IMG/VR virus record: IMGVR_UViG_3300045988_167063
From: a virus
Length of the DNA stretch: 64,000 nt
Strand: one strand, 5' to 3'
Shown here: positions 1 through 64,000 of the stretch, piece by piece
Layout of the letters: each line of letters begins with the position of its first letter
Numbering within the stretch: position 1 is the stretch's first letter
The notes under the pieces: model-generated
The model's database searches: none
The model's input: only the letters and a program-made list of their open reading frames with translations
Told to the model about the DNA's origin: nothing
Position numbers and translations under genes: made by a program

Positions 1-351
1 TGGTGCTTTTATATATAAGTCCTTAATTGATATTAACGCAATTAAAAAGACTAACCAAAGCCATTGTAGAGAATATTTTGACATATATCCTGTAACTATA
101 ATTAACATATTAGAAATTACACTACACCTCAAATTTGAAGTGCAATGAAAACCGCCACAAAATTTTCTAATCTTATTAAAAACAATCGCGCTTACAATTA
201 CAAAAGGCAAAATGTCAAACAAAATACCAAATACTATTATTGGAGTATATGTAGTTATTAGATAAATACAACAAGTTACATAATATGCTAAATCGTGATT
301 GTCTGTTTTCTTAATAATAAAATCTTGTATTTTTTCTAAAATAAAAATCAC
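1..351 (-). CDS. agrB: AgrB-like accessory gene regulator B membrane endopeptidase (3' end beyond window)
   Basis: Frame is open down to position 1. Motif IRKFCGGFHCTSNLRC has the AgrB-type R..GG.H with Cys 7 residues after His. Hydrophobic helices on both sides. Start is GTG 351 or ATT 342 after GAGGTGA. Confidence 0.6.
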   Translation of the reverse strand, partial: MIFILEKIQDFIIKKTDNHDLAYYVTCCIYLITTYTPIIVFGILFDILPFVIVSAIVFNKIRKFCGGFHCTSNLRCSVISNMLIIVTGYMSKYSLQWLWLVFLIALISIKDLYIKAP

Positions 352-425
352 CTCATTGTATTTATTATGTACTATGGTTGCTTTTTCAAGTAAAAGAACC
401 ATATAAGAAAACTTTTAAGGTGTAA

Positions 426-902
426 TTACTTACGAACTACGCCTGAACCCCACCATTGTTTCATCTTTAATCTCCTTAAAACGAAAATAAATATAAATTC
501 AAATAAATCAATTACTATGAAATATTTGAACATTTTAAAGTTTGTAAGTTTAGATAAATCAATATTACAAACTCTCTCATAAAACAAAGAAAATGTTGCA
601 TTGATTACTAAAGTATATAAATATTCTAAAGCAATAACAATTAACGAATAAAACACTTTCTTTATATCCTCATTTGTGTAATATCTTATCCTATAAATAT
701 AGGCAAATATTACTATAATACCTATAATTTGCCTTGCAATAGGTGGTGCTAATGAACTCAAACAAAATACTGCACTAACAACTAAAGCATCGACAAATTT
801 CAGTTTGATTTTTGTCAACTTGTTTACAAATAGATAGAATACTAAACTATCCCATAAACTAAATAACAAATAATCTGTTGCTAAGCCTTTAATAATTTCC
901 AT
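426..902 (-). CDS. polytopic membrane protein, unknown function
   Basis: ORF track, 158 aa, about 5 hydrophobic segments. Lies directly upstream of the AgrB-like gene on the same strand. Confidence 0.65.
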   Translation of the reverse strand: MEIIKGLATDYLLFSLWDSLVFYLFVNKLTKIKLKFVDALVVSAVFCLSSLAPPIARQIIGIIVIFAYIYRIRYYTNEDIKKVFYSLIVIALEYLYTLVINATFSLFYERVCNIDLSKLTNFKMFKYFIVIDLFEFIFIFVLRRLKMKQWWGSGVVRK

Positions 903-969
903 AATATAATCACCTTTCTTTGTTTTATTTCTTATGGTGACTACATTATATCACATAATATTTAAGATG

Positions 970-1218
970 TCAAGAGGAAAATGGAAAATTATCGTTAGTT
1001 TTTTCTACTACTTTTGTTGGTGGTACACAACAACAATCTAAATTTGGCAATATTTTTTCATACATTACCCTACTTCTAAATATATTATCAATTTGACTTA
1101 AACACTCTGCAACCTCTTTAAGTTCGCTAACATACATTTCATCATATTTTCTTGACTCTATTTCTGCTATTAGTCTATCAATTTGTGTATCAATCTTATC
1201 TCTTATACAATTTTCCAT
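970..1218 (-). CDS. hypothetical 82-aa protein with Cys-rich C-terminus (LDCCCVPP)
   Basis: ORF track; co-oriented in the accessory cassette. Confidence 0.55.
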   Translation of the reverse strand: MENCIRDKIDTQIDRLIAEIESRKYDEMYVSELKEVAECLSQIDNIFRSRVMYEKILPNLDCCCVPPTKVVEKTNDNFPFSS

Positions 1219-1242
1219 TTTCTATAAAGCCACCTTTCATAA

Positions 1243-1602
1243 TCAAGCATTTGTAAAATTGTATCTCAATATTTTAATGATTTGTTTTAAATCATCTTGT
1301 TTTATCTCTCCAAGTAACCTTTCTATTCTCTTTTTGCTTATATCTCTTATACATTCGCATAAAACAGTATTTGTCTTTTTTGCAAAGAACAGATAATCGT
1401 CACGAGATAATTCGTAATGATTTATCATATTTTTTTTGGTTGTACTTGATGTAATTGGAATAACAATAACATTATTCCGATTTTTATTCAGCATTTCTGC
1501 CGAAACAACAATACAAGGTCTTATACCCTTTTCCTCATTGCCAACATTTTCGTCACCAAGATTAACCATATAAATTCCACCTTGTTTTATGCTTCTACTC
1601 AT
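1243..1602 (-). CDS. mazF: MazF/PemK-family endoribonuclease toxin
   Basis: KQGGIYMVNLGDENVGNEEKGIRPCIVVS...VIVIPITS...TVLCECIRDISKKRI aligns by eye with the B. subtilis EndoA/MazF core (GDVY..L.P..G.E..G.RP.lVi...P.T....v...QIRtiDK.Rl). Confidence 0.8.
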   Translation of the reverse strand: MSRSIKQGGIYMVNLGDENVGNEEKGIRPCIVVSAEMLNKNRNNVIVIPITSSTTKKNMINHYELSRDDYLFFAKKTNTVLCECIRDISKKRIERLLGEIKQDDLKQIIKILRYNFTNA

Positions 1603-1967
1603 ATCTTTTTAGGTTTACTTGTTACTACTTTCTTTTTTTGTTCAAAAGGTGTCAACGAAACATCATAAATATCATCAATTCCCTCTTGAACATATACATA
1701 TTCGGGTACACTCTTAAAAGTGTTTTTTACTTTAATTGTAGTGTCCTTATATTCAATATATAAATATCCCCTACGCTCAAACAAAACTCTATTCGAGCCT
1801 TTTGGAATTTCCTTTAAATCTTTCACTTTACAATTTTCCCACCTGTCATTGAGAATAAATTTATTTTGCAAATTACAGAATTTACTATAATTGCAAATAT
1901 TATTAGTTTTTTTACAAAATAAATATTCTTTGCCTTTAAAATTCCTATATTCTGTATAAAAACACAT
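1599..1967 (-). CDS. hypothetical protein, candidate non-canonical antitoxin partner of MazF
   Basis: 122-aa ORF whose stop overlaps the mazF start by 4 nt, the usual antitoxin position. Cys-rich N-terminus; no AbrB/MazE-like motif recognised. Confidence 0.6.
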   Translation of the reverse strand: MCFYTEYRNFKGKEYLFCKKTNNICNYSKFCNLQNKFILNDRWENCKVKDLKEIPKGSNRVLFERRGYLYIEYKDTTIKVKNTFKSVPEYVYVQEGIDDIYDVSLTPFEQKKKVVTSKPKKI

Positions 1968-1982
1968 AAGTTTATCACCTAT

Positions 1983-2013
1983 AAAAATGTGGGAGAGTAT
2001 AAAACCCTCCCAC
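1983..2013 (-). terminator. rho-independent terminator, second of a tandem pair
   Basis: Stem GTGGGAG/CTCCCAC with loop AGTATAAAACC (plus-strand text), followed by a T5 run on the minus strand. Confidence 0.6.
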
Positions 2014-2019
2014 TATATG

Positions 2020-2048
2020 TAAAAAGAGTAGAGTTTTACCCCTACTCT
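2020..2048 (-). terminator. rho-independent terminator, first of a tandem pair
   Basis: Stem AGAGTAG/CTACTCT followed by a T-run on the minus strand, just after the stop at 2060. Confidence 0.6.
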
Positions 2049-2059
2049 TGAAAGCAAAA

Positions 2060-2380
2060 TTACATTGCTTTATATTTATCAACTTTATATTGAATATGGT
2101 CTATTCTATTTAGAATTTCTGAATGAGTAAATTTCCAAATATTTGTCATAACATCAAGTGTTATCTTATCTGTTATTTCATTGTCTTTCTTTTCTTTAAT
2201 AAGATTTACTACAAAAGTATGCAAACTATCTACATTTGCCATACAACCCTCATAAATCTTAAAATACTCCTCGCTTATTTCAGCATATTCATCTTTCCAT
2301 TCAATAGCCTTATCAATATAGCACTCTGCTTTGTCGATAAAACAATTTATATCTTTAACAAGTTCGGCAATAATTACCAT
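2060..2380 (-). CDS. hypothetical protein (late block)
   Basis: ORF track, 106 aa, co-oriented and tightly spaced. Confidence 0.65.
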   Translation of the reverse strand: MVIIAELVKDINCFIDKAECYIDKAIEWKDEYAEISEEYFKIYEGCMANVDSLHTFVVNLIKEKKDNEITDKITLDVMTNIWKFTHSEILNRIDHIQYKVDKYKAM

Positions 2381-2393
2381 TTAAACTCACCCC

Positions 2394-2828
2394 TTAATGA
2401 AACATTTGATAAACTTCTTTAACTTTTGCTTTTACCATTGAACACTCTTCCATATCATCTTGACATATTTTAGCGAGTTCTCGGTAAACATCATTAACAT
2501 TATTTAAAAAATGTCCTAATTCATCGTGAGCCATTTGTAAATCATCGTCTTGTCTTGTTCTCTTATATTGTTCTTTGTAAGTCTTGTATGAAACAAATTC
2601 ATCCCAAGCATCTGCCAAATAATTGTCAATTTCTGTATGTTTAGCAATACTTTGAGCATTATCATCCTCATCGTATGCTTCACCTTTTATGACCTTGTTG
2701 AGTTTATGTTCCACTTTCATCAAATCCTTTAGATAATCTAAAAGATTTTCAGTAATTGACATATCACTTACCATTTCATATTCTTCAACAATATTTTTAA
2801 GAATTTTTTGGGCAATCTGTTTATCCAT
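2394..2828 (-). CDS. hypothetical protein (late block)
   Basis: ORF track gives 2394..2840. ATG at 2828 lies 8 nt after GGTGG, so that start is preferred. Confidence 0.65.
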   Translation of the reverse strand: MDKQIAQKILKNIVEEYEMVSDMSITENLLDYLKDLMKVEHKLNKVIKGEAYDEDDNAQSIAKHTEIDNYLADAWDEFVSYKTYKEQYKRTRQDDDLQMAHDELGHFLNNVNDVYRELAKICQDDMEECSMVKAKVKEVYQMFH

Positions 2829-3039
2829 TAACATCACCACCTATTTTATTCAAAATTAAATCAAGTTTTTTATCTTGCTCTTCTAAATGATTATGAATAT
2901 CTATAAGCATATTGTGCATATTTTTTTCTAAATCATCTTTGGTTATGACCTTATCATAAGTCATAATTCCCAACATAGTTCCCATTACAGAAACTACATC
3001 AAGAGCAGATATTTCTTGTCGAACATTATTGTTTGCCAT
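2821..3039 (-). CDS. hypothetical 72-aa protein
   Basis: ORF track; only a 1-nt gap from the upstream gene. Confidence 0.6.
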   Translation of the reverse strand: MANNNVRQEISALDVVSVMGTMLGIMTYDKVITKDDLEKNMHNMLIDIHNHLEEQDKKLDLILNKIGGDVNG

Positions 3040-3040
3040 A

Positions 3041-3469
3041 TTAAGACAATTTTGTAACTGTTACATTAGCATTTGTTATTGTAACAGGTGTTCCGTCATT
3101 TTGAATAGTAAGATTAAGTGGAATATTATCAGTAACAGCACAGCAATTTGGACTTACTCTAACCATAAACTGTGATTGAGATAAGTTCATAATTACAGTA
3201 TCAGCAGTAGCAGACTGTGAAGCCTCAAAGCCTTCAATCTGTGTGCCATTACCATACAAATGGAATGTCGCTGTGCCACCTGCCGTTGCGACTGTACTTG
3301 CCGTTGCAGTGAAATCTACAAGATACCAACCTGCCCTATGCAAGCTAATAGCCGAACTTCCTGCCGAATGTCTTACTGTGCAAGAATTACTATTATAATT
3401 AGTTGTAAATACCACGGCACTGCCTGTATTTACTGTTTGTGTAGTATTAGAGAATGTAGTCAAAGCCAT
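3041..3469 (-). CDS. C1q/TNF-like (BclA C-terminal-domain-like) jelly-roll protein, possible fibre tip or receptor binder
   Basis: Pattern FS..TQ.V..GSAV.F...I.H..GS..I.L...G.Y.V.F...A.F.LY.NG..I is typical of BclA-CTD-like domains. Start moved to ATG 3469, after AAAGGA. Confidence 0.5.
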   Translation of the reverse strand: MALTTFSNTTQTVNTGSAVVFTTNYNSNSCTVRHSAGSSAISLHRAGWYLVDFTATASTVATAGGTATFHLYGNGTQIEGFEASQSATADTVIMNLSQSQFMVRVSPNCCAVTDNIPLNLTIQNDGTPVTITNANVTVTKLS

Positions 3470-3530
3470 TATATCAAGTCCTTTCAAGTATTTAGCATAT
3501 CGCACTTATACTGAAATAACTTTATCTAAA

Positions 3531-3562
3531 TAGAAAAATGGCGAGTATTTCTACTCGCCATT
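3531..3562 (-). terminator. rho-independent terminator
   Basis: 11-bp stem AATGGCGAGTA/TACTCGCCATT with a 4-nt loop and a T-run on the minus strand, after the stop at 3612. Confidence 0.7.
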
Positions 3563-3611
3563 ATTATTTAATATTTGGTGCGAGTATGCACTCTGTCATA
3601 TTTTATTTAGA

Positions 3612-4298
3612 TTATGCTACTGTTCCGCAACCATTGCAATTACTGTAACCATATACATTTGTTGGGGTTGTATATGGTGAGCAAGTAATATAAGACGGAA
3701 TTGGGAACGGTCTTAAAAGGTTGACAAGGTTTGCAGACTGTGCTTGCTGTGAAAGTTGGAAGTTTGCAGTCTGTAATTCTCTATCTCTGTCCTCAAGTTT
3801 ATCACGAAGGTCTTGCATTGTATTAGCGTTAATCAATGCACGAGTAGCTTCGCCCTCTGCGTGAATTGCAGTAGTAATTTCGCAAGTGTTCTGTGCATTT
3901 TCATAACGAACTGCATCAATGTTGCGATTGGTTGTGCAACAGCAATCTTTCATTTGATAACCAAGTTCTGTAATGCCACCTGAAACACCATTAAAACCAT
4001 TAAGCATAGTTGTATTCATAGCATAAAAGCCATCACACAAACCATTAGAAATGCCATCAAGTTTATTAATAATTTGGTTAGTGTCAAATCCTCTCTGAAT
4101 ATCAGCCTGTGTTGCATAAGTGCCAACAGCACCATTACCATAGCCACCCCAAGCACTACCTCCACCAAAAAGAAGAATAAACACAATTATAAGAGCGAGA
4201 ATACCACCAGCACCACCACTAAGGAAACCGCCGTTGTCATCATTATTCTTTGTGAGAGCGAGAGCATCTCCAATACTTAAACCATTATCCATTGCCAT
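3612..4298 (-). CDS. membrane-anchored Gly-rich / Cys-rich protein with C-terminal coiled coil
   Basis: ORF track, 228 aa. TM segment ILALIIVFILLF flanked by G-rich runs. SD AAAGGAG upstream. Confidence 0.7.
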   Translation of the reverse strand: MAMDNGLSIGDALALTKNNDDNGGFLSGGAGGILALIIVFILLFGGGSAWGGYGNGAVGTYATQADIQRGFDTNQIINKLDGISNGLCDGFYAMNTTMLNGFNGVSGGITELGYQMKDCCCTTNRNIDAVRYENAQNTCEITTAIHAEGEATRALINANTMQDLRDKLEDRDRELQTANFQLSQQAQSANLVNLLRPFPIPSYITCSPYTTPTNVYGYSNCNGCGTVA

Positions 4299-4562
4299 AA
4301 TAAAAATCTCCTTTTACTTAAATAAAATATATATTTATATTAAATTTAAGAGCCGTACGCATCTCTTAAATAAAATATCATTTATTAAAAGAGAGTACAA
4401 CTAAAAGAGATTTTAAAGTTAAGGGTTTACTTAAAAACATTAATTGCACCCCCTTGTAGTACAAATAATGTTTTGATTGTATTAACCAAAATCATATTAT
4501 TTTGATTGATTGTTTAAAGAAAGCACAATCAATATTTCTAAAGCCACCTTTCAAAATATATG

Positions 4563-4829
4563 TCACATAAAGTGTTTAAGAAAATTTCCTATACCCTTTA
4601 TATTTTTTAAATTTCCTTGAGTAGTTTTCATTATTTCCTCAGCCTGTTTTGTTGCTTGATTTATCTGTTCTTGAGAAAATTGCCCACTACTCTGCATTTT
4701 TGCTAATAGCTCATTTGGGTCTAAATTTTTCATATTCATAACATCAACGAATTTTTGAAAATTATTCATATTGAACCCATTACCATTAGACTGTGAAGAA
4801 CCCATAGAAAAAGGATTAAAAGATTTCAT
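4563..4829 (-). CDS. hypothetical 88-aa protein
   Basis: ORF track; its start overlaps the upstream stop. Confidence 0.6.
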   Translation of the reverse strand: MKSFNPFSMGSSQSNGNGFNMNNFQKFVDVMNMKNLDPNELLAKMQSSGQFSQEQINQATKQAEEIMKTTQGNLKNIKGIGNFLKHFM

Positions 4830-5335
4830 TACTTCGCCTCCCTATTTTGAGTTTTGGTAGGTTTAACTTTTGATAATTCTTGAATAGTATTATTCTGTTG
4901 AATTATAACATCTTTTAACCTATCAACCTCACTATTAAGTTCGTTAAATTTGTCAACAGTTACATAATTTTTATTTTCTTTTGTTTCTGAATTATTAAAA
5001 TCAATCTCGTGTAATTCGTATGCCCCAAAACTCGGTTGCCCCACGGCTGAAACCGCTTTAACATAAATTTCAGGCTTGCTTGTATGTCTAAACCACCTTA
5101 TTTGTCCGTTTGGCACATTAAAGTCTTGTGCCTCTTGCATACTTGAAACTGTAATAAAATCAAAATTAGTATTAGTCATTTGACTATTATTATTATTTTG
5201 TTGTTCTACCATATTCATATATCTGTTATATCGGCTATCATTATTAAAATTATTTTGAAAGCCATTTGGTTGTTGATAAGTCATTCCATAATTATTAGGA
5301 AAGCCATAACCACCATAACTCATTCTATAAGCCAC
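4829..5335 (-). CDS. hypothetical protein with N/Q/Y-rich N-terminus
   Basis: ORF track, 168 aa. Confidence 0.65.
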   Translation of the reverse strand: MAYRMSYGGYGFPNNYGMTYQQPNGFQNNFNNDSRYNRYMNMVEQQNNNNSQMTNTNFDFITVSSMQEAQDFNVPNGQIRWFRHTSKPEIYVKAVSAVGQPSFGAYELHEIDFNNSETKENKNYVTVDKFNELNSEVDRLKDVIIQQNNTIQELSKVKPTKTQNREAK

Positions 5336-5351
5336 CTTTCACTATGTACTA

Positions 5352-5376
5352 TTGCGTGAGTATAAAACCCACGCAA
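5352..5376 (-). promoter_or_regulatory. intercistronic hairpin with conserved loop AGTATAAAACC
   Basis: Stem TTGCGTG/CACGCAA. The 11-nt loop is identical to the hairpin at 1989-2013, but the stem differs. Confidence 0.5.
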
Positions 5377-5399
5377 TTTATATTTAAACTAATTTATAG

Positions 5400-6356
5400 T
5401 TATGCACTAACATTTACTACACAAGCAGTAGTAAGAGTAGTCTTACCCTTTGCTACAATCTCAATAGTAGTAACTCCGTCAGTAGTCTTTGCTGTAACAG
5501 CACCATTATTGTCTACTGTTGCAGATGTACCTGAAGCAGTAAATGTAAGCTTAGTATTGTCAATCAACGAAGGCTGTGTGCCATCTGAATACATTTTATA
5601 AACTTTAATTGTCTGTGTTTCATTATGACCGAGTTCAATATTGCCACCTGCAACTACAAGAGCAGAAACATTAGCAAGCTCATCCTGTCCGTAAATGCAT
5701 TCTGTAATAACTGCATAATAGCCGTGGTCTGAACAGCCTACATTACCTGTAAATGTAGCAAGTGCTGTACCTGAAAGTGAAACAGAAGCAATGCCACTTG
5801 AGGTAAGCGACAAATCTTGTGAGCCTTCAAGTTGGAAATTAGGAATATCAACTACAATATCACCTATTCTTGAGGCATTACTTTCAATTGTTTCGCCTGT
5901 TGCACCACTCTTGAAAAGCGGAATTGTCATTACAGCGTGACAAACAGAAGGAACATAATCTGCATTTACAGTAAATCTACGAGCAGTAGCATCCGAGATT
6001 ACATATTTAATACAAATCGTTGAACCTACAACAAGTCCATCAACTGTTGCTTTATTTTCGCCTTTTGTAAAATCAAATTTCTTATAAGCATCATCAGCTT
6101 CTGTTGACAATTTATACCAACCAATAGTGCCACTTGTAGCAGTAAAATCTTTAGGTGTTTGAGCCACTTCAAGAGTATCTTTCTCTTTTACAGTAAATTG
6201 TTCAACAGTAAGAATATCTGCACCTGCGGTAATACCACCACCACAGCTAAGTGCAATATAATTCAAATCCCAAATTTGGTCTGTAAGTGTAAGACCAAAT
6301 GAGGAGTCGTGATAATACCTGCCGAGGAGAATATTACATTCAAAATAGTTTTTCGG
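5400..6356 (-). CDS. virion (major-tail-like) protein with C-terminal Ig-like Big_2 domain, exon 2
   Basis: Long ORF. The C-terminus TFTASGTSATVDNNGAVTAKTTDG..IVAKGKT looks like a Big_2 domain. The frame is open only 5 codons upstream of the annotated ATG. Joins exon 1 across an intron. Confidence 0.6.
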   Translation of the reverse strand, partial: PKNYFECNILLGRYYHDSSFGLTLTDQIWDLNYIALSCGGGITAGADILTVEQFTVKEKDTLEVAQTPKDFTATSGTIGWYKLSTEADDAYKKFDFTKGENKATVDGLVVGSTICIKYVISDATARRFTVNADYVPSVCHAVMTIPLFKSGATGETIESNASRIGDIVVDIPNFQLEGSQDLSLTSSGIASVSLSGTALATFTGNVGCSDHGYYAVITECIYGQDELANVSALVVAGGNIELGHNETQTIKVYKMYSDGTQPSLIDNTKLTFTASGTSATVDNNGAVTAKTTDGVTTIEIVAKGKTTLTTACVVNVSA

Positions 6357-6739
6357 CATTAAACTATTTTTCTTTTATTATAAAACGCTACTTTTATAAT
6401 GCTATTTCGTTCACACTAATAGCCACATTCTTTCGATATGTGATAAGACTATTTCTTCACCTTTAAATTAAAGGGCAACCCATTTCTTCCTCCAAACACT
6501 TGAGGCTTTACTCTCTCCCGAGATAGTCGTTTAACCTTTTCCTATTCAGAACTTGGCGACCAAACTTCCATTGTTGCTTCTACTTAGGATTTAACCATAT
6601 AGAAATTTCTGTTGTTGTTTCTGCTTTCGCAACATTCATAAAATCATATTTCATATTTTATTGTAGTAACAGAACTTTAGGATTTACTGGTTTTAAGGTT
6701 GTGTCCTATGCTAATCACTTAACATACGGAGCATTAGTT
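6357..6739 (-). mobile_element. ORF-less group I intron (boundaries approximate)
   Basis: 383-nt ORF-free gap splits one reading frame. The 5' exon ends in U (..CAGAGU) and can pair with GCUC 7 nt into the intron. P7-like GACTAT/ATAGTC pair present. The last intron nucleotide is G. Confidence 0.6.
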
Positions 6740-6880
6740 ACTCTGACCGCCCCTTGCTTCCTCATTACTAATAGCCATATTAATACCTGAGTCAGTCAAG
6801 GTTTTGGTAGATACAATAAGATTATTATTATTATCAAAAAGGTCAACATTAGCAACAGATGCCAAAAGTCCTTTAGCCAT
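6740..6880 (-). CDS. virion (major-tail-like) protein, exon 1
   Basis: AAGGAG followed by ATG at 6880 (MAKGLLASVANVDLF...EEARGGQS). The longer track ORF 6734..6970 overlaps the endonuclease gene. Confidence 0.55.
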
Positions 6881-6905
6881 ATATTTTATCTCCTTTATAT
6901 ATAAT

Positions 6906-8030
6906 TTATATAAAATAAAAATGCAATCCATATACGGATTGTCTTTCTTTTCTACAAACTCTGCCGACACAATCTTTTAGTATATTCAATGTCTTTTCAG
7001 CTTGAGAAATGCTTTCAAATACTTTATCTTTTTCGACGCAATAAACCTTTTTTCTTTTTATGTTTTTTGAAGGAGTATATAATCCTCTCTTACTATCTTC
7101 AACATTATAGTTTACAAGGTTTAATTTATTTGCTTTTTTTAATAATTTACAAAACTCAAAAGAAGATATTTTTAACTTTTCTGCCATTTCTTTCATTGAC
7201 AATATACCAAGATTGTTATTAAACATATCAACAGCATAAGAAAGTAAATTGTGGTTAATCAATTCATTTTCTAATTTATCCCAATCAAATTTGTTTAAAT
7301 CAAAATAATTAAATAAACTACTATTTAAAATATTATTTTTTATATATTCAAAATCACTCTTAAAACAATTTATTCTAATTATTTTATAGCCGTTTTGAGT
7401 TGCCATTAAATTTTTTTGTCTATCTATTTCTTCTTGATTTATGTTTTTATTAAAACCTATAATTCCCGTTTTATGAAATATTCCATCCATTTCAATTATA
7501 ATTTTATTATTCTCAATTACAAAATCATAAATCCTTCTATTCGACCACTCAAACATTTTTTCTCGCTCAAAAGGAATGTTTAATTGTTTAAGTAAACAAT
7601 ACATAAATCTATTCGGATAACTATATCCTTTCCCACACTTAGGGCAAGCAAATCCTTTATTAACCAAATCTGATAATTTTTGTTTCCTTTCATTGTGACA
7701 AATAGGACAGACCATATCCACCTCTTGTGAACTTCCAAAGGTATAATTATAAGCTTCTTTTTTATTTTTAAAATAAACTAAATATTGTGGATAAATAGTA
7801 GCAAAATCATTTTTTCCAATAACGAGTTTTCTTCCGCCACAAACACCACATCCACTAACACCTCTCATAATAGCATTTGCCTCATTACAAATGCCCTCTG
7901 TCCCACAAATTTTACACTTGTATTTTATAGGAGAGTGTGCATTTTTATATTTGCTAATTATTTTTAAATTAGGGTTATTTTTACTAACCCTTTTTTCAAA
8001 ATCTTTTTGAGATAACTGATTATATGTCAT
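6906..8030 (-). CDS. free-standing homing-endonuclease-like protein (zinc ribbons + Vsr/DUF559-like nuclease core + C-terminal DNA-binding module)
   Basis: CKICG..CGVCG and CPIC..CPKCG ribbons. RIYDFVIENNKIIIEMDGIFH resembles the DUF559/Vsr-fold motif. The tail KVYCVEKDKVFESISQAEK..VCRKERQSVYGLHFYF resembles NUMOD/IENR modules. Start taken at ATG 8030. Confidence 0.6.
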   Translation of the reverse strand: MTYNQLSQKDFEKRVSKNNPNLKIISKYKNAHSPIKYKCKICGTEGICNEANAIMRGVSGCGVCGGRKLVIGKNDFATIYPQYLVYFKNKKEAYNYTFGSSQEVDMVCPICHNERKQKLSDLVNKGFACPKCGKGYSYPNRFMYCLLKQLNIPFEREKMFEWSNRRIYDFVIENNKIIIEMDGIFHKTGIIGFNKNINQEEIDRQKNLMATQNGYKIIRINCFKSDFEYIKNNILNSSLFNYFDLNKFDWDKLENELINHNLLSYAVDMFNNNLGILSMKEMAEKLKISSFEFCKLLKKANKLNLVNYNVEDSKRGLYTPSKNIKRKKVYCVEKDKVFESISQAEKTLNILKDCVGRVCRKERQSVYGLHFYFI

Positions 8031-8037
8031 TATAAAA

Positions 8038-8829
8038 TTAACCGTTAATTTGTTGTATTTTCTGTTCAAAAGACTCTGCGTCTGTGAACATTTCTTTATA
8101 TTTATCAACCCTCTTTTTGAACATAGGATGTTTAACATCGTCTTTAACTTCATATTTAAAAGAGGCTTGTATTATCTTTTGTGCAAGATAAATTTCACTA
8201 TTTATACAATGATTAAATATTTGTTCAAAAGTTCTATAAACCATATTATTTATCTGTTCCATTGTATATCCATTTTTACTCATTACATAAGTTTTCTGTT
8301 CTTCTAATGTTGGATTGTGAACTCCTTTATTAACCATTTTACAATATTTTTCATATTCGGCTTTTACATCAGGATTGACATATCTATCATCATAATCTTT
8401 GTCATTTTGAAATAATATTATCTTTTTTATATCATCAAATTCTTTTGCCGATATAATACTTTCTATAATATCATTTTCACCAAGAACTACAATACAATCT
8501 TTGCCATTATCTTTTGATAAAGCAATATTTTTATGAATACATAATTGAAACAACATTGCAAATAAACTTTGAGTATTTATATCTACTAAAACTCGATTGA
8601 TTAAAAATTCTAAATAATTCATTTGAATAACATCAATATCATTTATTGTATTTTTATCAATTTCTAAAAGTTCTTTACAATTTGCATAAATAGGAAAATC
8701 TTTTACTTTAATGGGGTATATAAATATTTCTGCTCCTTTTTTTAGTTCATAAGGAACAGCATACTCGTTAATAAAATAATTTAATTGCAAGTTATCAATA
8801 TCAACCAATACAACCACCACTTTGAGCAT
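8038..8829 (-). CDS. hypothetical virion/morphogenesis protein
   Basis: ORF track, 263 aa. The 5' end overlaps the upstream gene by 29 nt, so the start is uncertain. Confidence 0.65.
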   Translation of the reverse strand: MLKVVVVLVDIDNLQLNYFINEYAVPYELKKGAEIFIYPIKVKDFPIYANCKELLEIDKNTINDIDVIQMNYLEFLINRVLVDINTQSLFAMLFQLCIHKNIALSKDNGKDCIVVLGENDIIESIISAKEFDDIKKIILFQNDKDYDDRYVNPDVKAEYEKYCKMVNKGVHNPTLEEQKTYVMSKNGYTMEQINNMVYRTFEQIFNHCINSEIYLAQKIIQASFKYEVKDDVKHPMFKKRVDKYKEMFTDAESFEQKIQQING

Positions 8830-9415
8830 TTACATATCTCATTGCCATAGTGAGAGAACGACCGAATATGGTTTTACTATTTGTAAGTCCAATAGTTGAG
8901 CCTGTAACACGATATAATTCTCTGTCAAAAGATAAATAACTACTTCCTATATTTATATCCCTACCATTAAAAACTGCCAAAAACAAACTTTCCATTAAAT
9001 CTGTTCGTTCACATAAAACACCCTCATAATAAACAAGGCAAGTTTTTTCATTTGTTAAGAAATCAAAATCATAACAAATAATTGCACTATTTCTTGCTTC
9101 GGGTACTGTTTGTGAACGATATAATCTAAATTGTGTTTGACTTTGGCTATCTGAAAGAATTGAGCCAACAATAGGCTTTAAGAAAACACGATAATTCTGT
9201 TCATCCGTTTCGCCTGTCCAAATATAATTCCTTTTTTGTTCAAAAGTTAAATTATCTTTATCTAAAGCATCTTTAGTGTCATAAATTAAACACTTCCAAA
9301 AATCTTCTGCCATTTGGCTTTTTTCTTTCATTAAAAATTCTAATATCTTATAAGTTACTAAAGGCTGTTGAGAAAAATCATTATAAGACATTGTATTATT
9401 ACCATTATAATTCAT
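8801..9415 (-). CDS. hypothetical virion/morphogenesis protein
   Basis: ORF track, 204 aa, in the late block. Confidence 0.65.
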   Translation of the reverse strand: MNYNGNNTMSYNDFSQQPLVTYKILEFLMKEKSQMAEDFWKCLIYDTKDALDKDNLTFEQKRNYIWTGETDEQNYRVFLKPIVGSILSDSQSQTQFRLYRSQTVPEARNSAIICYDFDFLTNEKTCLVYYEGVLCERTDLMESLFLAVFNGRDINIGSSYLSFDRELYRVTGSTIGLTNSKTIFGRSLTMAMRYVNAQSGGCIG

Positions 9416-9424
9416 AAACTCTCC

Positions 9425-10684
9425 TTATAGTAAACTCTTTAATTTAATTTTAAGTTCAACATCATCGCAACCATCTGCTTTGAATGTCAATGTTAGTAAG
9501 TTCTTATCCATTTTTAAATTAGTTACTTTAAATCCGTCAATAGTTTCCTCTAATTGATAATGCCTACTATCTGCTCCACTCGGAATACACTGAATAGCAA
9601 TATTTTGTTTTTCGCCCTCAATATAAACACCACAAGTTATTTCTAAACTTTCCATTTCATTTAATTCGGTTACATCACTTGGACTAATAATTATCTTCTT
9701 TTCGGGCAAATAATCATCTACTATGTTAATTGTAATAGTATCGTAAATATTTTCATTATCTGTTAAATATGCCTTTATTTCGGCTTTAGAGCCTTTATTG
9801 CCTATAAGACGATAAATTCCATTACTATCAATAGAAACAGTCTTATTATCGCTTGTAGACCACGATATAGGCATATCTGTAGCTAATTCATTATCTTTCA
9901 TTACATTAGCAGTTAATTGACCTTGAAAACCTTGAATTTGCGAAATATTATCGCTATCAATTTTTACTCTATAATCAACTGCATAATAGTCGCAAACATT
10001 AAGCTCTTTATTGTCAATCGGCAATAATGGACTATAAACAAGATAAATCTTTATCATTGTCACATCTCCATTAGTGCCTTCTTCTTGATTGTAATTATCA
10101 ATCTGTTCGACTTTATAACATTGACTATGTTGAAACATAAATCTTTGATTTAAGTCTATTGTTTTTGTTTTGTCATTTCCTTGAACATAAAGTATCAATC
10201 TCCTGTTCTCAACCGTTGCTGTTTTTGCAACTTGCTGATTTGTACTCGATACTTCATATCCAAAAAAGACCTTTTCAGTCAAAATATTTCCATTACTCTT
10301 ATCTAACCAAGAAATTTCATTATTACAACGAATAAGCTTTGCATTTGCAACTTTTGATAGTTTATTTATTTTATCATAACACAAATAGGTTTCGCCTTCC
10401 CATTTGTATTTTTGCCCCCTATAATTTCTATGAGAACAATCTTTAAATAAAACGGCAATATAATCGCCCATTACTTTAGTTAAGTTAGTAGAAACCTCAC
10501 TAACGCTATCAATATGCACATCAAAACTTTTATATTGTTCATTAAATGGATATTTTTCTTCTTTAATAATTGTATTCAGCGTAGTATCTTCAAAAGTATC
10601 GTTTATCCATTCTTGAGTAATTTCTTTATAATAATCTTTGTTAGATTGAGCCATATTATCTATAAAATTACTATACCAACTCAC
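9425..10684 (-). CDS. virion protein with C-terminal Ig-like (Big_2-type) repeats
   Basis: ISWSTSDNKTVSIDSNGIYRLIGNKGSKAEIKAYL is Big_2-like; a second repeat follows it. Confidence 0.6.
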   Translation of the reverse strand: MSWYSNFIDNMAQSNKDYYKEITQEWINDTFEDTTLNTIIKEEKYPFNEQYKSFDVHIDSVSEVSTNLTKVMGDYIAVLFKDCSHRNYRGQKYKWEGETYLCYDKINKLSKVANAKLIRCNNEISWLDKSNGNILTEKVFFGYEVSSTNQQVAKTATVENRRLILYVQGNDKTKTIDLNQRFMFQHSQCYKVEQIDNYNQEEGTNGDVTMIKIYLVYSPLLPIDNKELNVCDYYAVDYRVKIDSDNISQIQGFQGQLTANVMKDNELATDMPISWSTSDNKTVSIDSNGIYRLIGNKGSKAEIKAYLTDNENIYDTITINIVDDYLPEKKIIISPSDVTELNEMESLEITCGVYIEGEKQNIAIQCIPSGADSRHYQLEETIDGFKVTNLKMDKNLLTLTFKADGCDDVELKIKLKSLL

Positions 10685-11178
10685 GATAAATCACTCCAAT
10701 ACGGCAATTCATCTAAATGCTTTAAATGATAATTAGCAATATCCTCTTGATATTCACTAACAAGATTGTTATACCAATTATCATTTTGTTTCATTATTGG
10801 GGCAATAGAGTCTTTTTTAAACTCTCTCTGCGAAATATAAGGCACTCTTGCCTTAATATCTTGTGTCAATCTTTTGAAATATTTTGAAACTGCAATTTCC
10901 GAAACAATTTTCTTTTCATCATCATCTAAATCATAATCAAAATAATATGCTGTTTTGTTTTCTTCTGTATCTTCAATAAAAACTTTTTCTATGTGATAAG
11001 TCAATGGCTTAATACAGTCAAAATCACTTAATCCACTTTTAAGAAAACCACAAAGATAATCAAAAACAACATCTTTATTTATTTCATATAATTTATCTAT
11101 TTTATAATCATTGATTATTGGAAGCATCCAATCCTCGTATATTTCAATAAAACTCGTTCCCAATTTGGCTACCTCCAT
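10681..11178 (-). CDS. hypothetical head-tail joining/morphogenesis protein
   Basis: ORF track, 165 aa, 4-nt overlap with the next gene. Confidence 0.6.
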   Translation of the reverse strand: MEVAKLGTSFIEIYEDWMLPIINDYKIDKLYEINKDVVFDYLCGFLKSGLSDFDCIKPLTYHIEKVFIEDTEENKTAYYFDYDLDDDEKKIVSEIAVSKYFKRLTQDIKARVPYISQREFKKDSIAPIMKQNDNWYNNLVSEYQEDIANYHLKHLDELPYWSDLS

Positions 11179-11188
11179 TTTATTAAAT

Positions 11189-11842
11189 TTATTTTGCAGA
11201 AATAAGATTACTCATCTCATCAATGTCATAACCATTCTTTTCAAGTTCCTTAATCTTGTTAAAATCATAGTTATAACCCTCACTCATTTTACGAGCAATA
11301 AGAGCGACAAATCTTTCAGCAGTGTCTTTATCCATATTAAGAATAGTATCAACTGCATTATCATCAACAAGACTAATAAGTCTTTCTACTGTTTCTTTAT
11401 TCATAACTTCATTATAAATATATCCAATACCTAAATCCTCATAGTCTTTTTGAGAAGTAAGAATAGCGTAGCCTTTTTCAAACTGCGAATTGTAATTATT
11501 TACAATTTCAACCATATCTGAAAATCTAATATTCTTAACCTCGCCAAACTTATCAAACACATAAGTACGACCTTTTTCTTTAGGATTTGACTTTACTGAA
11601 AGAACATAAGTGTGTGGGAGCATAGAAACAACCTTAACAGTTCTTGTAATATCTGAATTAGATTGAACTACAACATTTGGCTGACTTTGTGCTTGTGCCA
11701 ACTGTGACTGTAACTGTTCAATCTGCTTTTGCATTTGCTTAATCAAATCAAGATTTTCGTCTTTATTCTTTTCATCATTAGCAGACTTCGTTGTAGAAGT
11801 TTTAGTTGAAGTTCTGCTTTTCTTTGCTGTTTGTTCAGCCAT
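11189..11842 (-). CDS. hypothetical structural protein with basic/coiled-coil N-terminus
   Basis: ORF track, 217 aa, directly after the putative capsid gene. Confidence 0.65.
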   Translation of the reverse strand: MAEQTAKKSRTSTKTSTTKSANDEKNKDENLDLIKQMQKQIEQLQSQLAQAQSQPNVVVQSNSDITRTVKVVSMLPHTYVLSVKSNPKEKGRTYVFDKFGEVKNIRFSDMVEIVNNYNSQFEKGYAILTSQKDYEDLGIGYIYNEVMNKETVERLISLVDDNAVDTILNMDKDTAERFVALIARKMSEGYNYDFNKIKELEKNGYDIDEMSNLISAK

Positions 11843-11879
11843 ATATAAAACTCCTATATTTTATAAATAATATGTACGA

Positions 11880-11901
11880 GGTGGGTATATTTCAACCCAC
11901 C
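11880..11901 (-). promoter_or_regulatory. GC-rich hairpin after the putative capsid gene
   Basis: Stem GGTGGGT/ACCCACC with no clear T-run. Possibly an attenuator or mRNA-stability element. Confidence 0.4.
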
Positions 11902-11935
11902 CCAAATATAATCAACTCTAATCTAAAAGAGTAAA

Positions 11936-13033
11936 TTAACCAGCAAGTTTAACCTTTACAATCTTCTTATTTGTAGCAAGAGAAACACCAAGTTCCTTAC
12001 GAAGTGTTGAAAGAATTGCAAGGTTATTGTTGTCATAATCTTCATCTGTATTAGTAGATGTATAACCAATAGCAACCTGAATAAGCTTTGAGCCATTAAC
12101 AGGGAGTGCATAAATTCTATCTGTTGGAAGTCCAACTACACCGTCATTTCCGTCTGAAACAACATTAAATCCAAGAACAGTATAACCATTGAATACTGAC
12201 ATATAACCAACAGTATTGTATTCATCACCAAGAAGAATACGAGTTCTTGCTTCAGCAGGAAGAACTGACTTAAGGGCAACAGCGTCACCAACGATTACCA
12301 TTTTAGCACCATTACGAGCAGAAGCAAGACGGAGCTTCTTGAGGAACTCTGTTTCATCAAAGTTTTCAAGAACAAGATTTTCATCAGTCATAGCCTCTGA
12401 AACAGTTGTAAATTCACCAATAACAAGCTGATAAATCTTTGCAACCATTGAAATAGCCTTGAGCATTACATCCTCAGCAAACATAGAGTCACCTACAAGG
12501 ATTTCAGGAAGATTAGTAATGGTAGTGATACCATACATATCTGTTGCAATAGTCTTAGTAGAAGCTTTCTTTGTCTGTGTTCTTGTGTGCTTTTGGCGTC
12601 TGCCCATTCTTGATACTTCATAAATGCTATTATCTACAAGTTCAAATTCAAATACATCGCCATAGCCACCATACTGAATATTAGAAAGTGCCGAAAGACC
12701 CATAGCATCTGTTACGATAGGTGTAACAGTATCAAGCATTACTTTTTGAATATTTGCAGCCATTTGAGCAACTACACCATAAGTAGCGTATTCCTGAATA
12801 TCATTATTGAAATCTTCAAGAGAATACTTACTTCTACGAGCAAGTTCGCTCTTAAATGTTTCGTTAATCTTATTTGCCTTTTCCTCAAGACTATATTTAG
12901 TTGTTTCGTATGAAAGACCCTTTACATCATACTTGCTTGACATATAATGTCTTGCATAATCTTCCATACTTGAAACCAACTTATTTGAGTCTGCTGTTGT
13001 AGCAAACTTAACTACTGTATCAAATCTCTTCAT
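11936..13033 (-). CDS. major capsid protein (putative)
   Basis: 365 aa. Assigned by position after portal, protease/scaffold and a small head protein. High local G+C and codon bias suggest strong expression. No motif proof. Confidence 0.5.
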   Translation of the reverse strand: MKRFDTVVKFATTADSNKLVSSMEDYARHYMSSKYDVKGLSYETTKYSLEEKANKINETFKSELARRSKYSLEDFNNDIQEYATYGVVAQMAANIQKVMLDTVTPIVTDAMGLSALSNIQYGGYGDVFEFELVDNSIYEVSRMGRRQKHTRTQTKKASTKTIATDMYGITTITNLPEILVGDSMFAEDVMLKAISMVAKIYQLVIGEFTTVSEAMTDENLVLENFDETEFLKKLRLASARNGAKMVIVGDAVALKSVLPAEARTRILLGDEYNTVGYMSVFNGYTVLGFNVVSDGNDGVVGLPTDRIYALPVNGSKLIQVAIGYTSTNTDEDYDNNNLAILSTLRKELGVSLATNKKIVKVKLAG

Positions 13034-13058
13034 TAATATTTTCTCCTTTTCCTACAAA

Positions 13059-13589
13059 TTAACCATTGAAAACAGTTTTAAGAATATAAACCTTTTCTGT
13101 ATCATCATCAAAATTGAATGTAGGATATTTTGCACTATCTACAATATCAACAACCTTAAATGAAGCTACATCGGCTGTTTGAATAGCCTTTGTTACCCAA
13201 CCGTCTGCTGATGGCTCTAAAAATTGACCCTTTGTTGGAGCAGCACCCTTAATTCCGTGTGCAAGAACACCAAATTCAATATTTACTTTAGGAATGAAAA
13301 AGTCAAGTGGATGCTTTGCAGGATTTGTATAGTTTCTATCATCCTTGCTTCTTGCAGGATAAAGATTGTCACCAATAATATCATACTTTACAGACGGATT
13401 AAAAGCAATAGCAACTTCTTTAGCACCAGCTTCAGCCTTTGTTACCGTGTAAAGTTCCTTGTCTTTAGTATCATAATCACCAACAGCAAGTGCAGTACCG
13501 CCGTCAATATCTACTGTTGCAATACCACCTCTGTTAATGCAACTTGGAATAAAATTATCTGTTTCAAACAAAACATTATGTTTAGCCAT
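13059..13589 (-). CDS. head decoration/scaffold-like protein (putative)
   Basis: 176 aa, between the protease/scaffold gene and the capsid gene. Confidence 0.4.
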   Translation of the reverse strand: MAKHNVLFETDNFIPSCINRGGIATVDIDGGTALAVGDYDTKDKELYTVTKAEAGAKEVAIAFNPSVKYDIIGDNLYPARSKDDRNYTNPAKHPLDFFIPKVNIEFGVLAHGIKGAAPTKGQFLEPSADGWVTKAIQTADVASFKVVDIVDSAKYPTFNFDDDTEKVYILKTVFNG

Positions 13590-13616
13590 ATATTTAATCT
13601 CCTTATAAAAAGTTAA

Positions 13617-15131
13617 TTAGTCGTAAATGCTTGTCGGTTGGTCTTTCTTTTCTGTTTGAACCATACCCATATCAAGCATATCTTTTTCTGTACTCTTTGA
13701 CATCACACTTACATAAGCCTGTGCAAGAGCGTTGTTTTTCCACGCACCTATGTTCTCATAAGCACATTCTTTTGAAGCCTTTTCGATTTCTGCATATTTA
13801 TTTTCGTCAACACTACCCTTAATTTGTGAAAGAGTAGACTGAACGATACTATCTTTCTTTGCAGTTTCTACATCGGCTTTATATTTTTCAAGTGTTTTTA
13901 CTTTTGCCTTATATGTTTCAAGTTCGGCTTTAGTAGTTTCAAGTTCTGACTTGAGTTCAGCCATTTTTGTTTCGGTGTCATCCTCTTTTTCAGGTTCTCC
14001 CTCTTTTTTGGCTGTATCGTCATCGGTAACTTCGGCTTTTGTATCAGGTTCTTTTTGAGTATCAGTTGTTTCGGTTTCTTTTTCGTCTACCTTTACATCT
14101 TCCTCTTTTGGAGTAACCTTTTCTTTCTCTTTAGCCATAGTTTCCTCCTTTAATTGATTTTCTATATTTTCAAGTTTTTCTAAAATATCATTCATTTTTT
14201 CTTCTTGGTCTAAACCAAGTTTCTTATAAATTTTTTGAATTTTAGATACTACTGCTGACTCATTTTCTTTTTGAGCATATCCAAGAGCAGAAGCAAGTCC
14301 TTTTCGATTATAAACCCATTCTCCCTCTTTAATGTTCATTATAGGATAACCAAGTTTTGTTACTTGTCTATCTTCCCAACCCTCTTCAAGTTTCATACAC
14401 ACACTTTTTGCAAGTGTTTTAAAGTTTTTCTCTTTAATAAGGTCTTGTTTAGCTTTATCGCCATTCCAATCTCCCTCATCAAGAGCCTCTTTTGACTTAT
14501 TAACAGGGTGAGATACAAAATTATCCTTTTCAGCCATTTTGTGTTCAGAATACTTTACATATTCCTTTTCAATTTCTTTTTCACTCATTTGAGTTAATTT
14601 TATATTTGCATTTGGAACACTTGGCTTATACTTCAAACCCAAAATTGTAATGCCTGTAATATTAAAGCCTTCAACAATTTTCGGCTTATCCCCACCGTCC
14701 ATATAATTCTTTGTTTCGGGTGTAAAACCAACAAGTTCCTCAATGCTTACATTTCTATAATTATGTTCACGAAATAATGAATAAACATCATTTGCATAAA
14801 GTTTTGACATAACTATATCTACTGAGGCAATTAAATCATTGTCATCATCATATCTATACTTTATATCTTGCTGTGGCACAAAACCAACGATTTTTTGATT
14901 TTCAGTATGTTCGGTAACATCGCCCTCAAAATTATCATATTCGGCAAGTACCCATTTACCTATAACAGTAGGAGCATATTTTTTAATTACTTCTTCACTA
15001 TAAAGGTGATTATGTGAATTTTTCTTTGTACTTAAAAAATCAACTGTACCATATGCAAATTCATAATCTTCATCATTTTCGTATTTTCGCCAATCTTCTA
15101 TTGACATTTTTACTTTATTTTCAAAAGTCAT
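13617..15131 (-). CDS. prohead protease (S78/HK97-like) fused to a Glu/Lys-rich scaffold-like coiled coil
   Basis: N-terminal TEHTENQKIVGFV...NVSIEELVGF fits the His...Ser pattern of S78 proteases. The C-terminal ~200 aa are E/K/T-rich coiled coil. Confidence 0.5.
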   Translation of the reverse strand: MTFENKVKMSIEDWRKYENDEDYEFAYGTVDFLSTKKNSHNHLYSEEVIKKYAPTVIGKWVLAEYDNFEGDVTEHTENQKIVGFVPQQDIKYRYDDDNDLIASVDIVMSKLYANDVYSLFREHNYRNVSIEELVGFTPETKNYMDGGDKPKIVEGFNITGITILGLKYKPSVPNANIKLTQMSEKEIEKEYVKYSEHKMAEKDNFVSHPVNKSKEALDEGDWNGDKAKQDLIKEKNFKTLAKSVCMKLEEGWEDRQVTKLGYPIMNIKEGEWVYNRKGLASALGYAQKENESAVVSKIQKIYKKLGLDQEEKMNDILEKLENIENQLKEETMAKEKEKVTPKEEDVKVDEKETETTDTQKEPDTKAEVTDDDTAKKEGEPEKEDDTETKMAELKSELETTKAELETYKAKVKTLEKYKADVETAKKDSIVQSTLSQIKGSVDENKYAEIEKASKECAYENIGAWKNNALAQAYVSVMSKSTEKDMLDMGMVQTEKKDQPTSIYD

Positions 15132-15313
15132 TTTTGCGGAGTTTCCCCCTTTCCTAAAATTTTACATATCTTATCTGTTTTAAGATAATATATTTTATCT
15201 ACACCGATTTCACGATAAATCGGAATAAAACCTAATTTATGTAATTTTTTAGACTGTTCGGAGGTAACGCAAATATAATCATCAATATTGTTAGGTTTTC
15301 CTAAAATAATCAT
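15128..15313 (-). CDS. hypothetical 61-aa protein
   Basis: ORF track; 4-nt overlap with the downstream gene. Confidence 0.5.
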   Translation of the reverse strand: MIILGKPNNIDDYICVTSEQSKKLHKLGFIPIYREIGVDKIYYLKTDKICKILGKGETPQK

Positions 15314-15324
15314 ATCATTATCTC

Positions 15325-16956
15325 CTATTGATACTCACGACTGACCGCTCCACCCTCAGCTAAATCACTATTATCCTTTTGTGGTGCGCCAATATCGTAA
15401 GTATTTGTATTAGCATTAAACAAGGCAAATAAAGTATTTTGCATATCACTATGTTTAGCCTCTTTTACCATTGTTTCAAATTCACTGCCCTCATAACCTA
15501 AAAGAGTTCCCCACTTTCTTAAAGGCACTTGTATTCCTTTATCAGATAATTTTAAATGAGTATCAATATCTTCTTTCCTCTTAAAAGGCAGTGTACTACC
15601 ACTAACACGAAATCTAAATTTATATCTTTTAGTTTTCTTGTTTACAAAGAAATTTAAAAAGTTTTCAAATTGTGGATAAACTGCATTTGCAATTTCTTGA
15701 TAATCAGCGTTTGCAGCCAACTGTGCCTCTTCTTGTGATAATCTTTCATCTGTATAAATAAGTGAACTATTTGAAGCACCTAAACCAGCACTTGTTTTAA
15801 GTTGATTTTTATACATATTACTATTATTATCAGCAAATTGATAAAGCCTTGTTTCTTCAAGAGGTAAAGCAATTTGCTTAATATTTTTGTTAATGCCATT
15901 TCTTGCCAATCTCATAAGTTGTCCGACAACTTTAGGGTCAATAGTAAAGGCATTTTTATTATTGCCAACATTATCTTTATCTCTTGTTTTCATTTCTCCA
16001 AGAATAATTGCATTTGCAGAAATAATATCCTTATCTCTTTGTAATTTAGAAATTATATCATCATCAAATACTGACTTTAATAAGGAAGTTAAAGGTGGAA
16101 CAGTATTAAAATTAGAGGTATCATATTTAAACAACCAACTTCCTGCATTTACCTTTGTTCTTATATAATTTTCAGCATTAAAAGTATTTTGCCTACCCAA
16201 ATTTGACATATTGTCTACAATAAAGTTTTGCATTTGTTTGCTATTATCTTTACTACTTTGTCCTAATTTAGAATAGGCTTGGGCAAGTGTTTCGTCATAA
16301 TTAAGAACATTTACATTTGAACCATTAAAATAATTCAAATTAAAATCCCATAAAAAGCCATTTGCCCCACTACTTATAAAACGACCTGTGAGTTTACAAT
16401 ACTTTTGTGGCATCATTTGTAATGAAAAAGACTCTTTATTATCGTTCAAATCAATCGGAGTATCGTCAAAAGTCTTTTCGCTATCTCTAAGCCAACAAAA
16501 ATAAGTATCTGTTTTGAGCATATTTTTGACAACATTTCTAAATTCTTGTTTCGCTTTAAAATAATTAAAGAATTTATCTACTCTTTTGCAATCCTCTTTA
16601 TACTCTTCACTTTCAAACTCATCATCGTCTACTATATTAATCGGAACTCTATCTATATCAAAAGCCAATAAATTTGTTTTATATTCTATTGCCCTTTTAT
16701 AAATAGCATCCCAAGTTTCCATAAATTCGGAATAATCTTGTAATGTTTCAGCAGAATTTTTATAAGTAGCAATAGCTTGCCTTAAACTATCTCTGTCAGG
16801 TATTTGTTCATTATTATTTAAGTCAACTAATGTTTTATATTCGTTTATAGTATCATAAAAATAATTATTCTTATCTAATGGTGCTGAACTATAAAGTGCG
16901 TTCATAAAATCAATTACATTCCACACTTCGTCACGAGTTATAACTTCATCAGGCAA
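15325..16956 (-). CDS. portal protein (putative)
   Basis: 543 aa, immediately downstream of terL. Size and position fit a portal protein. Confidence 0.55.
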   Translation of the reverse strand: MPDEVITRDEVWNVIDFMNALYSSAPLDKNNYFYDTINEYKTLVDLNNNEQIPDRDSLRQAIATYKNSAETLQDYSEFMETWDAIYKRAIEYKTNLLAFDIDRVPINIVDDDEFESEEYKEDCKRVDKFFNYFKAKQEFRNVVKNMLKTDTYFCWLRDSEKTFDDTPIDLNDNKESFSLQMMPQKYCKLTGRFISSGANGFLWDFNLNYFNGSNVNVLNYDETLAQAYSKLGQSSKDNSKQMQNFIVDNMSNLGRQNTFNAENYIRTKVNAGSWLFKYDTSNFNTVPPLTSLLKSVFDDDIISKLQRDKDIISANAIILGEMKTRDKDNVGNNKNAFTIDPKVVGQLMRLARNGINKNIKQIALPLEETRLYQFADNNSNMYKNQLKTSAGLGASNSSLIYTDERLSQEEAQLAANADYQEIANAVYPQFENFLNFFVNKKTKRYKFRFRVSGSTLPFKRKEDIDTHLKLSDKGIQVPLRKWGTLLGYEGSEFETMVKEAKHSDMQNTLFALFNANTNTYDIGAPQKDNSDLAEGGAVSREYQ

Positions 16957-16980
16957 TAACGACTATTCCTCCTTTCTTAT

Positions 16981-17556
16981 TTAACCATAATCGTAAATAT
17001 CACTGAAATCATCTAAATCAATTTCAGCATCTTGTTCATCTTTCACATACTTAATATAGACTTTATCACAAAAGTAATTAAACATTGCCAAAGTCATATA
17101 TCTATCCTTTGTAGCTGTACTTTTTTCTTTAACTCTAACACCTTTATCTTTAAATTCTGTTGTTAAAGTAATTGCCTCATTAATAGCATACCTTGTTTCA
17201 ACAAACGGTACAAGGTCATAAGCCTTCTTTTCAGAGGACTTCAATATCCATTTACTATCTTTTTCTTGAAATAGTAATTCCATTTCAGAGTCATCTTTAA
17301 GAAAACTAATTATATTATCTTTAAGATTTTTTCTCATCGCTAAGTGCATATCACTATTGATTTCACTTGTACCAGCAATAGGAATAATTACTTCTTCGGC
17401 ATTAGAGTCCATAGTCCTATTAATTTTATCATTTATGATTTTATCAGAGCTTATTTGTAAAATTTTATCTCTACATACAGTCCACGCAGGATATGTAATA
17501 TCTCTTTCATCATCATATGTTTCAGTTGTCAATAAATCAAAGAAAACATTTCCTAC
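16981..17556 (-). CDS. terL: terminase large subunit, exon 3 (nuclease domain)
   Basis: Begins VGNVFFDLL directly after the intron-terminal G. Continues the MDSKG motif of exon 2. Confidence 0.7.
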   Translation of the reverse strand, partial: VGNVFFDLLTTETYDDERDITYPAWTVCRDKILQISSDKIINDKINRTMDSNAEEVIIPIAGTSEINSDMHLAMRKNLKDNIISFLKDDSEMELLFQEKDSKWILKSSEKKAYDLVPFVETRYAINEAITLTTEFKDKGVRVKEKSTATKDRYMTLAMFNYFCDKVYIKYVKDEQDAEIDLDDFSDIYDYG

Positions 17557-17911
17557 CAATTATGTTATCATATAAGTTTTTTATCTTATATTTCTTATAG
17601 TTGTATTTCCTATAAGTTCGGCGTACCTTTTCATCTAATAAATTTATTTATATAAAAATGACAAGTTTATTTTATTTTTTTGCGTTCCAAAATACATATA
17701 CTTCTTCACTTATTATCATTTATTACTACTAATTATTTATTAGATGCCGAGAACTCTTGGCAAAATTATATTCTATAAAAATAGTTTCATTTGCTACGCT
17801 CTGCGTGTGACTATTCTTTTAAAAATAGCCTTCCACTCGGATTGACATTTCAGTTTTTCCGTTTCTTTCTCGGTTCGATTATATATCACTATATAAAAGG
17901 GCGAAGTTTTC
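17557..17911 (-). mobile_element. ORF-less group I intron (terL intron 2)
   Basis: The 3' end ..CTTATAG-N9-CTATAAG..ATATAAG-N8-CTTATAT-GATAACATAATTG is shared, with compensatory changes, with the introns at 18893-19178 and 24047-24936. The 5' exon ends in GGU. Confidence 0.7.
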
Positions 17912-18892
17912 ACCTTTTGAGTCCATAACAAAATATGTGCATTTATAATCATAAAATAATCTTTTTATCATTACAATTTGTTTTTGAGAATTTAAACCAT
18001 TTTCGGCTTTTATATACTCTACTTTTCTTTGATTTGTTTCTATATCTATATTTCCTAATACAAAAACTGTATTATCGTTTTCTCTACCACCACTAACGGC
18101 AATATCCATTGCCAATACTCTTATTTCATTTTCGTGACTAAAATCATATTTATTTTTAATATTATAATAATAGTCATCATTTGTAGTTGGTAAAAAAGCA
18201 GTTTCAAGCACTTGATTTTTATGAAAATCATCATACAAAAACAAACTACCTTCTGTTTCACCAAGCCACAAATTCAAAAACTCCATTTCAAAATCCAAAT
18301 CATTTGTATTTTCTCGTCTTGTTAAATACTGATTTTTTGTTTGAATTTTATTAGCAACTGCTGTAAATATATCACCTGCAAAAAAGCCATATTTAATTCT
18401 TTTATCTGTGTAATGCTTTCTAACTACTGTTTTTAAATAAGTCCAAACCCAATTATCTTTCGTTCTTGCCGAAGTCATAAATATTTGCTTTGGCTCAATC
18501 ATTAACCCATTAAAACTATATGGCTCAAGCATAGGTTCAACAATAGACTCATAGTCTCTTTTCTTAACAATTCTTGCCTCATCTGTTATAGTTATATTAG
18601 CTCTTGCACCACGACCTGTTTCATTACACGCAACAGCGAATATTTTACTACCATTGCCATATTCGACAACTCTACCACCTGTTGTTTTATCTTTTGTAAA
18701 GTTAATATAGCCATCTGCTCGTAGTTGTTTTAAAATAGGACTTATGCCTTTTTTGTCACTACTTAACAACTTATCAATTTTATCATCAATAATTTTATTA
18801 CTTTGACCTAAAGTAAGCGAAGTAATAGCAATTTGAACTCCGGGTAAAAGCAAAGCAAGGTCATTGGCGAGAACACCTATGGTAAAGGATTT
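17912..18892 (-). CDS. terL: terminase large subunit, exon 2
   Basis: KSFTIGVLAND.. completes the Walker A motif begun in exon 1. Ends ..YFVMDSKG. Confidence 0.75.
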
Positions 18893-19178
18893 CAATTTTG
18901 TTATCGTATAGGCTCTTTATCCTATACTTCTTATACTGTACTAATTTTCGTATAAGTTCAGAGTACATTTTCATACATAAATACAGAGTATGTGGACACT
19001 CTTGGTGATATTATATTCTTCCATTTCAAAAGTTTCAATCACTACTCGTTACAATACTATTAATTTTTACATTAAATAGTTATCTCGGTGTTGTACTTAA
19101 AATTAGTGTAGTTTCACCGATTTTGCCCAATTTGCTTTATAACTATCTATAATTCATTATAAAGGAGCATTATTATTT
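18893..19178 (-). mobile_element. ORF-less group I intron (terL intron 1)
   Basis: Splits IASRGLS|KSF inside the P-loop. The 5' exon GAGU pairs with GCUC 10 nt into the intron. The 3' end ..GTATAGG-N8-CCTATAC-GATAACAAAATTG matches the family. Confidence 0.75.
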
Positions 19179-19418
19179 ACTCAATCCTCTACTTGCAATA
19201 AACGCATAAATATCATATTCCCAACAGTCAAGTAATACTTGTCTTTGAAAATAATGTAGTGGTATTTTTAAATGTTCTTCAGTAAAAATATCAAGATTAT
19301 TAAGATAAAATAATTGCCAATTAGCAATTCTCCTATCATAATCTTTTTTACTCAATTTTTTATTTTCTTTTATTTTCTTTTCTTTTGCCAAGCTAATAAG
19401 TTGTTTTTCGTCAATCAA
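19179..19418 (-). CDS. terL: terminase large subunit, exon 1
   Basis: ..YFQRQVLLDCW..FIASRGLS is an N-terminal ATPase Walker A segment. Confidence 0.75.
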
Positions 19419-20355
19419 GATTATATTTGTCTATGTCATCAATAGATAAATTAAAATCTCTATTGCCTGCCAACATATTTCCTAACGGTCTTAAAACCAT
19501 ATCTTTTTCATATTGATGTACTTTATTGAGGTCATAATATCTGCTTGGCTCTGAATATACATCCTCGACATTATTTTCGTCTACAAGTCTTATCTTTTCA
19601 AACAAAGACTGTTCCGAAGCCGTTTTAGGCTTATTGCTTTCATATTCATCAATACGAAGTTTATTCATATCTCTTATAATTCGATTTTGAACTTTATCTC
19701 TTGTTTCTTCACCACTATATGAACCGTCATCAATTTTTCTCAATAGCAATCTATCTCTACATAAATCACGATAAAGGTCATCTTGCGGTTCATTTATGAT
19801 TTCTACATTTTTTGTATATCTCTCATAGGTTCTTTCAAGATATTGATAATCTTCTGAACTTTCTTGTTTTCCCCAATTAAGTTCAAATTCATCAAGTTCT
19901 TTTTGTCTTAATTCTCGTTGTTCTATTCTACTATCAATATCACTTAAATTAACATTTGTTGCTGATAATTCATTCCAAATATTCTTTTTAGTTTTTGACT
20001 TATGTAATTCAGAAATATACAATCCCAAATAATTGTTCATTCGTTTGCCTTCTTTGCGACCTTCTTTCATTCGGTTTTCGACACCTGCCCAAACCTCAAG
20101 AATAAAAGGAATGTCATTTCGCAAACAAGTATAATAAACGGCTGATTTCATACTACAACCATTTTTAATATAATAATCAATCATTTTTTGACAACAATCT
20201 TTACAATAAGGTGTATGCCCACTTGCAAAAGGTGACCAACTTTCGTAAAAATTAGTCGCACCTCTCATACCACTACACCCTAATTCTGTATTATTGCCGA
20301 GGCAAAGAAACATATCGGTTTCCTTTTTTATGTTTTTAGAAGCCAACGCTTTCAC
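19411..20355 (-). CDS. terminase small subunit candidate (Cys-rich N-terminus)
   Basis: 314 aa, overlaps the terL start by 8 nt. The call rests on position only. Confidence 0.3.
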   Translation of the reverse strand: MKALASKNIKKETDMFLCLGNNTELGCSGMRGATNFYESWSPFASGHTPYCKDCCQKMIDYYIKNGCSMKSAVYYTCLRNDIPFILEVWAGVENRMKEGRKEGKRMNNYLGLYISELHKSKTKKNIWNELSATNVNLSDIDSRIEQRELRQKELDEFELNWGKQESSEDYQYLERTYERYTKNVEIINEPQDDLYRDLCRDRLLLRKIDDGSYSGEETRDKVQNRIIRDMNKLRIDEYESNKPKTASEQSLFEKIRLVDENNVEDVYSEPSRYYDLNKVHQYEKDMVLRPLGNMLAGNRDFNLSIDDIDKYNLD

Positions 20356-20365
20356 CTCTATGTAC

Positions 20366-20399
20366 TAAAAAATAAAAGAGAGAACTTTTGCTCTCTCTT
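20366..20399 (-). terminator. rho-independent terminator
   Basis: 8-bp stem AAGAGAGA/TCTCTCTT followed by a T-run on the minus strand. Confidence 0.55.
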
Positions 20400-20424
20400 A
20401 AATTATATTTTACTAAATCTTAAT

Positions 20425-21621
20425 TTAATTTAATACTATTGTAAAATCTGCCACTTTACCTTTATTTTCCTCATAGCAAATAAGACTTGCAGAAGCGTCA
20501 GCAGACTTTCTTATTCTCATAGAATAATCATCTATACCTACAACAGAAGCCACGCCAATAGCACCTCTACGCACACCACAGTTGGCATATTCATTATAAT
20601 GCTTATGCCCTGCAATAATATAGTCAATATTTATGCCATAAATTTCTCTATAATCTTTAATTGCACGACTTAAATCTTTAACTTCTCCGTGAATACCGAG
20701 AAAATTAAAGCCAGCAATGGTATCATAAATAAATCCTGTTTTATTTTCTTTAAAAGTAAAGTTAGGATTATCTTTATTTTTAATTTTAATGATATTAGCA
20801 ATTATTTTATCTGTTGTTTCACAAAGATGTTCATTCTTTTTACCGTCAAGCAATCTTAATTCATCGTGGTTGCCTGCCGTTTGGTTATAAATAATTTTTG
20901 TATATTTTGATAATTCTAAAAGCCATTCGCCTATATAATTACCAAAGTTAATTGCACTATCAACTACACCATATCTTAAAGACCAAAGTTGAGAATTTCT
21001 TATAAAACCTTCCGTACTATCTCCAAGATTGTTAATGTGTAATTCTTTAATGTCAAACAACTTTATTTTTTCAATAGTTTCAGATAAAATTGTTTCCATT
21101 CTCTGTTCAAAAATTTCAGGACTATATTCATTGATAATTTCATTCATAAGTCCATAAACTTTAATATCTTTTCCATAATGGCAATCTGCAAAATTTAATT
21201 GCCAACCTAATTTGCTATGTTCGACAGGAATAGGTTTAATATTAACAGAGTTGCAATTTTCATTGATTGACTCAATTACTTTTTCTTCAAAAAGTTCATC
21301 TCTTGCATTTTCACGCAACCATCTGTTATATTCAAGTTTTTCTGTTTGTAGTTTCTTTCGTTCTTTTTCAAGTTCCCTTGTTTGTTCTTTTATGTCATTC
21401 AAAAGTTCTTCACTATCAGCAAATTTAGATTGGTTAGCAACCATTATTTTTTGAAAAGATTGATATTTTTTTCTATAAGCACTTTCAGAATAGTTATTAT
21501 CTAATAATTCATTAAGAATTTTTGCTACATCTTGCCAAGTGCCAATAATATCCTTTTCAGAACAGACACGATAAATCAATTCATCTTCTGTTTCGTTTTC
21601 AAATCTCTTATAGGTCATCAT
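20425..21621 (-). CDS. calcineurin-like metallophosphoesterase with N-terminal helical domain
   Basis: Motifs in order: FADCHYG (DxH), NLGDSTEG (GD), AGNHDE (GNHD/E), LGIHGE, IIAGHKHY (GHxH). Confidence 0.7.
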   Translation of the reverse strand: MMTYKRFENETEDELIYRVCSEKDIIGTWQDVAKILNELLDNNYSESAYRKKYQSFQKIMVANQSKFADSEELLNDIKEQTRELEKERKKLQTEKLEYNRWLRENARDELFEEKVIESINENCNSVNIKPIPVEHSKLGWQLNFADCHYGKDIKVYGLMNEIINEYSPEIFEQRMETILSETIEKIKLFDIKELHINNLGDSTEGFIRNSQLWSLRYGVVDSAINFGNYIGEWLLELSKYTKIIYNQTAGNHDELRLLDGKKNEHLCETTDKIIANIIKIKNKDNPNFTFKENKTGFIYDTIAGFNFLGIHGEVKDLSRAIKDYREIYGINIDYIIAGHKHYNEYANCGVRRGAIGVASVVGIDDYSMRIRKSADASASLICYEENKGKVADFTIVLN

Positions 21622-21622
21622 A

Positions 21623-21808
21623 CTATTCCTTTTCGAGTATTGTCTTTATTTGAACTGTGTTCCCAACCATTGTATCTAAAAGGTCAATAATAGGAATTTC
21701 CTTAATATTATCCTTTAATTCAACAAATATGCACAATTCATTATTTTCATTTTTATCCAAAACACCAACAATATCAGTAATTGAATATGAGTCAAATTTA
21801 TGTTTCAT
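21623..21808 (-). CDS. hypothetical 61-aa protein
   Basis: ORF track; abuts both neighbouring genes. Confidence 0.5.
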   Translation of the reverse strand: MKHKFDSYSITDIVGVLDKNENNELCIFVELKDNIKEIPIIDLLDTMVGNTVQIKTILEKE

Positions 21809-22254
21809 TATTGATTAACCACCTTATTAAGTAAATTGATTACACTATCTTCCATAGGCTTTTTAGGAGGCTTATGTCTTTCATAATGCGCTCTTTCTCT
21901 TTCTTTGGCATTTTTATAAATTTTTCTTGTTTTCATTTTAGGCAAAGTATAATCACATTCATTTACTGCCTTATTAAAAGTATCTGACGGTCTAAAGGTT
22001 ATCTTTTCTTTAGGTTGAACATATCTTATAACTCCGTCAAGATTTATTTTTTTGTCATATCCACCAACTTGCTTAATTTCAAAAATGCCAAATCTAAAAA
22101 TACTTATTCGACCATTTAATTTGAGTTCATCTAAAATAACCTCATAAAGTGCTTTAAGATATTTTTTTGCAAGATTGGGTGTGGCATTTTGACCTACTTT
22201 TTTAGCAATAAGGTTATAAAAGTCATCTGTTCTTAAATCATTCGGTCTACCCAT
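21808..22254 (-). CDS. HU/IHF-family (type II) DNA-binding protein
   Basis: ..ALYEVILDELKLNGRISIFRFGIFEIKQ......KITFRPSDTFNKAVNE follows the HU pattern (L..G..v.l.gFG.Fe......v.Fkpsk.lk.aVN). Confidence 0.7.
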   Translation of the reverse strand: MGRPNDLRTDDFYNLIAKKVGQNATPNLAKKYLKALYEVILDELKLNGRISIFRFGIFEIKQVGGYDKKINLDGVIRYVQPKEKITFRPSDTFNKAVNECDYTLPKMKTRKIYKNAKERERAHYERHKPPKKPMEDSVINLLNKVVNQ

Positions 22255-22823
22255 TATGCTTTACTCCTCTTCTTTTCTTTTTCATATCTATTAGAAGAAT
22301 ATTCACGGAGTCTTTCTTTGTATTCTCTTTTAACATTTACTTTAAAAACATCATAATCGGGTTTATCTTCCTCAATAATATGTTTTGTACTCTTTTCACC
22401 TATTTGTGAAGGACAATTTATTACAGTACCTGCTTTTTTACCCTTTTTATGCTTAAATTCTACTTTTGCAAAATACGGAATAGCAAAACTAATATTTGAC
22501 CTATTATTTGATTTAATAAGAGTGTCAACAATATGAACGAAAGTTGTAAATACTTCATCAACTTCGTCAATGGAAAGAGAAGAGTTCCTTGCAATAAGTT
22601 TAACCATATCTCCACCATTTATGTACCCAAGAGTTAATTCTCTCGTAACTTGTTCTTCCGTAATTTCATTTCTTTTAATATGTTGCCTAAGAACATTCAT
22701 AATATCATTTCTTGCTTTTTCATCGGTATCAATAAGTTGCACTGCTTCATCAGCCGAAATGTTTTCTTTATAATAAGTTCTTAAAACTTTTAAAATTCTT
22801 GATTTAACAAGTTTATTATTCAC
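22254..22823 (-). CDS. second, divergent HU/IHF-like DNA-binding protein
   Basis: The C-terminal half (LSIDEVDEVFTTFVHIVDTLIKSNN..ISFAIPYFAKVEFKHKKGKKAG) resembles an HU fold. Confidence 0.45.
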   Translation of the reverse strand: MNNKLVKSRILKVLRTYYKENISADEAVQLIDTDEKARNDIMNVLRQHIKRNEITEEQVTRELTLGYINGGDMVKLIARNSSLSIDEVDEVFTTFVHIVDTLIKSNNRSNISFAIPYFAKVEFKHKKGKKAGTVINCPSQIGEKSTKHIIEEDKPDYDVFKVNVKREYKERLREYSSNRYEKEKKRSKA

Positions 22824-23072
22824 TATTTAATTCTCCTTTCTATGAAATTTACCTTTAAGGCGATAGCCCACAATTAAGTGGACTATCTTAAAAAATACTT
22901 TGAGAATATAATTGCAATCCCATATTTATTAAACGCATTGGCAATAGCGTTGGAATGTAATAAAGGACATCTCCTCGTTCCCCTTCCATATTACAGACGC
23001 ATTTCAATATCGAAAATTTGGCTTAACCAAGCCATTTTCAAAGCTTTTTCGCAAATAGTTTTCTGCAATTTT

Positions 23073-24046
23073 TTAGTCATTTTCGCCAAAAATAAAGCAA
23101 TTTAAGAATTTTTCTTTGTTTGTTTTATACAAAACATTAAGCATTTTTCTTGTAAATTTAGATGTTGATTTATCAATAGGTCTACCTGTAATATTACTTT
23201 CAAGACCCAAAGCACTTTCAACAAGTCTATTGATTGTCACTAAATTATTTACTTTAACCTTTGAAACATTGTCAATTAACTGTTGAAATTTCTCAATATT
23301 TTTTTCAACATCATTTCCTTGCTCTTTATTAGTTTTTACAAAAGTATCATATTCATCAACGAGTTTTCGTATTTTAGACATTTGCCTATGATTAGGTTTT
23401 CCCTCAATCTTAACAAAAAACTCATTTGTCGGAATAGTGTTTGTTGTACCACTTGGCTCAATCTCGTCTAAAATTTCTTCAAGCCAATTCATAGGACAAA
23501 TTATATCATAGTTAATTCTATCATAAACTTTTTTCTTATTATTTCTAACAATCTCAAAAGACAACTCTACACCATTTTTAGTATACGGAATATCTTTTGT
23601 ATATTTCATAAATTTAGGATAATCACATTTGACTTTTTTTTCTTTGTCATTATTTGTAATTATTGTTTTAGTTTTTTGCATACAAGACATATTTTGTATT
23701 CTGTCTATTTCATCCATTCCGTTAATTTCATACTCTCTTTTACACCCATCAATTATAATTTGGGCAACAACAGATAAAATCACAAAATTATTATACAAAT
23801 CTTCATCTTGTTCAGTCCAATAATAACTCATAGCAAGTTGAGCTAAATTACTCGACCATCCTATTCCGAGCCTTGATTTAGCAAATTTATTATCCATTTG
23901 AGAATAAGCAAGTTTTGTATTTTCGTATGTAATAGAACTTTCTTTTAGTTGATTTACAATAGTAGGAAATTCATCATAACATCTTTTTGCACACTTAACC
24001 ATAATGGGATTATTGGTTGCAAAAATGAAGTCAGAATCGAAATCTG
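23073..24046 (-). CDS. YonO/QDE-1-like single-subunit double-psi-beta-barrel RNA polymerase, exon 2
   Basis: The frame is open only from 24053. Begins (S)DFDSDFIFATNNP, the metal-binding Asp triad. Confidence 0.6.
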
Positions 24047-24936
24047 CAATATGTTATCGTATAGGTTTTTTATCCCATACCTCTTATGGTTTCCCATAAG
24101 TTCAGACTATCTCTTTACCCTCGTCTTATCCGTTAGGGTATTCGGCACTCTTGCAAAGGATTATTGTTTGTCTACTCACCTTGTAGTCGTTAAACCTTAC
24201 TGCCTACTTTTACGACATTCAGCAGTCTTGGTAATTGATTGGCTTATGTGTGTTAATTTTTGCAATATATCCATAGCAAGGCTTATTACATTTTGCCCTT
24301 CTTGCTATAAATCCACTAATTGCATTTATGCTTCCTTTAAGGTTCTGTTTAGTTTTAATCCATTCCGAACAATTCTTTATGCAAGAAAACGATTTTACCA
24401 AATTATCATTTTTATATAAGTCGACAGACTTACTTTTACCATTTTTATCTCCGAGTTTACAAACACTATATTTACCAATATCGGAACTATATCGAACATT
24501 ATCTTTGTGTGTAATCCATTCAAGATTATCAACACGATTATTTGTTCTATTATAGTCTTTATGATTTATTTCTAAATATTTATTTGGATTTGGAATAAAT
24601 GCTTCTGCTACTAATCTGTGAACAGATACATATCTTTTATTTCCACACATTTGTAAACAAACTACTTTATATCCATCTGAATTTGTTTTTGGCTTTTTAA
24701 TCTTTTCATTCCTTACAATATATCCACATTTTGCTTGTGGATGAGGAACTTTTCTACAAAGAGATTTTACTCTTCCAAAATTACTAATTTGATAATAGCC
24801 TAAAAATCCATCTATATCCTTCCATTGTTCTTTCAAAAAATCACCTCCTTGTTTATTTTTTTACACACACTTAGCGTTCCAATTTTCACCGAATAGTTTT
24901 AGAAAAGTGTTTCCACTTAACCGACCCATTTTATTA
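24047..24936 (-). mobile_element. group I intron carrying an HNH homing endonuclease gene
   Basis: The 5' exon ..AAUGGCU pairs with GGGUC 9 nt downstream. The 3' end CTTATGG-GAAA-CCATAAG..GTATGGG-N8-CCTATAC-GATAACATATTG matches the terL intron family. The last nucleotide is G. Confidence 0.75.
24219..24836 (-). CDS. intron-encoded HNH homing endonuclease (NUMOD4 + HNH_3)
   Basis: N-terminal EQWKDIDGFLGYYQISNFGRVKS (NUMOD4). HRLVAEAFIPNP..INHKDYNRTNNRVDNLEWITHKDN (HNH). Confidence 0.85.
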   Translation of the reverse strand: MKEQWKDIDGFLGYYQISNFGRVKSLCRKVPHPQAKCGYIVRNEKIKKPKTNSDGYKVVCLQMCGNKRYVSVHRLVAEAFIPNPNKYLEINHKDYNRTNNRVDNLEWITHKDNVRYSSDIGKYSVCKLGDKNGKSKSVDLYKNDNLVKSFSCIKNCSEWIKTKQNLKGSINAISGFIARRAKCNKPCYGYIAKINTHKPINYQDC

Positions 24937-26746
24937 AGCCATTAGTCCTATCTTGTAAATCCGTTCCAATACAATTCACAGCCACAATATTCTCACTAAA
25001 AGGAAAATATTTTTGCATCTCTTTTGAGTAAGTATTTTTTAAATAACAAATATTATTTGGACTGTTTTGAGGTGACCTTATACCACATAAATATTCTCCG
25101 TCATTAAATCTTGTAGTATAACATTGAATAGTTCCCTGCTCTTGTTCAAAGCAAGGGTCTTTAGTCCAATCCTCGCCAACTGCATATAACAGTAAAGCAT
25201 AGGGGTTTCCACACATTGTCAAATTATCTGCATTGACAGTTATTTTGCCTTTACGCAATTTTTCAACATAAGCAAAAATAATTTTTCGCTTTTCAGTTCT
25301 AAACCACTTACTATTTGCAAAATCTTTATTTTGATTATATAAATCTGCCATCATTTCATAATGATTTATTTCATTTGCATTTAATCTTAAAAACTTTTCA
25401 AACTCATCGTTATCTTGCTTTAACTTTTCAACATACGCTACACTATATTGAGCAAGTTCTTTAATTTCATCTTTACTACAAGGCAATGAATTAACCATTT
25501 GATAACTCATTTGTTGAACATTTCCGAGTTTACTTTTATGGTCTGTTTTAACGATACCAAAAATGCTGTTGTCAGCCTTTATTCTATCACACCAATATTT
25601 ATAAGGGTTATCCCCCATAAGCTCTGTAAACTTTTTCCATTTAATCGCATTGTCTGTTGTAATAACTTTAATATTTTTTGCTAAATGTTTCACGCCAAAC
25701 ATATCTTCAATTTCAAAAGTTTCATAATCAACATTGTTTTCAATACACCAATCTTTTAAAAATTGTTGTAAATTAGTTCTAAATCCACACATTTTAAAAA
25801 AATGATTTCTTAACAACATCATTCCGTTGACATATTTAGGCATTATAGAAGTTTCAACTAACCCCATACCATCCCATAAAGTATTTTTTAGATTAACATT
25901 TTCTTTATGTACGACACATTTTTTAGTTGGTACTCGTATTTTTTTAAATACTCTTTTAGGCTTTTTACCTTGACTTAAAGCTTTTTGTCTATTAATTTCA
26001 GTTTTTTCTGTATCAATAACTTTTTTCTCAACAAAATACTCTTCAGCTCTAACAATATTTGCCATTGTTTGAAAATAACTATCTTGGTCTTTTAAAATTA
26101 AAATATCCTCAACAGGAATATGAATGTTCCCTACAATAGTGCTTGTAGTTAAAGGGGCATAAGCAGACATTTCAACAATTTTTGCCTTTTTTTTATCCAT
26201 TTTGTTCCCCAAACCCATAGTAAGCCATTCGTATGCTGTTTTATAATACTTTTCGTTAATAAAGATAGATTGCCCGACTTTAGCTTTTGAGGGCGTTCTA
26301 AAGAGCATTTTATAATGAATTGTTTGTGTCTTTTTTATTGCTCCGTTCTTATCTCTTGTCACATAATCAATAGAAACACCATTTTGATAATATTCATCTC
26401 TTATTTCTTCCATACTCTTTTTTATAAATTTATCTTTATTCTCGTGTACTGTATTTAAAATTTCATTTAATCGTTCTAATGATTTTTCATCTGCTTTTTC
26501 AATAAGCGTTTCTATCTGTTGTACTTTTTCTTCATAAGACTTTGAGCCAAAGTCAAATTCAAGACAAACAATATCTCTTGTAGACTCACCTTTGTAAACA
26601 TTAAGACCTTTATTTATAATATAATTACTAAACAATGAATTATTAAACATTGCGTCAGTATAATCAAGCCTATCCCTTACTCCGAGATTATATTCATAAA
26701 GCGTTCCTGCCTTAATATTTTTAATTTTTATTCCAAACTCGGACAA
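24937..26746 (-). CDS. YonO/QDE-1-like single-subunit RNA polymerase, exon 1
   Basis: TTG start after AAGGAGTGA. The C-terminal CGIRSPQNSPNNICYLKN...IVAVNCIGTDLQDRTNG resembles the beta-prime segment NRaPtlHr..iqaf...i.l.PlvC.afNADFDGD. Confidence 0.6.
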
Positions 26747-26865
26747 TTTATCACTCCTTATATCGCCTGTGTGCCTATATAAGCCATTTTTATATTAAAG
26801 GAATATAATTTCACTATTATTATATAAAAGTGTCTTATTCAGCCTTACAGAGCATTATAATTATA

Positions 26866-27030
26866 TTATTTATTAAATTCATCTATTACAAATGCTTTTT
26901 CAACACCAAAAGTATTGTCGTAGCATAAATTTTCGTATAGACCATAGAATACTACATTTTCATAATCAGCCGAAGCTAAATCTTTTCTTTGTAGTTCGTG
27001 TTTTCTATTGGCAAATTTATAATATGACAT
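26866..27030 (-). CDS. small hypothetical protein (54 aa)
   Basis: Hand-translated MSYYKFANRKHELQRKDLASADYENVVFYGLYENLCYDNTFGVEKAFVIDEFNK. AAGGAG lies upstream but is distant from the ATG. Confidence 0.3.
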   Translation of the reverse strand: MSYYKFANRKHELQRKDLASADYENVVFYGLYENLCYDNTFGVEKAFVIDEFNK

Positions 27031-27174
27031 TTCGTTCCACACGATTTCGTTATTCTCCTTTCGTGTTATAGATTACTTTTATGCTTTGATATTGAAATTT
27101 GTAAGCACAAAAGTAAATTTTCAATCTTTTCTTAATTATACCATATTTCATTGTAAAAGTCAAGTGTTTTTTTA

Positions 27175-27199
27175 CTTTACCACTTTTTTACTTTACCAC
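27175..27199 (-). repeat. two tandem copies of CTTTACCAC (= GTGGTAAAG on the minus strand), 16-nt period
   Basis: ctttaccacttttttactttaccac. The same 9-mer recurs at 45170 and 45232. Confidence 0.7.
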
Positions 27200-27207
27200 T
27201 TTATTTT

Positions 27208-27304
27208 TTATATATTTATATATACTTTATAATATAATATAATACTTATATATATATATATATATATATTATATTTATATTAAATAATAATAATTAATAT
27301 AATA
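27208..27304. repeat. pure A/T, (TA)n-rich low-complexity tract
   Basis: About 100 nt with almost no G or C, including tatatatatatatatatatat. Confidence 0.9.
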
Positions 27305-27388
27305 ATATAGACAAGGAATGATACCAAATCCTGAAAAATAATGCAAATTTCCATTATTTTAATATGTTTTGTCAACGATAAAAGGTAC
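27305..27388 (+). repeat. ~84-nt repeat element, copy A (ATATAGACAAGG...TCAACGATA..GGTAC)
   Basis: Aligns by eye with the reverse complement of 36994-37074 and partly with 37117-37182. Confidence 0.7.
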
Positions 27389-27471
27389 TTATTTTAAAGA
27401 GGCACTATAAAAATCAATAATGAAATAATATATAATTTACATCTTTTTAAAGAAATCTTTGGGAAATTATC

Positions 27472-27570
27472 GGCTTTTCGTAAGAAAAGCTTTAATCGAA
27501 AAAGTTAAGACACGATAGTGGCTTAATTTTTTTGTCAAAAGTTAAGGAGCGTAGCGACTTAACTTGCGAC
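27472..27570 (+). promoter_or_regulatory. array of three hairpins in the divergent control region
   Basis: GCTTTTC-gtaa-GAAAAGC; GTTAAG-N11-CTTAAT+T7; AAGTTAAG-N11-CTTAACTT. Confidence 0.5.
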
Positions 27571-27593
27571 AGCCTTGTGAAATCTTATGAGGA

Positions 27594-27715
27594 ATATTTA
27601 TTTTTAATATTTATAAATTAAATTTTATATTATATAATAAAATATATAATAAATATATTAATATATAAATTATAATATAATAAGATAATCTAATAAATAA
27701 TATAAATAAAAACAT
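27594..27715. repeat. pure A/T low-complexity tract
   Basis: About 120 nt essentially free of G and C. Confidence 0.9.
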
Positions 27716-27790
27716 TTTAAACATATTCTATTAACTTGATATGTAATATGATACAGTTAAATTTCAATCACAATTTTTTTAAAAAAGTTC

Positions 27791-27819
27791 TTGACATTTA
27801 GATAAAACTATGGTATAAT
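27791..27819 (+). promoter_or_regulatory. sigma-A-type promoter, first early promoter
   Basis: TTGACA-17 nt-TGgTATAAT. Confidence 0.8.
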
Positions 27820-27838
27820 TAAGAAAATCGACAAAGAG

Positions 27839-28762
27839 GTGATATTTATTGAATTAGAATTTGATAAAAAATATAAATATCAACAACTATGTAGTATCTT
27901 TCAGCTTGAAGTTAAAAGAGGTTCGGCACAAAGAACTCAAATAAGTAAACTTAAAGAAAAGTATGATATTGAAAAAGATAATGGCTTTTATATTATTCAT
28001 AGAGAATATTCACAAGAAGAACAATTAGATAATATAAAATATCATAAATATAAAAAACTTATTGAGCCTATGTTATATACCATTTTGTCGCAGCCGAATA
28101 AAGATGTGATAAGAATGGATATGCACGAACTTATGGAGTTTTTAGGAATAGTCAATAAAGATTATCATTATGCTAAATATCATCCAAAAGAATGTATTGA
28201 GCAAATTGATAAAGGTACGGTCGCAGGACTTACTATATTTTCAAGAGAAAGTGAACCTTTATTAAAAAGAATTATTGTAGATGTTCTTAAAGATATGCAA
28301 AGAAAATGTTTAATTAAAGTTAATATGATACCTATGTTTGCCAAAAAGTATATCAACAACGAGGATGGCAAATTATATACAAAAGTATGGGAAGCAAATA
28401 AAATAACAGAAATTCCTAAATTACTTGAGGCTAAAAGGTTAGTCCTTAAAGAATTTAACATTGAATATTGGGATGATTTACAATATAATCAATTTGGGAG
28501 AGCAAAAGATATTATTGCAGAACAATTAGGTATTGATTATTTTTATTATGAATATGAATTGATATTAAATAAGCAAGGACTTAATGAGTTAATTACTGAA
28601 AATTACACGGAATTAAAAAAAGCTCTTAATAAACACATTCAGTCAAAAACTAAAATGTCAAAACAAGGAAATTTAAAATTCCTTACAGACAATGAAAAAA
28701 GTGTTTACATTGAGCATTTTATCAATACTGAAAAAGATTATAGATTGAGGGATAAAAAATAA
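27839..28762 (+). CDS. hypothetical early protein (307 aa)
   Basis: ORF track. The GTG start sits inside GAGGTGA; an in-frame ATT at 27848 has ideal spacing. Confidence 0.7.
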   Translation: MIFIELEFDKKYKYQQLCSIFQLEVKRGSAQRTQISKLKEKYDIEKDNGFYIIHREYSQEEQLDNIKYHKYKKLIEPMLYTILSQPNKDVIRMDMHELMEFLGIVNKDYHYAKYHPKECIEQIDKGTVAGLTIFSRESEPLLKRIIVDVLKDMQRKCLIKVNMIPMFAKKYINNEDGKLYTKVWEANKITEIPKLLEAKRLVLKEFNIEYWDDLQYNQFGRAKDIIAEQLGIDYFYYEYELILNKQGLNELITENYTELKKALNKHIQSKTKMSKQGNLKFLTDNEKSVYIEHFINTEKDYRLRDKK

Positions 28763-28765
28763 AAA

Positions 28766-28891
28766 ATGAATATAGATTTTAAATATTTATACGAAAAGAA
28801 AAGATTAAGACTTAGTTCAAAGAAAGGTCACATTGATGAAAAATTATTAACGAAAGGTAAAAAATATGACAATAAAAGAATTGATGAATAA
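28766..28891 (+). CDS. small hypothetical protein (41 aa)
   Basis: Hand-translated ORF; ATG lies 4 nt after the upstream stop. Confidence 0.35.
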   Translation: MNIDFKYLYEKKRLRLSSKKGHIDEKLLTKGKKYDNKRIDE

Positions 28892-29003
28892 ATTAAACCA
28901 AATTGAAAATAAAGACTTACCAATTAAATATTTTAGTTACAATGGCTATACTAAGACCATTGAAAATATTGAAATAAAAGATAATTATTTGGAGGTAAAA
29001 TAA
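28866..29003 (+). CDS. small hypothetical protein (45 aa)
   Basis: AAAGGTAAAAAAT then ATG. Ends ..YLEVK with a TAATG overlap into the next gene. Confidence 0.45.
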   Translation: MTIKELMNKLNQIENKDLPIKYFSYNGYTKTIENIEIKDNYLEVK

Positions 29004-29377
29004 TGACTTGTAAAGAAAATATTAAATGGCTTGAAAGCCTTAAAAAAGAGTTAGAACAAAGCCAATATCAATGTTTATGGCATTATGAGCAAGCATTAGC
29101 AGAAACTATTGAACTATTGCAAAGCGACAGGCTTGTTGAACTGCCTTGTAGAATTGACGATAAAGTCTATTATATAATAATAAAAAGATATGTTCCTTTA
29201 ACATACAAGATAGTAGAAGCCAAAGTACTTGATTATAACATTAATAGATACGGAATTTGTGGTGTGAAAATAAGACCGTTAAATTCAGAGTATACATTCG
29301 AAACAAATATTGATAAGATATTTCTCACTAAAGAAGAAGCAGAAGCAAAGTTAAAGGAGTTGAACGGCAATGATTGA
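29003..29377 (+). CDS. hypothetical protein, paralog of the C-terminal part of 59895..60416
   Basis: Shares VELPCR..Y and TKEEAEAKLKELN with the 173-aa protein. Confidence 0.7.
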   Translation: MTCKENIKWLESLKKELEQSQYQCLWHYEQALAETIELLQSDRLVELPCRIDDKVYYIIIKRYVPLTYKIVEAKVLDYNINRYGICGVKIRPLNSEYTFETNIDKIFLTKEEAEAKLKELNGND

Positions 29378-29516
29378 TGAAACTTTAGAACTTACACTTG
29401 ACGAAGTGGAATATATAATTGCGTTCATTCGCAGTCACGAATGGAATGACATACCTGAAACATTAAAAAGTAAAATTTTACCGAAGTTAGAAAATTTCTG
29501 TGATGAATGTTATTAA
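29370..29516 (+). CDS. small acidic hypothetical protein (48 aa)
   Basis: Hand-translated; the ATG overlaps the upstream stop. Confidence 0.45.
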   Translation: MIDETLELTLDEVEYIIAFIRSHEWNDIPETLKSKILPKLENFCDECY

Positions 29517-29536
29517 TCAAAGGAGTTGAATGAAAA

Positions 29537-29851
29537 ATGAAAGAAAATTTAATGTTGTTTTTTACTTTCTTTGGAATAATATCTTCAGTTATAGTATTAG
29601 TAACTATCATAATGTTTATTATAATGGCGGCATATTATTTTATCACAGAAAAAATTGAAGAATTGAAATATGATTATAAAGCCAAGCATCGTTTCGATAA
29701 ACCACCATTAGCTAATTGTTATTGCATAGATTGCAAGTCTTACAATCGTGAAAATGAGAGATGTTATAGGCTTAACCGAAGCACAGCAGATAATTGGTTT
29801 TGTAGTTGGGCAGAAAGGAAACGAGTAGAAAATGAGCAAGAAAAAGCGTAA
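29537..29851 (+). CDS. membrane-anchored Cys-rich hypothetical protein
   Basis: ORF track; TM segment FFTFFGIISSVIVLVTIIMFIIMAAYYFI. Confidence 0.65.
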   Translation: MKENLMLFFTFFGIISSVIVLVTIIMFIIMAAYYFITEKIEELKYDYKAKHRFDKPPLANCYCIDCKSYNRENERCYRLNRSTADNWFCSWAERKRVENEQEKA

Positions 29852-30050
29852 GTTTAGGGTTATGACTCTTGATGAATATTGTACTTATAGAAAAACGGGG
29901 TGTAATGGCTGTGAGTATCGCCAAAGTTTAACTTATTATGATTATTACTGTGATTATTCAAACTTTAATAAAGTAAATCGAGAGCGTGACAAAAGTAAGC
30001 CTTACAAAACAAAAGACGGCAAATACATATTGATTGAGGTAAAAGAATAA
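29832..30050 (+). CDS. hypothetical 72-aa protein
   Basis: ORF track. Confidence 0.6.
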   Translation: MSKKKRKFRVMTLDEYCTYRKTGCNGCEYRQSLTYYDYYCDYSNFNKVNRERDKSKPYKTKDGKYILIEVKE

Positions 30051-30316
30051 TGACAGAAAGTAATGTATTTTTAAAATTTGGTGCATTGAGTAACGATTTT
30101 AATACTCAATTCAAACAGCAAGGTTATGAATTGAAAAACAAAAAAATACCTATCCAATTCACCAATATGGTTACAGTTGTCCGTTGTAAAAATTGTAAAC
30201 ATTATATCACAAACACAGAATTATTAGGCAATGTATGCAATCGCTTGTTTACAGTATTTCCAATGAAACCCAACGATTTTTGCAGTTATGGAGAACGGAA
30301 AGGAGAGCAAAAATGA
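30050..30316 (+). CDS. hypothetical 88-aa protein (CxxC)
   Basis: ORF track; TAATG-coupled to its neighbour. Confidence 0.6.
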   Translation: MTESNVFLKFGALSNDFNTQFKQQGYELKNKKIPIQFTNMVTVVRCKNCKHYITNTELLGNVCNRLFTVFPMKPNDFCSYGERKGEQK

Positions 30317-30801
30317 GAGAGATTTTATTTAGAGCAACGGATTTGTCAGGTGTTAACAATCGCTCTTGGGTTTTTGGCAGTTTAGATACAACTGAAAATG
30401 AATATACAATAATGATTTACCCCGACAGATTTGGTAACAAGTGTAGAATTTTTGTTGACCCTAAAACAGTAGGGCAATACACAGGACTGATTGATAAAAA
30501 CGGCAAAAAGATATTTGAGGGTGATATTGTTCAGTATTTAACTTATGATGAATTTGATTGTCAATCTGTCGTTAAATTTGGCAAATACAAACAAGACGGT
30601 AGTGAAGGTGAATATAAAGCGAGTGACTGTTTAGGATTTTATGTTGAAGTAGATAATTTTACTTGCCCCGATTGGTGTGATAACGAACCTGAAAAATTTC
30701 ACGATTACTTGGAACAGCAAAGTTTAGCAGAGATAGCGAGTCGATGCGAAGTTATTGGCAATATACACGATAACCCCGAATTGTTGGAGGTAAAAGAATG
30801 A
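30313..30801 (+). CDS. YopX-family protein, paralog 1
   Basis: MREILFRA.., GQYTGLIDKNGKKIFEGDIV, and the terminal IGNIHDNPELLE signature of the YopX family. Start is at an ATGA overlap. Confidence 0.75.
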   Translation: MREILFRATDLSGVNNRSWVFGSLDTTENEYTIMIYPDRFGNKCRIFVDPKTVGQYTGLIDKNGKKIFEGDIVQYLTYDEFDCQSVVKFGKYKQDGSEGEYKASDCLGFYVEVDNFTCPDWCDNEPEKFHDYLEQQSLAEIASRCEVIGNIHDNPELLEVKE

Positions 30802-31001
30802 ATAATTTTGAAGATATTAAAAATAAAAACATTCAAGAAATGGCTGAATGGATAGAGGAAATATTTTCAAGTAACCCCTGTTATTGTTGTGTAAAAAAAG
30901 ATATTGATAAATGTCATTATTATGAAAAAAATTATTATGATAGAATAGAACTTTGTGTCGAAAATAGAAAATTGTGGCTTGAAAGTGAGGTAGAGGAATA
31001 A
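30798..31001 (+). CDS. small Cys-rich protein, paralog of 59719..59898
   Basis: M.NFE.IKN...EMA....C..C......W.ESEVEE is shared by both copies. Confidence 0.6.
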   Translation: MNNFEDIKNKNIQEMAEWIEEIFSSNPCYCCVKKDIDKCHYYEKNYYDRIELCVENRKLWLESEVEE

Positions 31002-31264
31002 TGGCAGGAATTATAGCAAAGCAACCTAATGGCTTATATTGTAGAATTTCAACCATAATTGACGCACCTACACATTCCAATATGACAAAACAAGATTATA
31101 TTGATATGTGTGTTGAAAAAGCAAAAGAAGAAGCTGAAAGTGTACTTGAAAATTATTGTTATGATTTTGATAGAGCATTAACATATATCAATTATGGGGA
31201 TAATACAAATATGACAAATGAAGAATATGAACAATTTATTAAATATTGTAATACAAAACCTTAA
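31001..31264 (+). CDS. hypothetical 87-aa protein
   Basis: ORF track. Confidence 0.6.
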   Translation: MAGIIAKQPNGLYCRISTIIDAPTHSNMTKQDYIDMCVEKAKEEAESVLENYCYDFDRALTYINYGDNTNMTNEEYEQFIKYCNTKP

Positions 31265-31278
31265 GGGAGTGATTAAAT

Positions 31279-31617
31279 TTGGATAGAAGAATTATCGCCG
31301 TTGATTTTGACGGCACATTATGTGAAAGCAATTATCCTTATTGTGGCAAACCTATTATGCCTGTTATCAGAGCTATTACCGAAGAAAAGAAAAAAGGGTC
31401 AATTATTATTCTTTACACTATGAGAGAAGGCAAGGAACTTGATTTGGCTTTAAAATGGTGTAAATGTTATGGCATTGAATTTGATGCCGTAAATGAAAAT
31501 TGTCAATGGGCAAAAGAATACTTCAATAACCCACGAAAAATATTTTATACTGAATTATGGGATGATAGGGCATTTAATGTTGACGATATTATTAGACTAT
31601 ATAATCAATTTTGTTAA
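31279..31617 (+). CDS. small HAD-like phosphatase/nucleotidase (putative)
   Basis: IAVDFDGTL is HAD motif I (DxDGT). TTG start. Confidence 0.45.
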   Translation: MDRRIIAVDFDGTLCESNYPYCGKPIMPVIRAITEEKKKGSIIILYTMREGKELDLALKWCKCYGIEFDAVNENCQWAKEYFNNPRKIFYTELWDDRAFNVDDIIRLYNQFC

Positions 31618-31772
31618 TGAATATGAATTATGAATATAGAATTTATGAAGTTAGTTCACAATACAGGCAAGGAAAAGTATTAAAAGATTATAAAAATTAC
31701 AATAATGCTATTGCTCATATGAAAAAATCAATTTTTAAATTTATAAAAGAAATAAAAATAATAAAGGAATAA
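31617..31772 (+). CDS. small hypothetical protein (51 aa)
   Basis: Hand-translated; TAATG overlap with the upstream gene. Confidence 0.4.
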   Translation: MNMNYEYRIYEVSSQYRQGKVLKDYKNYNNAIAHMKKSIFKFIKEIKIIKE

Positions 31773-31777
31773 AATAA

Positions 31778-31942
31778 ATGTTATTTAAAATAATAATTTC
31801 AGTTATGATTTGGTGTTTTGTGTTGAATTTGCCTCTTATATATGAACCAGCAGATATAACACCTAAACAATTTCGTATTTTTTGTTGGTATGAATTTATT
31901 GTTTTAATTGTTGGAACAATTATTATATTTAATTTAAAATAA
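31778..31942 (+). CDS. small two-TM membrane protein (54 aa)
   Basis: Hand-translated MLFKIIISVMIWCFVLNL...EFIVLIVGTIIIFNLK. Confidence 0.4.
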   Translation: MLFKIIISVMIWCFVLNLPLIYEPADITPKQFRIFCWYEFIVLIVGTIIIFNLK

Positions 31943-31945
31943 CTC

Positions 31946-31974
31946 TTGACAAATTGATATTTTTATGGTATAAT
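31946..31974 (+). promoter_or_regulatory. sigma-A-type promoter
   Basis: TTGACA-17-TGgTATAAT. Confidence 0.8.
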
Positions 31975-32311
31975 AAGGGAGAAATCTCGAAAAGGTGTAT
32001 TATTAAGCAAATAAAAATCTCGATTTGGTGATAATACGCATAATTAGATTTACTAAAATAACCAATAAAACGCAAAATAATGTTTAAAAATATGAACGGA
32101 ATTAAGAATTATGTTTGTATTTTTAAACATAAAAAGATTGGACTAAAGATGATTGGGATAGAGAAGTAGCAAAATTTAAGGCACAAGGATGTGAATTATT
32201 TTGATTGTAGAAAAGCAAATATTATTTAAAAATGGAAACAAAATCAATTTAATTGAACCTAAAGAAAGTTATCGTGGAAAAAATCATTTTAAAACAAGAA
32301 AGGAAAAATCA

Positions 32312-33337
32312 ATGATATATTTTGACAACGCAGCGACAACACCACTTTCGGAAAATGTCAAAAATGATATAAAAAATAACCTTGATAATTTTGGCAATCC
32401 GAGTTCTATATACTCAATCGGTTTTAAATCAAAAGAAATTATTGAAAATGCAAGAAAAAAAGTTGCCGAATGTATAAATTGCAAGCCGACAGAAGTTTTT
32501 TTTACAAGTGGTGCTTCTGAAAGTAATACTTGGGCATTGCAAGACTTATTTTGGTGTAACCCATTTGAACACCATAGTATTTTAAATAACCCAAACAAAG
32601 TTTATAAAACAAGAGATGCTTATATTATTACTTGTATGCTTGTAAACAATGAATTAGGAATTGATTTTACTGATTATCTTGCAGAATTAAGACAAAATTC
32701 CTCAAAACAAATTCATTGTGATGCTACTCAAGCAATCGGCACACTTGATGTTGATGTTCAAAAATTAGGTGTTGATACAATGTCATTTAGTGGGCATAAA
32801 TTTCACGCTCCTAAAGGAACAGGAGTATTATATATAAAAGAGGGAATTGAATTGCCTCGAACAATTTATGGTGGAAAGCAAGAAAGTGGCTTGAGAGGTG
32901 GCACAGAGAATATTTTAGGCATTTCTGCTCTTGGTGTTGCTATTCAAGACGCTTATAATAACCTTGAAAAGAAAAATCAACATTGTGAACATCTTAAAAA
33001 TGTTTTTCTTAATAAATTAAAGCATTATTGGAGTTTAGATTATGAAATAAATGCTACTAAATATGATACTGTGCCAAATATTATAAGTTTTTCGCTAAAA
33101 GATATTGAAAGTGAGCCTATTTTGACTCAACTTGACCTTGAAAATATTTATGTTTCAAGTGGTTCAGCTTGTAATACAGGCACTCTTGAACCGAGCGAAA
33201 CGCTAAAATGGTATGGTATTCCTGAAGATTACATAAATGGAACAATTAGGGTTTCATTCGATTTAGAAAATACTGAAGAAGAAATTGATATTTTCTTACA
33301 TAAATTAGCAGAAATTGTAAAGAGGGTAAAAAATTGA
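32312..33337 (+). CDS. cysteine desulfurase (NifS/IscS-like class V aminotransferase)
   Basis: IYFDNAATTPL, SFSGHKFHAPKGTGVLY (PLP lysine) and SSGSACN (active-site Cys). ATG 32312 after AAAGGA is preferred over the track start at 32201. Confidence 0.8.
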   Translation: MIYFDNAATTPLSENVKNDIKNNLDNFGNPSSIYSIGFKSKEIIENARKKVAECINCKPTEVFFTSGASESNTWALQDLFWCNPFEHHSILNNPNKVYKTRDAYIITCMLVNNELGIDFTDYLAELRQNSSKQIHCDATQAIGTLDVDVQKLGVDTMSFSGHKFHAPKGTGVLYIKEGIELPRTIYGGKQESGLRGGTENILGISALGVAIQDAYNNLEKKNQHCEHLKNVFLNKLKHYWSLDYEINATKYDTVPNIISFSLKDIESEPILTQLDLENIYVSSGSACNTGTLEPSETLKWYGIPEDYINGTIRVSFDLENTEEEIDIFLHKLAEIVKRVKN

Positions 33338-33612
33338 AGTTTGTAAGACCGAGTTTATTAAAATTTGAATTTACATACAAAGATATATATGATGAACTAC
33401 ATAAAAGAGTTTTTGAGTCAAAAGATTATGAAAATTCGACAAATAGTTTGCTAAATATTCATAAAGACATTGATGACTTTATTGATACATTAAAAAGTTA
33501 TAGTCCTAAAGATGTAATTATGAATTTTAATGGTGAATATACTGTGGGGTTAGAGGATATTGAAATTGATTTAGGAATTATTTTTAATGCTATTTCGCCA
33601 AAAAATTCATAA
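33334..33612 (+). CDS. hypothetical 92-aa protein
   Basis: ORF track; 4-nt overlap with the desulfurase gene. Confidence 0.6.
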   Translation: MKFVRPSLLKFEFTYKDIYDELHKRVFESKDYENSTNSLLNIHKDIDDFIDTLKSYSPKDVIMNFNGEYTVGLEDIEIDLGIIFNAISPKNS

Positions 33613-33718
33613 AAGGAGTCAAGATAATGCTTTATTTTATGGTACTAATTACAATAGTCATAATATTTATTATTTCTGCTTATTCTAACCCACGAATAAA
33701 CCATTAAAGGAGTTAAAT

Positions 33719-33982
33719 ATGATTAAATATGATAATATTGAATATTTTGATGAGCCGATATATAAAAATTTGACCGAAATTCAACAAGGTGATGTAATTT
33801 ATACTGAATTTGGTGATTATGGCAATTATATTCAAGCAATTTTTGATGATTTTGAAAAGACAAAACCTAATATATCAAAGATTTCTTTTCATTATCCAGA
33901 CGGAAGATTTGATGAAATGTATGGATTTTTAAATATCGACACGACAGAATATAAAATTATAGGAAAGGAAATACAAAAATGA
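33719..33982 (+). CDS. hypothetical 87-aa protein
   Basis: ORF track; AAGGAG upstream. Confidence 0.6.
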   Translation: MIKYDNIEYFDEPIYKNLTEIQQGDVIYTEFGDYGNYIQAIFDDFEKTKPNISKISFHYPDGRFDEMYGFLNIDTTEYKIIGKEIQK

Positions 33983-34185
33983 CAGAAAAAGTCTATGAAA
34001 ATACTGATTATACAACAATAAATCAATATCTTGAAGTAACAATTGGTACAATTTGTGATAAAATTGAGGACACTATTATTCAAATGACCTGCACCGACCA
34101 TAAGAGGCAACGAGAAAAATTAAAGGATATTTGCCAATGCTATATTGATGACATTTATACAATTATAGGAATGAAAGAACAATAA
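33979..34185 (+). CDS. hypothetical 68-aa protein
   Basis: ORF track; ATGA-coupled. Confidence 0.55.
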   Translation: MTEKVYENTDYTTINQYLEVTIGTICDKIEDTIIQMTCTDHKRQREKLKDICQCYIDDIYTIIGMKEQ

Positions 34186-34388
34186 TGAAATTATATTTTA
34201 GAGACTCAAACAGTAAAGAACTTAAATTTGTAAGAGAGGTAGACTCTCAACAAGAAGTTTTTTACGAAATTAGAAAATATGCCAAAGAAAATAACATTGA
34301 TGTCTACTACATAAGAACTTTTGGCACTGATAAAGTGACAACTTATGATTTTGGTAGTCATTTAGACTTTTTTGAGTTACATAAATGA
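34185..34388 (+). CDS. hypothetical 67-aa protein
   Basis: ORF track; TAATG-coupled. Confidence 0.55.
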   Translation: MKLYFRDSNSKELKFVREVDSQQEVFYEIRKYAKENNIDVYYIRTFGTDKVTTYDFGSHLDFFELHK

Positions 34389-34467
34389 AAATGATAAATT
34401 TTATAAAATCAATAATTAAATTCATAAAAGACCCTATGTGGTTATTTTAAAACAAAGAGGTGATTAA

Positions 34468-34989
34468 ATGGAAACAGTTAAATTTGCAAAAGTTAAAGAA
34501 AACGCAATTATTCCTACAAAAACCAATGAAAATATGGGATATGATATTTATGCTTGTTTTGACGAGGACTATATTGAAATTCGCCCACACGAAACAAAGC
34601 TAATTCCGACAGGTATTGCAAGTTGTTGTAGTGATGAATATGGATTTATTATTAAAGAGCGTGGTTCAACAGGTTCTCAAGGCATTGCTGTTCGCTGTGG
34701 TGTCATTGATAGCGGTTTTAGAGGGGAATGGTTTATTGCTCTTACAAATACTACAGCAGAAACAATGAGAATTACTAAAAAGGTCAATAAAGTGCAACAA
34801 GGTGTTGCATATAGTGGTAAAGAGGAAAAATATTATCTTGGAACTAATAAAAATGTAGACTTCGTTCAAAATGACCCATTTGTTTATGGTGAAACTTTAA
34901 AACTTTATCCATATAATAAAGCTATCGCCCAAGCTATTCTTGTGCCTGTGCCAAAGGTTAAGGTTGAAGAAGTCACCTATATGAATTAA
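34468..34989 (+). CDS. dut: dUTPase (trimeric type). C-terminal motif V is out of frame (see findings)
   Basis: GYDIYA, ERGSTGSQG and GVIDSGFRGEW motifs. The frame stops before motif V, which is encoded in the -1 frame at 34968-35042. Confidence 0.8.
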   Translation: METVKFAKVKENAIIPTKTNENMGYDIYACFDEDYIEIRPHETKLIPTGIASCCSDEYGFIIKERGSTGSQGIAVRCGVIDSGFRGEWFIALTNTTAETMRITKKVNKVQQGVAYSGKEEKYYLGTNKNVDFVQNDPFVYGETLKLYPYNKAIAQAILVPVPKVKVEEVTYMN

Positions 34990-35041
34990 AATCAATTAAA
35001 TCAGACAGAATGAACGGTCAATTAGGGAGTAGTGGAAAATA

Positions 35042-35230
35042 ATGAAAATTTCAACTAAAATGTTAATTGCTACAATCATATCGGCAATATTATCTATTAC
35101 TTTTTGTACAATTAGAGCATTAGTACCTGTTCTCGAAAATGGTTTTGTGCCATTAGCGATAATGAGTTTAGCAGTCTTTTTTGTATCTTTTTTTGCTTGG
35201 ATATTTGAAACTTGTTATCCTCTTAATTAA
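35042..35230 (+). CDS. small two-TM membrane protein
   Basis: ORF track. Confidence 0.6.
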   Translation: MKISTKMLIATIISAILSITFCTIRALVPVLENGFVPLAIMSLAVFFVSFFAWIFETCYPLN

Positions 35231-35235
35231 AATAG

Positions 35236-35715
35236 ATGGCAACAATGAAAAATAAATATAAAATAAATAAACTCAAAAGAGATTTATCCTATTGCAAACA
35301 CGGAAGTTTAAAATATAGGCTTAAATATTTCTTTAAAGCCTTTAAAAATGCCTTTCATCGCTTTATTTACGGCTATGATGACCGAGATTGGTATGATTAC
35401 TATTATAGCTTTATAGAACGCAATATGGCTTTATTTCAAGAACTTGTTAATAATGTTGAGTTGACAAAAACAAACGAAAAATATTGTTGTGGTTGTTTGC
35501 CCATAATTATTAACGGTAAAAGAATAGGTGATATGACTGTCGAGCAAACACAGGAATTTTATACCGAACTTATCAAACTATTAAAAGACATTGATAAATT
35601 TGAAAATTCAGACTTTGGTGATAAAAATTATATTGAAAAATATAAAAAAGCAAAAGAAAGCCTTAACGCTTATTTTGACATTATGAAAGAATATTTTTGG
35701 GAGTTATGGGATTGA
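35236..35715 (+). CDS. hypothetical 159-aa protein
   Basis: ORF track. Confidence 0.65.
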   Translation: MATMKNKYKINKLKRDLSYCKHGSLKYRLKYFFKAFKNAFHRFIYGYDDRDWYDYYYSFIERNMALFQELVNNVELTKTNEKYCCGCLPIIINGKRIGDMTVEQTQEFYTELIKLLKDIDKFENSDFGDKNYIEKYKKAKESLNAYFDIMKEYFWELWD

Positions 35716-35933
35716 TGATAGATGATGAAACGCTATTAAATATAGCAATTACTGAAACTTATAAAAGATTTGCTATGCGAGGAAGTTCTAAAAGTCTTGT
35801 AACTCCAACATTATATGCATTAAAATTATATAGTTGGTTAAAGACGGAAAATCAACTAAACAAATATAATTTTAATTTACCCAAAGAACGAATAGCAATG
35901 AATTTAAGGAGGAATAGTTTTGATAGATTATAA
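35715..35933 (+). CDS. hypothetical 72-aa protein
   Basis: ATG at a TGATG overlap, after GGGAG, is preferred to the track start at 35697. Confidence 0.55.
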   Translation: MIDDETLLNIAITETYKRFAMRGSSKSLVTPTLYALKLYSWLKTENQLNKYNFNLPKERIAMNLRRNSFDRL

Positions 35934-36321
35934 AAGATATGTTATTTTATTAGGCTTTGACAATACAATAAAAAGTTCTAAGGAGGTCTTTCCTTTTCTT
36001 ATGAGTGGCACTGACCTTAATAATGCCCTTCGTCACTTTTTAGACCTTGAATGTGGTATTCCTTTCCACAAAACAGATAATCTTACCACATATGAACTTA
36101 TTTCTAAAATTCCACAAATGGTATTGAGTATTTATGAATTAAAACTCGACAATATGATTTATTTTGGAGATAATAAAGAAGAGCTTACAAATAAAGATGA
36201 GACTAAATCTATAAAAGATGTTAAACCCACACCTGTTTTAAAACAATATAAACACGGGAAGATTGTGGTTTCATCATTAGAATTAAAAGATGAGAACGGA
36301 AATACTATATTGAATTTATGA
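35920..36321 (+). CDS. hypothetical 133-aa protein
   Basis: AGGAGG, 7 nt, then TTG. Confidence 0.65.
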   Translation: MIDYKRYVILLGFDNTIKSSKEVFPFLMSGTDLNNALRHFLDLECGIPFHKTDNLTTYELISKIPQMVLSIYELKLDNMIYFGDNKEELTNKDETKSIKDVKPTPVLKQYKHGKIVVSSLELKDENGNTILNL

Positions 36322-36502
36322 AAATAATAATCAAACCTAAAGCAAAGGTGAAAGACAAAAGACTTATTTGCCCCTTTTGTGGAGAAGATAAGCCTTTTAT
36401 CCGCTACATAAAGAAAGGCATATTAAATCGTGTATAGGTTTTATTGACACAAATGAAAGTGTTTATAAGTGCAATACCTGTGGAACACAATGGACTAATT
36501 AA
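36318..36502 (+). pseudogene. small zinc-ribbon protein interrupted by a -1 frameshift
   Basis: CPFCG lies in frame A, which stops at TAG 36435-36437. The partner CNTCG lies in the -1 frame ending at 36502. The frames overlap around ATAAAGAAAGG. Confidence 0.45.
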
Positions 36503-36514
36503 AAAGGTGAACTT

Positions 36515-36898
36515 ATGAAAATTTATTTAAGATATAAACTATTACTTATTAAAGAATGGTTTGAAAATACTATAAAGAAAAAATATCTTGATAGTAGAAA
36601 ATATAAATTATTTAAAAAGAAATATAAAAATGAATTAAATGCTTTGAGTAAGAATGTACTATCAATAGCCTCATCTTCTGACTCTAAACTCATTAAAATT
36701 CCTTGTTATACTTTTCTTAATAACTGCAATCTTATTACTCACTCTAATATTTGTGTTTCTGACCAAGACTTTCAAGACTTTATCGAAATGATTTTATCTA
36801 AACATTTTAAACATATATTATTATGTAAATGCTTTATTTGTCACGATGGAGATATTTATGATAACAAAAATTTAACACTCGTAATGAGATTGAAATAA
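36515..36898 (+). CDS. hypothetical 127-aa protein
   Basis: ORF track; followed by a strong terminator. Confidence 0.65.
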   Translation: MKIYLRYKLLLIKEWFENTIKKKYLDSRKYKLFKKKYKNELNALSKNVLSIASSSDSKLIKIPCYTFLNNCNLITHSNICVSDQDFQDFIEMILSKHFKHILLCKCFICHDGDIYDNKNLTLVMRLK

Positions 36899-36900
36899 TT

Positions 36901-36931
36901 ATAAGTGCCTTTGTTGGCACTTATTTTTTTA
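36901..36931 (+). terminator. rho-independent terminator
   Basis: ATAAGTGCC-tttgtt-GGCACTTAT followed by T7. Confidence 0.85.
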
Positions 36932-36993
36932 TTTTATAGATAGTTCAACTTTGAACAGCACTCAATTACATATAATTTCCACCTTTGACCTCC

Positions 36994-37074
36994 GTACCTA
37001 TCGTTGAAAAAACATACTCAAATAACATAAATTCAACGCTACTTTCAGTTTTTGATACCAAACCTTGTCTATAT
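36994..37074 (-). repeat. ~84-nt repeat element, copy B (inverted relative to copy A); left arm of the large palindrome
   Basis: Its reverse complement reads ATATAGACAAGG..TTTTTTCAACGATAGGTAC, matching 27305-27388. Confidence 0.7.
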
Positions 37075-37116
37075 TATATATATTATATAATTTAATCCTG
37101 CCACCAGTATGACACG

Positions 37117-37182
37117 CTTTGGTATCAAATCCGAAAACTAAAGCTAAATTTTCATTATCTGAAACAAATTTTCAACGATAGC
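37117..37182 (+). repeat. repeat element, copy C; right arm of the large palindrome
   Basis: TTTGGTATCAAA (37118-37129) and TTTTCAACGATA (37169-37180) mirror 37051-37062 and 36999-37010, around a centre near 37090. Confidence 0.7.
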
Positions 37183-37311
37183 AAGTCCTTAATATAAGGG
37201 GTAATTACTTTTTAGGAGTGGCTAAATATAGTAAAAAATCGGAAAAATGAAAGAAAATGTTGAAAATAATGGAAATTGGGAATAGAGTTGCGAGTGTTGA
37301 ATAGCCGAGCG

Positions 37312-37328
37312 TGTGAATAAAAATCACA
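37312..37328. promoter_or_regulatory. TGTGA-N7-TCACA inverted-repeat operator candidate (site 1 of 4)
   Basis: tgtgaataaaaatcaca. Confidence 0.5.
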
Positions 37329-37639
37329 AGGGGTTGTGAATTTGAGAAACACCCCCGTTAATAGACACTTTTATTATTTTTGTCTATTATCTTTTAAACT
37401 TTCAGCGATTCAAGCGGTAAGCGGTTAAAATCATTTAAAATCTTGTAAAAAAATGATATATAAATAATATTATACAATGTTTTTATAAGCGGTTGAAAAA
37501 ATCAAGCATTTATTAAATTGTATACTTTTTTTTGAAGATTTTTTTGTGTATTTTTAGTATACAGTGCTTTCAGGTAATCGCGTAAAGTCCAAAAAGTGTA
37601 CTATACAATCAACCTATACGAATGCTTATCATTATAGCC

Positions 37640-38070
37640 TTAATCTATATCAATATTATATCATTACTTATATATACTATATATCAATATATATATATAT
37701 ACTCTTATATATTATAGTATCTTTTAGTATAATATAACATACTCTTATTATATACCATCATATCAATATCACATATACAATTTTAAAAATCAATAGTACA
37801 ATTTTATACACTATATATCATATTATATATAACTATATCTTTATTGATATAGTACAATTATATACACTATAATATATATAATAATCTTAATATATAATAC
37901 TTCAGTATATAGTATATTGTAATATATTATATAAGATATAATAATATATCAATATCAATTTAAAATATTAAATATTAAAATAAAATTTAATTATTAAAAA
38001 TATTGCCTATAAACCTATATAAAGCCGTTTTAATATAAAATAATGATATTATATTATTAAATATTAAAAA
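37640..38070. repeat. ~430-nt TA-rich low-complexity tract with embedded 22-nt direct repeats
   Basis: Very few G or C. TAGTACAATT(T/A)TATACACTATA occurs at 37794-37815 and 37850-37871. Confidence 0.85.
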
Positions 38071-38132
38071 GTGTTTATATAAGCGTCAGAGAGCCTGACT
38101 TTAATGATTTAGCGTATTAAAGTGGGCAGGCA

Positions 38133-38164
38133 ATAAAAAAAAGCCTTGCATTATACAAGGCTTT
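38133..38164 (-). terminator. rho-independent terminator (hairpin is symmetric and could act in both directions)
   Basis: AAAGCCTTG-N7-CAAGGCTTT with A8 on the plus strand (T8 on the minus strand). Confidence 0.8.
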
Positions 38165-38171
38165 AAAAATT

Positions 38172-38399
38172 TTAATTTATTGAATTAAAAAGCTTCGAAG
38201 CTTCTATATCGTCAACAGCGTATAACTCACTTTTATAATTCCCGTCATTAAGTATAAAATAACGAGTCTTAATAGGTGCGCCGCATATCTTCGCCCAATC
38301 TTCCCGCTCTGCTGCTGTTGGTAATACTTCATCTCTAAATAAAGCCATAAAGCCTCGGCGGTCTATCTCGTACGCTTTATAGTTATTATTATAATACAT
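38172..38399 (-). CDS. hypothetical 75-aa protein in a counter-oriented, GC-richer islet
   Basis: ORF track. A hand count of 38261-38320 gives about 53% G+C. Confidence 0.65.
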   Translation of the reverse strand: MYYNNNYKAYEIDRRGFMALFRDEVLPTAAEREDWAKICGAPIKTRYFILNDGNYKSELYAVDDIEASKLFNSIN

Positions 38400-38413
38400 T
38401 TTATACCCTCTTT

Positions 38414-38818
38414 CTATTCTTCTGCTGATTGTATTTTATCTAATCTTGATTCTAATTCAAGACGGTTATCTTCTATATATTCGGCAATGCAAGACGGCAA
38501 TACATAGCATCTAATTATAACATCAAGCCATTCTGTGCCCTTGTCTAATACATCAATATTATTATATCCAAATTCCTGAAGTGCTTCACTTGCTAAACTC
38601 AAGTTATTTATTAGTGCTTCTTCTGCTTTATAAGAATTGCAATAATAAGAGCCCGAAGCGTTCCCTGTTACTGCGTCTTCGTTCCATAACTCATCATTTA
38701 AAACTTCTTCATATTCTTCCAAATCATTAGGACGAACCGCTTCAATGTTTAAATAATATGCTTCATCATTTATAACATCTTCTATTGATTGTTTTACTTC
38801 TTCATAGTAATTATACAT
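38414..38818 (-). CDS. highly acidic 134-aa protein (possible DNA mimic / anti-restriction candidate)
   Basis: ORF track. Many D/E residues. GGAGGT lies upstream of the ATG. Confidence 0.65.
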   Translation of the reverse strand: MYNYYEEVKQSIEDVINDEAYYLNIEAVRPNDLEEYEEVLNDELWNEDAVTGNASGSYYCNSYKAEEALINNLSLASEALQEFGYNNIDVLDKGTEWLDVIIRCYVLPSCIAEYIEDNRLELESRLDKIQSAEE

Positions 38819-38892
38819 AATAAATACCTCCGTTTAACGCCCGTCGGCTTATTCTTTTTAACTCTTGGCGTTACGCCCTTCGTTCTGTCTAT

Positions 38893-38921
38893 ACTATAAC
38901 ACGCATCCGCCGATTTGTCAA
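38893..38921 (-). promoter_or_regulatory. sigma-A-type promoter for the counter-oriented islet
   Basis: The minus strand reads TTGACA-17-TATAGT, followed by a GC-rich leader of about 85 nt. Confidence 0.7.
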
Positions 38922-39341
38922 CATATTTCTTGAAGTTTATGCAACTTGTATACTTCAAGCCGATTTATAGCCGGCTTTTTGTGCATATTGCATAAATTCA
39001 GAGCTTTTGGTATGTTTTATAGTACAATTTAATTAAAAGTGTATTATAACTAACTTCGTGTGCTTTAGTCAAGTAAAGTTTGCCACTTTTGAGGGTGTAG
39101 GAATATAGATATATTACTAACACTAAAAACGGCTTATATCGGCTTTCAGAGCCTTATAATACACTTTGATATAAAATGCACATTATTTTAGCGTTCATAT
39201 TATTACACTTTGTATATATCAATTTTACTATATGTAATATAACTAATTGTATAGTTTATGTTTACATATTGTATAATAGACTTTTGTTTATTATTATATC
39301 ATTGTCTATTTATGAATAAATTGTAAAATTTAAAATAATTG

Positions 39342-39370
39342 TTGACTTTTAAACGGCTTTATGTTATTAT
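39342..39370 (+). promoter_or_regulatory. sigma-A-type promoter driving an ORF-free ~330-nt transcript
   Basis: TTGACT-17-TGtTATTAT. Confidence 0.6.
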
Positions 39371-39599
39371 ACAAAGTGAATTATAACGACTTTTAGTGCT
39401 TTATAATTGTAACAATTTTGTAATAACCTATTAAAATTATAGGTATTGTAATTTTATGCAGGGTATCACGCTTTACCGTGATAAAGTGTTAAAGTCCTAT
39501 TAAATTAGTAGGATATTATATATTATTTAATTGATAAAAATATATCAATCTTATTTAAAATTTTATCAATCTTAAATGTGAATAATTATATAATTTTTA

Positions 39600-39616
39600 T
39601 GTGAATTTTAGTCACA
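39600..39616. promoter_or_regulatory. TGTGA-N7-TCACA operator candidate (site 2)
   Basis: tgtgaattttagtcaca. Confidence 0.5.
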
Positions 39617-39711
39617 AAGTCAAAGTGTAGTGAACGCTTGTGAGGGTAATGGTGAGATTGAAATTTGCCCCGAGGAAATTATGAACAGTTTGTAAACAAA
39701 TCAAAAAAGTC

Positions 39712-39740
39712 TTGACGAGTGCAAACAAGTATGTTATATT
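39712..39740 (+). promoter_or_regulatory. sigma-A-type promoter
   Basis: TTGACG-17-TGtTATATT. Confidence 0.7.
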
Positions 39741-39796
39741 GTAATCAAGCTAAACGGCAAAAGCCGAAAATAAATGTAGTATAGGGAGGTTTAATT

Positions 39797-40018
39797 ATGA
39801 CATTAGATAATCAAATTAAAAATTATAATTATAGGGTTAATGTGCTTTTCAAAAACCATCTAACAGGTTGGGAAAAAAGATATACAGTAGAATTTCCTGA
39901 ATTTTGGCTGGCAATGAAGTATGTTGAAGCATTACAAGATAACGAAGATATTGTAAAAATTTTTCTATTAGAACGCATATCAGACGGTAGTTTTGATATT
40001 ACAAGGAAGTTTAAATAA
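39797..40018 (+). CDS. hypothetical 73-aa protein
   Basis: GGGAGG SD then ATG. Confidence 0.65.
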   Translation: MTLDNQIKNYNYRVNVLFKNHLTGWEKRYTVEFPEFWLAMKYVEALQDNEDIVKIFLLERISDGSFDITRKFK

Positions 40019-40040
40019 ATTCAATTTTTTCAAAAAAGTA

Positions 40041-40069
40041 TTGACAAGTTCATAAATTTGTGCTATATT
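40041..40069 (+). promoter_or_regulatory. sigma-A-type promoter
   Basis: TTGACA-17-TGcTATATT. Confidence 0.75.
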
Positions 40070-40121
40070 AAAATCAACAAATAAAACTGTGCTAACGGTT
40101 ATACGGGCAGGAGATATTATT

Positions 40122-40325
40122 ATGTGTTATCTAATTGAGGTCACGGAGATAGAGGAAGTAACGCCAAAACAACAAGGCTACACGCACAGCAAGGATTTTT
40201 GCATTGCAACGCTTGAGGAGGCAATGTGCGGAGCGTATGATAAAGTCGATATATTAAACGCTGTAACAGGCGAAGTGTTAGCAGCCTTCTATGATGAGGA
40301 ATTAGCCTATAACATTTTATATTGA
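40122..40325 (+). CDS. hypothetical 67-aa protein
   Basis: AGGAGA, 7 nt, then ATG at 40122. The track start at 40089 has no SD. Confidence 0.6.
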   Translation: MCYLIEVTEIEEVTPKQQGYTHSKDFCIATLEEAMCGAYDKVDILNAVTGEVLAAFYDEELAYNILY

Positions 40326-40420
40326 TTTTAAAAAAACAATTTTCGTTTTCAGATTTGAAAATCAAAATCAAAATTCAGATTTGAAAACGAAAATTGAAAA
40401 TTGAAAATGAGGTTTGAAAA

Positions 40421-40741
40421 ATGAAAACTAACAAAAATATAAACATTTATACATTTACGAAGATTTTTGAAAATGAAATTGAAAAAATCAATAAATTTAA
40501 AAATCCGCATACAATGGCAGGATTTGACGAAGCCGTTGATTTTTTTATTCACGATTTTTTACCGTTGCAATATGATTTTTGCAAAGAATTTTTTAATTGT
40601 TATTACAAAGATAATTTTGAGTTATCACAAGAAGTTGAATATGACGGCAAAAAAACAATTTATTATTCTATAACCGAGGTTGAAATGGTGGCTTTTGCCT
40701 TCACAATTACATATTTTGAAGATTTTAATGCTTATTATTAA
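40421..40741 (+). CDS. hypothetical 106-aa protein
   Basis: ORF track. Confidence 0.6.
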   Translation: MKTNKNINIYTFTKIFENEIEKINKFKNPHTMAGFDEAVDFFIHDFLPLQYDFCKEFFNCYYKDNFELSQEVEYDGKKTIYYSITEVEMVAFAFTITYFEDFNAYY

Positions 40742-40759
40742 TTTTTTTTGAAAAAACAC

Positions 40760-40788
40760 TTGACAATTCAGCAAATGTATGCTATTAT
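40760..40788 (+). promoter_or_regulatory. sigma-A-type promoter
   Basis: AAAAAACACTTGACA-17-TGcTATTAT. Confidence 0.75.
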
Positions 40789-40820
40789 ATAGACAATGAA
40801 TAACAAAGGAGTTAATTATT

Positions 40821-41024
40821 ATGACTAAAGAAATTATTGCAAAATTAAACACAATCGCAAAAGAGGATTTTACAAAAGCAAAAATAATGCTTGAGGGTAT
40901 AAACCTTGCTTTAGGAACAGAATACGGATGGTTAAATAAAAGAGTTGTATTTTTTGATAATTCAAATAGTTCAACTGCTGAAAAATATGCACATTCTCAC
41001 GATGCATATGCATATTTTAATTAA
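40821..41024 (+). CDS. hypothetical 67-aa protein
   Basis: AAGGAG SD. Confidence 0.65.
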   Translation: MTKEIIAKLNTIAKEDFTKAKIMLEGINLALGTEYGWLNKRVVFFDNSNSSTAEKYAHSHDAYAYFN

Positions 41025-41107
41025 AAAACACGCTTCTTGAGGGTTGAGCGCATCAGCCCTATACCATTAAAATTATAGTCGGCGGACTTAAAACGCAAAG
41101 GAAAATT

Positions 41108-41560
41108 ATGAGAACAGAAAAAGAGATTAGACAAGAATTAAAAGACTTGTTTGAGGAGGACAATGCACTATTTAACGAAACTATTGAGGAATTAGACTCT
41201 TATAATGGTTACTTGGGCGATGACCGTTATTATTTTATGGAAGACTTAACAGATTATATTGATACTTCAGATTTGTGGAGCAGTTTAATTTATCGTATGT
41301 TTTATGGTAGAGACGATGACTGTTATATTACTAATAGTCAAGGCGAAAAAGAATATTCACAATTCAACCCAAATAGAGAATATTATTATTATGATGGTTA
41401 TGGTAATTTGGTTAGTAGTGATGATAAAGATTATTCAAATTATCTTGATGATTATTTTATTGATGATTTGCTTGAAAACCGTTCTTATTTAAGTCTTGAC
41501 ACAGATGTTGAAGCATTACTTGACGAGTTGGAAAACGCAGAGCAGGGCGAGGAGGAATAA
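41108..41560 (+). CDS. strongly acidic, Tyr-rich 150-aa protein
   Basis: ORF track; D/E/Y-rich throughout. Confidence 0.65.
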   Translation: MRTEKEIRQELKDLFEEDNALFNETIEELDSYNGYLGDDRYYFMEDLTDYIDTSDLWSSLIYRMFYGRDDDCYITNSQGEKEYSQFNPNREYYYYDGYGNLVSSDDKDYSNYLDDYFIDDLLENRSYLSLDTDVEALLDELENAEQGEEE

Positions 41561-41563
41561 ACA

Positions 41564-42148
41564 ATGGCAACACTAAAACAAAAGCAGACGGCTGCTAATA
41601 AGATTTTGAAAGTTAATTATCCCACCTATGGCATCAAAAGAAGAGAATACTTGGGAAACGCTTTAGTTGATAATGAAGGCAATCAATATTATTTTTGCAA
41701 TTATATGGGCGTTAAAACAAGTGAAAAAATCATTGATGAGCAAGACTTAAAACTGTTAGATTTTGAAAATTATAATCTTATTAACAATTCTTTAATTAAA
41801 AGTTATTGTCTTGATGTAGATTTGTCAAAATATAAAAAAGTCAAGTGTGACTTAAAGTCACTAAAAGTTGAAAAGAAATGGTACAAAGAAAACAAAAAAA
41901 AATATAGTCCGAATATTTTTTTGTATGATTTTCATTTTTGTGATAATTCCACAATAGTCGACATTGATTATCTTATAACACTCTTAACTATTATTGATGA
42001 AGGAGATATATATATTCCACCGCAAATTACAAAGCCTATTGTAATTAAGAATGATAATTCAATAGGTATTCTAATGCAATGTAAACCGAGCGACGAAACA
42101 GCCGAAATCTTTGCAAAGCGTGACAAGGAGTTCAAATATGTTGACTAA
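41564..42148 (+). CDS. hypothetical 194-aa protein
   Basis: ORF track. Confidence 0.65.
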   Translation: MATLKQKQTAANKILKVNYPTYGIKRREYLGNALVDNEGNQYYFCNYMGVKTSEKIIDEQDLKLLDFENYNLINNSLIKSYCLDVDLSKYKKVKCDLKSLKVEKKWYKENKKKYSPNIFLYDFHFCDNSTIVDIDYLITLLTIIDEGDIYIPPQITKPIVIKNDNSIGILMQCKPSDETAEIFAKRDKEFKYVD

Positions 42149-42350
42149 TGTTCAGTTAATTCAAAGTAGCAAAAACTATACTATTATTCAGGTTGACAAT
42201 GATATAATATGCTTCAGCTTTAAGAAGCCTATAAGTGTTTATAATGGCGAAAATAAAAAACTTGTGAAATTTAATAAAAATATTACAACAGAAACAAATA
42301 AAAAGCATTTTGCATTTTTTTTAAAATATTTACTTGACAAGTTGAAATAA
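42138..42350 (+). CDS. hypothetical 70-aa protein
   Basis: AAGGAG, 7 nt, then ATG 42138, inside the track ORF starting at 42111. Confidence 0.55.
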   Translation: MLTNVQLIQSSKNYTIIQVDNDIICFSFKKPISVYNGENKKLVKFNKNITTETNKKHFAFFLKYLLDKLK

Positions 42351-42362
42351 AAGTGATATATT
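42334..42362 (+). promoter_or_regulatory. sigma-A-type promoter overlapping a gene's 3' end
   Basis: TTGACA-17-TATATT. Confidence 0.6.
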
Positions 42363-42400
42363 TAAACTACAAAATAAATTAAGTTTTGGAGGAAATAAAA

Positions 42401-43012
42401 ATGAGTAAAAAGCAATTAAGTGTTGCTACCATTAAGAAATGGTTAATTAATGATGATTGGCATCTTCGTGTTGTTGCAATGAATACTTGTAAAAATCGTG
42501 ATGTTTCACTTAATATTATCAAACAAGGATTGAATGATAATGATTGTGATGTCCGTGCAGCCGCAATGAAAGCTTGTCAAGGTCGTGATATTTCATTAGA
42601 TATTATTAAACAGGGATTAAATGATGATAATTGGATAGTTCGCAAAGTTGCAATAAAATACATTAAAGATAATAATATTGAGAATGTATATGTACCATAT
42701 AGAGCGATTGAGCCACCGAAAAAAGTTTATAAAAAATGTATGGGCGATGTTATTGTTGTAGCTACAATTCCAGATGATGCTGAAGTCAGAGGCAGTTATA
42801 ATAACAAGTGTAGAACGAATAAAGCAAAAATCATTGATATTATAGGTACATTTGGTGAAGTGAAAGTCGGTATATCAATGTACGATATGACAACAACATA
42901 CTTCGTTGGGGATGATGTTTATATTGATGATTTTGATTTATCAAATAGGGAGTGTTCAACAGGTTTTCATTTCTTTTGTGATATTGAACAGGCAAAAAAC
43001 TATAATTTTTAA
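42401..43012 (+). CDS. HEAT-repeat protein with C-terminal globular domain
   Basis: Three tandem repeats of the form ..D.RVAAM.AC..RD.SL.IIKQGLND.. (PBS-lyase/HEAT-like). GGAGG then ATG at 42401. Confidence 0.55.
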   Translation: MSKKQLSVATIKKWLINDDWHLRVVAMNTCKNRDVSLNIIKQGLNDNDCDVRAAAMKACQGRDISLDIIKQGLNDDNWIVRKVAIKYIKDNNIENVYVPYRAIEPPKKVYKKCMGDVIVVATIPDDAEVRGSYNNKCRTNKAKIIDIIGTFGEVKVGISMYDMTTTYFVGDDVYIDDFDLSNRECSTGFHFFCDIEQAKNYNF

Positions 43013-43029
43013 AATTTAATGAAAAACAC

Positions 43030-43058
43030 TTGACAATTAAATAAATTTATGATAATAT
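43030..43058 (+). promoter_or_regulatory. sigma-A-type promoter
   Basis: AAAAACACTTGACA-17-TGaTAATAT. Confidence 0.7.
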
Positions 43059-43110
43059 GTTATTGTAATCGAAAGCAATAACATATTATTTTTTTTAGGA
43101 GGATTTGATT

Positions 43111-43266
43111 ATGAACACGATTAGACAATATAATAAAAGGCGCAATAATTATATGCCAATTAAAGAGCAGTATGCACTTATTAAACAATATTTTGGCAAA
43201 AAATTATTATCCGTTCAATTAGATAAAGAAGATAGAAATTACATAACAATTATTGTACGAGTTTAA
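43111..43266 (+). CDS. small hypothetical protein (51 aa)
   Basis: TAGGAGG, 8 nt, then ATG; hand-translated. Confidence 0.55.
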   Translation: MNTIRQYNKRRNNYMPIKEQYALIKQYFGKKLLSVQLDKEDRNYITIIVRV

Positions 43267-43270
43267 TCAT

Positions 43271-43298
43271 TTATACAAATTGCACAATATGATATAAT
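43271..43298 (+). promoter_or_regulatory. extended -10 promoter (weak -35)
   Basis: TTATAC..TGaTATAAT. Confidence 0.45.
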
Positions 43299-43346
43299 AC
43301 AAGTACAACAAAGGCAAGAAAGCTAATAACAAAGGAGTTAATTATT

Positions 43347-43553
43347 ATGAAGATAACAAAAAATACGACAATCAATAAAATGTTTGAATTAGGGTTTACA
43401 GAGATGCGTTTTAAACAACTTATTGTTAATGAAAACGAAGATATTTTCACCTTGGAAGATTTTAAAAAAAATGGAAGAATGTATGGATTCGGCAATTATT
43501 CAATAGACAGATTTGAAAATGCGTTTTGCTGTGTTATTTCTTTTAGTATATAA
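43347..43553 (+). CDS. hypothetical 68-aa protein
   Basis: AAGGAG SD. Confidence 0.6.
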   Translation: MKITKNTTINKMFELGFTEMRFKQLIVNENEDIFTLEDFKKNGRMYGFGNYSIDRFENAFCCVISFSI

Positions 43554-43574
43554 TCATTATAGGAGGTAATAACA

Positions 43575-43751
43575 ATGACTGAATATCAATTTTTTGGAGT
43601 TTTATTTTTCGGTTTTATTCTTTTACTTATTCTTTTTGCGTTAGTTCTTGATTTTTCAGAAAAATGCAAAAATAAACGCAGGGAGCAGGAGCTTCAGCAA
43701 TGGCAGCACAAAAGAAATAAAAAACATATTGAAAAAGGATTTGAATTATAA
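43575..43751 (+). CDS. small membrane protein (58 aa)
   Basis: AGGAGG SD; TM segment FFGVLFFGFILLLILFALVL; hand-translated. Confidence 0.55.
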   Translation: MTEYQFFGVLFFGFILLLILFALVLDFSEKCKNKRREQELQQWQHKRNKKHIEKGFEL

Positions 43752-43756
43752 TTTTT

Positions 43757-43793
43757 AAAAGCACATTATTGCAATGTGCTTTTATTTTTTTTT
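43757..43793 (+). terminator. rho-independent terminator
   Basis: AAAAGCACAT-N7-ATGTGCTTTT followed by a T-run. Confidence 0.85.
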
Positions 43794-43923
43794 GTTTGCT
43801 TGCTATTGTCGTTCGCTACAACGCTATCTAACACGCTTTTATGTATTATCAATAAAAATACTCGAATAAACTTTAAAAGCCGTTATAAAGCGTTGTAGGC
43901 GATATTCAGAACAGTAATATATT

Positions 43924-43940
43924 TGTGACTTTTATTCACA
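43924..43940. promoter_or_regulatory. TGTGA-N7-TCACA operator candidate (site 3)
   Basis: tgtgacttttattcaca; identical to site 4 over 20 nt. Confidence 0.5.
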
Positions 43941-43944
43941 ATTC

Positions 43945-43962
43945 TTTTTTTTTTTTTTTTTT
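43945..43962. repeat. T18 homopolymer
   Basis: 18 consecutive T in an intergenic region. Confidence 0.95.
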
Positions 43963-44044
43963 ACTTCCCATACTTTCCCACTTCTAATTATACAGATTTT
44001 TTCAGAAAAAGTCAATAGATATTTTGTTAATTTTATTTGGCATT

Positions 44045-44076
44045 TTGCACAAATATTTGGCGGTTTATTTGTGCAA
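44045..44076. promoter_or_regulatory. perfect 11-bp inverted repeat upstream of a promoter
   Basis: TTGCACAAATA-N10-TATTTGTGCAA, 20 nt upstream of the -35 at 44096. Confidence 0.5.
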
Positions 44077-44095
44077 TTTTACAACAAAATTTTTC

Positions 44096-44124
44096 TTGCT
44101 TTTTTGTGTCAAATATGCTATTAT
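44096..44124 (+). promoter_or_regulatory. sigma-A-type promoter
   Basis: TTGCTT-17-TGcTATTAT. Confidence 0.55.
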
Positions 44125-44183
44125 ATATACAAACAGAAAAAACAAAAACACGAAAGCGTGTAATTATTTTTGGGAGGTATATT

Positions 44184-44525
44184 ATGAAATATATTTTTGA
44201 CACGATTGCAACAACAAAAGAATACGACAAGGGAAAGTGGTGGATTGACCCTGACATTATTAGTAGTAAAACGATTAAAGCAGATACAGTAATTGCTGCC
44301 CTTGAACGATTCCAAGCGTTAGTTGAAGAAGAACGCTATGTCTCTATTTCCAATAATGCCATAAAAAATAAAGAACCTATGTATATTGAAACTGAAAACG
44401 GCGCAAAACAAACAGGTTTTGTTATTACGGGAAAAACCTGTTTTCAAACAGATTCTGGGCGTTGGGTATGTCATTATATAGACTTATGGATAAATGTTTT
44501 AACTGTTGTTGATACGAAATTTTAA
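44184..44525 (+). CDS. hypothetical 113-aa protein
   Basis: GGGAGG, 7 nt, then ATG 44184. The track start at 44037 would read through the promoter. Confidence 0.65.
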   Translation: MKYIFDTIATTKEYDKGKWWIDPDIISSKTIKADTVIAALERFQALVEEERYVSISNNAIKNKEPMYIETENGAKQTGFVITGKTCFQTDSGRWVCHYIDLWINVLTVVDTKF

Positions 44526-44590
44526 TTATAAACGGATTTACCTATTGACAATACAGCCCTAAAAGATTAGATTAAATAAATAATAATTAT

Positions 44591-44625
44591 AAAGTCGGTA
44601 TATTTTATATCGACTTTATTTTTTT
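44591..44625 (+). terminator. rho-independent terminator
   Basis: AAAGTCG-N13-CGACTTT followed by T7. Confidence 0.7.
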
Positions 44626-44801
44626 ATTCTTAATTTACATAATTACTATTATAATTATCATATAATAGCCTTGAGAGCCTCCAGAACGCTATATAAAGCG
44701 TTTTTATTATAAAGTAGTAAAAGTATATTACTTAAATCAAAAGTGTTAAAATAAGCGTTACAGAGCCTATTAAAAATTTTTAAAAAAGTTTGAAAAAATG
44801 C

Positions 44802-44830
44802 TTGACAATTCAGAAAACTTGTGCTATAAT
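44802..44830 (+). promoter_or_regulatory. sigma-A-type promoter (short ORF-poor transcript)
   Basis: TTGACA-17-TGcTATAAT. Confidence 0.75.
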
Positions 44831-44937
44831 TTAGATATGATAAAGATTTGGAGTGATTACGATGCAAAACAGTAAGCGAAATCACTCAAGGTGCAATTTT
44901 TTAAATATGAACAAATTGTAAACAATTAAAATAATGC

Positions 44938-44966
44938 TTGACTTTTGCGTTCATATTTGGTAGAAT
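44938..44966 (+). promoter_or_regulatory. sigma-A-type promoter (short ORF-poor transcript)
   Basis: TTGACT-17-TGgTAGAAT. Confidence 0.65.
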
Positions 44967-45115
44967 AAAGACAACAAATGAATATGATAAAATAGGCTGA
45001 AGTGAGAAGCGTGGCTGAAGAGTCAAAATGCTTTGCCTCGGTCAATCATCTAAGCAACAATTTTTTAAATATGAATAAATTGTTAATAAATTGTAAATGC
45101 AAATAATATTCAATT

Positions 45116-45132
45116 TGTGACTTTTATTCACA
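45116..45132. promoter_or_regulatory. TGTGA-N7-TCACA operator candidate (site 4)
   Basis: tgtgacttttattcaca. Confidence 0.5.
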
Positions 45133-45396
45133 AAAACACACCAAACCTACCAACATTGTAGACTTTAGTGTGGTAAAGCATTAAAGTTCTTAAAACCTAC
45201 CAAGTTAATATGTTTTTAAGAATGACTCAAGGTGGTAAAAGGGTAATCGGGCGAATAAAAATTCCCCCACGGAAAATTTGGTTCAAAGAAAATTATATCC
45301 AATTTTCTGCACACAGTTTTAAATATTTGTGTGCTAAAAGTTGGAATTAAAAGGAAATATTATATTTAAGTATATATTATTAAAAGGAGATAAATT

Positions 45397-45996
45397 ATGT
45401 TTAGAATTAGAGTGAACAAAAATAAAATGCCTTATATTATTGAGGCTTTTTGCAAAAGAATTAAGAAAGAAAAGTTAAGAGATATTGAATATTGGCTTGA
45501 TAACAATTTGGATATAGCTCAATATTTCTTAACTAACTATGTAAAATTGGCTAAATTAAAGCAATTATATGATGATTTAACAGTTGACATTATGAGGTAT
45601 TATCAAAGAAAAGACTTAACTGCAAACGAAATGAAAAATGAATTTAATCATATTATGTGGAAAACTCAATTTAATCATTCGTTTGATACTATGGCAAATA
45701 AAAATCCTATCAATATAAATGATTTTAATAGCCGAATTGATTATTATTTAGAAGAGATAAATTATATAAATAATAATAAATTCCATTATAAACACTTATC
45801 TTTTACCACAATTATGGCAGATTGGGCAGTTTTGGGAAGTTATCTAACTGTATTATCATCAAGATATGGCAGGAATTTGACTAAATCTGAATATGAACTT
45901 GCTGATAGAATGATAAAAGAGAATAAAAAGTTAAATTATAGGCAATTTAAAAATTCAATTTCAAAATCAAAAATGAAAATCGAAAATAAGAATTGA
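45397..45996 (+). CDS. hypothetical 199-aa protein
   Basis: AAGGAG SD. Confidence 0.65.
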   Translation: MFRIRVNKNKMPYIIEAFCKRIKKEKLRDIEYWLDNNLDIAQYFLTNYVKLAKLKQLYDDLTVDIMRYYQRKDLTANEMKNEFNHIMWKTQFNHSFDTMANKNPININDFNSRIDYYLEEINYINNNKFHYKHLSFTTIMADWAVLGSYLTVLSSRYGRNLTKSEYELADRMIKENKKLNYRQFKNSISKSKMKIENKN

Positions 45997-46025
45997 AATT
46001 TAAAAATGAAAATTAAAATTTGATA

Positions 46026-46054
46026 TTGACTTTTGGATTTTGTTGTGATATAAT
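46026..46054 (+). promoter_or_regulatory. sigma-A-type promoter
   Basis: TTGACT-17-TGaTATAAT. Confidence 0.75.
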
Positions 46055-46232
46055 GTAGACATCAAAGGAAATAAAACATTGAGGTGACTTTTATGATAAG
46101 AAATAATTTACGACCAAAAGCAAATTTAGATTTAATGGAACTAAAAAGAATAGCGGTTTGCTCTCTCGAATGAAAGAAAGAGATGGAAATGAAAAATTAA
46201 ATAAAATTTGTTTAGAAAATTATAAAAAAGAC

Positions 46233-46261
46233 TTGACAAAATAAAAAGGTTATGGTAAAAT
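46233..46261 (+). promoter_or_regulatory. sigma-A-type promoter overlapping a start codon
   Basis: TTGACA-17-TGgTAAAAT. The -10 ends 5 nt before ATG 46266. Confidence 0.65.
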
Positions 46262-46520
46262 GATTATGACAGAGAAAGAAAGAAAAGTAAAAGACAGCAA
46301 AACAACAGTAAAGGTTCGTGCTTCTATTGAAATGAATATAGAAGTACCCGAAAATGTTAAAAACCCTACTAAATTTGCTATAAGTACTATGGAAAATGAA
46401 ATTGAAAGTAACATTGTAAGACAATCATTTGACTACAATGATTTTAATTATGAAGTTTTAGAAATAAAGAATAAAAGTTTGATTGAAGAAAAAGTTAATT
46501 ATACAGATAAGGAGATTTAA
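46260..46520 (+). CDS. hypothetical 86-aa protein (start 46260 or 46266)
   Basis: ORF track. Confidence 0.6.
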   Translation: MIMTEKERKVKDSKTTVKVRASIEMNIEVPENVKNPTKFAISTMENEIESNIVRQSFDYNDFNYEVLEIKNKSLIEEKVNYTDKEI

Positions 46521-46571
46521 TTATGAGAACAACAGGTGAGATTAGAAGAATGGATGAAGAGGTTGATAAAA

Positions 46572-46850
46572 ATGAATAAATACTTAATAATGAGTAGTAG
46601 TGACATAAATGAAGATGAAAATATCATAGAAGCAAATACACTAACTGAGGCTTTAATTGATTATATTGAAAATTCTACGTATGGTGTAAGTATTGATATT
46701 AATATCTTAAAGAAAACGATTGTGCCTTTAAACGAAACAAAAGAACTAATAGAATATATTAATGCTTTGTTTCTTAATTGGGAAGATATGATTATAGATA
46801 TTTATTTATTGGGTGAACATATTTATAATTCTAAAGACTTAAAAAGATAA
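46572..46850 (+). CDS. hypothetical 92-aa acidic protein
   Basis: GAGG then ATG at 46572, within the track ORF starting at 46536. Confidence 0.6.
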   Translation: MNKYLIMSSSDINEDENIIEANTLTEALIDYIENSTYGVSIDINILKKTIVPLNETKELIEYINALFLNWEDMIIDIYLLGEHIYNSKDLKR

Positions 46851-46867
46851 AGAGAAATTTATAAAAA

Positions 46868-46984
46868 ATGAAACAAATAATTATTAAAGATAAAAAAGTT
46901 AAATGTGTAACAGAAATTCCATATTCACAAGAAATTATTAAAGAAATGAAAAAGGCAGGATATAAGGTCAAAAATGAAGAATAA
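46868..46984 (+). CDS. small hypothetical protein (38 aa)
   Basis: Hand-translated MKQIIIKDKKVKCVTEIPYSQEIIKEMKKAGYKVKNEE. Confidence 0.35.
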   Translation: MKQIIIKDKKVKCVTEIPYSQEIIKEMKKAGYKVKNEE

Positions 46985-47162
46985 AATTATTATTTGTATT
47001 TTAACCATTTTAATTTTTGGTGTTTTATCTTTTTGTGCAGGAAGTAGATATACTATAACACACCAAAAAATTCAAGGAGATGTGTTTAAATATGTTGTTG
47101 TTTTCAATGGTTCAAGATATGGTTACTCGGTAGAAAATGGAAAATTCACAGGTTTGGCATAA
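46974..47162 (+). CDS. small membrane/secreted protein (62 aa)
   Basis: ORF track; N-terminal TM or signal segment. Confidence 0.55.
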   Translation: MKNKIIICILTILIFGVLSFCAGSRYTITHQKIQGDVFKYVVVFNGSRYGYSVENGKFTGLA

Positions 47163-47180
47163 TTTTTTTTAAAAAAACAC

Positions 47181-47209
47181 TTGACATTCTTTATTTTATG
47201 TGTTATAAT
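47181..47209 (+). promoter_or_regulatory. sigma-A-type promoter
   Basis: AAAAAAACACTTGACA-17-TGtTATAAT. Confidence 0.8.
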
Positions 47210-47241
47210 AAGGTCAACAAATAAAGAAAGAGGTCGTTATT

Positions 47242-48126
47242 ATGACAAACACAGAGTTAATAAAGATATTTGAACAGACAATAAGGCAAAAACCATTCTC
47301 TTTAAGTGAGAATACAATTAAGACTTATTTATATCATATTGATAGTCTTTTAAAATTCCTCGACAATAAAAACATTGCCGAGATTATAACAAAAGACATT
47401 AAAAAATATTTGTTTAATATCAGTTCTGTGGGTGTTTCAGATACAACCTATAATATTTCATTGGCAGGGTTTAAATGCTTGTATAAAGCTTTGAGATACA
47501 ATCCTATGACAGAAGATATTATTCAAAATAATCCAGCTATTGATATTCCAAGTATCAAAAACGCAAAACAAAAGAAAAAGACACCTTTAAATGAAATTGA
47601 AAAACAGGCATTATTGCATAGTTGTAAAAATGTAAGAGATTATGCTATTCTTGTAACTTATTTGAATGTTGGCTTGCGTGTTCACGAACTTGTTAATTTA
47701 ACACTTGAACAATATCTTAATCGTGGCGAAAATGGCGAAATTAAACTTGTTGTTAATAAAGGCTCTTATGATGATGAATATATTTTTATCAACGAACAGA
47801 CCGAAAAGGCAATAGATAATTATATTAAGAATTTAAGAAAAGATTGTGGCTGTAAATATCTTTTTGTATCAAATCAAGGCAACCAAATGACACCAAGTTG
47901 TATTTCTAAAACTATTAAGACTTTGGCAAGAAGAAGTGGTAAGTTTTCAGAAGATAGAATTTCACAATTATCAAATCATATTATGCGACACACTATGGCA
48001 ACTGATTTAGTTAATGAAAATGTGCCGATTGATGTTGTTGCAATGGTATTAAGACATCATAGTCTTGCAACAGTTATGACTTATGCAAAGACGGATAAAG
48101 AAAGAGTTATGGAGGCAGTAAGATGA
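47242..48126 (+). CDS. tyrosine recombinase (XerC/D / phage integrase family)
   Basis: N-terminal SAM-like core-binding region, GLRVHELVNL (Arg I), HIMRHTMATDL (H-x-x-R) and LRHHSLATVMTYAKT (catalytic Tyr). Confidence 0.8.
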   Translation: MTNTELIKIFEQTIRQKPFSLSENTIKTYLYHIDSLLKFLDNKNIAEIITKDIKKYLFNISSVGVSDTTYNISLAGFKCLYKALRYNPMTEDIIQNNPAIDIPSIKNAKQKKKTPLNEIEKQALLHSCKNVRDYAILVTYLNVGLRVHELVNLTLEQYLNRGENGEIKLVVNKGSYDDEYIFINEQTEKAIDNYIKNLRKDCGCKYLFVSNQGNQMTPSCISKTIKTLARRSGKFSEDRISQLSNHIMRHTMATDLVNENVPIDVVAMVLRHHSLATVMTYAKTDKERVMEAVR

Positions 48127-48284
48127 CAGATATTCAAGAGGAAAAAGTTGACGAAATTAAAAGAAGTCTTGATAGGGTTTATTTTTACACAGACGCTGGG
48201 GATTGTGTAGTAATTACGGGCAGTAAAAATGGTGATTTAGTCACTTATGATATATATAGTAACGGTTGGGCTACGAAAATATGA
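48123..48284 (+). CDS. small hypothetical protein (53 aa)
   Basis: ATGA-coupled; hand-translated. Confidence 0.45.
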   Translation: MTDIQEEKVDEIKRSLDRVYFYTDAGDCVVITGSKNGDLVTYDIYSNGWATKI

Positions 48285-48295
48285 GGAGATAAAAT

Positions 48296-48559
48296 ATGAA
48301 TATAAATATAATAAGACCTTCAGTTGAAATAAAATCTATTAAACTTAAAGATGTTAAAGCAGGAGATGTGTTTTATATCCAAGGGGCAGATGATGTTCCT
48401 TTTTTAAAAACAAAACTTCGTATTCCTGATTTTACTAATAGATATTCTGATGAATATTTGATTGGTGCAATGAATTTGACAAACGGTAATATAATTGATT
48501 TTACTCAAGATACATATGTAAGACTTTATAAAAAAACTAAATTAACAATAGAGGTTTGA
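48296..48559 (+). CDS. hypothetical 87-aa protein
   Basis: GAGGAG SD. Confidence 0.6.
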   Translation: MNINIIRPSVEIKSIKLKDVKAGDVFYIQGADDVPFLKTKLRIPDFTNRYSDEYLIGAMNLTNGNIIDFTQDTYVRLYKKTKLTIEV

Positions 48560-48560
48560 T

Positions 48561-48827
48561 ATGGAACAATATTATATGACAGAAACAAAAATGGGCGATT
48601 TTAGTCTACACAAAATTAAGCGTTTATATGGCATTTTAAAGGCTTTTAAAATCTATGATACTTATTTCCGTATTGAAAGTAAAAATGGAAAATTCACGCT
48701 CTCAACCTGCTCATTTCTTATTTTAACAAGTTTGTGTGGACTTAATGAAGTAGTAACAATTAAATTGTATGGAAATGATAAAGAATTATTGGAAAATACA
48801 AAAAGACAACTCGAAAGGATAGCATAA
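48561..48827 (+). CDS. hypothetical 88-aa protein
   Basis: AGAGG SD. Confidence 0.6.
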   Translation: MEQYYMTETKMGDFSLHKIKRLYGILKAFKIYDTYFRIESKNGKFTLSTCSFLILTSLCGLNEVVTIKLYGNDKELLENTKRQLERIA

Positions 48828-49003
48828 TGACAGTTGAAGAATTAGTTTATAAAAAAGACCTATATAATAGTGTTGTATTTATATATGATAACCATAAGGG
48901 TTATTATATCTATATAGGTAAAGCTAAAGATATTCCACAATGTATTTTAGAACGCATTGCAGATGAAAATTCTTATAAGTCAAGACATTTTAATATTTTG
49001 TAA
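48827..49003 (+). CDS. small hypothetical protein (58 aa)
   Basis: TAATG-coupled; hand-translated. Confidence 0.45.
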   Translation: MTVEELVYKKDLYNSVVFIYDNHKGYYIYIGKAKDIPQCILERIADENSYKSRHFNIL

Positions 49004-49012
49004 AAAAAGTTC

Positions 49013-49041
49013 TTGACTTTTGCTTTATTTTGTGGTATAAT
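49013..49041 (+). promoter_or_regulatory. sigma-A-type promoter of the RNA locus
   Basis: TTGACT-17-TGgTATAAT. Confidence 0.8.
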
Positions 49042-49057
49042 ACAGAAGAAGTTAAGA

Positions 49058-49179
49058 GTTGAGCAATTAGAGATTATACTTACTTGTTTGTTTTCATAAT
49101 GTATACCTCTTTCAATTAAAATAATTTACCTCCAAAAAAAATATATAAAACAGGTAGGTGTAATCTTTAATTGCTCAAC
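49058..49179 (+). ncRNA. ~120-nt leader hairpin closed by a 19-bp stem
   Basis: GTTGAGCAATTAGAGATTA (49058-49076) pairs with TAATCTTTAATTGCTCAAC (49161-49179), with one G-U wobble. The interior contains TTACCTCC. Confidence 0.6.
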
Positions 49180-49186
49180 CAAATAT

Positions 49187-49260
49187 AGAGAGTTAGTATA
49201 ATAGTAGTACAACAGACTTTGAATCTGTCGGAAAAGGGGCAGAACCTTTACTCTCTGCCA
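49187..49260 (+). tRNA. tRNA-Gln(UUG)-like cloverleaf with non-canonical D and T loops and an encoded CCA
   Basis: Acceptor AGAGAGT/ACTCTCT, D stem GTAT/GTAC, anticodon arm ACAGA-CTTTGAA-TCTGT, T arm AAAGG-GGCAGAA-CCTTT, then GCCA. Confidence 0.55.
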
Positions 49261-49956
49261 ATCCCTAACGGCGAGGGTTATAATGTGTCCGTACATAAGA
49301 TGAAATCAAATTCCCTAAATGGAGAGTAATCGTGTGTCGTTTTAGGTTTTGCGACTATAAATAATAATTACTTTGTATAGTCTTTTAGGGTGACTCCAAA
49401 GAGTGAGATAATATCAAGAGTGGGTGTGTAAGTTTTGGTAGTTCTTATAGTCAAAATACTACTAAGCACAATATGATAATAGTGAGGTTCTAATTAAATA
49501 TTATTATTTAATATTCCGACTATTTGATAGTGCTTTTATGTGGCAAAAGATATTAAGGAATTTAGCCACGGATTTTTAATTCAAAATCTAAAATTCCATT
49601 AGACAGTTAGCCATTTAAGTGGCAGTGTGTTAAGCACAGAAGATTTTAGGCAAGTTAGTCAAGCCTTCGGTTAAGAAAGACTTAATTGAAAACGGACTAC
49701 ACGCAGTCTGAGCGTGACAAAATCAAGTGTGGTGACTTGAAAAGAAAGATAAGAAAAGCCAAATACTAATTATTACCAAAATAAGTTAGGACTTTTTGTA
49801 TTGAGTGGGTTATTGACCTATCCATAGTTTTTCTAATGTTGTAATTTTACGATAAAAGAGTGTGCATTATTTTATACGAATTTTACAACACCGACTTTGC
49901 ATTGTTTTTTTCTTTGCTCTGACATACGGCAAATTAAATATAGTATGTTATTTATG
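49261..49956 (+). ncRNA. candidate large structured ncRNA (~700 nt; ROOL/GOLLD-like context or a new class)
   Basis: No ORF of 60 aa or more on either strand. Sampled 60-mers are 38-42% G+C against about 28% in flanking genes. Many local hairpins. Bounded by tRNA-like elements and lies downstream of a consensus promoter. Confidence 0.5.
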
Positions 49957-50025
49957 GCAGATATAGTCCAAGTAAGGCATCTATTAACTAAATAGAAAAT
50001 AAGAGTTCAATTCTCTTTATCTGCC
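49957..50025 (+). tRNA. tRNA-like element with an aberrant anticodon loop
   Basis: Acceptor GCAGATA/TATCTGC, canonical T arm AAGAG-TTCAATT-CTCTT, 3-bp D stem. Anticodon arm TCTAT-TAACTAA-ATAGA lacks U33. No encoded CCA. Confidence 0.45.
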
Positions 50026-50053
50026 TCTATTGAATAATAATAGGAGATGAATT

Positions 50054-50230
50054 ATGCGAAAGTATAAAAGAAAAATTGCTCACTATAAAATGGAGCGAGA
50101 AGGTATTAAACACATCAATAAAACAGTAAGAAAGCGAAATGGTGAGGTTATTCCGAGTTTTTTCTCTCAATTTTGGAAAACTTATGTGACTAAACCATTA
50201 GCACCAAAAGTATCATTAAGGAAAGGTTGA
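50054..50230 (+). CDS. small basic protein (58 aa)
   Basis: TAGGAG, 8 nt, then ATG; hand-translated MRKYKRKIAHYKMEREG... Confidence 0.5.
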   Translation: MRKYKRKIAHYKMEREGIKHINKTVRKRNGEVIPSFFSQFWKTYVTKPLAPKVSLRKG

Positions 50231-50237
50231 TAAAAGT

Positions 50238-50582
50238 ATGAAGAAATATGTAACATACACATCTGATGATGGTAAGTTTAGTCATTCAGATGTCAAGAAA
50301 GTAGAACAGTATGAGGCAAAGGTAAAGGCTGAAAAGGAAAGAAAAGCCGAACTTAAAGCAACAAAAGAAGCAAGAAAAGCAGAAGTTGATGAGGCTATAA
50401 ATAAGGCTTATGAACTTTTTAAGCAGTTTATGAAAGATTATGGCACTTATGAAACCAAATACACCACAGTAAGCAATTATAAAGGTGAAAAATTTGATGA
50501 TTTTTTTAAATTTTATAAAATGTTAAATCCGTCATTTTCCGATGCTTTGTCATTTCTTGACGGTTCGTTTTACAAGGATTAA
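50238..50582 (+). CDS. hypothetical 114-aa protein with a Lys/Glu coiled coil
   Basis: ORF track. Confidence 0.65.
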   Translation: MKKYVTYTSDDGKFSHSDVKKVEQYEAKVKAEKERKAELKATKEARKAEVDEAINKAYELFKQFMKDYGTYETKYTTVSNYKGEKFDDFFKFYKMLNPSFSDALSFLDGSFYKD

Positions 50583-50585
50583 AAT

Positions 50586-50819
50586 ATGGAATTAGAATTA
50601 AAAGAAAAAATTGTTGATACTTTTAACAAAGAGTTAAAAGGAAATTATATTAAAAATCTTATAGAAGGCTCTGAAATCGCTTATACGCTTATTTTAGATA
50701 ATATCAACAAAGGATATAGCCTTGAGCAAGTAAAGGCTTTTTGTGAATTACAGTTAAGTCCTAAAGGCAAAGAAACAATGAGAAAAGTAGCAGGAGCAAA
50801 GATAACAAATAATAATTAA
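50586..50819 (+). CDS. hypothetical 77-aa protein
   Basis: ORF track. Confidence 0.6.
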   Translation: MELELKEKIVDTFNKELKGNYIKNLIEGSEIAYTLILDNINKGYSLEQVKAFCELQLSPKGKETMRKVAGAKITNNN

Positions 50820-50836
50820 ATATATAAGGAGAATTT

Positions 50837-51859
50837 ATGGCAAGAGAAATTAGAAGAACAGACTCACAAGGCTTGATTGTAGGTGTGCTTTCTGAATTAG
50901 CACTTGAAATTATTGACGATGAAATTAAGCTTTCAAATGGTAAAACAAAAAAGTGTAAGAGAATTGTAGCAAAAGACAAGAAGTTTAATAGTGCAATTAG
51001 TATTGAAACAGCAAATGGCACTTTTGAATTTCCTGCACCGAGTTTTTGTTCAAGCATCACACGAGAGGGTGAAGAAAGTAAGTCTTTTAAGTCTTGGGAA
51101 ACAGTGGTCAATGAGTATAAGGATAAATTGCATTATGGCGAAAATGCCGACAGAGTTGCATTGACAGTTAGTTATGCCCCTCAAGTTAGTTATAATAGAC
51201 AAAAAGATGATGTGTTAGTCTATGCAAATTCCTTTAATACAAGATATATTACAAGAGTTAGTGAAGAAACTGAAAGTTCAACAGATATGTCAACAGAATG
51301 TATTATCAAGGCAATTAGACCTGAAATGAGAAATGAAGAAGAAACAGGTCGAAAGATTGTCGATATTATGACAGTTGGTTATGGTGATGCTAATACTCCT
51401 TTGATTGGTATTATTTCATCACTTATTATTCCTGAAAATCTTGTTGATGATTTTGAAAATACTTTTGAAATCGGTCAAACTTGTAAGCTTGACTTTGAAC
51501 TGAAAAAGGTAAGGGTTGGTGGCAGTCAAACACAGCAGTCACACGGCTTTGGTAGAAAAGCAAAGGTTAATGAAGGCTTTTCTGTAACAGAAAGAGTAGT
51601 TATTGGTGGTGACGAACCTTATAATGATAGTGATATGGAAACCACACAAGAACTTGCTTATACAAAGACTGAAATTAAGTCGCTCCTCAAGGATTTTGAA
51701 ATTGTTAAAAAGGCAAAGCTTGAAAAGGGGAAAGAAAATGCCTCAAATTCAAATAGTAAGCCGAGAGGTTTAGGTCATAGAGCAACAGTTGAAACACCGA
51801 CTGCAAGTGACAGTCCTTTTGATATTGATGACGAAGATGACGAAAATCCATTTATGTAA
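50837..51859 (+). CDS. SSB-like protein with acidic C-terminal tail (putative)
   Basis: The terminal SPFDIDDEDDENPF resembles the acidic D-D-D-I-P-F protein-interaction tail of SSBs. Sits at the head of the replication/recombination module. Confidence 0.45.
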   Translation: MAREIRRTDSQGLIVGVLSELALEIIDDEIKLSNGKTKKCKRIVAKDKKFNSAISIETANGTFEFPAPSFCSSITREGEESKSFKSWETVVNEYKDKLHYGENADRVALTVSYAPQVSYNRQKDDVLVYANSFNTRYITRVSEETESSTDMSTECIIKAIRPEMRNEEETGRKIVDIMTVGYGDANTPLIGIISSLIIPENLVDDFENTFEIGQTCKLDFELKKVRVGGSQTQQSHGFGRKAKVNEGFSVTERVVIGGDEPYNDSDMETTQELAYTKTEIKSLLKDFEIVKKAKLEKGKENASNSNSKPRGLGHRATVETPTASDSPFDIDDEDDENPFM

Positions 51860-51878
51860 TCAGGGGAGGGGATAATAT

Positions 51879-52895
51879 ATGTCGCTACTTGATGAACTTA
51901 AAAGTATTGCACAAGATAAAGGTGCTTTAGTTGGTGGATTAGAGGGCAAAAAGATTTTAATTTATGGCTCAAATGATTGTGGAAAGACTTATCAATCAAT
52001 GCACTTAGATAAACCACTACTTCTTATGACCGAGAGTGGTGGTGGTGCATTAAGCAATCGTAAAAAGTCTATTTCGACTTGGAGTGCATTTTGTCAAATG
52101 GTTGAAACTTTGGCAGGTAAGCATTATGAGGAAATGAAAAAACTCTTTTCTACAATTATTATTGATACAGCCGAAAATCTTGTTGATTTGTCTGAAAAGT
52201 CAACTTGTAATGAATTTGGTGTTCGTGATTTGAGTGAAATTCAAGGCAGACAAAATGGCTACAAAATTTCAAGGAATAATTTTTCAGCACAAATTAATAA
52301 ATTGACATCACAAGGTTATTGTGTTGTATTTATTTCACACGAGGAAACAGTGGAAAGAACTGACCCTGTTACTAATGAAAAATACTCGTATGTTCAGCCA
52401 AAGGGAACATCAAATGAAAAATCCTCAATGCGTATGCTCCGTGATTTGTGCGATTTTGCCATTTATGTAAGACCAAATGGCATTGACCCAAGCACTTATG
52501 AAACAATACCTTCTACGGCTATTTGTAAAGAAACAAAAACAAGTTTTGCTCGTTCAAGATTTGCTATGCAGACTTTTATTGACCCATTTACAGCCGAAGG
52601 ACTTAAAGAGGCTATTGAAAAAGCCATTGAAAAGTCGGCAGAAAATGAGGGTGTAGCCGTTGAAAAATATAAGCAAAAGAAAGAGTCTTATACAAAACAA
52701 GACTATTTTGATATGATTGCCCCTTATGTTAAGAGGTTGTCAAAGAACTTTGCTAACGAAATTTCAAATATTATTGAGAGTGAACTTGGCGAAGGTCGTA
52801 AAATTACAAGTGCTGACGATGACGAAATTATAAATCTTGATAATATTTATAATAGACTTGTCACACTTGCAACATCGTTAGACATAACGGTGTGA
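51879..52895 (+). CDS. Sak4-like / AAA_24-type RecA-fold ATPase (recombination)
   Basis: KILIYGSNDCGKTYQS (Walker A) and IIIDTAENL (Walker B-like). Confidence 0.55.
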   Translation: MSLLDELKSIAQDKGALVGGLEGKKILIYGSNDCGKTYQSMHLDKPLLLMTESGGGALSNRKKSISTWSAFCQMVETLAGKHYEEMKKLFSTIIIDTAENLVDLSEKSTCNEFGVRDLSEIQGRQNGYKISRNNFSAQINKLTSQGYCVVFISHEETVERTDPVTNEKYSYVQPKGTSNEKSSMRMLRDLCDFAIYVRPNGIDPSTYETIPSTAICKETKTSFARSRFAMQTFIDPFTAEGLKEAIEKAIEKSAENEGVAVEKYKQKKESYTKQDYFDMIAPYVKRLSKNFANEISNIIESELGEGRKITSADDDEIINLDNIYNRLVTLATSLDITV

Positions 52896-52974
52896 GTACA
52901 TAAGAATATAATTGCAAATTATTTAGCCACTTTGATTTTGTGTCGGAGTGGCTAAATTTAAAGGAGTGTTTAAA

Positions 52975-53676
52975 TTGTTCAATAAATTATTTAATAATGA
53001 TTGTTTTAATATAATGAAAAATCTAATAAATGAAAATATTAAAGTAGATGCAATTATTGCCGACCCACCCTATAACATAAAATATACTGATTGGGATAAA
53101 GAATTTAATACTCCTTTGGCTATTGATTTATGTTTAAATTTATTAAAACCCAACGGAAATTTGATTTTATTTCAAGGTTGGTCGAATGTTTGTAAAACAA
53201 TTACATATATAGAAAATGAGCATAAAGAATTATTATTAAATAATTGGATTGCATATGATAGAATAAAAGGTCGTGGAGCAAAGAAAAACTTTGTTTCTAC
53301 AAGAGAAGATATTTTATGGTATTCAAAAGGCAAAAATCCGACTTTTAATAAAATTTATTCAAATATCCCTAAAAAAACAGGCGGTATGGGCAAAAAGAAC
53401 GGAGAAGAAAATCGTGCATTAACAAATGTTTGGTATGATTTGTCACCTATTGTTCCTTGGAGTAAAGAAAGAGTGGCACACCCCTCACAAAAATCTATTC
53501 AGCTTATGGAAAGATGTGTAACTATTTGGACTAATGAAGAAGATACTATTCTTGATTTTACTATGGGTAGTGGCAGTACAGGTGTAGCTTGTAAAAACTT
53601 AAATAGAAATTTTATAGGAATTGAAAATAACGAAGAATATTTTAAAATTGCAAAGGACAGAATATTAAATGCCTAA
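52975..53676 (+). CDS. DNA methyltransferase, N6_N4_Mtase family (beta class, DPPY)
   Basis: IIADPPYN precedes [26 protein letters not shown] 52975 after AAAGGAG is preferred to the track start at 52948. Confidence 0.8.
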   Translation: MFNKLFNNDCFNIMKNLINENIKVDAIIADPPYNIKYTDWDKEFNTPLAIDLCLNLLKPNGNLILFQGWSNVCKTITYIENEHKELLLNNWIAYDRIKGRGAKKNFVSTREDILWYSKGKNPTFNKIYSNIPKKTGGMGKKNGEENRALTNVWYDLSPIVPWSKERVAHPSQKSIQLMERCVTIWTNEEDTILDFTMGSGSTGVACKNLNRNFIGIENNEEYFKIAKDRILNA

Positions 53677-54217
53677 ATGTAGATTTTGCAAAAAAGAAAT
53701 AAAGAACACAAAAGAGTGCTATATAGTCGCAGGAGAGCGTAGAAACACTTATTTTTGTAATATTGAGTGTTATCATAACCAACTTGCAAAAGACAAATAT
53801 AAGCCAAGTAAGACTACAATAACAGGTGATATAAATCCAAGACGAGAATTGACGGACTATATTTTAGCACTTTATGTCAATCAAGGCATAGATAAACACA
53901 ATATTCCGTGGCAAATGATGATGTCACAATTAAAAAATATTATAGATAATCATAAAGAACAAAAATACACTTATCAGTCAATATTATATGTGCTTAAATA
54001 TATGAATATGATAGGTGTTAATTTATTTGATGAAAGGTCAAATGGTTCAGTATTGTCGCTTGTAGAATATTATTATAACGAGGCAAGGCAATATTGTATT
54101 GATACAAATAGACTTAAAAAGGTTTTTGAAAAAGTAGAATTAAATGAAGAACCGATAATTATAACTAAAAATGTGGGCAAAAGTAAATTACAGTCCAAAA
54201 AAATGGACTTTGACTAA
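53669..54217 (+). CDS. zinc-finger protein, candidate replication organizer / helicase loader
   Basis: CRFC..C..EC N-terminus. Assigned by its position directly upstream of the helicase gene. Confidence 0.35.
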   Translation: MPKCRFCKKEIKNTKECYIVAGERRNTYFCNIECYHNQLAKDKYKPSKTTITGDINPRRELTDYILALYVNQGIDKHNIPWQMMMSQLKNIIDNHKEQKYTYQSILYVLKYMNMIGVNLFDERSNGSVLSLVEYYYNEARQYCIDTNRLKKVFEKVELNEEPIIITKNVGKSKLQSKKMDFD

Positions 54218-55758
54218 TGGAGGGGTATATGCTATATTTTAATGATATTGGAAATTTAATTTTAGGTGCAATTTGTAATGATTGTTCTTTAGCTTTAAAG
54301 GATAAAATGCCCCTTGTAAAATATGATTTTGAACCTAATCAATTTCATAAAATTGTTTTTGTAAGTGTATATAATCTTGCTTTAAAAGGTGTTAAAGAGG
54401 CAACAGAGGTAGAAATAACAGAGTTTCTTGAAAATTATACTTCAGAGTATAATACTTTCACGGATAATAATGGAATTGAATATATAAAGACAATAAGAAC
54501 ACTTGCAAAAGTTGATAACTTTGATTATTATTGGCAAACTCTCAAAAAATATTCTTTATTAAGAAAATATAAAGAGAGTGGCTTTGACATAAATAAATTT
54601 TTTGATGAGTCAAAAGACGAAACAAAAGAAAGGCAAAAAGTTGATAAAGTTAGTATTGATGATATTGTAAATTATTATGACAAATTACAATGTGACATAA
54701 AAAATGACTTTTTATTTAACAATGATATAGAGGAAATGATATGTGGTGATGGCTTTGATAATTTACTTGACGAATTAGAAAAAGAGCCTATGATTGGTGG
54801 GCAACTTGCCTCACCTATTTTGACGAACTTATATCGTGGTTGGTGTAAAGGACACCTACTTTTGCGTGGTGCTCCGAGTTCTTTTGGTAAAACCTTAATG
54901 AGTATTATGGATTTGCTTATGGTTGGTTGTTTAAAGATATGGAGTGAAGATGAACAGAAATTTGTTGACAATCCCTATTATCAAGGTAAGGCAGTTTTAA
55001 TTCATTCCGAGCAAAAATCTTTTACTGAAATTCAGCCGAGAGTTGTTTCAGTATTAGCAAAAATCAATTATTCAACTGTTCTTGACGGAAATTATACAAA
55101 AGAAGAAAAACAAAGGCTTATCGAGGCAGGTCGTATACTTAAAGAAAGCGAATTTAAAATTGTCAATTATCCTAATTTTACTTCTTCAGGTATGAGAGAA
55201 AAATGTAAACAATTAGCACTTGAGGGATATGAGTATTTTTATCAAGATTACATTTGGAATAATAGTTATATCATTTCAGATATGAAAAAAACAATGGGAT
55301 TGACAAATATTTCAGAGCCTAATGCTTTGTTGAATTTTTCAAATCAACTTAAAATGATTGCCGAGGAATTTGATATTGCTATGGCTACTTCGATGCAGTT
55401 GAATGATACATATAAAACAGCCGAAATACTCGATGAGGGTTGTCTATATGCCTCAAAAGCAGTTAAAACAAAGCTCGATAATGGTTGTATTACAACCCAT
55501 CCAAAAGAAAAGGACATAAAGCAACTTGACTTACTGATTTCTAAATGGAATAGAAAATACAATACTAATAATAACTTTGAACTTCTAAGACCGAATATGT
55601 TGACGAGTTGCTTTAAAACAAGATATGGTAAATATGGTGATAATGTAAAAATTTGGTCTTATATTGATAAGTCAATAGGTAAAATTACAGATATGTTTGC
55701 AACAGATGAACATAATAATTTGATAAATATTCAACCTATGTATATTAAAAGGGTGTAA
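54217..55758 (+). CDS. dnaB: DnaB-like replicative helicase
   Basis: Walker A LLRGAPSSFGKTLMS, a DnaB-like N-terminal domain, and Walker B YFYQDYIW. ATG 54229 is an alternative start. Confidence 0.7.
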   Translation: MEGYMLYFNDIGNLILGAICNDCSLALKDKMPLVKYDFEPNQFHKIVFVSVYNLALKGVKEATEVEITEFLENYTSEYNTFTDNNGIEYIKTIRTLAKVDNFDYYWQTLKKYSLLRKYKESGFDINKFFDESKDETKERQKVDKVSIDDIVNYYDKLQCDIKNDFLFNNDIEEMICGDGFDNLLDELEKEPMIGGQLASPILTNLYRGWCKGHLLLRGAPSSFGKTLMSIMDLLMVGCLKIWSEDEQKFVDNPYYQGKAVLIHSEQKSFTEIQPRVVSVLAKINYSTVLDGNYTKEEKQRLIEAGRILKESEFKIVNYPNFTSSGMREKCKQLALEGYEYFYQDYIWNNSYIISDMKKTMGLTNISEPNALLNFSNQLKMIAEEFDIAMATSMQLNDTYKTAEILDEGCLYASKAVKTKLDNGCITTHPKEKDIKQLDLLISKWNRKYNTNNNFELLRPNMLTSCFKTRYGKYGDNVKIWSYIDKSIGKITDMFATDEHNNLINIQPMYIKRV

Positions 55759-55761
55759 TGT

Positions 55762-56172
55762 ATGAACGATTTAGATAGAAACAAAATAAACAGATTAAAA
55801 TTACTTTACGAGTCGGAATTATATGATAATAAAGGTTTGAGTGCTAATACAACTAACATATGTTTAAATAAACCTTTTGAATTTGAGTATGACACAAACA
55901 CAGATATGACTAATAATAATTTTTCCAAATCTAAAAATGAAGTTATTGTTTTATATATTCAAAATAGAACGCATAGAAAAAAGAGAATAAACAAAAAATG
56001 GTTAAAAAAATTTGGTGTAACTGAAAGAAAAATAAATTGCCATATAGATTATAATATGAAAAATATATGTAATTATGAAGTTAAGATAAATACAACAGAA
56101 TTGACCGATTTTATTAAAGAGATGAAACAACATAGAAATAGAATTTATTTTGAAAATCCGATTAATAATTAA
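55762..56172 (+). CDS. hypothetical 136-aa protein
   Basis: ORF track. Confidence 0.6.
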   Translation: MNDLDRNKINRLKLLYESELYDNKGLSANTTNICLNKPFEFEYDTNTDMTNNNFSKSKNEVIVLYIQNRTHRKKRINKKWLKKFGVTERKINCHIDYNMKNICNYEVKINTTELTDFIKEMKQHRNRIYFENPINN

Positions 56173-56292
56173 GGTGAATATGATATTATGAATGTAAAAT
56201 ATGATTATAAAAATCGCACATATTATATTAAAGAGAAAGTCCACAATCAAACAATGATTATGTAGTTTGAAGAATGTGACAGGTCTTTTGAT

Positions 56293-56592
56293 ATGATATA
56301 TTATAATGTTGTATTGGGTGTATATAATAAAAGAAAGCACACACAGAAAAACGAAAATGATGCTATCGTTACAGGAAAATATCCATTTGAAACAGTAGCA
56401 AAAGCTATGAGAGTATTTAATCTTTTAGAGGAAGAAGTTATAAAAGAAAATAAATTCTACAATAGAAAAATAATGATAATGATTAGTTGGGTTGACAATA
56501 GACGAAGGGATATATATTATAAATATTTATCAAGGCGTGGTTATAAATACGAAGTAGTAGATGGACAGAAATTTATTTGCAAAATATATTGA
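56293..56592 (+). CDS. hypothetical 99-aa protein
   Basis: ORF track. Confidence 0.55.
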   Translation: MIYYNVVLGVYNKRKHTQKNENDAIVTGKYPFETVAKAMRVFNLLEEEVIKENKFYNRKIMIMISWVDNRRRDIYYKYLSRRGYKYEVVDGQKFICKIY

Positions 56593-56617
56593 CAAGCAGA
56601 ATGAAATATGTTATAAT
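56589..56617 (+). promoter_or_regulatory. sigma-A-type promoter upstream of the methyltransferase cluster
   Basis: TTGACA-17-TGtTATAAT. Confidence 0.8.
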
Positions 56618-56760
56618 TAAGACACAATAAAAATAAAAAAGGAGATTTATGTGGACGAAAATATGGAATGTATTTTAGTTTTAGGTTTATTTTTTCTATA
56701 TTTAATAGTAGATAGATTTTTTGATTATTTAAACGAAAGAAATAATAGGAGGTAAAAATA

Positions 56761-57408
56761 ATGCTTAGTGGAACTAAACTTGCAGGTAGTAATTCTAAAA
56801 GAGGTAGAGTTGAGAATGATTTTTATGCAACAAATCCAAAAGCAGTTGAAATGTTGCTCTCAAATAGTGAATTTAAAAAATGGTTTTGGAAAGATTATAA
56901 CAATGGAAGCGATATAGAACTTTTAGAACCTTGTGTGGGTCAAGGACATATTATTCAAGGAATAAAAAATTATTATAATAACAAAAATCTACTTATTAAT
57001 TTTACCTGTCTTGACATTGCTGACCGTGGATATGATAATGTTATTGTGCAAGATTTTATGGAATATGATACAGATAAGCGTTTTGATTGTATTATGACAA
57101 ATCCACCTTATGAAATTGCAATGGAATTTGCACAAAAAGGAATGGAATTGTTGAAGCCTAATGGCAAAATGTGTATGTTTTTAAAAATTCAGTTTTTAGA
57201 GGGTAGAAAGAGAAGAGAATTTTTTGACAAATACCCTCCTCGTTATATTTATGTATTTGAAAAAAGAATGGGAACTTGGCGAAACGGAGAAGAATTTGAA
57301 GAAACGGAAGATGGAAAGAAAAAAAGATTATCGACAACAATGTGCCACGCTTGGTTTTGTTGGGAAAAGGGATTTACAGGTGAACCGATTGTGAGATGGG
57401 TTAGATAG
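56761..57408 (+). CDS. N6-adenine DNA methyltransferase (NPPY)
   Basis: LEPCVGQGHI (motif I) followed by IMTNPPYE (motif IV). Confidence 0.7.
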   Translation: MLSGTKLAGSNSKRGRVENDFYATNPKAVEMLLSNSEFKKWFWKDYNNGSDIELLEPCVGQGHIIQGIKNYYNNKNLLINFTCLDIADRGYDNVIVQDFMEYDTDKRFDCIMTNPPYEIAMEFAQKGMELLKPNGKMCMFLKIQFLEGRKRREFFDKYPPRYIYVFEKRMGTWRNGEEFEETEDGKKKRLSTTMCHAWFCWEKGFTGEPIVRWVR

Positions 57409-57417
57409 GAGATAAAT

Positions 57418-58204
57418 ATGAGTTTAGCTGAAATGTATAAGAGCGCAGATTATAAAGATAAAAATGGAATGTTGTTTAATAATGATTGTCTTGAGATTAT
57501 GAAGAATATACCAGACGAAAGCATAGATTGTATTATTTGCGATTTACCTTATGGAACTACTGACTGTAAATGGGATAGTGTAATTCCCTTTGAGTCTTTG
57601 TGGGGGGGGGTACGAAAGAATAATAAAAAATGATGGTGCTATTATACTGTTTGGTTCAGAGCCATTTAGCAGTGCGTTAAGAATGAGTAACTTAAATTTA
57701 TATAAATATGATTGGGTTTGGGATAAAATTCAAGGTGCTAATTTTCTAAATGTTAAGTATCAGCCCTTAAAAAATGTTGAAAATATTATGGTGTTTTCAA
57801 AAGGTCGTATAACTAATGGTAAAAGACAACCGATTAAGTATAATCCACAAGGAGTACACAAAACAAATACTGTAAAAACAAATTCATCTGATTATAATGG
57901 CACTTTTGGTTCATCAAGCGTTAAAAAAGGCAAGGAATATGTAACAACAGGAAGTGGTTATCCTAAATGTATTTTACAATTCGCAAAAGATAAAGATGGA
58001 TTGCATCCAACACAAAAACCCGTTAAATTACTTGAATACTTAATTAAAACCTACACAGACGAAAACAATATTGTTTTAGATAACTGTATGGGTTCTGGTA
58101 GCACAGGAGTAGCGTGTTTAAATACAAATAGAAAATTTATAGGTATAGAATTAGACAAACAGTATTTTAATATTGCAGTTGAAAGAATGAAAAATAAGGA
58201 GTAA
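57418..58204 (+). CDS. DNA methyltransferase (N6_N4_Mtase, DLPY) split by a frameshift at a G9 tract
   Basis: Track ORFs 57418..57633 and 57590..58204 are the two halves of one enzyme. CDLPYG..ESLWGG|[27 protein letters not shown] is in frame if the tract 57602-57610 is G8. Confidence 0.75.
57602..57610 (+). repeat. G9 homopolymer inside the methyltransferase gene
   Basis: tggggggggg. Confidence 0.95.
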
Positions 58205-58211
58205 AAAAAAT

Positions 58212-58943
58212 ATGGTATATATGGGCAGTAAATCACGAATAGCTAAAGAAATTGTGCCGATTATTCAGTCTTATATTGATGATAATAATATTCATAATTA
58301 TTTAGAGCCATTTTGTGGGGGGGGCAATGTAATTGATAAGGTAAAATGTGAACATAAATATGCAAGTGATGTTCATCCTTATTTAATTGCATTGTTAAAG
58401 CAAGCACAAAAAGATACAAGTGTATTTCCTGAAACGATTACTTTAGAAGAATATAAAGATGTTAAAGACAATAAAGAAAAATATCCTGCTTGGTATGTTG
58501 GACTTGTTGGGTTTTGTGCAAGTTATAATGGTAAATGGTTCAGTGGTTATGCAAATAATATTAAAACTAAAATCGGAACAGTTAGAAAGTATGCAGACGA
58601 AAAAATAAGAAACCTCATCAAACAATCATTAAACTTAAAAGATATTCAATTTACTTGTTGTGATTTTAGAAATATTAAGCCGACTATTAAGAATTTTGTG
58701 ATTTATTGCGACATTCCTTATAAAAATTCTACAAAATATAAAGTAGATGATTTCCCTTATGATGAATTTTATGATTGGTGTAGACAAATGGCTAAAAATA
58801 ATATAGTATTAGTCAGCGAATATAATATGCCAGATGATTTTGAGTGTATATGGCAAAAAGAAATTAAAACCTCATTGTGTATAGATAGAGCAAAAACAGA
58901 CTCAAAACGAGTTGAAAAACTTTTTATAATAAATTCAAAATAA
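58212..58943 (+). CDS. dam: Dam-like (D12 class) N6-adenine DNA methyltransferase containing a G8 tract
   Basis: MGSKSRIAKEI, EPFCGGGNV (FxGxG, encoded by G8 at 58317-58324) and YCDIPY. Confidence 0.8.
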   Translation: MVYMGSKSRIAKEIVPIIQSYIDDNNIHNYLEPFCGGGNVIDKVKCEHKYASDVHPYLIALLKQAQKDTSVFPETITLEEYKDVKDNKEKYPAWYVGLVGFCASYNGKWFSGYANNIKTKIGTVRKYADEKIRNLIKQSLNLKDIQFTCCDFRNIKPTIKNFVIYCDIPYKNSTKYKVDDFPYDEFYDWCRQMAKNNIVLVSEYNMPDDFECIWQKEIKTSLCIDRAKTDSKRVEKLFIINSK

Positions 58944-58946
58944 TAC

Positions 58947-58975
58947 TTGACAATCTCCTTATCTTGTGATATAAT
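58947..58975 (+). promoter_or_regulatory. sigma-A-type promoter
   Basis: TTGACA-17-TGaTATAAT. Confidence 0.8.
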
Positions 58976-59006
58976 TAAGACAACAAATAGATAAGGAGAT
59001 TTTTTT

Positions 59007-59192
59007 ATGAGAATTTATACAATATTAGTCAATGGAGAGAAAGTCTTGCCAAAAGCATATAAAACTTATGGTGAAGCATTAGAGTGTATTCTTTGCCCAT
59101 TAAATATAAAGAACACACAAAGGTTAGGTCAAGGATTGTTTGTAGTAAACGATACAACATATCAGATTACAGAATGTTATGTGGAGGATTAA
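59007..59192 (+). CDS. hypothetical 61-aa protein
   Basis: AAGGAG SD. Confidence 0.6.
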   Translation: MRIYTILVNGEKVLPKAYKTYGEALECILCPLNIKNTQRLGQGLFVVNDTTYQITECYVED

Positions 59193-59194
59193 CT

Positions 59195-59722
59195 ATGAGA
59201 GAAATATTATTTAGAGGGAAACCTGTTCATAAAGAAGATTATACACTTTACGAAAAACTTTACAAGTCTGATGTTTTTAAAGATGGATTTGCCTATGGTT
59301 CTTTAGTTGTAATAAAAGATAAATATTATATTTGTATAGGTGTTGCAGGTGTTTCGATTAACAGTTTAATCAATAATACAACAGCGACTTTAGTTGAGGT
59401 TATTCCTGAAACCGTAGGACAATTCACAGGCTTGACCGACAAAAACGGTAAAAAGATTTTTGAGGGGGATATTGTAAAAACTCAACCATTTTCTGATAAA
59501 CCTTATTCCAGCAAAGCAAAATATAAAAAGCATATTGGTGTTGTCGAATATCGGATACGACATTTCAAAAATCATTTTTATGGACAGGATTACGAAGCCA
59601 GATGGACAGTTACAATCATTGACTATGGCAAATTCACTTGTTATAATTGGAATGAATTTTTTAAATGCGAAATTATCGGCAACATACACGATAACCCTGA
59701 ATTGTTGGAGGTAAAAGAATGA
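59195..59722 (+). CDS. YopX-family protein, paralog 2
   Basis: MREILFRG.., GQFTGLTDKNGKKIFEGDIV and IGNIHDNPELLEVKE. GGAGG SD. The track ORF starts upstream at 59084. Confidence 0.75.
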   Translation: MREILFRGKPVHKEDYTLYEKLYKSDVFKDGFAYGSLVVIKDKYYICIGVAGVSINSLINNTTATLVEVIPETVGQFTGLTDKNGKKIFEGDIVKTQPFSDKPYSSKAKYKKHIGVVEYRIRHFKNHFYGQDYEARWTVTIIDYGKFTCYNWNEFFKCEIIGNIHDNPELLEVKE

Positions 59723-59898
59723 CAAATTTTGAGCGAATTAAAAATATGAGTGTTGAGGAAATGGCAAGTGAAATCAATCACATAGGCAATGTTCCTTGCT
59801 TTCCTTGCAATGACAGAAGATGTACAGGAGATAGCGGTAGTGTTATCAAATGTTGCAAAGGTATAAAAAAGTGGTTTGAAAGCGAGGTAGAGGAATGA
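59719..59898 (+). CDS. small Cys-rich protein (59 aa), paralog of 30798..31001
   Basis: Hand-translated MTNFERIKNMSVEEMA...KKWFESEVEE. ATGA-coupled at both ends. Confidence 0.55.
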   Translation: MTNFERIKNMSVEEMASEINHIGNVPCFPCNDRRCTGDSGSVIKCCKGIKKWFESEVEE

Positions 59899-60416
59899 AA
59901 GCACAAGAAGCAATTAAAACGCTCAAAATGGAAATGTTGGGCGATGATGAGCAAATGAAATATGCTAAACAAATGGCAATAGAAGCACTTGAAAAACAAA
60001 TACCTAAAGAGCCTATTAAAAAATATGATTGTAAAAATTGTATTCACGATGAAATATGCCCTGTATGGGATGATTATAATGACGAACCTTGCAAAGACGG
60101 ATATAGAGGATTTTGTCATAATTATGATAAATTTAAAGATAAATCACTAATTGTTGAATTGCCTTGTAGGGTTGGCGAAGAAATTTATGTTTTAAACAAA
60201 GAGAACATACCGCAAAGAATGATTTTAGACAAACCCGACATAAGATGTTATTGTCCAAAAGAAGACTATTTATGTAAGGCTTCGTGTGATGATATGAAAC
60301 ACTGTTATTGTGCATATCATTTTAACTATGATGGGTCAGATATTGGTGAAAAAGTTTTTCGCACTAAAGAAGAAGCAGAAGAAAAGTTAAAGGAGTTAAA
60401 TAATGAACAAGATTAA
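59895..60416 (+). CDS. Cys-rich 173-aa protein; C-terminus paralogous to 29003..29377
   Basis: ORF track; shares VELPCRVGEEIY..TKEEAEEKLKELN. Confidence 0.65.
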   Translation: MKAQEAIKTLKMEMLGDDEQMKYAKQMAIEALEKQIPKEPIKKYDCKNCIHDEICPVWDDYNDEPCKDGYRGFCHNYDKFKDKSLIVELPCRVGEEIYVLNKENIPQRMILDKPDIRCYCPKEDYLCKASCDDMKHCYCAYHFNYDGSDIGEKVFRTKEEAEEKLKELNNEQD

Positions 60417-60702
60417 AGATATTGAATTAGAACAAATGAAAGACCTTAATAATTGGAAAGAGATTACGAAAGGATTATATCGTTATGTGATTAGTGCAAA
60501 TGCTTGTTATGAAATTCATATCAAGATACGCAAATTTGATAGACCTATTTTAATGGCAAACGCAAGTTTGTTTTTAGTCGGTGATTGGCGTGATAAAAAT
60601 GGGGGTAGTTTCTTTTCAAGAGAGTGTTTATTATCAAAGAACCAAACTGTTCAGAAATGTATTGAAAAGGCAATACAAGATTACAAGGAAAATATGAATT
60701 AA
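60403..60702 (+). CDS. hypothetical 99-aa protein
   Basis: ORF track. Confidence 0.6.
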   Translation: MNKIKDIELEQMKDLNNWKEITKGLYRYVISANACYEIHIKIRKFDRPILMANASLFLVGDWRDKNGGSFFSRECLLSKNQTVQKCIEKAIQDYKENMN

Positions 60703-60714
60703 AGGGGACTTATA

Positions 60715-60939
60715 ATGAATAATAACGATTGGATAAGTATTGATGAAGCTTTACCTACTCACAATTGTAGAGTTCTTGTTTTTAAAAAAGGAAATGCACC
60801 TTATAACGATATAGTAGAAGTATTTTATTATAATAGTGATGAAAAAGTATTTTATAATTATTATTGGAGTTATTACGAAGAGATTGCCCCAACATATTGG
60901 AAATATATTTATTTACCAGACGGAACAGAGGTATTATAG
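60715..60939 (+). CDS. DUF551-like protein
   Basis: WISIDEALP...RVLVF...YWKYIYLP resembles the DUF551 pattern. Confidence 0.45.
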   Translation: MNNNDWISIDEALPTHNCRVLVFKKGNAPYNDIVEVFYYNSDEKVFYNYYWSYYEEIAPTYWKYIYLPDGTEVL

Positions 60940-60986
60940 GAAAATTTAATTGAAAAGTTCAAGAGAAAAAGATTGGAGAAAAATGA

Positions 60987-61427
60987 ATGAATAGTTATTT
61001 AGATTTTGATTTAATGAAAAAATATCCCAATAAATACAACTTAACACCTAAAAACATAAGTACAATTAAAGTATTGGATTGGGATAGGCTTAAAGAACAT
61101 ACTTCTGATTACACAAAAAGGGATAATCAATTTTGTTGTCATCTTGAAGGATGTGAAAAAGAAGGACAACCATTTAATAATAAAAATGAATTTTGGATAG
61201 GCTTTTTTGTAGACGGAGAAGTTGCTTGTTATTTTACTACTCTCTTTGCTATTTTCCACAAAAAAAATGAAAGTCCTTATTCTCTTTATAGCGATTATTA
61301 TAATTTTGAAAAGTTTTATTCCATAAAAAGTATTAAAAATCCCTACGATATGCAAGTTCAAGTAAATGCAATTAAGTACCTAAATATGTTAATTGACGAG
61401 AAAATTATTTCACCACCAAACGAATAA
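60987..61427 (+). CDS. hypothetical 146-aa protein
   Basis: ORF track. Confidence 0.6.
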   Translation: MNSYLDFDLMKKYPNKYNLTPKNISTIKVLDWDRLKEHTSDYTKRDNQFCCHLEGCEKEGQPFNNKNEFWIGFFVDGEVACYFTTLFAIFHKKNESPYSLYSDYYNFEKFYSIKSIKNPYDMQVQVNAIKYLNMLIDEKIISPPNE

Positions 61428-61460
61428 ACATACCCTATGAGGTATAAAGGAGAAAGTTAA

Positions 61461-62111
61461 ATGAAAATATTATATCCTAATGGGTATATTGTTATAAACG
61501 AAGATACTCACGAATACCGATTTTTTGATTATTTAAAAAATTATTCCAATTTTAGTACAGTTAATATAAGCAAACAGGAAATTGATAATTTAATTTCAAA
61601 GTATCAAAATTGGTTTAAATTTTCTCTTGTTTCGGACAGAATATTTGGTGAGCCAAAATTAAAAAAGCCTAAAGAGTTAAACAATATAAAACAAAGTGGA
61701 AATATTAGCTTTTGTCGTAATAAATGTAAATGCCCTTATTTTATAAAAGGCAACGATATTTATATTAAACACCGAGATTATTTTTCTAAAAGTTTTGAAA
61801 TACCAAAAGAAGATATGAACGCACCATTAAATGTTATTTTAAATAAATATTTCAATAAAAATAAAGCAAATAAATTTGTATATCCTGACTGTTGGGGAGA
61901 TGTAGTTTTACGCAATGAGGCTTGGATAAAATTAGAAAATATAATGTTGTTTGTTAATGATTATCTTCCAAGTCAACTCGCCTATATGGTATGTCAACAA
62001 CAAAAAGAATATCATAAATTTGAAGATGATTTAGATATGGAATGGGAGAATTTTTATGAGGAACTATTTAGAAAATTGAGAAAAACACTTGACAATCAAT
62101 CTACTTTATGA
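61461..62111 (+). CDS. hypothetical 216-aa protein
   Basis: AAGGAG SD. Confidence 0.65.
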   Translation: MKILYPNGYIVINEDTHEYRFFDYLKNYSNFSTVNISKQEIDNLISKYQNWFKFSLVSDRIFGEPKLKKPKELNNIKQSGNISFCRNKCKCPYFIKGNDIYIKHRDYFSKSFEIPKEDMNAPLNVILNKYFNKNKANKFVYPDCWGDVVLRNEAWIKLENIMLFVNDYLPSQLAYMVCQQQKEYHKFEDDLDMEWENFYEELFRKLRKTLDNQSTL

Positions 62112-62117
62112 TATAAT
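62089..62117 (+). promoter_or_regulatory. sigma-A-type promoter embedded in a gene's 3' end
   Basis: AAAAACACTTGACA-17-TGaTATAAT. Confidence 0.75.
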
Positions 62118-62147
62118 CAAACCATACTAATTAAAGGAGTGTTTATT

Positions 62148-63077
62148 ATGTATTTACACAAAAGTTTAGACGAAAATGGAATTGAAAAGAAATTGCCTAT
62201 TTTTGAGGCAGGAGATATTGTCTATTTTATCAATTATGATAGAAAAGTTCCAAAAATAAGCAGACACTATCGAGTTGATATTGGTATAGTTTATGATGAT
62301 TGGTTTTATACTAATGAAGTAAAGGTTTCATTACTTGTACCTAAAGAAGATAGATTAGTTAATGGTGTGTCTTGGAATGAATTTAAAACACCGACAAAAG
62401 TTATGCCTTTAGTCTCAAATGATAGAAAACTAAAGCCTTATGAGATATATAATAAATATGTTCATATTACACACGAAAAAACTTCGATTTTTTATAAAGA
62501 TATAGATATTTCAAATCGTGATGAGATTGTAAAATATGTATTAAGCAAAGATTTAATTCCGTTAGTTGAAAGAGATAATAGTTACATAAGTTTTAGATAT
62601 GATGATAGTGGTAAAGGTTATTATTTAACAAGAGAATATGACCCATATGTCCATCCGTTTATTTATATTTCAAAATATTATAGTAAATATGTATGGGAAA
62701 ACGAACATAAATTATGTTATTCAGATACTTTTTCAATAGGATTTAATTATAATAAAATAAAAACTCTTTGTGATAAATTAAATGAATTGCAAATTTTACA
62801 TAAAGAAAAAATTGATAATATGACAGAATTAGATTTTGTTATTGAGGAAATTGATGATGTTTGTGGCAAATACAATAAAATATATTGTGACGATATTTAT
62901 TATACACGAGCAGTAAAACAATGGCTTTTAGCAAAGAAAAACGCAGATAAACTTTGTGTAAGATTATATTGTGGAGATATTCAATGGAAGTATTCGCAAA
63001 ATTCAAAATGGCAAAAGGTTGATAAAGATGAAATCAACACTATAATCTTTATGAATAAGAGGTCACGGGAGGTTTGA
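62148..63077 (+). CDS. hypothetical 309-aa protein
   Basis: AAAGGAG, 8 nt, then ATG 62148. The track start is GTG at 62139. Confidence 0.65.
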   Translation: MYLHKSLDENGIEKKLPIFEAGDIVYFINYDRKVPKISRHYRVDIGIVYDDWFYTNEVKVSLLVPKEDRLVNGVSWNEFKTPTKVMPLVSNDRKLKPYEIYNKYVHITHEKTSIFYKDIDISNRDEIVKYVLSKDLIPLVERDNSYISFRYDDSGKGYYLTREYDPYVHPFIYISKYYSKYVWENEHKLCYSDTFSIGFNYNKIKTLCDKLNELQILHKEKIDNMTELDFVIEEIDDVCGKYNKIYCDDIYYTRAVKQWLLAKKNADKLCVRLYCGDIQWKYSQNSKWQKVDKDEINTIIFMNKRSREV

Positions 63078-63078
63078 T

Positions 63079-63666
63079 ATGGAGTATTTAATTACGAATG
63101 GCAACTTATATGTTGGTGGAGATAAAAACGGCACACGCACGCTTACAACGAATATAAATAATGCTTGTGTATATTCTACTAAAGCAAAAGCAGAAAACGA
63201 GCTTGAAAACGCTGTTAGAAGTAAAAATGGTTGGTCTTTAACTGTAAATAATGAATGGTTTATTAAAGGCAAACAAGATATTGAAATGGTTGAACCTATT
63301 GAACTTGATTTTGATTTTCATAAAGAAATAATTGAATTACAAGATAAAATAAACCAACTTGAACAAAGAAAAGAATATTTAAAATATCTTATAAGTAAGT
63401 GTGATAGAGAAATTAGTGATATTCAACATTGTGCCGAGTTTTATAATCTTAATGCAAGTCAAGGCTATAAACTTTATAAAATGTTACATAATGTAACTAA
63501 TAAGCGTAGAGAAGTTAAAAATGAATTTAATTCAATTAGTCTGATTTTATCATCTAAAATAACAAGTGCTGAAATCAATAATGTAAATAAATCAATTTAT
63601 GGTATATATAACAACCAACAATATTCAAACAGAGTATTTGATGATTTATTTGATATAGTAAAGTGA
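63079..63666 (+). CDS. hypothetical 195-aa protein with a central coiled coil
   Basis: ORF track. Confidence 0.65.
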   Translation: MEYLITNGNLYVGGDKNGTRTLTTNINNACVYSTKAKAENELENAVRSKNGWSLTVNNEWFIKGKQDIEMVEPIELDFDFHKEIIELQDKINQLEQRKEYLKYLISKCDREISDIQHCAEFYNLNASQGYKLYKMLHNVTNKRREVKNEFNSISLILSSKITSAEINNVNKSIYGIYNNQQYSNRVFDDLFDIVK

Positions 63667-63676
63667 GGTATATAAA

Positions 63677-63850
63677 ATGTTTAATGTGTATAAAAAAGAA
63701 ACAGATGAAATTGTAGATGTATATGATGTAAGAACAGATAGAGCAGGTTATCCTATGTTTCTAATTTTTGAGAATAATCAATGGAAGTATAGAAGTGCAA
63801 AGCATTTTAAACCTTATGTATGTTGGGTGAGAGCCGAGGAGGATATTTAA
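63677..63850 (+). CDS. small hypothetical protein (57 aa)
   Basis: GTGAGG SD; hand-translated. Confidence 0.45.
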   Translation: MFNVYKKETDEIVDVYDVRTDRAGYPMFLIFENNQWKYRSAKHFKPYVCWVRAEEDI

Positions 63851-63852
63851 TA

Positions 63853-64000
63853 ATGAGATTATGGCATTATGAATTATTAAGTGTTTTACCTCGTTGTCAA
63901 CTTGTATCACAATTAAGGGAGTGTACTGCTATCGCTAAAAACATTCATAAATATGGTACACCAAATCATTTACTTGTGAATAAGATTTCTGATTATGATA
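63853..64000 (+). CDS. pyrimidine-dimer DNA glycosylase-like (T4 DenV / TIGR02328-like) protein, 5' partial
   Basis: MRLWHYELLSVLPRCQLVSQLRECTAIAKN matches the MRLWH..L...LP..QL..Q.REC motif of this family. Runs off the window. Confidence 0.5.
   Translation, partial: MRLWHYELLSVLPRCQLVSQLRECTAIAKNIHKYGTPNHLLVNKISDYD

What the first reader, a model, noticed from the sequence alone, without database searches (positions are those of the whole stretch)
49013..50025. Promoter-driven ~1-kb ORF-free RNA locus: leader hairpin, tRNA-Gln-like element, ~700-nt GC-enriched structured region, second tRNA-like element
A consensus promoter (TTGACT-17-TGgTATAAT) fires into 1.0 kb that has no ORF of 60 aa or more on either strand. 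The next SD plus ATG is at 50054. The locus contains four parts in order.

(i) A 19-bp long-range stem (49058-49076 with 49161-49179, one G-U wobble) closes a ~120-nt hairpin. Its interior carries TTACCTCC at 49126-49133, which resembles the 16S anti-SD.

(ii) A 74-nt cloverleaf (49187-49260) has a perfect 7-bp acceptor stem, anticodon loop CTTTGAA (UUG) and an encoded GCCA. Its T loop is GGCAGAA and its D loop lacks GG.

(iii) About 700 nt follow in which hand-counted 60-mers are 38-42% G+C, against about 28% in neighbouring genes. This stretch is packed with hairpins, for example GACTATA/TATAGTC (49353-49382), GTGGC/GCCAC (49540-49569) and TGTTGTAA/TTACAACA (49837-49890).

(iv) A second cloverleaf (49957-50025) has a canonical TTCAATT T arm but a non-functional-looking anticodon loop, TAACTAA.

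Phage-borne, tRNA-adjacent, several-hundred-nt structured RNAs are the known genomic context of ROOL and GOLLD RNAs. The degenerate tRNA-like flanks could act as RNase P/Z processing punctuation that releases a discrete RNA. If no known model fits, this is a new giant phage ncRNA.
Basis: partly seen in the sequence, partly recalled or inferred. Interest (0 to 1): 0.9.

Follow-up and report, generated by a model that had tools for sequence, protein, structure and literature searches.

The report
Remodelled phage tRNA operon, not ROOL/GOLLD
The 1-kb ORF-free stretch is a cut-down tRNA gene cluster of an SPbeta-like gut phage, in which two odd tRNA-shaped elements frame conserved, hairpin-rich non-coding RNA modules; it is not one giant ROOL/GOLLD-type RNA.

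Summary
There is a near-consensus promoter (49013-49041), no ORF of 60 aa or more under any stop-codon reading, a leader hairpin, and two Rfam-positive tRNA-like elements (49187-49260, 49957-50025). G+C of the middle is 31.9% against 29% for the window, not 38-42%.

No Rfam family other than tRNA matches, so ROOL and GOLLD are excluded.

In a sister phage clade (YorF about 65% identical), the same promoter-led locus holds a canonical tRNA array: Gly-(Met)-Leu-Thr-Ile-Gln. The window keeps four recognisable pieces of such an array:
- a Gln(UUG) tRNA with an aberrant T loop;
- a decayed tRNA-Ile (49650-49774);
- a ~125-nt three-hairpin element (49775-49899), which also occurs in tRNA arrays of two other phage clades and shows covariation;
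- a Gly-derived tRNA-shaped element with a closed 5-nt "anticodon" loop.

The middle tolerates indels of 133 and 200 nt between relatives about 95% identical. Even so, its 5' two-thirds diverges 4-20 times less than 4-fold degenerate sites. Local hairpins carry compensatory and + strand-only G-U changes.

My reading is a tRNA-punctuated polycistronic non-coding transcript made of modules, not one large fold. What the modules do is unknown.

The parts
49013..49041 (+). Sigma-70/sigma-A-type promoter TTGACT-17-(TG)TATAAT. The expected transcription start is about 49048.
   Evidence: 11 of 12 matches plus the extended TG. It is invariant in 5 relatives and about 80% conserved at the same position in the sister clade, ahead of its tRNA array.
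49058..49179 (+). Leader hairpin with a 32-bp stem (49058-49089 / 49148-49179) and a 58-nt A/U-rich loop. The loop carries ACCTCTTTC (49105-49113) and TTACCTCC (49126-49133), which resemble the 16S 3' tail (anti-SD).
   Evidence: inverted repeat I1.: -42.8 kcal/mol and z -7.4 on the + strand, against -34.0 and z -4.7 on the - strand; four G-U pairs exist only on the + strand. Divergence from relatives is 0.7-1.4% for 49043-49186.
49187..49260 (+). tRNA-Gln(UUG)-like gene with G73 and an encoded CCA. Its T loop is GGCAGAA and its D loop lacks GG.
   Evidence: Rfam tRNA 51.8 bits. ARAGORN does not call it. Of the tRNAs compared it is closest (65%) to the sister-clade tRNA-Gln(UUG), which shares G73 and the encoded CCA. 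CAA makes up 82% of Gln codons in the window.
49261..49462 (+). Conserved non-coding module 'midA', with hairpins CCCTAACGGCGAGGG and GACTATA/TATAGTC. No homolog was found outside the close clade.
   Evidence: Divergence is 0-4.5% against 6.8-16.6% at 4-fold sites. Folding z is about 0. A 200-nt insertion sits at its 5' edge in L001/L026 and a 20-nt insertion at 49313 in L025.
49463..49595 (+). Dispensable 133-nt A/T-rich three-hairpin module. It is present in the window, L003 and L025, and absent in L001 and L026.
   Evidence: MFE z is -2.9.
49596..49649 (+). Two small conserved hairpins, 49610-49623 and 49625-49637.
   Evidence: helices 1 and 2; one U-G to U-A change.
49650..49774 (+). Decayed tRNA-Ile(UAU)-derived segment, now three hairpins: 49656-49699, 49700-49716 and 49723-49740.
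   Evidence: Local alignment to the sister-clade tRNA-Ile gives z 3.7 and p 0.005; ten other tRNAs give z < 1. It is collinear with the spacer that follows tRNA-Ile in L011. An A-U to U-A compensatory change occurs in 49700-49716.
49775..49899 (+). Conserved ~125-nt three-hairpin RNA element. Hairpin 1 is 49779-49797 (loop UAGG), hairpin 2 is 49802-49824, then single-stranded CAUAGUUUUUCUAAUG, a long variable hairpin 3 at 49837-49890, then ACCG.
   Evidence: nhmmer finds it once per locus in three phage clades, always inside tRNA arrays. Hairpins 1 and 2 have 97% of cells paired and 4 covarying pairs, against 0-1 in slid controls. Hairpin 3 refolds at the same place with different sequence. 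There is no Rfam hit, and it occurs once in the window.
49900..49956 (+). Fast-evolving tail with a T-run and the hairpin 49920-49950.
   Evidence: Divergence is 5-24%, roughly the neutral rate. The hairpin keeps pairing through C-G/U-G/U-A changes (helix 11).
49957..50025 (+). tRNA-shaped element derived from tRNA-Gly(UCC). It has a canonical T arm, no encoded CCA, A33, and in effect a 6-bp 'anticodon' stem with a 5-nt loop.
   Evidence: Rfam tRNA 44.7 bits. ARAGORN calls Ser(ACT) here and Gly(ACC) in relatives. The acceptor stem is identical to L029 tRNA-Gly. Positions 32/38 covary, C-G to U-A. All 6 substitutions are compatible with the cloverleaf.
50040..50230 (+). SD (AGGAG) plus ATG at 50054 of the first downstream gene (58 aa). 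This is the start of the YorF / Sak4 / DnaB replication module.
   Evidence: No terminator-like site occurs between the promoter and this gene.

Best explanation
The locus is a remodelled phage tRNA operon.

What is shown:
- The promoter is conserved.
- The locus is non-coding.
- It has tRNA-array ancestry.
- The modules are under sequence constraint.
- Local hairpin covariation fits the + strand.

What is inferred:
- A strong early sigma-A-type promoter (49013-49041) makes one long non-coding transcript. With no terminator in between, it probably runs on into the replication-module genes.
- Host tRNA-processing enzymes (RNase P at the 5' sides; RNase Z or exonucleases plus CCA addition at the 3' sides) recognise the two tRNA-shaped elements and cut the transcript into pieces.
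- The pieces would be a ~140-nt leader-hairpin RNA, a tRNA-Gln(UUG)-like RNA that may still read the dominant CAA codon, a ~700-nt spacer RNA, a Gly-derived tRNA-shaped RNA that no longer decodes, and the downstream mRNA.
- The 32-bp leader stem is also a likely RNase III substrate.
- The spacer is not one fold. It is a string of modules: some dispensable, one a decayed tRNA-Ile, and one a ~125-nt three-hairpin RNA shared with other phage tRNA arrays.
- The function of the modules is unknown. My best guess is small stable RNAs or processing and stability elements, analogous to RNAC and RNAD of the T4 tRNA region.
For: tRNA-array ancestry:
- Synteny is the same in all relatives: XerD-like integrase, small ORFs, promoter, non-coding locus, small ORFs, YorF, AAA_24/Sak4, DnaB.
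- The sister clade carries 5-6 canonical tRNAs at this locus behind the same promoter.
- The window retains Gln(UUG), a tRNA-Ile remnant (p 0.005, specific to Ile), the post-Ile spacer element and a Gly-derived element.

Non-coding status.

Constraint:
- The leader, midA and midB1 diverge 0.8-3.7%, against 6.8-16.6% at 4-fold sites and 2.7-4.9% at other coding sites.
- 300-nt windows across 49001-49600 sit at or below about the 10th percentile in the L003 and L025 comparisons, and nearer the 10th-25th percentile in L001 and L026.

RNA-level structure on the + strand:
- The leader is about 9 kcal/mol more stable on the + strand.
- Five pairs show double changes in local hairpins, against 0-2 in slid controls and 0 of 500 shuffles.
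- The element's hairpins covary across three clades.

Other:
- tRNA2 keeps its cloverleaf while the loop drifts.
- No terminator-like site lies in 48500-50500.
[quoted passage not shown] Abundant lncRNAs lie next to tRNA genes in phage K (PMC9241854).
Against: - There are no expression or processing data. RNase P/Z and RNase III cleavage are inferred from shape alone.
- tRNA1 lacks the canonical T-loop and D-loop elbow residues, so both its decoding and its processing are uncertain.
- Covariation rests on few independent events: 5 close relatives and three clades for the element. The tested structures were derived from the same alignments.
- Low divergence could partly reflect recent recombination or sweeps in a mosaic genome. 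Some neighbouring genes are equally conserved.
- Folding energy of midA is no better than shuffles.
- The 30%-identity clade and Enterocloster phage PMBT24 lack the locus entirely, so it is accessory.
Confidence: 0.6

Rival explanations
1. This is the reader's view: 49261-49956 is one discrete, globally folded giant ncRNA of the ROOL/GOLLD kind, released by tRNA-like punctuation.
For: - The locus is phage-borne, tRNA-adjacent, ORF-free and promoter-driven.
- The sequence is strongly conserved over 49261-49774.
- Whole-region MFE z is -2.46.
Against: - No ROOL, GOLLD or other large-RNA model hits, even at E <= 10.
- Indels of 200, 133 and 20 nt separate relatives about 95% identical.
- All supported pairs are local. 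RNAalifold's long-range pairs never vary.
- The - strand folds equally well (z -2.75).
- G+C is not enriched.
- Only about 125 nt is conserved beyond the clade.
- Part of the region is a tRNA-Ile remnant.
Confidence: 0.08
2. The locus is a decaying tRNA array. Apart from possibly tRNA-Gln, everything between the promoter and the first gene would be non-functional pseudogene and spacer debris, read through as a long 5' UTR.
For: - The sister clade has intact tRNAs where the window has remnants.
- The tRNA2 anticodon is degenerate and variable.
- The tail and tRNA2 evolve near the 4-fold rate.
- Large indels are tolerated.
- More distant relatives do without the locus.
- midA has no excess folding energy.
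Against: - 49043-49774 diverges 4-20 times less than 4-fold sites, and less than coding non-4-fold sites, in all four comparisons.
- Local hairpins show compensatory changes.
- The element is conserved across three phage clades with covariation.
- The substitutions in tRNA2 all preserve the cloverleaf.
Confidence: 0.17
3. The locus is a DNA-level element such as a replication origin, attP or an operator region. This would fit its position between an integrase-like gene and the replication module, with the hairpins acting as DNA palindromes or protein-binding sites.
For: - The position is upstream of YorF / Sak4 / DnaB and 0.9 kb downstream of a XerD-like recombinase.
- It contains an A/T-rich 133-nt stretch with palindromes.
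- The ~55-nt 5' half of the conserved element is conserved mainly in sequence and contains two similar T-rich 14-mers 35 nt apart.
Against: - There are no iterons or direct-repeat families.
- The A/T-rich module is missing in L001 and L026.
- Stems contain G-U pairs that would be mismatches in DNA, and changes run through G-U intermediates on the + strand only.
- The element occurs inside tRNA arrays of other, larger phages, where it was not seen next to YorF-type replication genes.
- tRNA1 is not a copy of a canonical host-type tRNA, as an attP core would be.
Confidence: 0.07
4. The locus is a cis-regulatory 5' leader of the replication operon. The structured RNA would control read-through or translation of orf58b and the downstream genes, for example by sequestering the SD with the CUCU just 3' of tRNA2 or with the anti-SD-like leader loop.
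For: - No terminator lies between the promoter and 50054.
- A predicted hairpin pairs CUCUAUU (50026-) with AAUAGGAG, the SD.
- The leader loop has two ACCUC(C) motifs.
Against: - 1 kb is far longer than known leaders.
- tRNA processing would sever most of it from the mRNA.
- The SD-proximal segment is the least conserved part, with 7 of 26 differences in L001 and L003.
- The sister clade puts ordinary tRNAs in the same place.
Confidence: 0.08

Closest known systems
Phage tRNA gene clusters with co-transcribed small stable RNAs (T4 tRNA region with RNAC and RNAD)
   Same: Non-coding RNAs lie among tRNA genes under a phage promoter. Their ends are presumably set by the tRNA-processing machinery, and their roles are unknown (PMC3014915). 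The sister clade shows a bona fide array of A-ending-codon readers at this locus.
   Different: Here most tRNAs have been lost or have decayed. The spacers are much longer (85-700 nt) and highly conserved. One bracketing element is tRNA-shaped but has no anticodon loop. Sequence relationship to T4 RNAC/RNAD was not tested, because no model for them is in the tools; Rfam gave no hit.
ROOL (RF03087) and GOLLD (RF01998) large ornate RNAs
   Same: The genomic context matches: phage or prophage, next to tRNA genes, several hundred nucleotides, ORF-free (PMC5737381, PMC12286853).
   Different: No covariance-model match appears even at E <= 10. There is no G+C enrichment. The locus is modular and tolerates indels. 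There is no evidence of a global fold.
tRNA-like processing punctuation (mitochondrial tRNA punctuation, MALAT1 mascRNA, E. coli tRNA-operon spacer-derived sRNAs such as 3'ETS-leuZ). These are recalled from general knowledge and were not tested here.
   Same: A tRNA-shaped element whose role is to be cut by RNase P/Z and so define the ends of neighbouring RNAs. tRNA2 keeps its acceptor, D and T arms, but its 'anticodon' arm is a closed 6-bp stem with a 5-nt loop.
   Different: Cleavage has not been shown. tRNA2 evolves about as fast as 4-fold sites in overall rate, so the constraint is on shape only.
Phage K (Kayvirus) lncRNAs adjacent to tRNA genes
   Same: Abundantly transcribed phage non-coding RNAs next to tRNA genes in a Firmicutes phage. 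The authors themselves compare them with ROOL and GOLLD on context (PMC9241854).
   Different: No sequence comparison was made, and the window matched no record in the phage DNA collection. Phage K is a lytic Herelleviridae phage, not SPbeta-like.
C-rich-loop sRNAs of Firmicutes that pair with Shine-Dalgarno sequences (RsaE/RoxS type). This is recalled from general knowledge.
   Same: The leader hairpin exposes two ACCUC(C) motifs in a 58-nt unpaired loop. These could pair with GGAGG-type SDs.
   Different: There is no Rfam match and no known target. The motif count could be chance. The stem is far longer (32 bp) than in those sRNAs.

Membership tests
ROOL RNA (Rfam RF03087) | Match to the family covariance model (sequence plus structure). 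| tested here: not met
   cmscan of the whole window at gathering thresholds and of 48900-50150 at E <= 10 with lax filters gave no ROOL hit.
GOLLD RNA (Rfam RF01998) | Match to the family covariance model. | tested here: not met
   Searches gave no GOLLD hit. The same holds for related loci.
ROOL/GOLLD-like large ornate RNA (generic) | One conserved multi-domain fold with long-range covarying helices and G+C above the genome background. | tested here: not met
   Only local helices carry pair-preserving changes. Indels of 133 and 200 nt occur among close relatives. G+C is 31.9% against 29.0%.
tRNA (Rfam RF00005): element 49187-49260 | Covariance-model score above gathering (29 bits). | tested here: met
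   51.8 bits.
tRNA (functional decoder): element 49187-49260 | 7-nt anticodon loop with U33, a canonical T loop (T54-Psi55-C56, A58) and D-loop G18G19. | tested here: inconclusive
   The anticodon loop CUUUGAA is canonical, and G73 plus CCA are present. But the T loop is GGCAGAA, the D loop lacks GG, and ARAGORN does not call it.
tRNA (Rfam RF00005): element 49957-50025 | Covariance-model score above gathering. | tested here: met
   44.7 bits.
tRNA (functional decoder): element 49957-50025 | 7-nt anticodon loop with U33 and an anticodon stable among close relatives. | tested here: not met
   The loop is UAACUAA, CAACCAG or UAACCAA, with A33. The anticodon reads ACU or ACC. Positions 32 and 38 covary as a base pair.
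Phage tRNA gene array / operon | Clustered tRNA genes on one strand behind a promoter, with positional homology to arrays in related phages. | tested here: met
   The same promoter and flanking genes are present. The sister clade has 5-6 tRNAs here. The window retains Gln, a decayed Ile, the post-Ile spacer and a Gly-derived element.
tmRNA / Y-RNA-type tRNA mimics | ARAGORN tmRNA call or an Rfam tmRNA/YrlA match; G3-U70 in the acceptor stem for tmRNA. | tested here: not met
   There is no tmRNA and no such Rfam hit. The acceptor stem GCAGAUA/UAUCUGC has A3-U70.
Stand-alone sRNA gene | Own promoter and an intrinsic terminator bounding the RNA. | tested here: not met
   No terminator-like site lies in 48500-50500. 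The only strong promoter is at 49013.

The most novel reading that the evidence does not exclude
In this reading the locus is a tRNA-punctuated 'sRNA operon'. tRNA-shaped elements that have lost decoding would be kept purely as RNase P/Z cut sites, releasing several trans-acting phage RNAs.

Two of those RNAs would be new:
- A previously undescribed ~125-nt three-hairpin RNA family specific to phage tRNA arrays. It could, for example, be a decoy or regulator aimed at host tRNA-targeting defences or tRNA processing.
- A leader-hairpin RNA that displays 16S-3'-tail (anti-SD) mimics to titrate Shine-Dalgarno sequences or a factor that binds the 16S tail.

A parallel case exists in another phage clade: a tRNA-like RNA with GAUCCUCCUU in a 21-nt anticodon loop (L029/L030).
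Probability: 0.2. Interest if true: 0.75.

Novelty: new variant of a known kind. Interest (0 to 1): 0.42.

Why it matters
Phage tRNA clusters are usually read only as codon-supply or counter-defence devices. This locus shows one turning into something else. Most decoders are gone. What remains is under stronger sequence constraint than the neighbouring genes, including a tRNA-shaped element with no anticodon loop and a small structured RNA shared by tRNA arrays of unrelated gut phages.

If the pieces are stable RNAs, three things follow. tRNA arrays would be a place to look for new phage sRNAs. The locus would be a bacterial-virus example of tRNA punctuation used to make non-tRNA products. And the 125-nt element would be a candidate new RNA family. 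The analysis also removes a false lead: this is not a new ROOL/GOLLD-class giant RNA.

Tried and rejected
- **Rfam.** Searches at gathering and at E <= 10 on the window locus, on L001, L004 and L029, and at gathering thresholds on L003-L005 and L011-L015 returned only tRNA hits. The rest were chance microRNA-precursor hits on the long leader hairpin.
- **DNA similarity to 50,697 phage records.** Both near and distant modes found no match.
- **Hidden ORFs under TGA, TAG or TAA read-through.** None was found.
- **A second, relaxed motif pattern in IMG/VR.** It returned the same 7 contigs.
- **The motif as a repeated phage promoter.** It occurs once in 64 kb. Its best sigma-70-like reading (TTATTG-16-TCTAAT) is weak.
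- **Cryptic tRNAs in the middle.** The general tRNA covariance model finds none at E <= 10. Only the Ile-specific alignment is significant.
- **Homology between the window's middle and the sister clade's 558-nt 'X' region.** None was found. X itself shows no compensatory changes among 4 copies.
- **Iterons or an origin signature.** None was found.
- **Leader-loop pairing with 49682-49691.** This is a 10-nt perfect complement (I2). I judged it to be at chance level for A/T-rich sequence.
- **Full-length structure count on alignment A3.** I abandoned it after two string-length errors and replaced it with alignment A7.
Full report
**1. What is in the sequence**

- A near-consensus promoter, TTGACT-17-TATAAT with an extended TG, lies at 49013-49041 and is the best site in the 2 kb scanned.
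- No ORF of 60 aa or more exists on either strand.
- All three stop codons occur in all six frames. Reading through TGA or TAG opens no ORF (at most 66 codons). Only TAA read-through gives a 179-codon open stretch on the - strand, and TAA is this phage's main stop codon.
- The next SD plus ATG is at 50054.
- Rfam's tRNA model hits 49187-49257 (51.8 bits) and 49957-50025 (44.7 bits), and nothing else reaches gathering in the 64-kb window.
- With lax filters and E <= 10, the only further hits are plant microRNA-precursor models that align to the long leader hairpin. These are chance matches to its shape. ROOL, GOLLD and every other large-RNA family are absent.
- ARAGORN calls only the second element, as 'tRNA-Ser ACT'.

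It has 32 bp, 49058-49089 with 49148-49179. MFE is -42.8 kcal/mol (z = -7.4) on the + strand and -34.0 (z = -4.7) on the - strand, because four pairs are G-U on the + strand only.

- The middle (49261-49956) is 31.9% G+C against 29.0% for the window. 200-nt windows run 27.5-38%, which is inside the range of neighbouring genes.
- Its folding energy is only modestly better than shuffles and is no better on the + strand than the - strand (z -2.46 and -2.75). For 49261-49400, z is about 0.

**2. Genomic setting**

The neighbouring genes are a XerD-like tyrosine recombinase (47242-48126), small ORFs, then YorF (PF27337), an AAA_24/Sak4-like protein, a DNA methylase and a DnaB-like helicase. This is the replication module of SPbeta-like phages. 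The nearest cultured phages by DnaB are Enterocloster phages (36% identity) and SPbeta relatives (32%). Enterocloster phage PMBT24 has the same XerD ... YorF-like ... RecA ... DnaB order but no tRNAs there. No phage record shares DNA similarity with the window.

**3. Relatives and what they show**

A protein search with YorF, followed by contig look-ups and IMG/VR scans, gave three tiers of relatives.

(a) *Close relatives (YorF 89-96% identical): L001, L003, L025, L026.* The locus is present (alignment A3) in two haplotypes.
- L001 and L026 carry a 200-nt insertion immediately after the CCA of tRNA1 and lack window 49463-49595 (133 nt).
- L025 has an extra 20 nt at 49313.

(b) *Sister clade (YorF about 65% identical): L004 and L011-L015.* The upstream ORFs and the promoter align with the window (about 80% identity across the promoter). 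Behind the promoter lie an ORF-free 'X' region and then a canonical tRNA array, Gly(UCC)-[Met]-Leu(UAA)-Thr(UGU)-Ile(UAU)-Gln(UUG), at 53-71 bits each with spacers of 6-460 nt. L004 is a deletion derivative that fuses the first 23 nt of tRNA-Gly to tRNA-Gln. Arrays here therefore evolve by recombination between tRNAs.

(c) *Distant clade (YorF about 30% identical): L005-L009 and L016-L024.* Genes are contiguous between the recombinase and YorF, and the locus is absent.

**4. The window's locus is a remodelled version of that array**

- *tRNA1.* It has anticodon UUG, discriminator G73 and an encoded CCA, like the sister clade's tRNA-Gln, which is its closest match among the tRNAs compared (65%). 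Its T loop is GGCAGAA and its D loop has no GG. CAA makes up 82% of Gln codons in the window's genes, so a Gln(UUG) reader would be useful. Whether this one works cannot be told from sequence.
- *tRNA2.* Its acceptor stem, GCAGATA/TATCTGC, is identical to that of a tRNA-Gly(UCC) in L029, and ARAGORN calls it Gly(ACC) in relatives. The loop reads CAACCAG, TAACCAA or TAACTAA, always with A33. Positions 32 and 38 change together (C-G to U-A), which gives a 6-bp stem and a 5-nt loop. All six substitutions among relatives keep the cloverleaf: one restores a D-stem pair and one makes a G-U in the acceptor stem. It is a tRNA-shaped RNA, not a decoder.
- *tRNA-Ile remnant.* Window 49630-49785 aligns to the sister tRNA-Ile with z = 3.7 (p = 0.005), while ten other tRNAs give z < 1. 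The alignment runs on collinearly into the spacer that follows tRNA-Ile in L011.

**5. A conserved small element inside the spacer**

Outside the close clade, only window 49775-49899 is detectably conserved (nhmmer). A profile finds exactly one copy per locus. It lies after tRNA-Ile in L011, L012 and L015. It lies after tRNA-Leu in three much larger IMG/VR phage contigs, L028-L030 (115-192 kb), and it is always inside a tRNA array. It occurs once in the 64-kb window and has no Rfam match.

Its layout is as follows.
- Hairpin 1 (49779-49797) and hairpin 2 (49802-49824) have 97% of cells paired. Four pairs change on both sides, against 0-1 when the partners are slid.
- An invariant single-stranded run, CAUAGUUUUUCUAAUG, follows.
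- Hairpin 3 (49837-49890) is long and refolds at the same position with different sequences in each clade. It also shows a G-C to A-U change within the close clade.

With only three clades the number of independent events is small. I therefore call it a candidate structured RNA motif.

**6. Is the rest functional or debris?**

Against the window, divergence at 4-fold degenerate sites in seven flanking genes is 9.6% (L001), 16.6% (L003), 6.8% (L025) and 12.7% (L026). At other coding sites it is 2.7-4.9%. Divergence of the parts of the locus is shown below.

| Part | Divergence from the window |
|---|---|
| Leader | 0.7-1.4% |
| midA (49261-49462) | 0-4.5% |
| 49596-49774 | 0.6-5.1% |
| Element (49775-49899) | 0-9.8% |
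| Tail (49900-49956) | 5-24% |
| tRNA2 | 3-9% |

In 300-nt windows, 49001-49600 is among the least diverged stretches of the largely coding DNA compared. It sits at or below about the 10th percentile against L003 and L025, and near the 10th-25th percentile against L001 and L026. Neutral debris should diverge faster than coding DNA, not slower.

Across 49596-50025, local hairpins show five pairs with changes on both sides, against 0-2 in slid controls and 0 of 500 shuffles. Many one-sided changes pass through G-U on the + strand.

These facts argue for selection on a + strand RNA. There are caveats:
- the genome is mosaic;
- some genes are equally conserved;
- the tested structure was derived from the same alignment;
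- module-sized indels are tolerated.

**7. How it most likely works**

*Shown:*
- a conserved promoter;
- a non-coding locus;
- tRNA-array ancestry;
- sequence constraint;
- local covariation fitting the + strand;
- a tRNA-shaped element without anticodon function;
- no terminator-like site before the next gene.

*Inferred:*
- One transcript starts near 49048 and continues into the replication genes.
- RNase P and RNase Z (plus CCA addition) cut at the two tRNA-shaped elements, and RNase III may cut the 32-bp leader stem.
- The products would be a leader-hairpin RNA, a Gln(UUG)-like tRNA, a roughly 700-nt spacer RNA that is modular rather than one fold, a tRNA-shaped by-product, and the mRNA.

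The closest documented analogue is the T4 tRNA region, which also yields two small RNAs of unknown role, RNAC and RNAD (PMC3014915). Phage K lncRNAs next to tRNA genes are a second analogue (PMC9241854).

The leader loop's ACCUCUUUC and ACCUCC motifs resemble the 16S 3' tail and could pair with Shine-Dalgarno sequences. This is a lead, not a finding.

**8. Verdict**

- The ROOL/GOLLD interpretation and the idea of a single giant RNA are rejected.
- 'Just a tRNA cluster' is true of the locus's origin but not of its present state.
- I rate it a new variant of a known kind: a phage tRNA operon with embedded non-tRNA RNAs.
- Interest is moderate. It rests mainly on the 125-nt element shared by tRNA arrays and on the anticodon-less tRNA-shaped element.

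Noticed in passing
L004 4250-4807 (= L013 3493-4050, L015 3551-4101, L012 3865-4406): In the sister clade, a 558-nt ORF-free 'X' region of 40% G+C (flanks 27.5%) lies between the conserved promoter and the first tRNA. It contains a cryptic tRNA-like element (Rfam 40.9 bits, L013 3718-3792). L011 and L014 keep only its first 223 nt. It has no other Rfam hit, and the four copies show no compensatory changes.
   Followed up: partly
L029 2025-2112; L030 1846-1934: A tRNA-like gene (48.8 bits; ARAGORN calls it 'Thr', 90 nt) has a 7-bp anticodon stem closing a 21-nt loop, UGUUUUUUUGAUCCUCCUUCG. This resembles the anti-Shine-Dalgarno tail of 16S rRNA. It parallels the ACCUCC / ACCUCUUUC motifs in the window's leader loop.
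   Followed up: no
window 17806-17858 (- strand, intergenic between 16981-17559 and 17879-18895): The hairpin GGAAGGCTATTTTTAAAAGAATAGTCACA recurs here, and it also appears inside the 200-nt insertion that L001 and L026 carry after tRNA1 (L001 4410-4463). In both places it is in the sense orientation relative to local transcription. It is a small repeated non-coding hairpin of unknown role.
   Followed up: partly
window 48977-49019: A 15-nt-arm inverted repeat (AAGTCAAGACATTTT / AAAAGTTCTTGACTT) spans the stop codon of the upstream 58-aa gene and overlaps the -35 box, and is followed by a T-rich run. It could be a terminator of the upstream operon or an operator.
   Followed up: no
window 49081-49135, - strand: Inside the leader loop, the - strand reads GGAGGT ... 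AGAGGT-7 nt-ATG AAA ACA AAC AAG TAA, a 5-codon mini-ORF with a good SD. Nothing lies downstream of it on that strand, so it is probably the mirror image of the anti-SD-like motifs rather than a gene.
   Followed up: partly
L004 4808-4881 compared with L011-L015: L004 carries a single chimeric tRNA: the first 23 nt of tRNA-Gly(UCC) fused to tRNA-Gln(UUG). About 1.7 kb of array has been deleted. This shows that these arrays shrink by recombination between tRNA genes.
   Followed up: yes
L006 555-627; L007 1169-1243: The distant (30%) clade lacks the locus, but it has a lone tRNA-Gly(UCC) in a gene-free stretch about 2 kb upstream of the recombinase gene.
   Followed up: no
window 49100-49119 and 49682-49701: The leader loop contains a 10-nt perfect complement (UUUCAAUUAA / UUAAUUGAAA) to the decayed tRNA-Ile segment. 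I judged this to be at chance level for A/T-rich sequence.
   Followed up: partly

Follow-up and report, generated by a model that had tools for sequence, protein, structure and literature searches.

Two G homopolymers lie in consecutive methyltransferase genes of a human-gut phage

The DNA analysed here, hereafter called the window, is a stretch of 64 kb with a G+C content of 29.0%. It belongs to a virulent-type, siphovirus-like phage of ~105 kb from the human gut, which is uncultured and falls in the 'Phage sp. ctGns7' lineage. A DNA search of an isolate-phage collection returned no near match save one 69-nt stretch, indicating that this phage has no cultured close relative. Its portal and DnaB proteins showed ~35% similarity to those of Enterocloster phages and, as the next-nearest matches, SPbeta-like phages; from this similarity the host is probably a low-G+C Bacillota species of the gut. 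An Rfam scan of the window detected two tRNAs and nothing else. A Xer-like tyrosine recombinase gene is found at positions 47242-48126. The features considered below are all on the plus strand:

52948..53676 (+), M1, a fourth DNA methyltransferase (N6_N4) without a tract; PF01555, E=9.4e-43
56761..57408 (+), M2, methyltransferase with an NPPY motif, opening a three-gene block; PF07669, 30.1 bits (cut-off 25.3)
57418..58204 (+), M3, predicted beta-class N6_N4 DNA methyltransferase, 'type A' cassette; PF01555, 261 aa when restored with G8
57418-57633 (+), N-terminal open reading frame of M3 in the ORF list, 71 aa, with the DLPY motif IV
57590-58204 (+), second open reading frame of M3 in the ORF list, 204 aa, with the C-terminal motif I
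57602..57610 (+), tract 1, G9 homopolymer in M3; OFF in this copy, G8 being ON
58212..58943 (+), M4, predicted D12-class (alpha) N6-adenine DNA methyltransferase, 243 aa, intact; PF02086, E=4.8e-18
58317..58324 (+), tract 2, G8 homopolymer in M4 that codes for the three glycines of its motif I, FCGGG; ON here

Read with eight Gs in tract 1, M3 is a 261-aa protein that matches PF01555 from end to end (profile positions 1-221, 103.3 bits for a cut-off of 26.7, E=2.4e-29), with DLPY (motif IV) at residues 42-45 in its N-terminal part and motif I near the C-terminus. The motif order is the expected one, and the assignment of M3 to the beta-class methyltransferase family is unambiguous, as is that of M4 to its family. 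Its nearest solved enzymes in a PDB sequence search were DpnA, CcrM, MboIIA and RsrI, as family-level matches only. Its relatives among 185,579 GTDB representative genomes reach no more than 52% identity and come from scattered taxa, which makes them uninformative as to the host. The exact 261-aa protein was found on 15 public contigs, and the intact gene was called in assemblies L115 and L118, which bears out the claim of an earlier note on this DNA that G8 would restore the enzyme. That note had also described the G9 tract as putting the DLPY enzyme out of frame, with an immediate stop. The frame is indeed lost, but the stop comes 7 codons past the tract, giving a product of 71 aa.

M4 passes the PF02086 gathering score (66.2 bits, cut-off 22) and carries its motif I (FCGGG, residues 34-38) in the N-terminal part and its motif IV (DIPY, residues 167-170) towards the C-terminus, as predicted for a D12-class enzyme. 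The G8 run at 58317 encodes the SAM-binding loop in frame, in agreement with the earlier reading. The same protein occurs on 33 public contigs under the name 'DNA adenine methylase [Phage sp. ctGns7]'. No PDB entry matched it at E<1e-3, Dam, T4 Dam and DpnM included, and no relative was detected among the 185,579 GTDB representative genomes. The window contains 0 GATC sites for ~120 expected, so a GATC-specific enzyme would find nothing to methylate here; with no solved Dam matched either, the description 'Dam-like' should be taken for the enzyme class and not as implying GATC specificity.

M1, located 3 kb upstream and annotated in public assemblies with a length of 233 aa, belongs to the methylation arsenal of the phage. 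M2 has no G/C tract in the window and contains an A7 run at 57319-57325. M3 and M4 stand alone in the phage replication module, with no res or hsdR/S gene as neighbour. GATC, CATG, CTAG and GGCC each have zero sites in the window, and restriction pressure on the phage is evident at this level from these zero-site palindromes together with four putative methyltransferases in 6 kb of the window.

A run scan agreed with the statement that no G or C run in the 64 kb exceeds 5 apart from the G9 and the G8, which are 715 nt apart from start to start and in consecutive methyltransferase genes; the next-longest are two G5 and six C5 runs. Both tracts are inside open reading frames and reach the 7 G/C counted as able to slip. 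Under a first-order Markov model, 0.03 G/C runs of 8 or more are expected per window, and none of 300 simulations contained two. Glycine codon choice at the tracts had likewise been called non-random, and the counts concur: across 53 other ORFs, GGG makes up 35 of 626 glycine codons (5.6%), and none of the 34 other Gly-Gly dipeptides is encoded by GGG-GGG. The G runs of M3 and M4 are therefore non-random.

Tract lengths differ between near-identical genomes

Evidence on tract variation is population-genomic and consists of assembled consensus sequences, with one majority allele per assembly. The set from the window's own lineage comprises 12 independent human-gut samples, in which the surrounding 2.2 kb shows 2 singleton SNPs. 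Tract 1 was G7 in four of these samples, G8 in two, G9 in five and G10 in one (G7 in ERR14002761, ERR11570499 and SRR22902044, among others; G8 in ERR14020809 and ERR13993847; G9 in SRR30025315, SRR31022576, ERR14039877 and ERR14025654, among others). In the same assemblies, control homopolymers were nearly constant: A8 at 58203 in 11/11, T7 at 59000 in 10/10 and A7 at 57319 in 10/11 (one A8). Generic homopolymer miscalling is thus excluded. A uniform in-frame G8, which the earlier note had taken as the sign of a plain assembly error, was not what we found. The tracts evidently mutate much faster than point substitution, as judged from four lengths of tract 1 against 2 SNPs per 2.2 kb. Tract 2 was G8 in 12/12 samples, consistent with a stably ON behaviour in the window's own lineage.

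A look-up of exact products, in which tract alleles were translated for lengths G4-G14 to predict their products, extended these observations to more public contigs. Tract 1 was G6 on 1 contig, G7 on 7, G8 (intact) on 15, G9 on 12 and G10 on 1; tract 2 was G6 on 14, G7 on 46, G8 on at least 51, G9 on 20 and G10 on 1, counts in which a sample may appear twice, since a single run can have been assembled by ENA as well as by Logan. Full-length and truncated classes of M3 and M4 both occur in public assemblies, and tract length decides which. The lengths are centred on the in-frame value with both out-of-frame neighbours common, which agrees with slippage in single steps and in both directions, by way of the ON state. 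Two assemblies with tract 1 at G7 and G9, respectively (L100 and L105), had 0 SNPs over 5.2 kb. Likewise, L200 and L214 had 0 SNPs over 7.1 kb but G7 against G9 at tract 2, and genomes with 0-1 SNP per 7.1 kb had this G7 versus G9 difference as their sole one. The occurrence of G7 and G9 on identical backgrounds implies passage via G8. The same lengths were repeated over many independent projects, including the 2010-era MetaHIT sample ERR209666. Differences in tract length between near-identical genomes, with ON and OFF products both represented, support the proposal that M3 and M4 are phase-variable methyltransferase candidates.

A read-end polyG artefact of two-colour chemistry was also considered as a source of the tracts, and was set aside: they are short, intragenic and Gly-coding, their flanks are conserved, and a four-colour dataset of the 2010 era has them too.

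Relatives carry tracts at the same codons and in other methyltransferase cassettes

The earlier note would have been contradicted by relatives lacking G tracts at these codons. Relatives, including cultured phages, do have them: the same codons hold tracts of other lengths, and methyltransferase cassettes without homology to these genes carry tracts as well. The middle gene of the block, i.e., the M3 slot, is replaced in relatives by other methyltransferase cassettes, most of them with a variable polyG tract of their own. Alternative cassettes recombine into the slot via conserved gene ends of ~27 aa. In some relatives the tract is broken up synonymously or conservatively ('locked-ON'). The interrupted, 'locked' forms of tract 2 read GGGGGGAGC and GGTGGGTGC.

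Independent tract gains were counted at 10 or more non-homologous positions, in methyltransferases of the N6_N4, D12, NPPY and C5 types and in phages both related and unrelated to this one; one C5 methylase (locus L189) has five tracts and is broken at three of these. Of the 24 G/C runs of 7 or more in 837 kb of phage loci, 23 were within methyltransferase genes, whose ORFs cover 21% of this DNA (binomial P ~2e-13 on 22 flagged runs, duplicate contigs included), and 16 of 18 were so after removal of duplicate contigs, the loci having been picked for containing methyltransferases and homologous tracts being counted although they are not independent events. M2 shows frameshifting indels at its A7 run in 2/12 samples (A8 in L108 and a 16-nt duplication in L109), and in the relative L126 it contains a C7 run at YPPR codons where the frame would need C8. 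Two-piece methylases of Felixounavirus phages (Salmonella SP4, E. coli GEP101) were examined as a further candidate and rejected, their indels being single-base or larger and outside long homopolymers.

Among cultured siblings, the homologue of the motif-I tract is G7 in the Enterocloster phage CB473P1, with one 238-aa CDS, and G8 in CB473P2, with two CDSs. The intact and split genes of this pair display the same switch as the window tracts. In a cultured Enterocloster phage, polyG tracts are found in tail and lysis genes besides the methylase; the association with methyltransferases is thus strong and not exclusive.

The tracts as contingency loci

We propose, with a probability of about 0.78, that both G runs are simple-sequence contingency loci that switch orphan methyltransferase genes, probably as bet-hedging against restriction. 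The contingency loci themselves are real, and their adaptive purpose is what we infer. Slipped-strand mispairing gains or loses single Gs far more often than any other mutation arises in the genome, so that each enzyme is either full length (G8) or cut off after 39-71 residues. A truncated product is without motif I (SAM binding) or without everything past motif IV. The two tracts are seen to switch independently across the assembled alleles, and as a consequence of slippage a progeny burst would be a mix of methylation 'phasotypes'. With host strains of differing defence repertoires as the setting, an ON methylase may guard against its cognate restriction system, and OFF might conceivably spare the phage the expense of making the enzyme or an attack by methylation-dependent (Type IV-like) restriction. 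The window has M3 OFF and M4 ON, and the premature stop of M3, ~570 nt ahead of M4, may also cut M4 expression by polarity.

The strongest competitor, which we nevertheless consider unlikely, is non-adaptive decay, by which the methyltransferases would be dispensable, the G runs mere mutational hot spots and the OFF alleles pseudogenes. It would accommodate the OFF state of more than half of the contigs at either tract, the sporadic frameshifts of M2 at its A7 run and the C5 methylase broken at three of its five tracts. However, neutral loss would not build long runs of the rare GGG codon at 10 or more independent methyltransferase sites. OFF alleles also have no second lesion, lengths remain grouped at ON +/- 1, the identical backgrounds with G7 and G9 imply a G8 intermediate, and intact G8 is the single commonest state of tract 1.

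A phage-borne phasevarion is considerably less probable. Here the phage would persist as a lysogen or plasmid-prophage, and its methylases would reprogramme host genes instead of protecting phage DNA. Prophage methylases can regulate host genes, as exemplified by PamA according to a citation in PMC13076061; the Xer-like recombinase encoded at 47242-48126 could point the same way, as could the absence of a GATC substrate for M4 in the phage DNA, if M4 is GATC-specific at all. Against such persistence, no relative of M4 was found among the 185,579 representative genomes, the public contigs bearing these genes are all 200 kb or shorter, and PMBT24, which is the nearest relative in culture, is a virulent pac phage with a circularly permuted genome and has a XerD-like gene as well (PMC11035940).

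Programmed recoding, whereby RNA polymerase slippage or ribosomal frameshifting would give the full-length enzyme at any tract length, has a slightly smaller chance still. Long homopolymers can promote RNA polymerase slippage, a possible source of leaky expression, but a recoding signal should keep its length and frame, and here G6, G7, G9 and G10 coexist with in-frame G8, tract positions vary from cassette to cassette, and no common downstream structure or slippery heptamer is present.

Least probable, and largely refuted, is that G7-G10 are sequencing or assembly miscalls of a uniform in-frame G8: G/C homopolymers are error-prone on several platforms and some contigs have low coverage (e.g., 1.9 for L121), yet tract 1 has four lengths in the very 12 assemblies where the A8, the T7 and the second G8 are constant and the A7 changes once in 11, the lengths recur over many independent projects including MetaHIT, the complete genomes of plaque-purified cultured phages carry the same G7/G8 difference, and few-percent per-read errors cannot alter a consensus that gives the majority allele.

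Comparison with known systems and significance

Phase-variable methyltransferases are a textbook bacterial strategy. SPbeta-group Bacillus phages, like the present one, are large siphoviruses of Bacillota that methylate their own DNA and also avoid restriction sites of the host, but unlike here their enzymes are multispecific C5 methylases, which are not known to have an SSR switch. Phage contingency loci have been recognised only recently, in 2021 and 2025. If M3 and M4 switch as we propose, the locus would unite phase-variable methyltransferases with phage contingency loci, since the phage would randomise its own epigenetic coat.

A conceptual precedent is the agt glucosyltransferase of phage T2, where a homopolymer acts as contingency locus and sensitivity to one restriction system is traded against sensitivity to another (Gomez, Barrick & Waters, bioRxiv 2025, PMC12633550). 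The T2/T4 repeats share with ours a homopolymer in a phage DNA-modification gene, frequent reversible frameshifts and a restriction trade-off or bet-hedging (PMC12633550). They are, however, A-runs of 6 or more in a coliphage 5-hmC glucosyltransferase, shown experimentally (PMC12633550), whereas here G8-G9 runs lie in orphan adenine-type methyltransferases, with several switches per recombining cassette array and evidence that is population-genomic only. In Campylobacter Fletchervirus phages, as described through PMC12823448 and PMC12633550, polyG tracts occur in receptor-binding genes (Sorensen et al. 2021, Cell Rep 35:109214). By these accounts, G7-G11 tracts in phage genes similarly create phenotypic subpopulations, but their targets are in host recognition and not DNA modification, and the host is without mismatch repair. 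The Enterocloster relative combines both target types, with polyG in tail genes and in a methylase. A polyG tract inside a phage methylase gene is also on record for Bordetella phage BPP-1 (Liu et al. 2004, as cited in PMC12633550), where, in the citing text, it is mentioned in passing as 'not studied further', with neither population data nor a cassette system. Bacterial phasevarions and phase-variable R-M systems (Type III mod, Type I hsd, Type IIG cj0031; PMC5909438, PMC4889913) likewise toggle genome-wide methylation through an SSR in a methyltransferase ORF. They sit on chromosomes, usually alongside a restriction subunit, and a regulon of host genes defines them, whereas the enzymes here are stand-alone, Type II-like phage methylases whose presumed target is the phage's own DNA. 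Of the attributes of a phasevarion, the locus thus has the phase-variable methyltransferase, at sequence level, and not the Type I/III/IIG R-M locus on a cellular chromosome.

A wider reading, for which we would give even odds, is that unrelated gut-phage lineages (29-45% G+C) carry recombining arrays of methyltransferase cassettes with a polyG switch each, yielding 2^n 'phasotypes' per genotype. Such arrays would constitute a previously undescribed general layer of counter-defence, in which methylation bet-hedging between Type I-III and methylation-dependent restriction stands beside extreme restriction-site avoidance. If the bet-hedging proposed for M3 and M4 holds, it would account for gut-phage methyltransferase genes being so often annotated as split or 'hypothetical', for the between-sample variation of phage methylomes, and for one lineage coping with strain-level restriction and Type IV diversity. 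In practice, a G/C homopolymer in a phage methylase should be marked by annotation pipelines as a switch and not as a pseudogene, and hidden ON/OFF subpopulations may affect host-range predictions and phage-therapy preparations. The polymorphism can be demonstrated from public metagenomes alone, and the Enterocloster bolteae phages CB473P1 and CB473P2 provide a cultured model pair in which the cassette-array reading is experimentally tractable.

Two long G tracts in adjacent methyltransferase genes

The 64,000 bases of the window (29.0% G+C) contain, as the earlier note had stated, only two G or C runs longer than five, a G9 and a G8, the next longest being G5 and C5. Under a first-order Markov model, 0.03 G/C runs of at least eight would be expected in the window, and none of 300 simulations produced two. 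Both lie in a block of three closely spaced plus-strand methyltransferase genes (M2-M3-M4), with a fourth gene, M1, located 3 kb upstream.

Methyltransferase genes and G tracts of the window
52948-53676: M1, methyltransferase (PF01555)
56761-57408, plus strand: M2, NPPY-motif methyltransferase (PF07669 match weak, above threshold)
57418-58204, plus strand: M3, N6_N4 methyltransferase, beta class (PF01555)
57602-57610: tract 1, G9 in M3
58212-58943, plus strand: M4, D12-class methyltransferase (PF02086)
58317-58324: tract 2, G8 in M4

The G9 of tract 1 shifts the M3 frame after residue 64, giving a 71-aa product that keeps motif IV (DLPY) and loses motif I. The proposed G8 correction would restore a 261-aa protein matching the Pfam profile end to end. 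Tract 2 is in frame, its G8 encoding the GGG of M4 motif I (FCGGG). Because tract 1 is out of frame and tract 2 in frame, M3 is OFF (truncated) and M4 is ON (full-length) in this copy. GGG accounts for 35 of 626 glycine codons (5.6%) in the 53 other ORFs of the window and GGG-GGG for none of their 34 Gly-Gly dipeptides, so the earlier argument for a non-random codon choice holds.

Tract length differs between near-identical phages

Exact-protein look-up of M4 and M2 yielded 12 independent samples of this phage with DNA (ENA and Logan assemblies), which show two singleton SNP columns across the 2.2 kb spanning M2-M4. Tract 1 was G7 in four samples, G8 in two, G9 in five and G10 in one, and tract 2 was G8 in all 12. 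Control runs in the same assemblies were invariant (A8 at 58203, 11/11; T7 at 59000, 10/10) or nearly so (A7 at 57319, unchanged in 10/11). Two contigs with G7 and G9 at tract 1 (L100 and L105) have no SNP over 5.2 kb. This comparison of independent assemblies showed that tract 1 is not uniform (G7-G10) within near-identical flanks. Since tract 1 varies while the controls hardly do, generic homopolymer miscalling is not the cause, and a sequencing artefact is excluded as the explanation of the tract lengths. Mutation at tract 1 is far faster than in anything surrounding it. The A7 run of M2 (57319-57325) is the site of frameshifting indels in two of the 12 samples: L108 has A8, and L109 has a tandem duplication of 16 nt directly upstream of A7, with products of 207 and 212 aa.

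The product predicted for each tract length was then searched as an exact sequence in a collection of 15 billion proteins. For tract 1, there were 0 contigs for G5, 1 for G6 (the ctGns7 record), 7 for G7, 15 for the in-frame G8, 12 for G9, 1 for G10 and 0 for each of G11, G12 and G13; in the contig counts of both tracts some samples may appear twice, the same run being assembled by two sources. Tract 2 look-ups, covering G6-G11, gave 14 contigs for G6, 46 for G7, at least 51 for the in-frame G8 (33+15+3, from checked sequences), 20 for G9, 1 for G10 and 0 for G11, the out-of-frame counts being of N-terminal fragments common to several sub-lineages. DNA of 20 tract-2 OFF contigs included identical or near-identical pairs over 7.1 kb whose sole difference was G7 vs G9 (L200/L214, 0 SNPs; L198/L209, 1 SNP). 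These two lengths flank the in-frame one, as predicted by stepwise slippage via the ON state. The tracts are thus real, non-random and hypervariable relative to background, and their length toggles the predicted product between full-length and truncated enzyme.

Tracts recur in other methyltransferase cassettes

In relatives, the M3 slot holds other N6_N4 enzymes (types B and C, M3 being type A) or an additional D12 enzyme of 289 aa. About 27 residues at each terminus are common to types A, B and C, whose cores are unrelated (overall identity only 34-41%), a pattern that would be expected from recombinational cassette exchange. Layouts of this middle slot (57418-58204) vary among samples (L081-L083, L102, L198-L217).

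G tracts in cassettes of relatives
Type B, context ENGGGR: G5, G6, G8, G9, or interrupted GGTGGGGGA
Type C, context IRGGRK: G7, G8, G9, G10, G12
289-aa D12 cassette: G7, G8
Another N6_N4 enzyme (L204): G7

Related phages, whose tract lengths the earlier note had proposed to compare, therefore carry G tracts, of other lengths and in other methyltransferase cassettes. In some lineages an interruption of tract 2 (GGGGGGAGC, GGTGGGTGC) locks M4 ON. M2 of one relative (L126) has a C7 run at its YPPR codons, where the frame needs C8.

Cultured phages of Enterocloster bolteae encode a Dam-like homologue (55% identity) with a tract at the same motif-I codons. The tract is G7 in CB473P1, reading P-F-V-G-G-A in frame within a single 238-aa CDS, and interrupted (GGAGGGG) in CB473P3. 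In CB473P2 and CB457P2 the homologue matches in two pieces annotated as two "hypothetical proteins"; the CB473P2 sequence reads G8 and is otherwise identical to CB473P1 across the 420-nt alignment. In CB473P2 (OP172756.1), 100 kb of genome hold six G/C runs of seven or more, the methylase tract and five of length 7-9 at 30227, 34763, 41476, 73002 and 87855. Three of these lie in two tail-module CDSs and one small CDS after the lytic amidase, the latter G8 vs G9 in its sibling CB473P1; in this family, therefore, polyG switches extend beyond methylases. The other two lie in unannotated gaps, which may be split genes. CB473P2 has a single GATC site in 100 kb.

Phage loci centred on methyltransferases and fetched by homology rather than by tract (837 kb) contained 24 G/C runs of seven or more, of which 22 lay inside ORFs flagged as methyltransferases, 21% of the sequence (binomial P ~2e-13, homologous tracts not being independent). 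One of the two outside is a C5 methylase by Pfam (23/24); with duplicate contigs removed, 16 of 18 runs were in methyltransferases. The tracts occupy at least 10 separate positions, spread over four families of methyltransferase. A four-methylase cluster (L089/L155, 39% G+C) carries three tracts; the same tract is G7 in L139 vs G8 in L155, and L092 and L144 differ as G9 vs G7. A 63.5-kb contig binned with a Lachnospiraceae MAG (L189, JAQUWF010000008.1, 44% G+C) has seven G7-G9 tracts within 6.7 kb (946-6440): five in one C5-cytosine methylase, three of which break frame, one in the N6_N4 methylase beside it and one in an unknown gene. The tracts thus recur specifically in phage methyltransferases, and in the Enterocloster family also in tail/lysis genes.

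Neutral decay of the methyltransferases leaves unexplained why tracts should arise repeatedly out of rare codons and why their lengths cluster at ON or one base to either side. A phasevarion regulating the host is unlikely, the phage never having been seen integrated, and the presence side by side of +1, -1 and in-frame alleles contradicts programmed recoding on the G run. Under phase variation of the phage's own enzymes, slippage would occur while phage DNA replicates, switching could be reversible inside one lysate, and it may serve as bet-hedging where the defences of some hosts make a particular methylation necessary and those of others penalize it.

In bacteria, phasevarions and phase-variable R-M systems are well established (PMC5909438, PMC4889913). 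PolyG tracts occur in receptor-binding genes of Campylobacter Fletchervirus (Sorensen 2021, as cited in PMC12823448), and a 2025 preprint (PMC12633550) established that T2/T4 have homopolymer contingency loci, among them the DNA-modification gene agt; it mentions a polyG tract in a methylase gene of Bordetella phage BPP-1 as seen and never studied. The principle of homopolymer contingency switching is already established. The words phase, frameshift and homopolymer are absent from a 2023 survey of methyltransferases in human-gut phages (PMC10477858), and no phase-variable phage enzyme came up when a 2026 review on methyltransferases of prokaryotes (PMC13076061) was searched by term. No earlier description appears to exist of the gene class, the multi-cassette architecture or the ON/OFF polymorphism across metagenomes.

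Restriction-site avoidance

The window shows extreme restriction-site avoidance, and the phage is therefore under heavy Type II restriction pressure.

Restriction sites found and expected in the window
GATC, CATG, CTAG, GGCC: 0 each; 66-151 expected each
ACGT: 1; 83 expected
CCGG: 2; 32 expected
CGCG: 2; 15 expected
CCWGG, GGNCC: 0; 20 and 28 expected, respectively
GAATTC, GATATC, ATCGAT, CTATAG: 0 each; ~21 expected each
GAWTC: 7; ~120 expected
CCAG/CTGG: 22; 129 expected

The same avoidance was found in clade relatives (L081-L083, L102, L126, L127) and was absent from two unrelated polyG-methylase phages (L089, L189). As the window has no GATC, M4 cannot protect such sites; it had no match to solved Dam structures at E<1e-3. 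The methylases presumably cover sites that are impossible to purge, for example longer or asymmetric ones.

Relatives and other features of the phage

No close relative of the window was found among 50,697 deposited phage genomes, and M4 has no relatives in 185,579 representative genomes of bacteria and archaea. A protein identical to M4 is encoded on 33 public contigs and bears the name "DNA adenine methylase [Phage sp. ctGns7]", ctGns7 being an uncultivated phage from a human metagenome. These genes were found on human-gut metagenome contigs of 88-110 kb, none exceeding 200 kb. Judged by portal and DnaB (~35% identity), the nearest phages in culture are those of Enterocloster bolteae (~100 kb), with SPbeta-like phages next. 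Among the nearest, PMBT24 has been described as a virulent, circularly permuted pac-type siphovirus with a XerD-like recombinase (PMC11035940). The Xer-like tyrosine recombinase of the window (47242-48126, Phage_integrase and SAM-like N-terminal domains) is therefore no evidence of lysogeny, and may have a role in concatemer or dimer resolution.

Rfam found two tRNA genes (49187-49257 and 49956-50027), of which ARAGORN reports only the second, a tRNA-Ser with the unusual anticodon ACT. The sole nucleotide-level similarity to any deposited phage is a 69-nt stretch between two minus-strand ORFs (24052-24120), which matches, at 87-89% identity, unannotated sequence close to the left end in 63 genomes of Streptococcus (thermophilus, suis) phages.
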